Shown here piece by piece: positions 1 through 33,306 of a stretch of DNA of 33,306 bases. Within the stretch, counting starts at the first letter, position 1. Every line of letters starts with the position of its first letter. A model generated the notes under the pieces. It was not told the DNA's origin. It ran no database searches and saw only the letters and a list, made by a program, of their open reading frames with translations. The stretch is taken from IMG/VR virus record IMGVR_UViG_3300001751_000006, positions 1 to 33,306 of that record; one strand, given 5' to 3'. The translations under genes and the position numbers were made by a program. Source of the stretch: a virus (lineage: Duplodnaviria; Caudoviricetes).

Positions 1-95
1 CCAGCCTCTATATTTCTACTAATCTCCCTCTTAGTAGCTTTGCTTCCTTTCCTGCCTCTTATCGAGGCTGAAAAATATGCAGTAACTTTAATCAT
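1..95 (-). CDS. Partial (runs off the window) paralog of the nucleoside 2-deoxyribosyltransferase-like protein at 243-686
   Basis: ATG at 95 with an upstream GGAG. It translates as MIKVTAYFSASIRGRKGSKATKREISRNIEA, matching ITAYFSHSIRGKKGKDATDEEVAENCHAA of 243-686. Confidence 0.7.
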   Translation of the reverse strand, partial: MIKVTAYFSASIRGRKGSKATKREISRNIEA

Positions 96-242
96 TCTTT
101 CCTCCATAATGTAAATATCTCTTGGCACTACCTCAATTTCTTTAGTCTCTGGATACTTCTTTAAGAGTTCAGTGCCTACCTCATCAACTCTATAAAGATA
201 AGATCCATAGTCCAGCAAATTCGTTTAACTTTATAATTTTCT

Positions 243-686
243 TCACTTCCCACTTGCTTTCATCTCCTGCACAAATTCTATTAGCAATCCAGCAGTAAAA
301 TCATCCAACTTGCTAATGTAAAAAATGGATTTCCCATATTTTTTGGCAGCTTCAATTTCTTTTGCAATACCTCCACCAAGCCACCCGCCTACCTCATAAA
401 CTATGTGAAAGTCTTTCCTTTCCAAAATTTTACAGTCTATTTCAAGAATCTGGTCCTCAGTAAGATATTTATCTCTATAAGTAATGTGAACAAAATCTTC
501 ATGCTCTGCTGGAACATACAAATCAAGTTCAGGAATAACTTCTCGAATCCATTCAGCTACCTTTATAGCCGCATGGCAATTTTCTGCTACTTCTTCATCA
601 GTAGCGTCCTTTCCTTTCTTTCCTCTAATAGAATGCGAAAAGTAAGCTGTTATACTTCCTGTTTTATTTTTCCAGTCTAAATTCAT
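243..686 (-). CDS. Nucleoside 2-deoxyribosyltransferase-like (NDT/Rcl fold) protein
   Basis: YFSHSIRG N-terminal strand, LYVPAEH, ILEIDCKIL, and a GGGIAKEIEAAKKYGKSIF helix carrying the family Glu. Confidence 0.6.
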   Translation of the reverse strand: MNLDWKNKTGSITAYFSHSIRGKKGKDATDEEVAENCHAAIKVAEWIREVIPELDLYVPAEHEDFVHITYRDKYLTEDQILEIDCKILERKDFHIVYEVGGWLGGGIAKEIEAAKKYGKSIFYISKLDDFTAGLLIEFVQEMKASGK

Positions 687-712
687 TTTTTATCTCCAAA
701 TTTAATACTCAC

Positions 713-1216
713 TTATTCTCTTTCTTGATTTTCCCAAATCATTAAGCAGATGGAGCAACCATTCTTTGGCTTATGCTTCCCTTCGTATTTTGGATGTTTG
801 GGACATTGCTTTGGTACATAGCTTGGCATATCATCAAGTTCTGCAGGTAGCAATCCTCTACGAACCATTTCTTTTGTATGTATGTAAACCATTAAATTCC
901 AAAAGGCTGCTAAAGCATGATTTTCATCTATAAGTCCTTCTTGCTCTTGTCGGAGATGTCTTTTTGCTGAATTTATAATTTCACTAAGAGGTAGTCCTTG
1001 CTCCCAATTACGTGGAGGATATCCAGCTTCAACTCCACCTTCACAATGCCTGGCTAGCATATCTTCAGCGATAGGAGAAATAAGTACAGGCATTCCTTTT
1101 CCTCTAGCCTGTTGACGCTTTGCTCCAGTAGAAAACTGCCTTTTCTCTGCATTGAGAACTTTGATCTTACTTGTCTGTGTTGTTCTCTCCACTTTAACTT
1201 CTTTCTTCTTCGCCAT
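713..1216 (-). CDS. dATP/dGTP diphosphohydrolase-like (DUF5664-type) protein with C-terminal Cys/His Zn-finger
   Basis: FSTGAKR..GKG.P.LISP, PRNWEQGLP, SAKRHL and ENHALAAFWN motifs; tail CPKH...CSIC. Confidence 0.7.
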   Translation of the reverse strand: MAKKKEVKVERTTQTSKIKVLNAEKRQFSTGAKRQQARGKGMPVLISPIAEDMLARHCEGGVEAGYPPRNWEQGLPLSEIINSAKRHLRQEQEGLIDENHALAAFWNLMVYIHTKEMVRRGLLPAELDDMPSYVPKQCPKHPKYEGKHKPKNGCSICLMIWENQERE

Positions 1217-1568
1217 TTCTTTCTTCTCCTTTTTTTCTCAAATTTATTTTTGCCTTTATAAGAGCCATTTCTTTAAGAGCCTCTTGATTACTGACAAATC
1301 TATATCTATCTACTATTTTTGCTGATACAAGTTGGTGAACAATAACTGGATCTTCTCCTACCATTGGATCACTAAAAATCTCAAAAAAGAAAACCTTGTC
1401 AATTGTATTTTCACCAGTCTTATCCACTTTGCCTATCTGTGATAGCTGTTTTTCAGCACTCATGCTTATAGGAAGAGCAAATCTTCTTCCATCTATCACT
1501 ATCCCTCCATCAGAGATAGGTTTTATTGTTAAAAAATCTTCTTTGGTTATATATCGTTTAGTATCCAT
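1194..1568 (-). CDS. Hypothetical protein
   Basis: 124-aa ORF overlapping both neighbours, with an RBS-like GGAG/GAAG context. Confidence 0.6.
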   Translation of the reverse strand: MDTKRYITKEDFLTIKPISDGGIVIDGRRFALPISMSAEKQLSQIGKVDKTGENTIDKVFFFEIFSDPMVGEDPVIVHQLVSAKIVDRYRFVSNQEALKEMALIKAKINLRKKGEERNGEEERS

Positions 1569-2248
1569 TAGATTTCATCTACTTCTTTCTTCTTTGTCAT
1601 TCTTCTCCTTAAAGCATTTTCAATAGCAACTCTTTCACCTTTCTTATCACGATGATGTGTTATGGCTTTATCATGACTATATCCATTTGGATATCTGACA
1701 TTGAGCTTAGCTAAATTAACAAGAATAATTTCCTCAAAGGATGAGTCTAGTATATCCAAAACCACTTGCATGTGATATAGCAAAATAAACAACTTGGCAA
1801 GAATTTCTTCCCTACCAAAAGGCTCACCATGATAAAACATGAACTTTTTATATCTATTGAGAAGTTCTCCACTACCACTTGATAAACGCATAAATTCTCG
1901 TAGACTTCCAGATACTTGTTCTTCTACCGTACCATCCCAATAAGTATTAGGGATATGAAGATTAAGCTCCAAAACTTCTGTAATAGATGAACCAAGTGTT
2001 CCAACTATCATCTGAACGTAGTGAAGCAAATCGGATAGCTCAACTAATGTATCAATTCTATCAAATTCAATAGATTCACTAGATTCAGTAAACTCACAAG
2101 AATTTTGATACTTGTTAAGAATCTCACTAGCTTCGCTTGCTATTCCCATAAACCCATGAAGAAGTGCGGGATTAAAACCTTTACAAAATTCCGTTTGCAA
2201 TAAATTAGCAACCATGTTAGCAAAATCTTTTTCAAGCTTTTTGTCCAT
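1568..2248 (-). CDS. MazG-like NTP pyrophosphohydrolase with internal duplication
   Basis: LLHGFMGIASEASE..ELSDLLHY and a C-terminal NLAKLNVRYPNGYS signature; two tandem MazG-like repeats. Confidence 0.75.
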   Translation of the reverse strand: MDKKLEKDFANMVANLLQTEFCKGFNPALLHGFMGIASEASEILNKYQNSCEFTESSESIEFDRIDTLVELSDLLHYVQMIVGTLGSSITEVLELNLHIPNTYWDGTVEEQVSGSLREFMRLSSGSGELLNRYKKFMFYHGEPFGREEILAKLFILLYHMQVVLDILDSSFEEIILVNLAKLNVRYPNGYSHDKAITHHRDKKGERVAIENALRRRMTKKKEVDEI

Positions 2249-2393
2249 CTGCTCCTCCCTTCTTTCTATCTATATATTCTTTCATAGAATTCTCTTTCGT
2301 CTTCTTTACTTGATCAGATATGCGTTCCCTTATTTCTTTATCAACTTGGTCTTGAAGAAATCTAGCTGATCTAAGCTTCTTCTTCTGCCCCAT
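2232..2393 (-). CDS. Small basic hypothetical protein
   Basis: ATG at 2393 follows GGGAGGAG; starts MGQKKKLRSARF. Confidence 0.5.
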   Translation of the reverse strand: MGQKKKLRSARFLQDQVDKEIRERISDQVKKTKENSMKEYIDRKKGGADGQKA

Positions 2394-2394
2394 A

Positions 2395-2991
2395 TTAAAA
2401 CTCCTCCCAACCCCTTTTTGCAAATTCATCTTTCATCTTTTTTAGAATCTTTTTTATCTTTCTCGAAATAACTTTTCTAGACTTTCCAATAAATTGAGAG
2501 GCTATTTCTTCATAAGACATACCATCAACGAAACGCATAACTATCATTTCAAATTCTTCAAAACTAATAACTTTATCATTTATAAGTTTCCAAAACCTTT
2601 CTCTAATAAACTCCATCTCAAGGTTTTTGTAAACCAATGTATCATCTATCAACTTATCTCTATTAGAAAAAGTAAAAGGCTTTTCTCTTGGTTCTTTGTT
2701 ATCTTTTAATACTTCATTGATAATGTATCTTATTATTTTAGTAACTATCTTGCTTCCAGGTTCATCTTCTTTAACCTTTAGCAAAGCTAAATACAATCCC
2801 ACTAAAGCAGATTGATAGAGATCCTGCAATGGAACTCTCATCAAACTATTTCTTTTTCCTATAGCCTTGTGTATAGAATAAAGTACTAATCTATCTTCCA
2901 TCTTTACTATTGCAGTAAAGATAGATGTATCATTAGTTTTTACAAACTCAAGAGCTAATCCTTTAAGTAGTCGATAATCTCTTTCCTGCAT
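2395..2991 (-). CDS. Sigma-70 family RNA polymerase sigma factor (phage-encoded)
   Basis: Region-2-like QDLYQSALVGLYLAL and region-4 HTH MRFVDGMSYEEIASQF..SRKVISRKIKK. Confidence 0.7.
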   Translation of the reverse strand: MQERDYRLLKGLALEFVKTNDTSIFTAIVKMEDRLVLYSIHKAIGKRNSLMRVPLQDLYQSALVGLYLALLKVKEDEPGSKIVTKIIRYIINEVLKDNKEPREKPFTFSNRDKLIDDTLVYKNLEMEFIRERFWKLINDKVISFEEFEMIVMRFVDGMSYEEIASQFIGKSRKVISRKIKKILKKMKDEFAKRGWEEF

Positions 2992-5033
2992 TACAATAAT
3001 CTCTTTTGTGATTTATCAAAGATATCCTTGAATCGTGTAAAAGAGGAATCATCTAATTTGTTAGTATTACTATCCTTTCCTTTAGCACTATCCGACTTCT
3101 TATCTATATGTAGAAGTGAGTTTATTGGATTACTTTGTTTAGGTTTAGTAATAATCTGCTTTACTTTATCTGTAAACTCAGTGGGTATAGGTGTTTCAGA
3201 ATCTCTAACAGCATCCTCAACTGATCCAACTACACCATCTGATACATCTTTCGATCCCTTTAGTACAACATCTGTTGTACTTCCATCTTCCAAAACTTCA
3301 ACATCCACTACTTCATCTGGATGGTCTATCTTATTCTTTTCGCTATCGTCTTCCAGATTAACTAACTCAAAATGAAGATAATCATTCCTGTGACAACACC
3401 ATCTCTTCTCTCCAACGATAGTTCTAAAATTTCTATATATCTGAGGATTCTTATCTAATGAAAGACTGCCACATTTAATTCCAATCCTAGTTAAGATTTG
3501 CTTTGACTCTTCACTAAGAGCATCATAATCATAAGTAACCAACTTGATGTTGAATCCATAAACTACTTTAAGATCTCCAATAAACTTTCTGATTTTATTT
3601 AATGGAATTTTATCTCCGGGCCTTGCTTTTATCCTCACACCAAAATCTGTTTCAACCACTGGAAGCTTTTCTACTCTCATTGCTCCACCATCCATAAGGT
3701 CTTCAACAGTTTTATCTGTCCAACCACTAATGCAAGACATACCCATACCCAAGGCATCACCATTTCCAGAATAAGCTATATCAACGTGAATAAATCTGGG
3801 GCGATGTTTTGGAACTCGAATAGCACTAAAATCTACATAGTTAATAAGATCAATATCATCATTTAATCCAACTTCAATAGTTATTACTTTAATGGGATCT
3901 CTTTTAGCTGGATCATAACAATCTATCAAAAGTTGCTCGGATGGAAATAGTTTTGTCTTTCTAAGCTGATCAACGGATACTCCAGCGAGCCTTCTTAAAT
4001 TTCCAACAAGATCTTTTTGAAATCTTTCTAACAACTCAATCGGAACCATTATTATCTTAAAGCCCAGCTTGTTAGCTTCCTCAATGCCTTTTTGATCTAC
4101 TTCAAACACCCCTCTAACTTCTTGACCAAGAACTTTAGAAGGAGTATATATATCTCCCAGCATGATAGGAAATTTTTCTCCTGAAAAGTTTAAGTCAGTT
4201 CTTACTTCCCAAAGAGCAGCATCTGTAATCCTAACAATTGGAGAATCCTTCATCTTAACAATAAAAGCATTAAGGAATGATAACTTCTCTTGTTTTGAGG
4301 AGCAGAGAAAAAATCTGCCTAATGTTTCACTTTTGTTAGAGTAATTACTAATTCTAACAAATCTTGATTCAAATCTTGATACCGCTGCTTCATAAGCCTG
4401 AAGAACTCTAACTTTTTGTTTTATAGATTCCGTTTCAGAATCAACTTCATCCATTATAGCAAAGATAACATCTTCACTCGTAAATCCAAAACCTTTAGCA
4501 TAAGGAGATGCTGATTTGTACTCAAAAATGGGAAAATCAATTCTAGGATTTTTTTCTGTTCCTGCCAAGAATCCATGCCTTTTAAACCATGGAGAGGATG
4601 TTAGATATGATTGGAGAAGACCATATCCTTTGCTTGAACTTAAACTTTTAGTCAAGTTAAAGAAAACTATAGCCATTTTTCCTGCTATATTTTTTCCAAA
4701 GAATTTCCATGGGTTCTTGAGGCACAAAATACGATACATTCCATAACATATTGAAACAATAGCTGTGGATGTCTTTCCTGTTCCTATCGCTCCTGTAAGC
4801 ACTTGTAAATATCTGGTATCATCTATAGCTATATCAGATAAAACAGGTCTCCAGAAAGGATATATTGTTTTTCCTCTCTCAGTAGAATTTCCCAAGTATT
4901 CAGGATCAGATAAAAATACACCTATAGAAACGGGAATTTCTTTATAGTCCTTTTCCATAAGCACTTCTGAAATTGTGTTGATTCGATCAGTCCTACTAAT
5001 TCTCTTCTGTTGGCCAGCCATCTCCGAATTCAT
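2991..5033 (-). CDS. terL: Terminase large subunit
   Basis: Walker A LTGAIGTGKT, Walker B FAIMDEVD, and RNase H-like nuclease residues HVDIAYS, VTYD, KIDHP, SKDVSDGV. Confidence 0.85.
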   Translation of the reverse strand: MNSEMAGQQKRISRTDRINTISEVLMEKDYKEIPVSIGVFLSDPEYLGNSTERGKTIYPFWRPVLSDIAIDDTRYLQVLTGAIGTGKTSTAIVSICYGMYRILCLKNPWKFFGKNIAGKMAIVFFNLTKSLSSSKGYGLLQSYLTSSPWFKRHGFLAGTEKNPRIDFPIFEYKSASPYAKGFGFTSEDVIFAIMDEVDSETESIKQKVRVLQAYEAAVSRFESRFVRISNYSNKSETLGRFFLCSSKQEKLSFLNAFIVKMKDSPIVRITDAALWEVRTDLNFSGEKFPIMLGDIYTPSKVLGQEVRGVFEVDQKGIEEANKLGFKIIMVPIELLERFQKDLVGNLRRLAGVSVDQLRKTKLFPSEQLLIDCYDPAKRDPIKVITIEVGLNDDIDLINYVDFSAIRVPKHRPRFIHVDIAYSGNGDALGMGMSCISGWTDKTVEDLMDGGAMRVEKLPVVETDFGVRIKARPGDKIPLNKIRKFIGDLKVVYGFNIKLVTYDYDALSEESKQILTRIGIKCGSLSLDKNPQIYRNFRTIVGEKRWCCHRNDYLHFELVNLEDDSEKNKIDHPDEVVDVEVLEDGSTTDVVLKGSKDVSDGVVGSVEDAVRDSETPIPTEFTDKVKQIITKPKQSNPINSLLHIDKKSDSAKGKDSNTNKLDDSSFTRFKDIFDKSQKRLL

Positions 5034-5739
5034 TCCTCTTAATTATTTCTATCTGCTTTCTAACTGTTTCCCTATCTCGTGGATCCATACTATCTGAACT
5101 TTCTATTAGCCGTTGATCGCTAGAAGGGAGTTGTTTTATTTCTCTTGATGTAACTTTCTTATGGCCTCCTTTGCCTTCTTCTATAGCAACCTGACTAAAA
5201 TACTGCTTAACTGTAGTTTTCTCTCCACCAAAACCAAGGCTATCTGCAGCCTTAACTAACTGCTCTTCGTCCTTTCTTCTCTCTGCTCTAATTTTCCTCT
5301 TCATCTCAAAGATGTCAAGATTTGGGACACGATATACATTACATATCTTTTCACATTTTAAGCAAGTGAAGTGTTGCTCTTCCCTATCATTTATTCGTTC
5401 TCTAACTGCTGCATCACAGCAAGCCGATCTATAATAAAATTTATAGCATTCCAACTCCTGTTCATCAGTGTTCAAAAGCATTTCCCTTTGCTTTGTGCCC
5501 ATAAATACATACTCCATTATGTGCACTGCAACAAAAGGATCATTATCCTTCTGTTGTTTTTTAAACTTCTTAATAACTTTTTCAACAAAATCTGCTGTTA
5601 TCCTCTCATCAACATTATCTACTTCATTCTCATACTTAGCTTTGAGATCTACCAAAACTTTTGATAGATCTCCTCTATGCTTAAAAAACAATAACCTAGT
5701 GGTATTTTCCCATTCCAATTTCTGAAGTGAACTAGCCAT
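4996..5739 (-). CDS. Hypothetical protein, candidate terminase small subunit (helical, with CC...CxxC Zn motif)
   Basis: Overlaps terL directly upstream; SACC and CLKC motifs. The function is inferred from position. Confidence 0.4.
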   Translation of the reverse strand: MASSLQKLEWENTTRLLFFKHRGDLSKVLVDLKAKYENEVDNVDERITADFVEKVIKKFKKQQKDNDPFVAVHIMEYVFMGTKQREMLLNTDEQELECYKFYYRSACCDAAVRERINDREEQHFTCLKCEKICNVYRVPNLDIFEMKRKIRAERRKDEEQLVKAADSLGFGGEKTTVKQYFSQVAIEEGKGGHKKVTSREIKQLPSSDQRLIESSDSMDPRDRETVRKQIEIIKRNEFGDGWPTEEN

Positions 5740-5798
5740 GCATTTCCTTTATTTCTGCCTTACTGTAATACCTCTAACATCCTCTACAATAATAAATA

Positions 5799-6161
5799 TC
5801 AATCAATCAATCCAAAGATATCAGCTGCACCACAAATGCAAACATAGTGTTTCTTTCCATCTTGTCCTTCAAAGTATTCCCCCCAAGGAATACCAATATC
5901 AAACATTACTGTAACTTCGGGTTTTAGTTCAGATGGAACAGGATGCATTTTTCCTTTATCATCCACATATCCAGAGCCTATCGCCAAAACAATTCCAGTT
6001 CCATCATGATGCTTTTTCCTATGCTGTTCAGGAATAGCAATTATCTGCTCTTTTCCAAACTTCTCTGGAGGAGGAACAGGCCAAACAAAAACTAAATCCC
6101 TAAGTGGACGATATGGGAATACTAACTTCTTATCTTTCTCTCTATGAAATGGAGTTTTCAT
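5799..6161 (-). CDS. groES: Co-chaperonin GroES-like protein
   Basis: RPLRDLVFV, IAIPE, GIVLAIGSG, LKPEVTVMF and DIFGLID fit the Cpn10 pattern. Confidence 0.75.
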   Translation of the reverse strand: MKTPFHREKDKKLVFPYRPLRDLVFVWPVPPPEKFGKEQIIAIPEQHRKKHHDGTGIVLAIGSGYVDDKGKMHPVPSELKPEVTVMFDIGIPWGEYFEGQDGKKHYVCICGAADIFGLID

Positions 6162-6387
6162 TTTCTTTCTTTCTCTTCTCTCTTCGATAATTCATAATCC
6201 CAGTAACACATAACACAAATCCCATGATAGTAAGTGCAGGTAACCATTTACAAATAGTTACTATCGAAAATATAACATTAGTGGCGGAATAGAGTAACCA
6301 CCACTTGTAGTTTTTGGTAACCATATTCAAACATATAATAATTAAAATAGCTGCTGCTACATCAAGTATTTGAATTACCACATTCAC
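6142..6387 (-). CDS. Small 3-TM membrane protein (PnuC/SemiSWEET-like half transporter)
   Basis: Three hydrophobic segments and WWLLYSATN, typical of phage PnuC-like proteins. Confidence 0.45.
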   Translation of the reverse strand: MNVVIQILDVAAAILIIICLNMVTKNYKWWLLYSATNVIFSIVTICKWLPALTIMGFVLCVTGIMNYRREKRKKENENSIS

Positions 6388-6527
6388 TTTAGATTATTCC
6401 TTTTTTCTTGTTCTTCGATATAAGGCCTAAAAGGACATACTTGGCAAATTTTAGCCTTGTTCTTCCTTTGCCTCTTACAATTTTTATAAAACCAACTATT
6501 AAAATCTATTTTAGTAAACTTCATCAT
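6384..6527 (-). CDS. Small Cys-containing hypothetical protein
   Basis: The likely start MMKFTK follows AGGAAG; contains KICQVCPF. Confidence 0.5.
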   Translation of the reverse strand: MMKFTKIDFNSWFYKNCKRQRKNKAKICQVCPFRPYIEEQEKRNNLK

Positions 6528-6723
6528 CTGCTTCCTGCTCTGTCTCTTCTGGCTTCCAGCAACTAAATCTTGTTCCTTTGCGTAGATCACAAGCAAAATC
6601 TTTGCCCTTTTCTAAACAAAGTGGATAAATTTCCATACCAAATATTTGATCTAAGTATTTACAGCCTGTACAGCCTTCTGAACCATCCGACGAACCATAA
6701 GGAAAAGGATTTGTTCTGCTCAT
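6511..6723 (-). CDS. Small Cys-rich hypothetical protein
   Basis: AGGAG RBS; CTGCKY...C...C...C pattern. Confidence 0.55.
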   Translation of the reverse strand: MSRTNPFPYGSSDGSEGCTGCKYLDQIFGMEIYPLCLEKGKDFACDLRKGTRFSCWKPEETEQEADDEVY

Positions 6724-6734
6724 CTTTTCTTCTC

Positions 6735-7082
6735 CTATATCTTTATACTATCATCAATATAAGTAGCTACACTTCCTTCTACTTCCTCTACATCAACTTG
6801 ATAACAGCTGTCAAACTGCATGCAGATCCAATGAGCTATATTTTCTGCAGTTGTATTCACATCTCCAAATATGTCATTTAAGTAATAGTGATCAAGTTTA
6901 TCCTGAACTTGATTCTTTATTAGTGTGAAATCTATAACCATGCCATTCTTATCAAGTTCATCTGCTTGACAATAGACTGTAATTTTCCAGTTATGCCCGT
7001 GCTTCCTCTGACATTTACTTTCATAATCTAAATTGAGTTTATGTGATGCAGATACTATAAATGTTTTCTTTATTCTATACAT
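6735..7082 (-). CDS. queD: 6-carboxy-5,6,7,8-tetrahydropterin synthase
   Basis: SASHKL, CxxxHGHNW, IDF, LDHYYLN and TTAENIA motifs. Confidence 0.9.
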   Translation of the reverse strand: MYRIKKTFIVSASHKLNLDYESKCQRKHGHNWKITVYCQADELDKNGMVIDFTLIKNQVQDKLDHYYLNDIFGDVNTTAENIAHWICMQFDSCYQVDVEEVEGSVATYIDDSIKI

Positions 7083-7656
7083 TGCTATCTTCTCCTTCTA
7101 CTACTTCACATAACGATGATAAATAACGATATTTCTCTCCAGCTCCCATTCCTGCTCCAACTAAGAATCCATTGCCAAGATATGTCCACCCAGAAATATC
7201 TGGAGCTTCAACTTCAGCTTTAGTTCTCAAAGAAACTTTATCTACCAAAACAGCTGTATGTATCTGCCAAGGTTCATATCCTGATATAAGCTTATTAGCC
7301 TCATCAAGAGTTCTTCCTGTTTCTATACAATCATCTATAATAACAACTTTTCTTCCACAAATATCTTTTCTTGATAAATCCAGAGGAGTCATCAATTTTA
7401 CTTCATTTGATGACTTCATTTTTTCACCATAAGATTCAAGTCCTATATGCCCTATCACTATATCAGGTCTTGCTTCAGGCCAATCCTTTTCTAAGTAGAT
7501 ATCCTCCAGAAGTTTCAGTATTTCATAAGCTGTGTAAGCTCCTCCTTTTAGTATAGCAACAATAGCAAGAGGGAATCCTATATTATATATCTTCCTGGCC
7601 ATCGTCATCATAACAGAATCTATTGATGGTTTATCTAAAACTTGTTTAAGTTTCAT
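7075..7656 (-). CDS. Hypoxanthine/guanine phosphoribosyltransferase-like protein
   Basis: AILKGG, SYG, PRPP-binding VVIIDDCIETGRTL, and FLVGAGM...YRYL. The likely start is MKLKQ at 7656. Confidence 0.8.
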   Translation of the reverse strand: MKLKQVLDKPSIDSVMMTMARKIYNIGFPLAIVAILKGGAYTAYEILKLLEDIYLEKDWPEARPDIVIGHIGLESYGEKMKSSNEVKLMTPLDLSRKDICGRKVVIIDDCIETGRTLDEANKLISGYEPWQIHTAVLVDKVSLRTKAEVEAPDISGWTYLGNGFLVGAGMGAGEKYRYLSSLCEVVEGEDSNV

Positions 7657-7658
7657 TT

Positions 7659-7895
7659 TTATTTCCCTGGTAAAATAATTGGCATCCAATGGGTAATTCC
7701 TATTCTACTCATACCATGACAATACCATCCTTTTCCTGTAGCATAACCAGGTTTTGCCTCTCGTTTGGTACAATCATAATAATAAGCCTCTACCCACCTT
7801 TCACCATTTGTTACAAGAACCCAATCACTTTGGAATGTTTCTTTACCAACTTCTACAAGTTCTGGTAATTGCTCTTCTACTGAAATCCAATTCAT
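7659..7895 (-). CDS. DUF551-like phage protein
   Basis: MNWISVEEQLPE...VLV...ITHWMP signature. Confidence 0.8.
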   Translation of the reverse strand: MNWISVEEQLPELVEVGKETFQSDWVLVTNGERWVEAYYYDCTKREAKPGYATGKGWYCHGMSRIGITHWMPIILPGK

Positions 7896-8530
7896 TCCTG
7901 ACTCTCCCTAATTGCTGCCATCAGTTCAACCTTACTAATTCCTCTCTCCTTTACAACAAGGAATGAGGCATCTGCCGCTCTTGTTAATTCCTCATCTTGA
8001 GTTATAATAATGAATTGTAGATTTAATGTCTTGGAAAGATACTGAATCATATCCCTCACAGACTCAGCATTTTTCAAACCATGTAAGCATCTAAATGGCT
8101 CATCAAAAACTAAAGTGGCTCTTGTCCTATCATACTGAATAGCCCATAGAATTATTCTAAGAGCAAAAGAAACTACATCAGCCTGTCCACCACTAAGTTC
8201 ATCATCCTTCGGAGAAAATCTCTCCCCATCAATAACAATATACATATGAACTTCAGGTTGATTATGAGATATCTCGCTGTCTATTTTGAATGAATGATTA
8301 TCACCAAACACAAACTTAAGAGCTTGAGTAACTAAAACTTCAACAACTTCTTCAAACTCTTGCTGAACCAAAATACCTACAACATTCATAATATCAAGAG
8401 CTTCTTCAAGATTAGTGAGATAGTCCTGATGCTCTTCAATCTCAACTTGCAGATTACTAACTTTATTTTCAAGAATCTCTTTAGTAGCTTTCTTCTTGCT
8501 TAAAAATTTTTCATATCTTATTAGATCCAT
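7892..8530 (-). CDS. sbcC: SbcC/Rad50-like ATPase, C-terminal half
   Basis: Coiled coil followed by ABC signature LSGGQ, Walker B LVFDEPF and H-loop region FIIITQ. Confidence 0.8.
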   Translation of the reverse strand: MDLIRYEKFLSKKKATKEILENKVSNLQVEIEEHQDYLTNLEEALDIMNVVGILVQQEFEEVVEVLVTQALKFVFGDNHSFKIDSEISHNQPEVHMYIVIDGERFSPKDDELSGGQADVVSFALRIILWAIQYDRTRATLVFDEPFRCLHGLKNAESVRDMIQYLSKTLNLQFIIITQDEELTRAADASFLVVKERGISKVELMAAIRESQE

Positions 8531-8690
8531 TGTTTGGCTCTTTGAAGTACTTCAAAAATTTCTCCATAAGTAGTTCAGCATTTCCCATGCTTGCTTTATC
8601 TTTATGTTCTTTAGATTGGAAATGTTTTTTCATATCTGACCATGATGGAAAAGATATTCCACATATATTACAACGAAATTTACCATCCAT
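8511..8690 (-). CDS. 59-aa C2H2 zinc-finger protein (not in ORF track)
   Basis: GAGGAG/AGGT RBS; MDGKFRCNICGISFPSWSDMKKHFQSKEH gives C-x2-C-x12-H-x5-H. Confidence 0.7.
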   Translation of the reverse strand: MDGKFRCNICGISFPSWSDMKKHFQSKEHKDKASMGNAELLMEKFLKYFKEPNNGSNKI

Positions 8691-8693
8691 TAC

Positions 8694-8864
8694 CTACTCC
8701 TCTGGAGGAAGAAGATAAACTTTAGTACCAATCTGTAAATGCTCTGGAGGAAATACTAGTGGCTGTCCTCCACTAAAAGCGACTTCATTATTTCCTTCTC
8801 CATCCCAAGAAACCCAGAATTTTTTCCCTGAAAGATTATCCTTTTTAAGAATAGCTGAACCCAT
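8694..8864 (-). CDS. Small hypothetical protein
   Basis: The likely start MGSAIL at 8864 comes after the stop of the upstream gene; the longer ORF overlaps that gene. Confidence 0.5.
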   Translation of the reverse strand: MGSAILKKDNLSGKKFWVSWDGEGNNEVAFSGGQPLVFPPEHLQIGTKVYLLPPEE

Positions 8865-8874
8865 TAGCTTCTGA

Positions 8875-9141
8875 CTATTCTTCTTTTTCTTCTTCCAAGA
8901 TAGCTGTGGAAATAATTTCACCCATTTCAAAATCAAGTTCTTTAAGACATTCTTCATTTTCTACAAGCTCCCGACCTAGTTTCTCTAACTCTTTTTCGCC
9001 TTGCTCAACCGAATCTACTCCAATCTCATCTCTTAGTTGCTTAAGCAATTGCTTTTCCTGTCCTTCTTGATTTGCTCGTTCCTTCTCAAGCTTCTTAATC
9101 TTTTCCTGTTTCTCTTTTATCTTATCAATTATATCAGACAT
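8875..9141 (-). CDS. Small coiled-coil protein, possibly SbcCD-associated
   Basis: GAGGA RBS; E/K-rich heptads; lies between sbcD and the sbcC C-half. Confidence 0.6.
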   Translation of the reverse strand: MSDIIDKIKEKQEKIKKLEKERANQEGQEKQLLKQLRDEIGVDSVEQGEKELEKLGRELVENEECLKELDFEMGEIISTAILEEEKEE

Positions 9142-9156
9142 TTCTACTTCCTCTTA

Positions 9157-9381
9157 TTAGATAACATAATCTGGATAGAATATTTTCTCTCCATTTTCAT
9201 CAACTTCCTCCAACGTTGTGTTTGAAAACCATTCTACCTTGCCATTTTTAAATTTCAGCTGAACCTGTGAAAAACAAAGATAGTCATGTTCGATTTTTAC
9301 TACTTTACCAACTTGCCCAATAAATTCTTCTTTACCCTTATCATTTTTAGCAAAGTTGTCTAATACTTTTGTCCACTTCAT
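9157..9381 (-). CDS. Hypothetical protein (SH3-like small beta protein)
   Basis: GAGGAGG RBS; IGQVGKVVKI...VEWF. Confidence 0.55.
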   Translation of the reverse strand: MKWTKVLDNFAKNDKGKEEFIGQVGKVVKIEHDYLCFSQVQLKFKNGKVEWFSNTTLEEVDENGEKIFYPDYVI

Positions 9382-10334
9382 TCTTTTACCTCCTCAAGAC
9401 TCTGGTCAATAATATCCCTAACTTTTTTATTAGCTTTCCGCTCTTCCAAAACCCTAACAAGAAAATGCTTCCAACCAGACAATTTCTTTCCTCCCTGCTT
9501 CAACTTTTCAACAAGCTGAGAAAGTATCTCACTATCTTTCTTTTTAATATCTCTGGTTAGATCAAATACTTCTTCTACTGGTTTTACATCTAGTTCAACA
9601 ACTTCTAACTTACTCGTGTTTGTATCAAATATAACAACTGCTGGTTTATGCTCTAAATCAAATTTAGATATTGTTTTTCGAACTATTGCTCCAGGATTAA
9701 CAATTGTTCGGCCATTCCAAGTTTCAAAAAACCGATAATGATAATCTCCACAGCAAATAAGATTGTATTCAGGATACTTCCTAAGAAATTGCCTTGGACC
9801 AACCAACTCCTGACCCGGCCACAGAGGCCTATTCCCAATCATTCTATGAGTTACGAGTACATTGTAATTATCTTCAAAAGGTTTTGGAATTCCTTCACCA
9901 AAGCTTGATCCATACAAAGCTACAGAAGTTTCACTTCCTTCACTAACTAATCCAACTATATGTGGATTATCATCAAGCATTTTAATGAGCCCAGCTGACT
10001 CAAAAACTGCTAGTGGGCTATTTGGTAAGGTGGATTTTGAATGACCTGAAATATCGTGTTGACCATAAACACAACACAAGGGATCAATGGGATCATATAA
10101 AGAAATAGGATAAAGTCCATGGATTAATACCTCTATAATAGAAGATATAACTCGGTTTGCTATTGTTGGACTATCACAAAAATCTCCTACCTGAATAACA
10201 CAACTACAGCTATTTTCTTTAAAAATAGTAAATGCTTGCTGAAGTTTATCTTTTAGAGTTTCGAAGTAGTTATCCAGTCGCCTCTCTGGACTTCGATTAG
10301 TAAGTTGTAAATCTCCAAGAATTCCTATTTTCAC
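9378..10334 (-). CDS. sbcD: SbcD/Mre11-like metallophosphoesterase nuclease
   Basis: GDLQ, GDFCD, GQHD, VTH, GDYH and NPG motifs. Confidence 0.85.
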   Translation of the reverse strand: MKIGILGDLQLTNRSPERRLDNYFETLKDKLQQAFTIFKENSCSCVIQVGDFCDSPTIANRVISSIIEVLIHGLYPISLYDPIDPLCCVYGQHDISGHSKSTLPNSPLAVFESAGLIKMLDDNPHIVGLVSEGSETSVALYGSSFGEGIPKPFEDNYNVLVTHRMIGNRPLWPGQELVGPRQFLRKYPEYNLICCGDYHYRFFETWNGRTIVNPGAIVRKTISKFDLEHKPAVVIFDTNTSKLEVVELDVKPVEEVFDLTRDIKKKDSEILSQLVEKLKQGGKKLSGWKHFLVRVLEERKANKKVRDIIDQSLEEVKE

Positions 10335-11573
10335 CTATCTATCCCCTAACAATATTTTTCTTGATTCTTCTGTAAGCTTAATTCCACATGATGGGCAAAC
10401 ATCAAGCTTTTTCTTAAGATTCTTTTCCTCAAGCTCTAACTGCTCTAACTGCTTATCAATATCACTAATCTTAGATTTAGTATTGTGAATTTCTTCAAGC
10501 AACTTAATTGCTGCTTCAACCCTTCCATATATATCATTATACTTTACTAAAACGGATTTTCCAGAAGAAAGTACCTTCTCAAGATTCTCTGGAAGAGATA
10601 CTTTGCCCTTTCTAATCTGCTTTATTCTATTTAATAAGCCTCCAAGCTTTGATATGCTTTCTGATAATCTAATTGCAGAACTAGAATACTTCTCTAGCTT
10701 AACAAATGTTTGATCAAGATTATCTGGAAGAGTTATTCTATGTGACACAATCTCTTTTATCTTATTTATTAAACTACTAAGATGCAATGTTTGAGATGAT
10801 AATTCAACTACTAAATTAGAATGCTTTTCAACCTTAACAAATATTTGATCAAGATTATCCGGAAGAGTTATTCTACGACTCTCAAGATCCTTAAGATTCG
10901 TTATGATAGACTCTATCCGGCTTATTTTTTCTTTTATTTTCTCAATTTCTATCAAGTTATTCTTTGCCGCAAGTATCTTGCTCTCAAGCAACTCAAGATT
11001 TATTTTGTTTAGAATAACGAGTTCATCATTAGTAGAGTTAAATTCTTCTTGACAATGAGATATCTCATTCTTTTTCGAGCGTATCTTACTTGACAATAAT
11101 TTAACAGCTCTATCTATCTCATCCAATTTTGTTATAGATCTAATATATATAGCAACTTGTCCAGCAGGAGAATAAACAAGGAAGTACGGATCTCGTTGCT
11201 TCTGAATATTTATATCAGTCAAATTTAATATATCTGAAACATCTTTAGGTGGAGAAATACTTGCATTGAATGGATCAACTATTTCTAATCCATCCTTTTC
11301 TACAACATATACATTTTCAGACTTATTCCGCCTTCTAACTATACTACATGCATTTTCATTGTCAACAACCTCCATAGTTGCAATGCAATCACTTTGCCCT
11401 CTCCTTATACACCCATTGCCCCGTGGACGATTATCAACTATCCATTTCATAGCCAATAGGATATTTGTTTTGCCGTGCCCAGTATCTCCCGTAATAACAT
11501 TTATTCCAGGTGAGAATTTAAGCTCGGTCTTCTCATGAGTTTTGAAATTTTCTAATGTAAGTTTCTTGATCAT
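10335..11573 (-). CDS. sbcC: SbcC/Rad50-like ATPase, N-terminal half
   Basis: LENFKTH, Walker A GDTGHGKT, Q-loop NIQKQ, coiled coil and terminal zinc-hook CPSC. Confidence 0.85.
   Translation of the reverse strand: MIKKLTLENFKTHEKTELKFSPGINVITGDTGHGKTNILLAMKWIVDNRPRGNGCIRRGQSDCIATMEVVDNENACSIVRRRNKSENVYVVEKDGLEIVDPFNASISPPKDVSDILNLTDINIQKQRDPYFLVYSPAGQVAIYIRSITKLDEIDRAVKLLSSKIRSKKNEISHCQEEFNSTNDELVILNKINLELLESKILAAKNNLIEIEKIKEKISRIESIITNLKDLESRRITLPDNLDQIFVKVEKHSNLVVELSSQTLHLSSLINKIKEIVSHRITLPDNLDQTFVKLEKYSSSAIRLSESISKLGGLLNRIKQIRKGKVSLPENLEKVLSSGKSVLVKYNDIYGRVEAAIKLLEEIHNTKSKISDIDKQLEQLELEEKNLKKKLDVCPSCGIKLTEESRKILLGDR
10579..10875. repeat. Three degenerate 135-bp (45-aa) tandem units in the SbcC coiled coil
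   Basis: cttaacaaatRtttgatcaagattatcYggaagagttattcta at 10698-10740 and 10833-10875; third partial copy at 10579-10597. In protein: ITLPDNLDQ twice plus VSLPENLEK. Confidence 0.85.
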
Positions 11574-11776
11574 ACATTGATTCCATTATGAATGCTATCA
11601 TGACCCTTAAGCAAACCCCGCATGTTAGAAATATCTTTTAATATCTTTCTAATCAACTTGGAATCAGCAGCTGTTGATGAAGCCCTTTTTGCTGCCTCAA
11701 ATAACTTAAATAATTCCTCTGAAGATAAACTTCTAAAGTAACTAATACTATAGCTCATGTGAGGATCATACATCAC
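11570..11776 (-). CDS. Hypothetical protein
   Basis: Four-base overlaps with neighbours on both sides. Confidence 0.55.
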   Translation of the reverse strand: MMYDPHMSYSISYFRSLSSEELFKLFEAAKRASSTAADSKLIRKILKDISNMRGLLKGHDSIHNGINV

Positions 11777-12501
11777 TTCCCTTTCTGTTTTTGTATAAAT
11801 GGCCTGTCTAGAATATTAACAGGGTATCCTTTTGTAGTTCTGAGGAATATTCTCCTCTCTCCTTCATTTAATTTAGACAACTCAAGTTCTCCACTCCTGA
11901 GTTTCAATTCCACGTATAGCATTTTAGCTAAATAATAAGCATCTGCTAAATCAGTAGCAGGGCCATCAAACTCCTCAACTTTTTTATCTCCTTTTTTAAC
12001 CTGCTTCTTTTTTATTAAACCATCAGGAATATGAAACCAACTCAAAGCTTTCTTTACAATATCTTTCTTCATGCAATTTCCTCTACCTACAGCAAAAAGT
12101 TTTACAGTTAGAGGATCATGAATTCTTATTTTTCCTCCCCCTTCAAATATTGAATGCTTTAAGTATCCAGTTAATTCAGCAATCTGGCAGATTGAAGTAG
12201 TTTTAGATGCATAAGAATATCCTTCAACAGAATAGTACACCGGTGGAGGAAGATGTATAAAAGTTGATAATTTGTGTTCAATATCTAATAAGATACGCAT
12301 ATATTCCTTTAGTCTTCGTAGTCGAAAAATTTCATTGGGTTCATTCTTCTCTCTCTTGCTAAGAAGATATCCATGTTGTGGATCAGTATCTGTATATTTC
12401 TTAGTTGTTGAAAGAAAACCATAATCCATCACTACTCCATAACCATTAAGAATAACAATTCCTCCATGGTCAAGAGATATATCTAATCCAAAAATTTTCA
12501 T
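11773..12501 (-). CDS. ruvC: RuvC-like Holliday junction resolvase
   Basis: IFGLDISL, VEGYSY, IAELTG, P.TVKLF..G.GN..K and DLADAYY. Confidence 0.8.
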   Translation of the reverse strand: MKIFGLDISLDHGGIVILNGYGVVMDYGFLSTTKKYTDTDPQHGYLLSKREKNEPNEIFRLRRLKEYMRILLDIEHKLSTFIHLPPPVYYSVEGYSYASKTTSICQIAELTGYLKHSIFEGGGKIRIHDPLTVKLFAVGRGNCMKKDIVKKALSWFHIPDGLIKKKQVKKGDKKVEEFDGPATDLADAYYLAKMLYVELKLRSGELELSKLNEGERRIFLRTTKGYPVNILDRPFIQKQKGK

Positions 12502-12662
12502 TTCATTTCTCTCTTCTATCTACAAGCCTTTGAAGGTTACATTTAGTAATCCAAACTAGAGCCGTAAGAGTTACAGGTTATGCTCTTTGTGCGATATATT
12601 TTTCTGGTGCAGAGCATACACAATTTACTTCGCCTCATTTTCGCACCTTCTTTCTTATAAGT

Positions 12663-12842
12663 TTAGTGCCATTGGTTGTTTACTTCCTCTTGTGTCCCAT
12701 AAAACTCGGCATAACCATTAGCACATCCACTTCTTTTACGAACTTGAATATTTGCTGGACATTTCTCATTGGGGCATATATATTCTTTGCCTTGGGACGG
12801 GTTTATAAGTAACAGCCTCTTTTTGCAAGCCGGGCATTTCAT
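12663..12842 (-). CDS. 59-aa zinc-ribbon protein (not in ORF track)
   Basis: AGGTG RBS; MKCPACKK...YICPNEKCP. Confidence 0.65.
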   Translation of the reverse strand: MKCPACKKRLLLINPSQGKEYICPNEKCPANIQVRKRSGCANGYAEFYGTQEEVNNQWH

Positions 12843-12874
12843 CTTCGCACCTGCCTTTCTTATTAAGTGGTAAA

Positions 12875-13072
12875 CTACCCTTGGTTACGAGTTTTCTTGT
12901 ATGGTTCATATTCCCCACACCAAGATATTGCCAATACAAAAGGAGCATAAGAAAACATTAAGAAATTATCTTTGGGTATTAGCCCGCGAGGAATGGCAAC
13001 TGGTGCGTTTTTATGACACCAGCCAAAATTAGAGTTACCTCCAAATTCCTTGAACCTTCTCAATGTTATCAC
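12875..13072 (-). CDS. Small hypothetical protein, possibly N-terminally truncated
   Basis: GWCHKNAP...WCGEY resembles small Cys-rich phage proteins but lacks the usual N-terminal CxxC. Confidence 0.4.
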   Translation of the reverse strand: MITLRRFKEFGGNSNFGWCHKNAPVAIPRGLIPKDNFLMFSYAPFVLAISWCGEYEPYKKTRNQG

Positions 13073-13111
13073 TACTACAAGATGGACAAACCTCTTTCTC
13101 TTTCTTATCTA

Positions 13112-14161
13112 TTACCACTCCCTTACTTTTCGTTGTTCTGTCTCATAAACTTTTTGCCACAAAGTCCATACTTCTTTCCTCAAATCTTCTTCAAGATTCC
13201 CTTCCTCTATATATTTAACCCAAGTTTTAAGAGTATGCTCTTCTCCAAAAAGTTTGATCTTTGTTCTAGCTTTCTTGGCATCATCTTTCCCATTCTGTTC
13301 TTCACTTATAAAAAAGAGATTAGAAGCGATATCATCAAGGCCGTAATCAAATAAGATTTTGAATCTTCCTTCTCTGAAAGGAGGAGCAACTTTATTCTTG
13401 GTTATCTTAAACTTGGTCCAAATACCAATCACTCTTCCGGAAGAGTTAACTACTTTACTATCATGCTTGAGATATAATCTAACTGATGGATAAAATTCTG
13501 GAGCCCTTCCTCCTGTAGTAGTTTCACCTCCAAAAGGGGATCCCATGTTATCTCTCGTTTGATCTATGAGAACTAAAGTTGTGTTGCTCTCAGCAATAGA
13601 CTTTATGTACTTCCTAAATCCCAAAGATAGTTGCTTAGCTCGATATGCTCCATATCCTTGCTCATCCATCTTTTTATCGTCTTCTATCTTAGCTGGAAGG
13701 GCAGTAATACTATCTCCCACTAACACTTTAGGTTTAGTGTTTAGCTTCTTCTTATCATTTTTCCCTTTATCAGCTTTGTATACAGCCGAGCTAACCCAAC
13801 CATCAAAAAAGTCTTCTAGAGTTCGAGGATGAGCAATACTGCTCTTCTTTGAATCAAAACCATATATTGCAGCAAACCTTTCATCAAGAGTATGTTCAAC
13901 ATCAGCGTAATATGTTTCCATTCCAGCGCGCTGAGCATATCCTAGAATAGTAGCTGCTAGCACAGATTTACAAGTACTAAATCCACCATAAACATGAAGT
14001 ATCCGCCCAATCGGAATACCTCCTGGAAATATATTTGATATGGCTAGATCTAGAATAGTACATCCAGTTTGACACCAACTCTCAACAGATGGAAGATCAA
14101 CCACCTCATTAGCTTTCTGTGATGTTTCTTCTATTTCACTTTCAGTTTTTTTAGATCCCAT
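13112..14161 (-). CDS. recA: RecA/UvsX-like recombinase
   Basis: GGIPIGRI, Walker A variant GGFSTCKS, DVEH, GDSITAL, IDQTR, TTGGRA and KNKVAPPFREG. Confidence 0.92.
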   Translation of the reverse strand: MGSKKTESEIEETSQKANEVVDLPSVESWCQTGCTILDLAISNIFPGGIPIGRILHVYGGFSTCKSVLAATILGYAQRAGMETYYADVEHTLDERFAAIYGFDSKKSSIAHPRTLEDFFDGWVSSAVYKADKGKNDKKKLNTKPKVLVGDSITALPAKIEDDKKMDEQGYGAYRAKQLSLGFRKYIKSIAESNTTLVLIDQTRDNMGSPFGGETTTGGRAPEFYPSVRLYLKHDSKVVNSSGRVIGIWTKFKITKNKVAPPFREGRFKILFDYGLDDIASNLFFISEEQNGKDDAKKARTKIKLFGEEHTLKTWVKYIEEGNLEEDLRKEVWTLWQKVYETEQRKVREW

Positions 14162-14173
14162 ATTTAACTCCTC

Positions 14174-14377
14174 CTAACTGTTAGCTTCATCCATCTTAGC
14201 CAAAGCCCAAGCTATTCCCCTAGTAAATCCAGCATGGAAAGCATCACACTCTGCTTCCGCACTATTCCTACCTTTTATTGGAGGCAGGTTAAAGTATGCT
14301 TCCAATGCATTGCATCCAGCATCAATATCCTCATCATCAGGAAGATATTTATCAAATTTCCAATCTTTTGCTTTCAT
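14174..14377 (-). CDS. Hypothetical protein
   Basis: GAGGAG RBS; ATGA overlap with the upstream gene. Confidence 0.55.
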   Translation of the reverse strand: MKAKDWKFDKYLPDDEDIDAGCNALEAYFNLPPIKGRNSAEAECDAFHAGFTRGIAWALAKMDEANS

Positions 14378-14901
14378 ACTTCTGACTCCTCTAAACCATC
14401 TCGTTCCTGAGCTTTTTGATTTCTCAAGGCTATTATAGCCTCCTCATCATCTCTCCAACTACTATCATCAACTGGTTTATCACTATGATAATATGCTCGA
14501 ATAAACAACTGAACAAGATTTCCAATTAGTGACTTCCTTTGTTCAACAGAGGATAAAAGAGTAGATGCTTCATCTGATAACCTGTTAGCCTCTATATACT
14601 CTCTAACTGCTTCCTGGTAATCAGAGTGAGTAGTCACAACCGATCCAATAGAATCATTTGTAATCTTACCTGTTAAGTCATAATCTTCAGGCCTCTTTCT
14701 AACCTTAGAGAATAAATCAGCTTTAACAAATTCTATATGCTCTTTAGCAGTTTTAGCAGCAGCCTTAATTCCAGATACCCATTGACCAACTTCATCAAAT
14801 AAAACGGGTTGCTGACTATTTTCCTTCTCTAGACTAAATTGATCTATGGGTAATTTATCACGAAAGTAGTCTAATTTTTGTTTATCTTCATCAGATAGCA
14901 T
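14374..14901 (-). CDS. UvsY-like recombination mediator
   Basis: Helical; IDQFSLEKE..QQP and ..QRKSLI.NLV.L...YY; located between SSB and RecA. Confidence 0.55.
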   Translation of the reverse strand: MLSDEDKQKLDYFRDKLPIDQFSLEKENSQQPVLFDEVGQWVSGIKAAAKTAKEHIEFVKADLFSKVRKRPEDYDLTGKITNDSIGSVVTTHSDYQEAVREYIEANRLSDEASTLLSSVEQRKSLIGNLVQLFIRAYYHSDKPVDDSSWRDDEEAIIALRNQKAQERDGLEESEV

Positions 14902-15842
14902 TATTCTTCCTCTGGCCTCTCTCTTTTACGGCTTCTTATTTCATCAAGCTTTTGCCTAACTGCAGCAGCCTGATCCTCATCATTTGAGTCATCTCTACCT
15001 CTTGAATCACCTCTGCTACTCCTTGAGTCATCTCTACTATCATCTCTGGTGGAGTTTCTGCTATCATCCCTACTCCTTGACTCATCTCTTCTACTTCTCC
15101 TGTTTTCATCAGAATTCTCTACTCCTCTATTATCCTCCCTATCCCTACTCCTACTATCTTTAGAATCAGATTTTCTGCCCAAAACAGCTTCCCTCATCTC
15201 AGTTGGATTAGGAACCAAAAGAACCTCATCAAATGAAGGAAGATCTTTATACCAGCTACTAGGAATAGGTTTGGTTTCTCGAAGAACATATCCAGTATAC
15301 TCAGTCCTCTTACCATCATTTCTAACAAACTCAACGTCCCTTCCATTATCTGGATCAGTTGGGTCTAACTTCTCTCCAGTTCTCTTATCCTTTGATAAAG
15401 TACAAACTGCTTTATAAATTGATATTGGGCAATCAAACCACTTAGGGCCTTCCTCTTCAGTTTCACGTGACGTAGTATCAACTACAAAAAGAAGAAACCT
15501 TCTACTAGGATTAAGTTCTTTTATTGTATCATTATCCGCTCCTGATGCTTTTAGCTCCGCGATTTGATCACATATAGGGCAAGCCTTACCAAACATCTTA
15601 TCCAAACACAGAAAAGTAGCGTTGTTTGCTCCTACATTATCGTGCTTCCATATTTCTCTGGCAAATGGCCCTGTAGAACTTGGAGCTACTATCCTAATAA
15701 AGTTATTTCCATCTTTCTTCTTAGTATTGTATCTACCAATACCCATTCTATCCAGTTTGTTTGTGTCAACATAATTAAAGTTAACACCTCCAGTGCTCAC
15801 ATTAGCACCATCATCAATAGCTTGTTCTCTACTTTTATCCAT
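14901..15842 (-). CDS. Single-stranded DNA-binding protein (T4 gp32-like)
   Basis: NFIRIV, H...CL...CPIC Zn site, DPTDPDNGRDV and a charged tail. Start re-assigned to ATG 15842 after GGAGGT. Confidence 0.7.
   Translation of the reverse strand: MDKSREQAIDDGANVSTGGVNFNYVDTNKLDRMGIGRYNTKKKDGNNFIRIVAPSSTGPFAREIWKHDNVGANNATFLCLDKMFGKACPICDQIAELKASGADNDTIKELNPSRRFLLFVVDTTSRETEEEGPKWFDCPISIYKAVCTLSKDKRTGEKLDPTDPDNGRDVEFVRNDGKRTEYTGYVLRETKPIPSSWYKDLPSFDEVLLVPNPTEMREAVLGRKSDSKDSRSRDREDNRGVENSDENRRSRRDESRSRDDSRNSTRDDSRDDSRSSRGDSRGRDDSNDEDQAAAVRQKLDEIRSRKRERPEEE
14980..15170 (-). repeat. Low-complexity D/S/R repeat (SRDDSR-like) in the SSB tail
   Basis: ctactccttgaStcatctct at 15016-15035 and 15070-15089; protein RDDSR is repeated. 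Confidence 0.75.
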
Positions 15843-15967
15843 TGAATTACCTCCAAAATTTAAGTTTATTTTTACTTTTTCTAGATGCTGGAATAAGGAT
15901 TCCCGATTCTCCACATAGTATTTTAATTGATCGTCTCTACACTTCCAACTCTTATCACTCTATTTTA

Positions 15968-16918
15968 TCAAATCCATGTCTCAAAACAAGCTCTAGCCAC
16001 AAGTGCTCCTAGCAAACTTTTTCCTCCATAGTAAGTGTTAATTGAAAAGATTTTTAACAAATGAGCAATATCCATAGCATCTTGTACTTCATCATACTTC
16101 TTTAGTTTATTATACAAAAATGTCAAGATAGACCGCCTAACTTTCTCACTATCCTCAGTAATAGCATCAAAAGTCATAATAATTTGCTTCCATTTTTTTC
16201 TTCTAACATCAGGAGCCATCACTAACAATTTTAATAAATCTAAAACAGTAGCGTCTCTTTCTGTTCCGCTAACTAATAGTTCAAGTGCTTCAACAGTTTC
16301 TTTTATTTCGGCAACTTGCTCTAGTGAAACCAAAGCAGCTCTTGGAGATCCATCACAAGTTAATGATATAGCCTCTAGTACATCAGACGAAACATTTAAA
16401 CTTTTCTTTTCGCAAGCTGATTTAAGAACTTCGATTACCTCCTTTGGTCTTATTAACTCAACTTCATACTCAGTGCATCTATTACGTATAGTTTTGATAA
16501 TATTCTCTGGATTTGTTGTACAAAAAATAAAGTAGCAATGAGGAGGATTATCTTCTATTGTTTTTAGAAGAGCTTCCTGAGCTTTTCCAGTTAGCTCGTG
16601 GGACTCATCAAAAATGTAGGTCTTAGCATTACTTCCAAGACCCATTAGATGTGAGTTTTTAGCTATTTCTCTAACAGTATCAATTCCATTCGTGTTAGCA
16701 GCATTTAATTCAAACATGGAATCTTTATTAGATCCAAATTCTTTAGCTAAGATACGAGCAATAGTTGTTTTTCCACATCCAGATGGTCCTTTTAGAAGTA
16801 TAGCATGAGATCTAGATTCAGAAGGTTTTCTTAGCATACTCCTAAGTGCACCAATAGTAGTTGAATTTCCAACTACATCGTTGAAATTATCTGGTCTGAC
16901 TTCTTGATAGAGTGACAT
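15968..16918 (-). CDS. dnaX: DNA polymerase III gamma/tau-like AAA+ clamp loader
   Basis: LYQEVRP, GPSGCGKTT, ELNAA, FDESH, ALLKTIED and TIRNRC. Confidence 0.85.
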   Translation of the reverse strand: MSLYQEVRPDNFNDVVGNSTTIGALRSMLRKPSESRSHAILLKGPSGCGKTTIARILAKEFGSNKDSMFELNAANTNGIDTVREIAKNSHLMGLGSNAKTYIFDESHELTGKAQEALLKTIEDNPPHCYFIFCTTNPENIIKTIRNRCTEYEVELIRPKEVIEVLKSACEKKSLNVSSDVLEAISLTCDGSPRAALVSLEQVAEIKETVEALELLVSGTERDATVLDLLKLLVMAPDVRRKKWKQIIMTFDAITEDSEKVRRSILTFLYNKLKKYDEVQDAMDIAHLLKIFSINTYYGGKSLLGALVARACFETWI

Positions 16919-16921
16919 TCT

Positions 16922-17065
16922 TTACTCCTTTGGACAACCTCGCAATTCCCTCATAGCATCACTTAGTGAACATTCAAAACAATCAATATCAAACTCACAT
17001 TCCACTGCAATATCTTTTCCAATCTTGATCTTCTTTACTCCACTTTCTTCAATATTATTATACAT
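16922..17065 (-). CDS. 47-aa hypothetical protein (not in ORF track)
   Basis: GAGGT RBS; MYNNIEESG...ECEFDIDCFEC...GCPKE fills the gap between the polymerase and dnaX. Confidence 0.45.
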   Translation of the reverse strand: MYNNIEESGVKKIKIGKDIAVECEFDIDCFECSLSDAMRELRGCPKE

Positions 17066-17090
17066 TCAACTTACCTCTATATCAGAAAAC

Positions 17091-19757
17091 TTACATAGCA
17101 AGAATAAAATCTTCTAGTTTAACTTTCTTTTTATCCACTTCAACAAACTTTCCCTGCTCATTTATTACAATAGAATTCATATTGTACCAATTTTTGCCAA
17201 TCTCCCAATCAACTCCAAGAGGAATTCCTCTTTGCCATTCATAGCGTTCTGAGCACATTATCTCAGTAACTACATCAATTAGTTCATTCAATTCCGAAAT
17301 TACAGCATCAAACAAAATAGAATCATGAACCTCACCATTGGCAAATGACTTAAATTTTCTTCTTGCAAATTCTTTTTCAATTCTAATCAAACTATCAAGA
17401 AGAAGATGAAATGATGTTCCCTGAATTAGGTTATTGAATAACTGATTGATAGATAATGGCCCAATCCGCCTCCAACCATTAAGTGCTTCCGCGTATCCAT
17501 CCTTCAAGTAATCATGTATTACCTTATTTTGCCATTCTTTAACATAATGATATTCTTCCCAGAATTCTTTCTGAACTTGAATTATATGATCAGTAGGAAC
17601 ATCAGGAAAAGATCTCGCAACATTCCTATCTATAGAACCATAGAAACTTGGAAATACAAATCCATTCTTTCCTTTATATCTTTCATCTTTAGTCACATAA
17701 TCTACAGATTTTGTATAAATCCTAGCTGTCCACCTATAATGAGTATCAAAAGGATTATTTCCACCATCAGGATGTTCCTCTGCCCATTTCTTACCTTCTA
17801 TAATTTGCCTGATAAGTTCTGGATCTCCAGAAAACATACCAATACCCTTAACCTCCATACCACTAAAGTCAACTTCCGGTTGGATTCTTCCTATAGATGG
17901 CACTATACTTTTTCTGAATACCATGAGCTCTTCATCATGTTTGAATACATTCTGGAGGTTTGGACTATCTGCAGAAGACCTGTATGTATCCGCCATATTC
18001 AAATTATAAGAAGGATGCACATAAAACTTTGAATCCATAACATTTCTATAGTTAGTAACTCTTTCAGTCAAACTACAAGTTTTTCTAAACCTAATAATAC
18101 CATTAACCAATTTTTTAACATCTTCATTTTTAGTTTTCTGGTATATAATACCCAAAGTTTCTTTATCCGTAGAACCCAAATGTGTTGCGGTCTCCTTGTA
18201 CTTTTCTATTTTGTAGATATCATATAGAATCTTTTGAAGTTGCCTTGTAGCAGATTCAGGATTAAAGGTATTACCTGATTCCTCTTCATATTGCTTAACA
18301 CCACGAAGCGACCTCATCTCTTCTATTCTAAGCTCTCGCTCAGCTATGTATTTATTATCAAGCTCATGAAGTACATCCATATCTATTCGATTTCCTCTCT
18401 CCCTCAAGTTTACCAAAACTATTGCTCCTTCATGATAAAATTCATAAAATTCTCTCAACTTTGGATTTGCATCAAGAAATTCTTTCTGGTCATAGTAAGA
18501 CATTAAAGTATATCTTGAATCCCAGCTATTGTAATTACAAATTTTCTCTAATGACTCTGATAGCAACTTTTTAACATCCACTATTCCCTTATAATCATGA
18601 CCAGTTAGCATAAAAGCCTGAAAGCCTAAACTAGTTGTACTCGAGTTATTATTGATAACATGAGCTGCGATCATTGTATCATGAATAATATTCTTCGCTG
18701 GTTGGTTTAAAAACATCCTATTCCATATCTCTTCCATGTTGACATTCTGAACTATCTTTGGAGTATCACTTCTCAAAAACTCTCTCCAGGCACATAGTAT
18801 TCTTTCCTGTTCTTGAGAATTGAAAATTATATCTCCGTTATCATATTTCAACTTCAAAGGAATAAATACTCCAGAACTTATGTCATTAGATATTGATATT
18901 GCTAACAAATCCGCACCTTTTACCCAAGGATATAAAGCAGTAGTTTCATAGTCAAAAGAAGTTGGTTTGTTTGTATTACAAAAACTTCTGATATGTTCAA
19001 TAGCTTCATCAACATCAGTAATACATTTGTTCCCTTCCTCAGTTAAAGGTTGTGGGAGAGGTTGATCAAGATATGAAATTATATTTGCCAAATCGTAGCC
19101 AAGAATAATTTCATCATCTGGATATTTATCTTTCTTCCTTTTTCTGTATCTGAAGAAAGCTGGATGATAAGAACATCCAACCCAGCAGTTATATTTATGG
19201 TATGGAACAACTTTTCCATGCATTTGATTAGCAGTGAAACCTTTTAAATACTGAGTTTCCAAAACAGCATTTATAGCTGGAGTACCTAAGCATATAATTA
19301 ACTTAGGTTTGGTCTCTTCAATATCTCTAATCAAACGTTCTCTACAGCATTTAATTTGATCCTTTGTAGGATCTTTGTCATCACCTTTCGAGTTTTGTCC
19401 TGGATAACACTGAATAACGTTTGTCCTTTCACAATCCTCATCCATGTCTATTCCAATGTATCCAAACATCTTACGTCCAAGAACTCCAGATGGGCCAACT
19501 AGAGGAATTCCTTCTTTATCCTCCACTCTTCCAGGGCACTGCCCTACTATAAGAATTCCTTTCTTTCCACTCCCAAACCTTTCCATTTTAGGGCTTCTAC
19601 ATTTTCTATAGAGTCCACAGGTAGAGCAATCATATATTTTCTTGCTAGATCTCTTCGCACCTGAACTTGATCGTTTCTTCTCAAACTTTTCAGGGTGCTC
19701 CTTTTGATAAATTTCCCATTTACTCAAGAAAAAAGCTTTTTGTTGTCGTTTTCCCAT
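17091..19757 (-). CDS. polA: Family A DNA polymerase with N-terminal uracil-DNA glycosylase (family 4-like) domain and 3'-5' exonuclease
   Basis: UDG: CSTC..C, IVGQCPG..ED..G.PLVGPSG, YHPAF. Exo: FDYETT, HDTM, YNSWDS. Pol: PNLQN, DFSGMEV, R...KNGFVFPSFYG, IQG, VHDS. Confidence 0.92.
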   Translation of the reverse strand: MGKRQQKAFFLSKWEIYQKEHPEKFEKKRSSSGAKRSSKKIYDCSTCGLYRKCRSPKMERFGSGKKGILIVGQCPGRVEDKEGIPLVGPSGVLGRKMFGYIGIDMDEDCERTNVIQCYPGQNSKGDDKDPTKDQIKCCRERLIRDIEETKPKLIICLGTPAINAVLETQYLKGFTANQMHGKVVPYHKYNCWVGCSYHPAFFRYRKRKKDKYPDDEIILGYDLANIISYLDQPLPQPLTEEGNKCITDVDEAIEHIRSFCNTNKPTSFDYETTALYPWVKGADLLAISISNDISSGVFIPLKLKYDNGDIIFNSQEQERILCAWREFLRSDTPKIVQNVNMEEIWNRMFLNQPAKNIIHDTMIAAHVINNNSSTTSLGFQAFMLTGHDYKGIVDVKKLLSESLEKICNYNSWDSRYTLMSYYDQKEFLDANPKLREFYEFYHEGAIVLVNLRERGNRIDMDVLHELDNKYIAERELRIEEMRSLRGVKQYEEESGNTFNPESATRQLQKILYDIYKIEKYKETATHLGSTDKETLGIIYQKTKNEDVKKLVNGIIRFRKTCSLTERVTNYRNVMDSKFYVHPSYNLNMADTYRSSADSPNLQNVFKHDEELMVFRKSIVPSIGRIQPEVDFSGMEVKGIGMFSGDPELIRQIIEGKKWAEEHPDGGNNPFDTHYRWTARIYTKSVDYVTKDERYKGKNGFVFPSFYGSIDRNVARSFPDVPTDHIIQVQKEFWEEYHYVKEWQNKVIHDYLKDGYAEALNGWRRIGPLSINQLFNNLIQGTSFHLLLDSLIRIEKEFARRKFKSFANGEVHDSILFDAVISELNELIDVVTEIMCSERYEWQRGIPLGVDWEIGKNWYNMNSIVINEQGKFVEVDKKKVKLEDFILAM

Positions 19758-19761
19758 TACC

Positions 19762-20841
19762 TTATTCGTTCTCTCGAGCTTGCGTTAAATATCTAAGTTT
19801 ATCAGGATTAGATAACTTATCTGCTTCTAGTATTATCAAACCATTCTCATCATAGTACTTGAAATAAGAACACGTATTAACAATATCCTTCAAAAACACT
19901 GGATTAACAAAGAATTCTATATCAATGTTATCAAAATCTCCTTCAACATTAACTTCATCAATTAAAGAACCCAAATCTTTAGCTTTTGATTCAGTTATGC
20001 ATCTATCATTCAAAATTCGAACAGAAATTTCTTTATCAATCAAATCTACTCGAGAAAGAAAAGTAATCTGTCTTTCTATAACACTATCCATTGTATCAGG
20101 AAATTTGATCTTTATAAAACTATCCGAAGTTGGAAAATATTGCAAAACATTTGGATATTCTCCACTTAATATTGATGTGCTAATCTGAGTGCCGTCATTT
20201 AGAATAGCTGTAAGACCATCATTTGTGTTGAAAACAATGCGCTTAACTTCACCTGCATTTTTTGACATGATATCAATAAACTTAGGTGGAATAGAGCAAT
20301 TAGCTGGGACGCTCTTATCCAATTTCCAAACTATCACTCTATATCTATCTGTAGCTATAAGTTTGTCTTCATCTATCATCACCCCACGAATAGGCCCAGA
20401 TGTTTGATCTTTGGATACATACAATCTACAAATGCTTAATCCCTTGATCAAGTCTCGAATAATATCTCTATCCTCAATAAAATTGTTTGATAGAGTAACT
20501 TCTTTCACAGGAACTTCATCTAAAACTGTAAAAGTTCCTTTAACCTCATCAGTCTTAACTTTAACCTTGTCCTTTTCAAAATCCAATTCAACCTCTTCAT
20601 CCTCAAGGCTTCTCAATAGTTTCAAAAATGGCTCAGCAGGAATTGCACAACCAACTCCTATATCTTCAGCTAACCAAGTGTTTATCATCACAAGCCCATC
20701 GAAAGCTTGAAGACAATCTCCCAAATCATCTCCTTTATTAGCTATCTTAAAATATGAGTAGTGAGGTATGATTGGGTTTAATGCAATAGCGGAATAAGCA
20801 ATCTCCAACTTTTGCAGTAGTGTTTCTCTGTTTAATTTCAT
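19762..20841 (-). CDS. dnaN: DNA polymerase III beta-like sliding clamp
   Basis: 359 aa, three-domain length; IATDRYR, CSIPPK, GEYPNV and FVNPVFLKD. Confidence 0.8.
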   Translation of the reverse strand: MKLNRETLLQKLEIAYSAIALNPIIPHYSYFKIANKGDDLGDCLQAFDGLVMINTWLAEDIGVGCAIPAEPFLKLLRSLEDEEVELDFEKDKVKVKTDEVKGTFTVLDEVPVKEVTLSNNFIEDRDIIRDLIKGLSICRLYVSKDQTSGPIRGVMIDEDKLIATDRYRVIVWKLDKSVPANCSIPPKFIDIMSKNAGEVKRIVFNTNDGLTAILNDGTQISTSILSGEYPNVLQYFPTSDSFIKIKFPDTMDSVIERQITFLSRVDLIDKEISVRILNDRCITESKAKDLGSLIDEVNVEGDFDNIDIEFFVNPVFLKDIVNTCSYFKYYDENGLIILEADKLSNPDKLRYLTQARENE

Positions 20842-20851
20842 TTCTTCTCTC

Positions 20852-21844
20852 CTAAAATAGCTTACTATCCACTCGTTTATTAGTTATGCCCTTTGGATAA
20901 AACTCATCTCTATAATCCAAAAAGGCATCAAAAAATCTAAAGTTAGCCTTAACTCTTTCAATAGATTCTGTTTCCATCTTTTTCACATCTATATCAATAG
21001 AATCAAAGTAGTTGTGAATTTTCTCTAAAGTTTCTTTATCCTCAGAGTACAAATGAGAATAGTGACCAGCTGCAGTATCCTTAACTTTGCCTATTTCAGA
21101 AACGCAAATACGCTTTGGGATTTTATCATAAGCGGCTTCACCAGTTTTAGGATCAAAAACAGGTACATACACTATTCCATAAGCTGCACTCTTTATCCAA
21201 TTAGTACTATCAACACTATGCCAGTTGTATCTTAGCATAACTGGAATAGACGTCAAACCAAAACCATGAATTTTAACATCTCTTCCACAGGAATTAACTA
21301 CTTTGAAAGCTGCGTCCCCAAACTTAGACATATACTTATAACTAAATAAACCTCCACTAACTCCACCTCCAAGAGCTATATAGTCATACTTCTCAACTAA
21401 TCTTTCTAAATACTTAAAATGAGCTTTTCCAACTTCTGGATCCGCTTGCTTTGTATGATAATGAAAAACTGGAAGAGGATTTAGTCCGGTGGCTTCCATT
21501 CGATTTTGCATAATCATAGTTTTTGCAGGATTGCCAACAAAATCTAAATTAGCATAAACATACAATCTATTCTCATATTTCTTAATAAATTCAATATAGC
21601 TATCTAAATAAGTAAGCTCATCTGCCTCAGTAACAACTTTTCCCTGCATAGTCATCTGATGATCCCAACTATATGCTCCAGAATCTAAGAAAATCTTAAA
21701 CGTAGGATATCTCTCAAATGCTTTTTCCAACCTAGCCCTATACCAAAATGACTCGAGAGTATAAACTTCTCTTTTCTCAAGCATCTCCATAAGTTCAGGA
21801 TATGTCATACCATAATTAGCAACACCAGCCTGATATATTCGCAT
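20852..21844 (-). CDS. dpdA: DpdA-like / tRNA-guanine transglycosylase-fold protein (putative DNA 7-deazaguanine insertase)
   Basis: LESFWY, IFLDSGAYS, ANLD.VG, LPVFH, YIALGG, KIHGFG and SVDSTNW; adjacent to the queC-like gene. Confidence 0.7.
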   Translation of the reverse strand: MRIYQAGVANYGMTYPELMEMLEKREVYTLESFWYRARLEKAFERYPTFKIFLDSGAYSWDHQMTMQGKVVTEADELTYLDSYIEFIKKYENRLYVYANLDFVGNPAKTMIMQNRMEATGLNPLPVFHYHTKQADPEVGKAHFKYLERLVEKYDYIALGGGVSGGLFSYKYMSKFGDAAFKVVNSCGRDVKIHGFGLTSIPVMLRYNWHSVDSTNWIKSAAYGIVYVPVFDPKTGEAAYDKIPKRICVSEIGKVKDTAAGHYSHLYSEDKETLEKIHNYFDSIDIDVKKMETESIERVKANFRFFDAFLDYRDEFYPKGITNKRVDSKLF

Positions 21845-21863
21845 AGTCTGCTCCTACATCAAT

Positions 21864-22832
21864 TCAAATTATTCCATTCAAATCAATAGTTTTATCATCA
21901 ATTATCGCATCATATTGAGGCTTTCCAAGCCTTAACTCATCAAACTTAACACAATTAACTATCAGCCAATCTCTAGTAGCTTCTTCATCTTCAGGAAATC
22001 TACTAGACCATAAAACTATTTTATTTCCCCGCTCGTGTAATTCATTAACTTTAGCTATGTTTCTCAAGTTTGGAGTCCTACTAAAGTAATCATGTCCTTC
22101 AACTTCATTTGTAAGAACTCCATCAATATCTACAAAGTAAACTTTCCTCTTCTCAATTTTTAGATATTCCTCAACTGCTCGAATAATATTTTCATTTCTC
22201 TGGCGGACATATATTCTTTGCTTAGCTCTTTCATAATATTCATCAAGAAGATTTCGATTGTAGAAGTCAAGTTTAATCCCATTCACCCATAAAGCAACCC
22301 ACTTTCTAAAGCAACACCTACACTTGTAACAACAATAGCCAGTGCTAAGATCGTAGCAACTACCTGTTCTAATTAGCTGATCTAGAGCTTTGCCTTCATT
22401 TCCAACAGTTGCGAGATACCATCTGACTACATCAGCCTTTGTGTAATTCCAAAATGGGCTCAAAACTTTAATTCTTCTCTCATTCAAATTTGATAGCATC
22501 CCAGAAAATTCAGCAAAAATTTCTTCATTCTTATCATTCACTTTATCATCTTTAAGGCCCGCCATATATATCTCATCTCCATATTTGCAAGCAAGCATAG
22601 CAAAATACAAATTTCTCATTGGAAGAAATTTTGTATCAGAGTCAATCTCTCTCGTTGATAAGTCTATAGATTTATCCACAATCACGGGAACTCCAAGTTC
22701 TTTGATAACTTCAAGTTCCCTATCACAGATGTCAAGACCAATATGAAAGTAAACTGCCTTTGGCTTCTTAAGAAAATGCCATGCTATAAACGAATCCATT
22801 CCACCACTAAATAAAAGTACTTTCTCACTCAT
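21864..22832 (-). CDS. queC: QueC-like PP-loop ATPase fused to a C-terminal HAD-like phosphatase domain
   Basis: LLFSGGMDS, LPMRN, SPF...KADVV, SCY...CYKCRCC; then FVDIDGVL, LWSSR and GKP....IDDK. Confidence 0.8.
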   Translation of the reverse strand: MSEKVLLFSGGMDSFIAWHFLKKPKAVYFHIGLDICDRELEVIKELGVPVIVDKSIDLSTREIDSDTKFLPMRNLYFAMLACKYGDEIYMAGLKDDKVNDKNEEIFAEFSGMLSNLNERRIKVLSPFWNYTKADVVRWYLATVGNEGKALDQLIRTGSCYDLSTGYCCYKCRCCFRKWVALWVNGIKLDFYNRNLLDEYYERAKQRIYVRQRNENIIRAVEEYLKIEKRKVYFVDIDGVLTNEVEGHDYFSRTPNLRNIAKVNELHERGNKIVLWSSRFPEDEEATRDWLIVNCVKFDELRLGKPQYDAIIDDKTIDLNGII

Positions 22833-23131
22833 AACTTTTCACTCCTTCTTGGCCATTGTTTATCTATTTCTTCTTGCAATAGTACCATAAACTTCAAAAT
22901 AGCTGCAGTGGCCACCATAGTAACTCAATAACCATAGGCCATTGCCAAGCCGGGAGATGTAACAATCAAGTCCACAAGTTCATCTGGCATTTCATCCATA
23001 GTTGGGATACAATCAGCACAAATTATTTTATCTAATTGATTGTTCATTCTCCAGCTTGCGGATTTAAGAATTCGTTCTGCTTCATCTTCTGCTCTTTCTC
23101 TCAATTTAATCAATTCTTTTCTATCAAACAT
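22829..23131 (-). pseudogene. Chimeric remnant: N-terminal fragment of an N4/N6 DNA methyltransferase joined to a hydrophobic fragment with an in-frame TGA
   Basis: LDKIICADCI..M..MPDELVDLIVTSP stops inside the catalytic SPPY motif. The frame continues past TGA (22925) to a stop at 22829 that overlaps the queC ATG. Confidence 0.6.
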
Positions 23132-23143
23132 TTTTCAATCCTT

Positions 23144-23506
23144 TCAAGATTTGATTTGTTCTTCTTCATAAGCTTCAATTAAATTTTTTAACAATCGCCG
23201 ATGGCACTTCTCATCACCATGCTCAAAGCAAAGTAAAGTTATTACTTCTCCACTTCTTGCCCTATTAGCTAACTCTCTAATTCTTCTCTGAGCGTGATGT
23301 CCTCCCATTAACTGAAAAAACTGAACCACATACTCATCCCAAGATAGTCCATGATATTTGTAATCATACAACAATTTCTTCGTAGGAGCCAGTTCAGGAT
23401 AGTACTCATCAAAAGAACAATCTGGAGGAACTCCTCCTGATACTACTATTCGAGTTCCATCAGACTCTTCAACTGGATCAAATAAAGATTTAGTCTTGAT
23501 CATCAA
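23144..23506 (-). CDS. DUF488/YeaO-family protein
   Basis: DGTRIVV, ELAPT, WDEY, ITLLCFE and CHRRLL. Confidence 0.8.
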   Translation of the reverse strand: MMIKTKSLFDPVEESDGTRIVVSGGVPPDCSFDEYYPELAPTKKLLYDYKYHGLSWDEYVVQFFQLMGGHHAQRRIRELANRARSGEVITLLCFEHGDEKCHRRLLKNLIEAYEEEQIKS

Positions 23507-24272
23507 ATCTCAAAAAATCTATTACTTTTTCTGGGAATTGCTCAAAATTTCTTCTCAAGATATTCTCAAGAGCATAATTCCAATCTCTTTTTTGCTCTGG
23601 ATTGAACAAATGCCAAGCAATAGCATCAGTTCTTAAAATTCCTCTACCAGCAGCTTTACTCAAAATAAAGTCTTCTAATGGAGCATCATCTGGAAGGTCT
23701 TTTAGTGCTACCAATAATCTATTCTCAACACCATATCTAAATGCTACTCCACTGGCTCCTCCATAGTCAATCTCAATGAATTGAGGATGATCATATCTAA
23801 AAAATGCATATTGATATTGTGAAACATCATCAGGAGGATTTTTGTGCAAAGTAGTAGAAAAATCAGGTTTCCCGATTTCATTGTTCGGAAGGAGAAACAA
23901 TCCACAAGAAAAATTAACTGGTAGACTTTGATCTGCCTTCAAGCGAAATCCTAAAGAATGCCTAACCTTATCAATATAATCTGGCTCAAGCAAAGCATCA
24001 TCATCAACAAACATAAAATCTTGAGTTACTTTTTCAAGCAACTTCCTTCTAGCTGCAACAATGGAATTTCTTTTATTTTCTCTAAAGTAAACTATTTCAA
24101 CATGTTTCTCAGATAAAATATCAAAAACCATACGAACTGTGAAGTTTGATGTAATTGGTTTTTCTCCACTATCCAATATAGTAATCCTATCAGGAAGTTC
24201 TGTTTGATAAGCCAATGCCTGAAGGCAAAGAGCTATAGTATCAGTACGAATTGTTGGTACAAGAATTTCCAT
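23490..24272 (-). CDS. Glycosyltransferase family 2-like (GT-A fold)
   Basis: ILVPT, L..L..QT..PDRITILDS, DxD motif FVDDD, and ED...H. Confidence 0.75.
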   Translation of the reverse strand: MEILVPTIRTDTIALCLQALAYQTELPDRITILDSGEKPITSNFTVRMVFDILSEKHVEIVYFRENKRNSIVAARRKLLEKVTQDFMFVDDDALLEPDYIDKVRHSLGFRLKADQSLPVNFSCGLFLLPNNEIGKPDFSTTLHKNPPDDVSQYQYAFFRYDHPQFIEIDYGGASGVAFRYGVENRLLVALKDLPDDAPLEDFILSKAAGRGILRTDAIAWHLFNPEQKRDWNYALENILRRNFEQFPEKVIDFLRFDDQD

Positions 24273-24458
24273 TTACATTCCTCTTGGTTCTGTTTCCCAC
24301 CTATTCCACAATGTCACTATATGTTTTGCATTATCATAATCTTCTAATGTCAGATCATCATCAGCAATAATTTGTGCTACCACTTTGCCATCTTCAGCAG
24401 ATATTTCAAGACAATTGAGTGACACCTTCTCAAAAGATACTACTCCAGAAGTTTTCAT
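24273..24458 (-). CDS. Small hypothetical protein
   Basis: AAGGAG RBS before MKTSG; NAKHIVTLWN tail common in phage small proteins. Confidence 0.6.
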   Translation of the reverse strand: MKTSGVVSFEKVSLNCLEISAEDGKVVAQIIADDDLTLEDYDNAKHIVTLWNRWETEPRGM

Positions 24459-24583
24459 TTCTTTCTCCTTTAAAAGCTGAACCACCACGTCTTTTTATTG
24501 AATTAAATGCCGCCACGACCATACTGTAAATTTATACAACCTACTGTAATCAATGTACTATACATCTCCATCACTTTGTTGGG

Positions 24584-24709
24584 CTAACCTCCAAATATCC
24601 TGTTTATTAACAAAAGTAAAGCAGGTTTAAGATAAAGAAATATCTTCATAATCTGCTCACTAGCTAGTACACCAAGAACTACTCCAGTTAGTAAATAAAC
24701 GAATCTCAT
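24584..24709 (-). CDS. Small membrane peptide
   Basis: GAGGAG RBS; MRFVYLLTGVVLGVLA is hydrophobic. Confidence 0.5.
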   Translation of the reverse strand: MRFVYLLTGVVLGVLASEQIMKIFLYLKPALLLLINRIFGG

Positions 24710-24710
24710 A

Positions 24711-25712
24711 TCACTCCTCACTTTGATGGGAGAACTTCTTCTTCCCCAGTTCAGCTTTATTTTCCAAGGCATACTTATTTGTTTCAAGCATGTGGTCCCA
24801 AGCACAACCTGGGCACGTTGATATCACTTCTTTGAAGTTTTGATAAATCTGCCCAGGATATAGAGGTATATCAAAAATACTAAACGGCTTAGACAATGGT
24901 CTATCTATGCAGGCCATTAAACTTCCATCAGGATTCACTGCTGGGCAAGCCCATTCACTACAATGCCAATTTTGTTTTATCCCAATAGTTGACCAATCTT
25001 TAAAGTAATCTTTCCCATTATGAAGCTTTAGTTCATCATAGTGTTCTATAAACCATCCAGCAATTCTTGAAACCATCCATCCATCACCTACTTTGAATAC
25101 TAAATCTTTATTGTCCTCATCAACTGGCCCACGATACCACCAATACATAGCCTCCCTCTGAGAGCAAACATGAAAGAAAGATAAAATACTCCATATACCA
25201 AGATTTGTAAAATATTTGACCATTTCTGGAAGTGCTCGAATATTCTCTCGAGTTACTGCCATATTTGCTACTAAATCCATATCTGAAGCATCCTTTGTCA
25301 ACTTAAGAAGTAGATCATGTCCTACATTACTCTTTTTCTGGTCACCAAACTTAACATCTATTGGGATTATATGATTTACAGAAGCGCTTATTCCAAAAGG
25401 TTTCGCATCTAGTAATTCTTTATAGAATTTCTCATCCTTCATTAACCTAACTCCATTGGTTATGATAGTATGAGGCATATCAATCTCATTGAGATATCTA
25501 ACTAACTTAGGGAGATCATCTCGCAATGTTGGCTCTCCTCCAAAGAGGACAACAAAGCCAACTTTGTAGTCTTTCATAATATCAAAAGCTTCTTTCCATT
25601 GCTCAGTAGTCATCTCATAAGCTGATTGGAAGTTTATAACATTACATCCTCTGCATCTAAGATTACACCTTCTTGTGAGAAAAACACACGTTTTTTGCCA
25701 TTTATCAAACAT
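24711..25712 (-). CDS. Radical SAM enzyme with C-terminal Cys motif (SPASM/twitch-like)
   Basis: CNLRCRGC, FGGEP, ITNG, C...C..VNPDG...AC and CPGC. The likely start is ATG 25712 after GGAG. Confidence 0.85.
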   Translation of the reverse strand: MFDKWQKTCVFLTRRCNLRCRGCNVINFQSAYEMTTEQWKEAFDIMKDYKVGFVVLFGGEPTLRDDLPKLVRYLNEIDMPHTIITNGVRLMKDEKFYKELLDAKPFGISASVNHIIPIDVKFGDQKKSNVGHDLLLKLTKDASDMDLVANMAVTRENIRALPEMVKYFTNLGIWSILSFFHVCSQREAMYWWYRGPVDEDNKDLVFKVGDGWMVSRIAGWFIEHYDELKLHNGKDYFKDWSTIGIKQNWHCSEWACPAVNPDGSLMACIDRPLSKPFSIFDIPLYPGQIYQNFKEVISTCPGCAWDHMLETNKYALENKAELGKKKFSHQSEE

Positions 25713-25780
25713 GTTCAGCTCCAATAAGTAAATCTACATATTTATTATACTTACATTAGCAATCAATTATAGAATTCATA

Positions 25781-25990
25781 TCACTTCATTATAGCTTTAG
25801 AAATCAAAGCAAATTCTATTGTTGCTAATGTGGCTCCAGTTAAAAATCTAATCCAACCCATGAGAACAGATGAGTCATGAGTGTATGCATGCAAAGCCCA
25901 TCCAAGCCCAAAAGCCACAGTTAAACAAGGAATAGCAGTCAAGCTAACCCACAATCCTATCTCTTTAACATTTTTTAGCATCTTTCTCAT
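25781..25990 (-). CDS. Small 2-TM membrane protein
   Basis: Two hydrophobic helices; the likely start is MRKMLK. Confidence 0.55.
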   Translation of the reverse strand: MRKMLKNVKEIGLWVSLTAIPCLTVAFGLGWALHAYTHDSSVLMGWIRFLTGATLATIEFALISKAIMK

Positions 25991-25991
25991 T

Positions 25992-26078
25992 TTAATTACC
26001 AATTATTAATTTGATTATCATAAGTAAAGTCACAATTTCTAATATTACTATAATCTTTTGTTTAATCCACTGATTCAT
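25992..26078 (-). CDS. 28-aa hydrophobic peptide (not in ORF track)
   Basis: AAGGA RBS; MNQWIKQKIIVILEIVTLLMIIKLIIGN fills the gap between neighbours. Confidence 0.35.
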   Translation of the reverse strand: MNQWIKQKIIVILEIVTLLMIIKLIIGN

Positions 26079-26916
26079 TGGTTTTCCTTTCATCATTCTT
26101 CTCGCAAGTATCACAGTCCCCATAGCACCAATCCATATCAAGACACAAGATATATCCTTCACCTCTTTTACAACCTGGCTTAAAGTTACAGCTTTCTACT
26201 TTAACATCACCTTTTGATGTTGTTAACCACTTAAAATGAGAACAAGTTAAACAAACATCTTTCTTAACCTTCTCAAGATCGGCCGATCCAAAATGATGAA
26301 TTAGTCCTCTACCTCTAGCTGCGGCTACAGTAATTTCCCGCTTAACACATGAATTAGCATAATCCTCTATCTTGACTTTACCATGTTTTTTACAATTAAC
26401 AAACTTTTGAGGATTATGAAAGCTGAATACTTGGTCTTTATTTTCCCCATAGCTATCAAAATGTTCGCATTTATCTCTAAACCTACTACCATCTCCTCTC
26501 AATCCAGAGCATACTGTAGGACAAAATAAAGTAATAGCATTAGTTGCATTTGGGATCAAACTTAGTATCCTTTCTTCATCCTCACTATATTCTTTTTTAG
26601 CCCTGAAATCTCTGGGCTTCATTTTCGGACATTGGATAAGCTGATCAAATACAAAAGCACTTAGAATATCTAATATAGATGCATCAACTTTTAAGATGTG
26701 AATCTCATGCTTTTTCATATTTTCTTCTTTTTCTGGGCAATTGTTTGGACAAACAAGAAGAACTAAACCGTCTTCCCTCTCAAGTTTCCAAAACTTTGAG
26801 TTTGGATGCCCTTCTCTTGGACACTCAATTAGTTCACTTCCACATACTTCACATTCATGAGGATGATTTGGAATGCCCCAGCAACCATAGATTTGTACTT
26901 GCTTTTTTTCTCCCAT
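26062..26916 (-). CDS. Cys-rich hypothetical protein (several CxxC motifs)
   Basis: AGGAG RBS; CEVC, CPNNC, CPTVC, CLTC and CDTC. Confidence 0.6.
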   Translation of the reverse strand: MGEKKQVQIYGCWGIPNHPHECEVCGSELIECPREGHPNSKFWKLEREDGLVLLVCPNNCPEKEENMKKHEIHILKVDASILDILSAFVFDQLIQCPKMKPRDFRAKKEYSEDEERILSLIPNATNAITLFCPTVCSGLRGDGSRFRDKCEHFDSYGENKDQVFSFHNPQKFVNCKKHGKVKIEDYANSCVKREITVAAARGRGLIHHFGSADLEKVKKDVCLTCSHFKWLTTSKGDVKVESCNFKPGCKRGEGYILCLDMDWCYGDCDTCEKNDERKTNESVD

Positions 26917-26927
26917 TCATTCTCCTT

Positions 26928-27431
26928 TCAAGTATACTTTTCAGGCCATAGTTCCTGCCATTCACCTTCTAACTTTCTTATTTTTGGTTGATCTTCATCT
27001 ATATCCCAATCCAATTTATCATATTCCTTTGCTAATCTATTAATCTTAGACTTAAACTCTCTCGGGCCAACTAATATTTCTTGTGGCTCAATAATTCCCC
27101 GATCACCTAAAACAAGAACTTTAGCTTTTGGAAAACGTTTCTTAAATTGTTTTTTAGCTTCAGCAATTAACTTTTTTCTACTTCTAAATCTTTCACTTTC
27201 ATCCCCTTCTTTATATCCAATAGACTTTACATTCTCTGGCTTTATACCTCTATTCAAATTCTTAGCATCTTCCTTAGATAACTTATAGCTAACATCAAAA
27301 CTTTGGTTTCCATTCAAAGGTCTTAACCTTCCATAGTAATGATCTGCTCCTATGACACAAGTTCCCACCCAAGTAGTAATTGTTAAGAAAACGATATGTT
27401 CTTCTTTTATAACTATTTCCATTTTCCTCAA
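26928..27431 (-). CDS. Hypothetical protein
   Basis: 167-aa ORF in the operon; contains GADHYYG. Confidence 0.6.
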   Translation of the reverse strand: MRKMEIVIKEEHIVFLTITTWVGTCVIGADHYYGRLRPLNGNQSFDVSYKLSKEDAKNLNRGIKPENVKSIGYKEGDESERFRSRKKLIAEAKKQFKKRFPKAKVLVLGDRGIIEPQEILVGPREFKSKINRLAKEYDKLDWDIDEDQPKIRKLEGEWQELWPEKYT

Positions 27432-28309
27432 TCTCCCAGGATGTTCTCCTCCTCATCTAAACCTAACCTAGTTAATAACTGGTTGAATCCTAACTCGATA
27501 AAAATCTTTCGCAGTTTATCTCTATCAAATTCCTTCAAAGCAAATTTTTCATAGTCAGTATCAATAGGTACGTCACACATAATAGTCATTAGTACTATAT
27601 TTAAGTAAAGTTGGTCATTAAACTCAAGCAAACTATCTTTATACCTATCCTTCAACTCATCTGCGTGAGAGATAAGATTTCTGATAGAACCATACTTGGA
27701 GATCCAATTAGCTGCAGTTTTAGATCCTACACCAGAAATCCCAGGAATATTATCTGCAGAATCTCCCTGCAAAGCCAAATATTCAACAAATTTATCTGGA
27801 GTTACTCCAGTTTTCTCAATCATATCCTGCAAATCCACAGTATCATTTGTTTTCACATCAAATATATATATTGTATGGTCCACTAGTTGAAGCATATCTT
27901 TATCATTAGAACAGATGCAAACTTCGTATCCATCATTAGCAGCTCTCTTAGCTATCGTTCCAATTATGTCATCTGCCTCATATCCATCAACTCTTATAAC
28001 TGGGATGTTCATTGCATCAAGAATCTCTTCTATCTTATCTCTCTGAGCTATAAAATCATCCGATGGGCGAGAACGAGTAGCTTTATAATCACTATACAAC
28101 TCACTTCGAATTGTTTTACCTCTTCCTTCCATAGCCACAACCAGCATATCAGGCATTTGTTCTCGAATTAGCTTAAGTAAAGCTGTAGTGAAAATGTATA
28201 CTCCATTGGTTAATTCACCTGATGGGCTAGTTAGAGTAGTACGAATAGGAGCATGGCATGCTCGATGAACATGGTAGTGTCCATCTAGAATAAAAAGTTT
28301 CATAGCCAT
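27428..28309 (-). CDS. 5'-3' exonuclease / flap endonuclease (Pol I N-terminal-like, stand-alone)
   Basis: ILDG, YKATR, EADDIIGT, DKDMLQL and H3TH GDSADNIPGISGVGSKTA. Confidence 0.92.
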   Translation of the reverse strand: MAMKLFILDGHYHVHRACHAPIRTTLTSPSGELTNGVYIFTTALLKLIREQMPDMLVVAMEGRGKTIRSELYSDYKATRSRPSDDFIAQRDKIEEILDAMNIPVIRVDGYEADDIIGTIAKRAANDGYEVCICSNDKDMLQLVDHTIYIFDVKTNDTVDLQDMIEKTGVTPDKFVEYLALQGDSADNIPGISGVGSKTAANWISKYGSIRNLISHADELKDRYKDSLLEFNDQLYLNIVLMTIMCDVPIDTDYEKFALKEFDRDKLRKIFIELGFNQLLTRLGLDEEENILGD

Positions 28310-28312
28310 ATT

Positions 28313-28450
28313 TTAGCCCGTAAATTTTCGAACATATGTATCAACAATATCTTCAATTACTTTCTGCTGTTCTTCCCAACTAGATTGGTCATTTTCAGCA
28401 TACCACTCCTCAAATTCTTTCCAAATACTTTTCCATGTTTCCGAAGTCAT
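28313..28450 (-). CDS. 45-aa hypothetical protein (not in ORF track)
   Basis: GGAG RBS; MTSETWKSIWKEFEEW... Confidence 0.55.
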   Translation of the reverse strand: MTSETWKSIWKEFEEWYAENDQSSWEEQQKVIEDIVDTYVRKFTG

Positions 28451-28482
28451 TTTCTTTTCTCTCCAAAATTTTTAGTTTGATC

Positions 28483-28758
28483 TCAATCAACTATTAATGG
28501 ATAATCAGCAGCTAAGTCATCAATATCAGATTCTCCATCTATCCATTGACGTGCATCTAAGGCGGCCATTAAAACGTTTTGCGCTTCCGATTCAAATTCG
28601 TATTCTATTTCATCATTTTCCATATCTTCTTCAAGGACTTTGATCTGGGCATCAATAGCATCTAAATGGCTATCGCCAAAAGCACTATATGGACGAACCT
28701 TTTCTTGAATTCCCCTTAATGCTTCAATTTGCTGTTCTACTTCTTTTTGTGTTTTCAT
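28483..28758 (-). CDS. Hypothetical protein
   Basis: AGGA RBS; acidic helical 91-aa ORF. Confidence 0.6.
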   Translation of the reverse strand: MKTQKEVEQQIEALRGIQEKVRPYSAFGDSHLDAIDAQIKVLEEDMENDEIEYEFESEAQNVLMAALDARQWIDGESDIDDLAADYPLIVD

Positions 28759-28768
28759 CTTCTACTTC

Positions 28769-29341
28769 CTATCTAATTTGACTTGTAACAACATTCACTT
28801 CTGGATTATTCCAACAGTAAAAGTTACATTCCTCACAATTATCATGACATACAAAAAACTCATCAGAACCTGAAGTACCTTTTATTGCAGCCTGAGGAAA
28901 AATTCCAGAATGCTTTCTAGTGTTATCAGTAGATTCTCTAACTACTACATTCTTCGGAAAAATATGTTTCATGTACTTTAAGAAATTAATTCTTTTAGTA
29001 TTAGTTCTAAAAATGATATGAGGAAATCCTGCAGCAATGTATGCCCATTTATCAATATACTCTTTACTGTAAAAATCTCCTGTTATATGTATTCTAACAT
29101 ACTGTATTGATTTCCTACGAGCTATTTCATCTATCATCCTAGAAGCAAAGTTTTTCTTCAAGCTTTGCTTATATCTCCACTTGGCAGCTTCTTTTACATT
29201 CGACCATAGAAACCTTCCCTTCAGAGCATAGCAATTCTCTTTACACCAAGAAGAGGGATTGCATGTAAGCAAAGGTGGAATGTTAAAAATTCCAACAGAA
29301 GAAGGCATTGTCAAATTACCAGCAATCAGCAATTTCCTCAT
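28769..29341 (-). CDS. Gp88-like phage protein (Cys-rich, radical-SAM-like)
   Basis: GN.., FNIPP..TC......C...CYA, RIHITGDF and C..NC..C..CW. Start MRKLL at 29341 follows GAGGAGG. Confidence 0.7.
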   Translation of the reverse strand: MRKLLIAGNLTMPSSVGIFNIPPLLTCNPSSWCKENCYALKGRFLWSNVKEAAKWRYKQSLKKNFASRMIDEIARRKSIQYVRIHITGDFYSKEYIDKWAYIAAGFPHIIFRTNTKRINFLKYMKHIFPKNVVVRESTDNTRKHSGIFPQAAIKGTSGSDEFFVCHDNCEECNFYCWNNPEVNVVTSQIR

Positions 29342-29360
29342 TAGTATCCTCCTCAATACT

Positions 29361-29422
29361 TAAAAACCAATGGCGAGAAGTAATGATTTTATAGGAACTT
29401 CCTTTGCCATGCATGGTTTTTA
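29361..29422 (-). ncRNA. Conserved hairpin motif, copy B (putative cis-regulatory RNA or protein-binding RNA)
   Basis: UAAAAACCA-UGC-AUGGC-AAA-GGAAGU-UCCUAUAAAAUCAUU-ACUUCU-C-GCCAU-UGGUUUUUA; shares an exact 19-mer with 31382-31400. Confidence 0.6.
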
Positions 29423-31327
29423 ACTCAATAAGTTTAGTATACTATCCCTTTCTATTTTTTCTAGAGATAAGTTAATATCACATTCTTCCTCATCTTCCAC
29501 TATTTCTGCATCAGATAAAAGAAGTATTTCATTCAAGCTGATAGTATCTGTGTAAAAATCCGTTAAGTACTGCATAGCATTTTCTATCATCCTTGATGCT
29601 CTTGAAGTAATACTCATTCCTATAAGGCTCTCTGAGAAATAAAATCTAAGATCTTTGGATGTTGTTACTATACCTAATATCTTTTGAGGACTATCAATCT
29701 TTGATTCTATAGAACAAACAATATCATTTGGATCGATAACATAATTCTTACTAAGCGTTCTAGGCTGATGCTTTGCTACAATAATTTCAAAGGGCACTTC
29801 TTGAGGAGAATAATTAAAATAGTTAACCATCAATATTCCAGGAGACTTTAGAGATCCATACAAATAGAATAACTCTGAAGCACCTTTTGGTCTGGGAGCA
29901 TTTGTTACATCTCCAGAGAATAAAATATTTTTTCCACTCGATCTATATTCACCATCCCAGCCGTACTTCATACCACCTACAGTTATTAAAGATAAATCTA
30001 GATCTACTCTTGATGACTCTCCACGTCTGCCCTCATGATTAAACCAGTGAACTCCAAAAACCATACTATCTTGATCTATAGTCAAATATGTCCCAGAAGG
30101 TAAGTTTCCAGTAAACTGTTTCTCTGTAGCTGGAAGTGCATATTCAACACTCTTTGGAAGATAAATTTTCTTATTAGCAACATGTTTGTTAATATCATAA
30201 ACAATACTTCCAAGAACCACTTTTAGTATTTCATCTGACTTAGCTTTTACATGACTATCATAAGAAATCTCTTCAGCCCAACTCTTCCCATTTCTTATTT
30301 TATAAAGAATTGAGCTAACATCTTTTGTTCTGTACTTCAAAGCATAAGCCAATCTTATCTTCCTAAAAGTATTTACTCTTCTCAGCTCACGACTTAATTC
30401 AGTTACTGATATTGGCTCTCCTCTCTTAATCATAGAGGTAACTTCATTAAGATAATCCTTTTTCATTGGTTTGTGATGCTTCTTAGATAGCTTACTAATC
30501 TTGTTTATAATTAAGACGCACTGCCCTGATTTAAGTGCCAAGAACAGTGGCTTAAATCTATTAAAAATTCCTGCTAGATTTTTCAAGCCATATTGCTCTT
30601 TATACTTCTGAAGCAAAAAGAAAGCTGGTAGTTTATCTGCTGAAGTAATTTTCTCTATGATTTCACCACTTTTAATTAGTAGAGTTTCGTTAATAGTTCG
30701 ATAAAGAACAAACCTTAAAAATTCAAGAGGATCTTCTGGAAGAATATCCAAGTAATCATATAACTTAATTCGAGCCTCTTTATTTTTTACCTCTTTCACT
30801 TCCTTAGGGGATATTCCAGCAAAGACACATATTTCAATAATATAATTGAATGTGTCTTCCTTCAAAGCAATGCCAGAAGAAAGCATTTTTAGTGCTTTTT
30901 CTTTTAGTTCTTCTTTTGTGTATCCCTTGATAACAACCAACTTTATACTATCTAGTTTTGGAGAGATAGTGAGTTCTGGTATATCAAGTTGCTCGTTTGG
31001 AATATACACAGAATCTTCATTATATACTCCCAACGCCTCAAATCCATAAGTAGTAAAATAATGAAGTATCTGCTCCAACACCAGTTGAGTTATATGTGCA
31101 TTTCTCACTTTTTTCCAAGATTTATGAAATGAGTTGTTCAACTGAGCTGGCGTCCGTCCAATATCTTTAGCTATCTTAAGCAACTCTTGCTCTGGATAAT
31201 TCGCCACAACTTCAGGAGAGAAGATAAATCCTCTCGGAATAGTCGCTTCTAATAAAGAGCGTTCCGCATCTTTTTTCTTTTTATTCTGTATTGGTAATGC
31301 TCTAAAAAGTTTAATTGTTGCTTCCAT
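29420..31327 (-). CDS. 635-aa protein with helical N-terminus and C-terminal TerD-like domain
   Basis: PATEKQFTGNLPSGT, FGVHW, RVDLDLS, GWDG, FSGDVTNAP and GASELF. Confidence 0.65.
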   Translation of the reverse strand: MEATIKLFRALPIQNKKKKDAERSLLEATIPRGFIFSPEVVANYPEQELLKIAKDIGRTPAQLNNSFHKSWKKVRNAHITQLVLEQILHYFTTYGFEALGVYNEDSVYIPNEQLDIPELTISPKLDSIKLVVIKGYTKEELKEKALKMLSSGIALKEDTFNYIIEICVFAGISPKEVKEVKNKEARIKLYDYLDILPEDPLEFLRFVLYRTINETLLIKSGEIIEKITSADKLPAFFLLQKYKEQYGLKNLAGIFNRFKPLFLALKSGQCVLIINKISKLSKKHHKPMKKDYLNEVTSMIKRGEPISVTELSRELRRVNTFRKIRLAYALKYRTKDVSSILYKIRNGKSWAEEISYDSHVKAKSDEILKVVLGSIVYDINKHVANKKIYLPKSVEYALPATEKQFTGNLPSGTYLTIDQDSMVFGVHWFNHEGRRGESSRVDLDLSLITVGGMKYGWDGEYRSSGKNILFSGDVTNAPRPKGASELFYLYGSLKSPGILMVNYFNYSPQEVPFEIIVAKHQPRTLSKNYVIDPNDIVCSIESKIDSPQKILGIVTTSKDLRFYFSESLIGMSITSRASRMIENAMQYLTDFYTDTISLNEILLLSDAEIVEDEEECDINLSLEKIERDSILNLLS

Positions 31328-31340
31328 AAGTATTCCTTTC

Positions 31341-31406
31341 TAAAAAATAGCGGGAAGTAATAATCTCCAGTAGATATTTTTTAGGAACTTCCTTTGCCAT
31401 TTATTT
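31341..31406 (-). ncRNA. Conserved hairpin motif, copy A (putative cis-regulatory RNA or protein-binding RNA)
   Basis: AAAUGGC-AAA-GGAAGU-UCCUAAAAAAU-AUCU-ACUGG-AGAU-UAUU-ACUUCC-C-GCUAUUU-UUUA, directly before the RBS of the 635-aa gene. Confidence 0.6.
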
Positions 31407-31427
31407 GCAAGGGAGATGAAGAGTAAA

Positions 31428-31730
31428 TCATTCATCTTGGATTAGATCATTAGGAACTCTTTTTATCTCCCCACTAACTACTACCTCAAGAAGATGTAAT
31501 TCTGATTCTTTATCAAAGCCATCACGCAGTATTCCAGAAACAACTGCTGGAACTCCATCATATTGCTTATAATCTTCAGGTAACCAAAAATGATTATCGG
31601 CTCCATCCCAAGCAACCATTATTCCAGAACCATAGTCTTCATCAATAACTCCTTCTGTACCTTTTGGAACACCACTAAAAGCTACAAGACTACGAATTCT
31701 CGTACCAACTTTTGCTTCTTCAGCTTTCAT
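31428..31730 (-). CDS. Hypothetical protein (SH3-like beta protein)
   Basis: VGTRIRSL..FSGVPKGTEGVIDEDY...VAWD. Confidence 0.6.
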   Translation of the reverse strand: MKAEEAKVGTRIRSLVAFSGVPKGTEGVIDEDYGSGIMVAWDGADNHFWLPEDYKQYDGVPAVVSGILRDGFDKESELHLLEVVVSGEIKRVPNDLIQDE

Positions 31731-31890
31731 TTTTGAATGCTTTAGTTCTCTTACAATTTTTACAAGTCACATTTTTACGCCAAGAAGTAAAACACTTAAA
31801 AAAGGAACTGCTAAGATCATAATAACCACAAGCAGCGACTCTAGCTGAAAAGCCAAAAAACGTTTTACTTATTATAAAGTGTTTTTTCAT
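31720..31890 (-). CDS. 56-aa putative Zn-binding protein (not in ORF track)
   Basis: MKKH...ACG...VTCKNCKRT, an H/C/CxxC pattern common in small phage proteins. Confidence 0.6.
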   Translation of the reverse strand: MKKHFIISKTFFGFSARVAACGYYDLSSSFFKCFTSWRKNVTCKNCKRTKAFKNES

Positions 31891-31892
31891 AA

Positions 31893-32084
31893 CTAATCCA
31901 CATTATCGCAGTTTGTTATTTCTTCTTCATCGATTCCCATTTCATCGGCGAAGGTTTCTATGTTATCGGTTAAGCAAACGATATTTCCATTATCAATGTG
32001 TTCTTGTATATTTTCCATTCCATCTTCGACGCTATCAATAGTTAAGCTGTACCATTTGCCTGATAACTTGACTAAACTAAACAT
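31893..32084 (-). CDS. Small acidic hypothetical protein
   Basis: AAGGAG RBS upstream (the start may be two codons earlier); D/E-rich. Confidence 0.55.
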   Translation of the reverse strand: MFSLVKLSGKWYSLTIDSVEDGMENIQEHIDNGNIVCLTDNIETFADEMGIDEEEITNCDNVD

Positions 32085-32123
32085 CTCATTGCTCCTTTTC
32101 TATAATTGGTCGCTATCTTTCCA

Positions 32124-32606
32124 TTACATAGCCCTTGGTTTTAGACTCAACCATTCCTTCCATTCTCCTCTCATTGGAATTGGCCTTGGAACATCTTTAC
32201 CAATTCCTAACTCATAATCCACTCCCAATTCCCTACCTATTCTTCCGCCACCACTATATCTAGTATTACACCCAGCTAATGTAATAAACTTATGAATACC
32301 ACTTTCTTTATATCCAGCCCTAATCAACATCCTTATAAAATTAAGCAGTTCCGTATTGAATCCCTTCTCAAGTAAATCTGATAGATTTAACAAGTCTCTA
32401 ATATATTGAATAATCTCTATATGAGCTGTCAAATCTACTTCTGCTGGACCTCTGTCCCATTTTTCTGAGCTAATCAAGTTACTACTTCCACACTTACAAG
32501 GAGCGTATTTGATCTTTGATCCCCCTCCATGAACTTCAAATATTTCAACCTTCTGATTACATTTTCCACATCTCATTTTATCAAGCTTTATCTTGAGGCT
32601 TTCCAT
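32124..32606 (-). CDS. Hypothetical protein with N-terminal zinc ribbon
   Basis: GGAG RBS; CGKC...CKCGS. Confidence 0.6.
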   Translation of the reverse strand: MESLKIKLDKMRCGKCNQKVEIFEVHGGGSKIKYAPCKCGSSNLISSEKWDRGPAEVDLTAHIEIIQYIRDLLNLSDLLEKGFNTELLNFIRMLIRAGYKESGIHKFITLAGCNTRYSGGGRIGRELGVDYELGIGKDVPRPIPMRGEWKEWLSLKPRAM

Positions 32607-32672
32607 TCTTATCTCCAGTTTCTCCTGAACAAAACCATTTTGTTAAAGCTGATCTAGCTCGCATTAACCACT

Positions 32673-33146
32673 TCATCCTGACTTAACTCCATCCCAATTC
32701 ATATTCTTCACCCAGCTCTTAGCCTTCCCTGTTGCTTCTTTTTCGCTCTTTCCAGCATCAGCATATTTATTAGCTACCTCTTGAACAATTTCCTCATCAC
32801 TCTTTCCCTCTGACTTTAGCTTTCTGCACATAATAGCCAATCCCTTGACTCGAGAGGATATTGTTCTTTTTTGCTTTGATTCACTAGTATCACTTACCAC
32901 TACTTTCTTCTGTGGACTCGAAACTTCGCTGTGCTTTTCATATAAGAGTTTAGTATCACTAACTACTTTAGGAGGAACAAATATAGTTTCTCCAGCTCCG
33001 TCAACAAGCACTGATGTGCCCATAGTAATATTTGACTCTCTAGTGCACTTCTTGAATAGCTCAAGATTAGAAGCTTTACAATTCTGGCACTTTGCTTTCC
33101 CTTCCCTCTCAATAGTTCTAACTCCAAAGAATTTACAATCATTCAT
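32673..33146 (-). CDS. Hypothetical protein with N-terminal Cys motif and basic helical C-terminus
   Basis: AAGGGG RBS; CKFFG...CQNC...C. Confidence 0.6.
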   Translation of the reverse strand: MNDCKFFGVRTIEREGKAKCQNCKASNLELFKKCTRESNITMGTSVLVDGAGETIFVPPKVVSDTKLLYEKHSEVSSPQKKVVVSDTSESKQKRTISSRVKGLAIMCRKLKSEGKSDEEIVQEVANKYADAGKSEKEATGKAKSWVKNMNWDGVKSG

Positions 33147-33197
33147 TTAAATCCCCTTCAATTTTACCAACGCGTTGTATCACAAGCTGGATCTGGG

Positions 33198-33305
33198 TTA
33201 CCGCTCTAATATCTTTTGTAGCCGCTCATTCTCCTCATGTAGCTTTTCAATTTCATGTTCCAATGATTTTATTATGTTTCTTTTTTGGTCTCTTAATTGT
33301 GATAT
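33198..33305 (-). CDS. Partial coiled-coil protein (starts beyond the window)
   Basis: Open frame ISQLRDQKRNIIKSLEHEIEKLHEENERLQKILER*. Confidence 0.5.
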   Translation of the reverse strand: MSQLRDQKRNIIKSLEHEIEKLHEENERLQKILER

Positions 33306-33306
33306 T

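Follow-up and report, generated by a model that had tools for sequence, protein, structure and literature searches.

The window, by which the whole analysed stretch of 33,306 nucleotides is meant, represents a 33-kb virus record, whose replication, recombination, terminase and deazaguanine genes are all encoded on the minus strand. It is a one-piece assembly without differences in two sequencing runs (X1 and X4), from which this DNA may derive. A gene for a 635-residue protein is accompanied in the window by three copies of a predicted RNA helix, here called the handle. The features of this region are as follows.

31428..31730, minus strand: 100-aa ORF, function not assigned; its 3' end extends into handle copy 1
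31410..31472, minus strand: handle copy 1 (predicted RNA), directly upstream of copy 2 and missed by the initial annotation
31344..31403, minus strand: handle copy 2 (copy A of the initial annotation), with its 3' end ~17-20 nt ahead of the ATG of the 635-aa gene
29420..31327, minus strand: 635-aa gene, member of a large unnamed protein family and putative partner protein
30077..31327, minus strand: N-terminal part of the protein (residues 1-417), basic (pI 9.5) and for the most part helical, without a recognised fold
29564..30076, minus strand: TerD-fold domain (residues 418-588), a predicted-structure match
29360..29423, minus strand: handle copy 3 (copy B of the initial annotation), with its core at 29413-29367 and a long outer stem
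28769..29341, minus strand: GP88-family gene (PF17338), after handle copy 3; adjacent in this genome but not conserved with the system

The 100-aa ORF has no counterpart in the fetched homologue loci and is therefore not a conserved part of the system; among the same loci, the GP88-family gene adjoins a homologue of the 635-aa gene only in L085. This 179-kb contig (JAHQJS010000001.1, binned as Candidatus Borrarchaeum) holds the closest relative of the 635-aa protein, with 72% identity, and has three neighbouring genes in common with the window. Because it is syntenic with a virus, the contig may derive from a virus of an Asgard archaeon, or may be mis-binned with one. Other homologues of the protein are present in Promethearchaeota bins.

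Several further features of the window were observed in passing. At 17091-19757 (minus strand) a family A DNA polymerase is fused to an N-terminal uracil-DNA glycosylase domain, and the fusion adjoins a DNA polymerase III beta-type clamp and a clamp loader. A likely deazaguanine DNA-modification set at 6735-7082, 20852-22832 and 23490-25724 (minus strand) comprises QueD-like, TGT-like, QueC-HAD fusion, glycosyltransferase and radical SAM genes. A 108-nt direct repeat with 76% identity (10662-10904), located in an SbcC-like gene, is probably a coiled-coil coding repeat. A small ORF of ~56 codons with cysteine pairs, read by eye, lies at 31725-31895 (minus strand) between a 63-aa and the 100-aa ORF; a fourth motif-like stretch inside it was rejected as a handle copy.

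The initial annotation started from a 19-mer at 31400-31382 and 29410-29392 (minus strand). The repeat is exact and occurs nowhere else in the window at up to three mismatches, with a mean chance expectation of 0.01 and not one of 100 shuffles giving two. Copies 2 and 3, which contain it, fold as drawn (minus-strand z-scores of -2.0 and -4.6), the two differences in their 3' arms are indeed C/U exchanges opposite G, and the outer stem UAAAAACCA/UGGUUUUUA is present. The arms AUCU...AGAU of the inner hairpin proposed for copy 2 are likewise present, but RNAfold did not pick that hairpin. The motif had been described as having two copies, whereas a third is located at 31472-31410, directly upstream of copy 2. 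This copy 1 comprises an outer stem GGGGAGAU/AUCUCCCU, the AAA/C internal loop, an inner stem AAGAGU/ACUCUU and UCCUA...UUU, and it overlaps the last codons of the 100-aa ORF. Both of its stems are altered with compensation (GAGAU/AUCUC and AAGAGU/ACUCUU), and the unusual GAGAU/AUCUC stem is retained in the first copy of L085. Copy 3, the outer stem of which overlaps the stop codon of the 635-aa gene, is missing in L085, where both upstream copies are present. Two copies of one locus rarely share an identical 19-mer (4 of 246 within-locus pairs), so copy 3 probably arose by recent duplication of copy 2.

With a strict descriptor, the window yields the three copies and 50 shuffles yield none. 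A covariance model, the training set of which included all three window copies, scores copy 2 at 58.5, copy 3 at 42.0 and copy 1 at 40.9 bits, with a next best value of 9.4. Rfam 15 yields no match in the window at gathering score and nothing over the copies at E-values up to 10; the initial annotation, too, could not assign the motif to a named RNA family. The window copies represent the minimal form of the handle, which is shorter than 60 nt and has no tRNA insert, and their U-runs mostly belong to the 3' arms of the outer stems.

To characterise the family, 158 loci were fetched around homologues of the 635-aa protein; this gene-first set is partly de-replicated, and its viral part consists of the best 80 of 135 loci. 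The consensus reads GGC-AWA-NNNNGU-UCCU(A)-variable insert-UAC-NNNN-C-GCC. In an alignment of 97 sequences, 97.6% of the cells are paired, and double-sided changes number 286, against 78.4 in shuffles (none of 500 as high) and at most 61 with slid partners. As this alignment had been selected using the motif, two less biased pairing tests were run. When the 3' arm is picked by sequence alone, Watson-Crick pairing holds at every one of the four variable pairs in 210 of 259 copies, compared with 4.4% for random partners. Within single loci, a comparison that controls for relatedness, full pairing is found in 179 of 218 own-copy and in 37 of 498 other-copy arm combinations. Fold energy by itself does not support the claim of an RNA on the transcribed strand, with -19.9 kcal/mol for copy 3 on the plus strand versus -20.1 kcal/mol on the minus strand. 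Support for it comes from the family as a whole, in which 65 G-U stand against 11 A-C pairs, favouring an RNA on the sense strand. Hits in the gene-first loci, with the viral part again the best 80 of 135, are distributed as 338 sense, 18 antisense and 5 inside the gene. Sequence comparison thus supports the handle as a conserved, covarying and strand-specific RNA-like structure. An Rfam scan of 20 related loci matches only tRNA, and no description of the handle RNA family was found in the literature searched; in the accessible portions of PMC7824862 and 10.1101/2021.07.29.454249, the viral genes named are solely true Ro60 or Ter genes.

The handle is tightly linked to the gene family of the 635-aa protein. 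A descriptor hit ends within 300 nt of the gene in 121 of the 142 gene-first loci with at least 300 nt of upstream sequence (viral loci being the best 80 of 135), and several of the 21 loci without such a hit were recovered by the covariance model. The arrays contain 1-8 copies. The two-sided flanking seen in the window, which the initial annotation had taken as the key feature, is not general: an upstream array is the norm, a downstream copy within 300 nt is present in only 8 of 146 loci, and the closest relative (72% identical) has none. One of the eight is cyanophage S-CRM01, with three copies upstream and one downstream of its homologue and no fifth hit in the whole 178-kb genome. Conversely, an exact pattern scan gave a motif-first set of 98 cellular and 44 viral loci, Chryseobacterium accounting for 61 of the 80 named cellular ones. 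The protein gene is found in 88 of the cellular and 38 of the viral loci, always on the same strand. The ten cellular misses have flanks of only 300 nt; three short cellular loci were followed up, and the gene is present in two of the genomes and absent from L243, a 2.1-Mb genome with the motif. Among the six viral misses, three have the gene ~13, 20 and 29 kb away on the same record and three are fragments, 9-28% complete, without a protein match. The association of RNA and gene is hence not only cis, as the three distant viral arrays demonstrate. In phage Phass-1 (L004:6100-6700) the gene is followed, at a distance of 1.3-1.7 kb, by an array of six copies, which directly precedes a sequence resembling the 5' end of tmRNA. 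The handle RNAs are a real, widespread and uncatalogued family with a dedicated protein family.

The inserts enclosed by the handles range from short loops and hairpins to YrlA-like permuted tRNA modules, and in addition whole tRNA bodies occur in which the handle replaces the anticodon arm. Plain inserts are found in 227 of 258 forward copies; of the others, 18 were flagged for both a T arm and a D arm, 11 for a T arm only and 2 for a D arm only; about 12 of the 18 are true permuted tRNA modules by eye, the rest being mis-pairings between neighbours. Two inserts of L058 match positions 23-88 of the YrlA model with 36.8 bits (E 2.4e-6), below the 69-bit cut-off. In three viruses (L051:2057-2190, L054:2304-2440 and L057:2307-2440) the permuted tRNA insert has an additional conserved hairpin element in the loop of its acceptor stem, GCTGTACG...GCCCACCC...CGTGCAGC. 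The second topology follows tRNA order, i.e., acceptor, D arm, handle with reversed arms and a short closing loop, T arm, acceptor, and has no normal anticodon loop; 20 of 21 permuted hits lie between a D arm and a T arm. There are 74 distinct tRNA-order matches in 300 loci, 67 of which have an acceptor stem of 6-7 bp, 10 of them ending in CCA; about half come from Chryseobacterium. Rfam labels such RNAs as tRNAs of 99-134 nt. Since the handle survives circular permutation, the helix itself is the conserved unit, as would be expected of a protein-binding handle.

The 635-aa protein matches no entry in Pfam or PHROG. Of 8000 candidates scored, 2709 match it, and the family comprises 1711 clusters at 50% identity, mostly viral, while many bacterial chromosomes also encode both handle RNA and protein. 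The AlphaFold2 model (pLDDT 91, pTM 0.89) confirms the earlier TerD assignment at the level of predicted structure for part of the chain, residues 418-588, which adopt a TerD beta-sandwich fold; the invariant residues D442, D444, G472, D473 and E485 align with the TerD acidic motifs. Residues 1-417 form the candidate RNA-binding part, and invariant residues of the family include H89, Y90, Y94, N182 and E184. The TROVE/Ro connection suggested at the outset was not found for the protein itself: TROVE gives no hit for 14 members at E-values up to 1, a profile comparison with a small 5-sequence TROVE alignment yields an E-value of 0.52, and a vWA domain is absent from the C-terminus. As there is no TROVE sequence relation, the case for RNA binding rests on co-occurrence and on the basic N-terminal part.

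Among 108 neighbouring ORFs from 39 loci, a Pfam search identifies RtcB in three loci (within 2.5 kb), band-7 in two and a CCA-type nucleotidyltransferase in one; Ter genes are found neither among these ORFs nor in the window, which also contains no RtcB gene and no tRNA. By tblastn, RtcB is present in 74 of 300 loci, nearly all Chryseobacterium, plus L006, L096, L099, L186, L194 and L275. In L138 (2141-2420) and other Chryseobacterium loci the order rtcB, tRNA-order handle RNA, forward handles and gene is conserved. tRNAs are called in 20 of 80 viral loci (the best 80 of 135), 13 of them with at least three calls, some of which are the tRNA-order handle RNAs themselves. In S-CRM01 and S-CBWM1 the protein gene lies within tRNA clusters.

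Of the roles considered in the initial annotation, a ribonucleoprotein is the best supported, and nothing points to a toxin, as the antitoxin option would imply. We regard it as on the whole probable that the handles are protein-bound sites and that the units are small RNAs in a Ro60/Y RNA-like particle for RNA repair or tRNA-centred conflict. The array would be transcribed together with the gene, and cutting or folding would give individual units. Recognition of the AAA/C loop and of the invariant GU-UCCU / UAC junction would fall to the basic helical N-terminal part, the inserts would be displayed to further factors (RNA ligase, nucleases or translation components), and the TerD domain may sense a ligand or metal. 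Several observations weigh against a ribonucleoprotein: most copies (227 of 258), including all three in the window, have no tRNA insert; most RtcB neighbours come from one genus, Chryseobacterium, which also dominates the named motif-first cellular loci; the window has neither RtcB nor tRNA; the protein shows no TROVE sequence relation; L243 has the motif but no match to the protein; 21 gene-first loci have no descriptor hit within 300 nt upstream; and anticodon-loop-like heptamers in the spacers are only mildly enriched. A more far-reaching version is possible, but doubtful, namely an independently evolved counterpart of Ro60/Y RNA in large bacterial and archaeal viruses, in which a new RNA-binding fold holds exchangeable handle-tagged RNAs as a programmable cargo library serving RNA repair or counter-defence; the library would consist of tRNA mimics in two circular permutations, anticodon-loop-like inserts and hairpin inserts.

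The position of the arrays bears on another mode of action. Among 99 loci where an array is present and the start is known, 65 have no more than 45 nt, and mostly 15-30 nt, between the last copy and the start codon, so that free protein would be placed for repressing its own translation, a plausible side role of a ribonucleoprotein. This placement, shared by copy 3 ahead of the GP88 gene, is equally what a cis-only operator array would display, with the protein repressing translation via leader handles and no RNA leaving the mRNA. The invariant UUCCU could then pair with a downstream AGGA, which follows within 40 nt in 34 of 65 terminal versus 26 of 147 internal copies; however, any ribosome-binding site is expected to give such an excess, and UUCCU is retained in copies without a gene behind them. 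Autoregulation alone is the weaker explanation, as it accounts neither for arrays of up to eight copies with differing inserts and complete tRNA-like bodies nor for arrays downstream of the gene (L004, L020 and L145) or 13-29 kb off, and we consider a cis-only role rather unlikely. The inserts themselves might serve as decoys, with the protein stabilising tRNA- or anticodon-loop-like structures that sequester the anticodon nucleases or tRNA sensors of the host in infection. The mostly viral family, the location of the gene in the tRNA clusters of S-CRM01 and S-CBWM1, and the recurrence of tRNA bodies and of CUGUUAA and CUUGAAA-like loops among the inserts agree with this. Yet anticodon-loop-like heptamers in the spacers are only marginally enriched (77 of 227 versus 55 shuffled, maximum 76), the tRNA-order form has no normal anticodon loop, many bacterial chromosomes encode the system and the window inserts are no obvious anticodon mimics, which leaves a decoy function distinctly improbable.

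The tRNA-order handle occupies the position of a tRNA intron, and handles could be substrate sites, where the protein, or a host enzyme recruited by it, would cleave or splice the transcript at the internal loop during maturation, as an intron-like anticodon-arm insert would require. The recurrence of the RtcB ligase nearby would fit, and the invariant H89, Y90, Y94, N182 and E184 could be catalytic; with no nuclease fold matched in the 635-aa protein, most copies outside tRNA bodies and, by eye, no consistent 7-nt anticodon loop in the permuted examples, we think this very unlikely. Least credible, with hardly any weight in our judgement, are protein-independent terminators, attenuators, a riboswitch or a DNA-level repeat. 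The window hairpins are followed by U-rich sequence and an exact 19-bp direct repeat surrounds the gene, but a terminator scan of 28700-33306 returns no site, at least five T in the next 8 nt follow only 61 of 258 copies, and copies also occur in arrays, within tRNA-like RNAs and far from the gene. The linked gene is always the same one and never a metabolic gene. Compensatory changes and the G-U bias argue for RNA rather than a DNA element, and no contig joint deleting the 635-aa gene is present in the four sequencing runs examined.

Comparison with known systems places the ribonucleoprotein reading beside Ro60. According to the part of 10.1101/312249 available to us, Ro60, Y RNA and RtcB are co-encoded. 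As far as the sources consulted in part describe them, Ro60 (Rsr, TROVE) with YrlA/YrlB (RF02553) resembles the handle system in having several same-strand small RNAs beside a large protein gene (within a few kb), a terminal bulged helix conserved across the RNAs, occurrence in phages and bacteria, a permuted T-acceptor-D tRNA module, found in some handle members, and RtcB as a recurrent neighbour. There are also differences. The terminal helix of bacterial Y RNA carries GNCGAAN0-1G on its 5' strand (Chen et al. 2014, PMC4201824, in the excerpt seen), whereas this sequence occurs in none of 258 handle arms and both handle strands covary; no handle RNA match reaches the cut-off of the YrlA model. 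The protein has a TerD domain in place of vWA and no TROVE sequence signal, the arrays reach eight copies, and in the second topology the anticodon arm of a tRNA-order RNA is where the handle stands. The b7a-tRNA (Burroughs and Aravind 2016, known here through part of 10.1101/312249) is a tRNA look-alike adjoining RtcB; its name, as given there, stands for band-7-associated, and band-7 genes neighbour 2 of the 39 handle loci scanned.

On the protein side, the MXAN_6230/SCO0854 RING family (NF041916, Prok-RING_4) gives a weak profile match to residues ~405-515 in 14 of 14 members (E 4e-9 to 0.12), and its predicted structure matches the 635-aa protein over the full length with a TM-score of 0.63. 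The members nevertheless score 10-35 bits over one short stretch, far below the 600-bit cut-off, and have no RING domain; the handle was not found beside two SCO0854-like genes tested, and the literature searched holds no description of the function of that family. TerD tellurite-resistance stress proteins (PF02342; 2kxt, 3ibz and 2qz7) share the fold of residues 418-588, and their acidic residues are partly retained there. Identity is 12%, however, the 635-aa protein has no Pfam hit and an additional 417-residue N-terminal part, and Ter operon genes occur neither among the scanned neighbours of the handle loci nor in the window. If the proposed ribonucleoprotein is correct, more than 1,700 protein clusters annotated only as hypothetical would gain a function, the TerD fold would be tied to RNA biology, and an explanation would be at hand for the phage and bacterial tRNA-like sequences that have odd anticodon arms. 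The system is carried by culturable Chryseobacterium strains and by cyanophage S-CRM01 and is thus directly testable. It would be categorically new if the N-terminal fold and the cargo-library role hold. Should the protein bind the handles, they would together constitute a second widespread tRNA-mimic ribonucleoprotein beside Ro60/Y RNA, with another handle and another protein.
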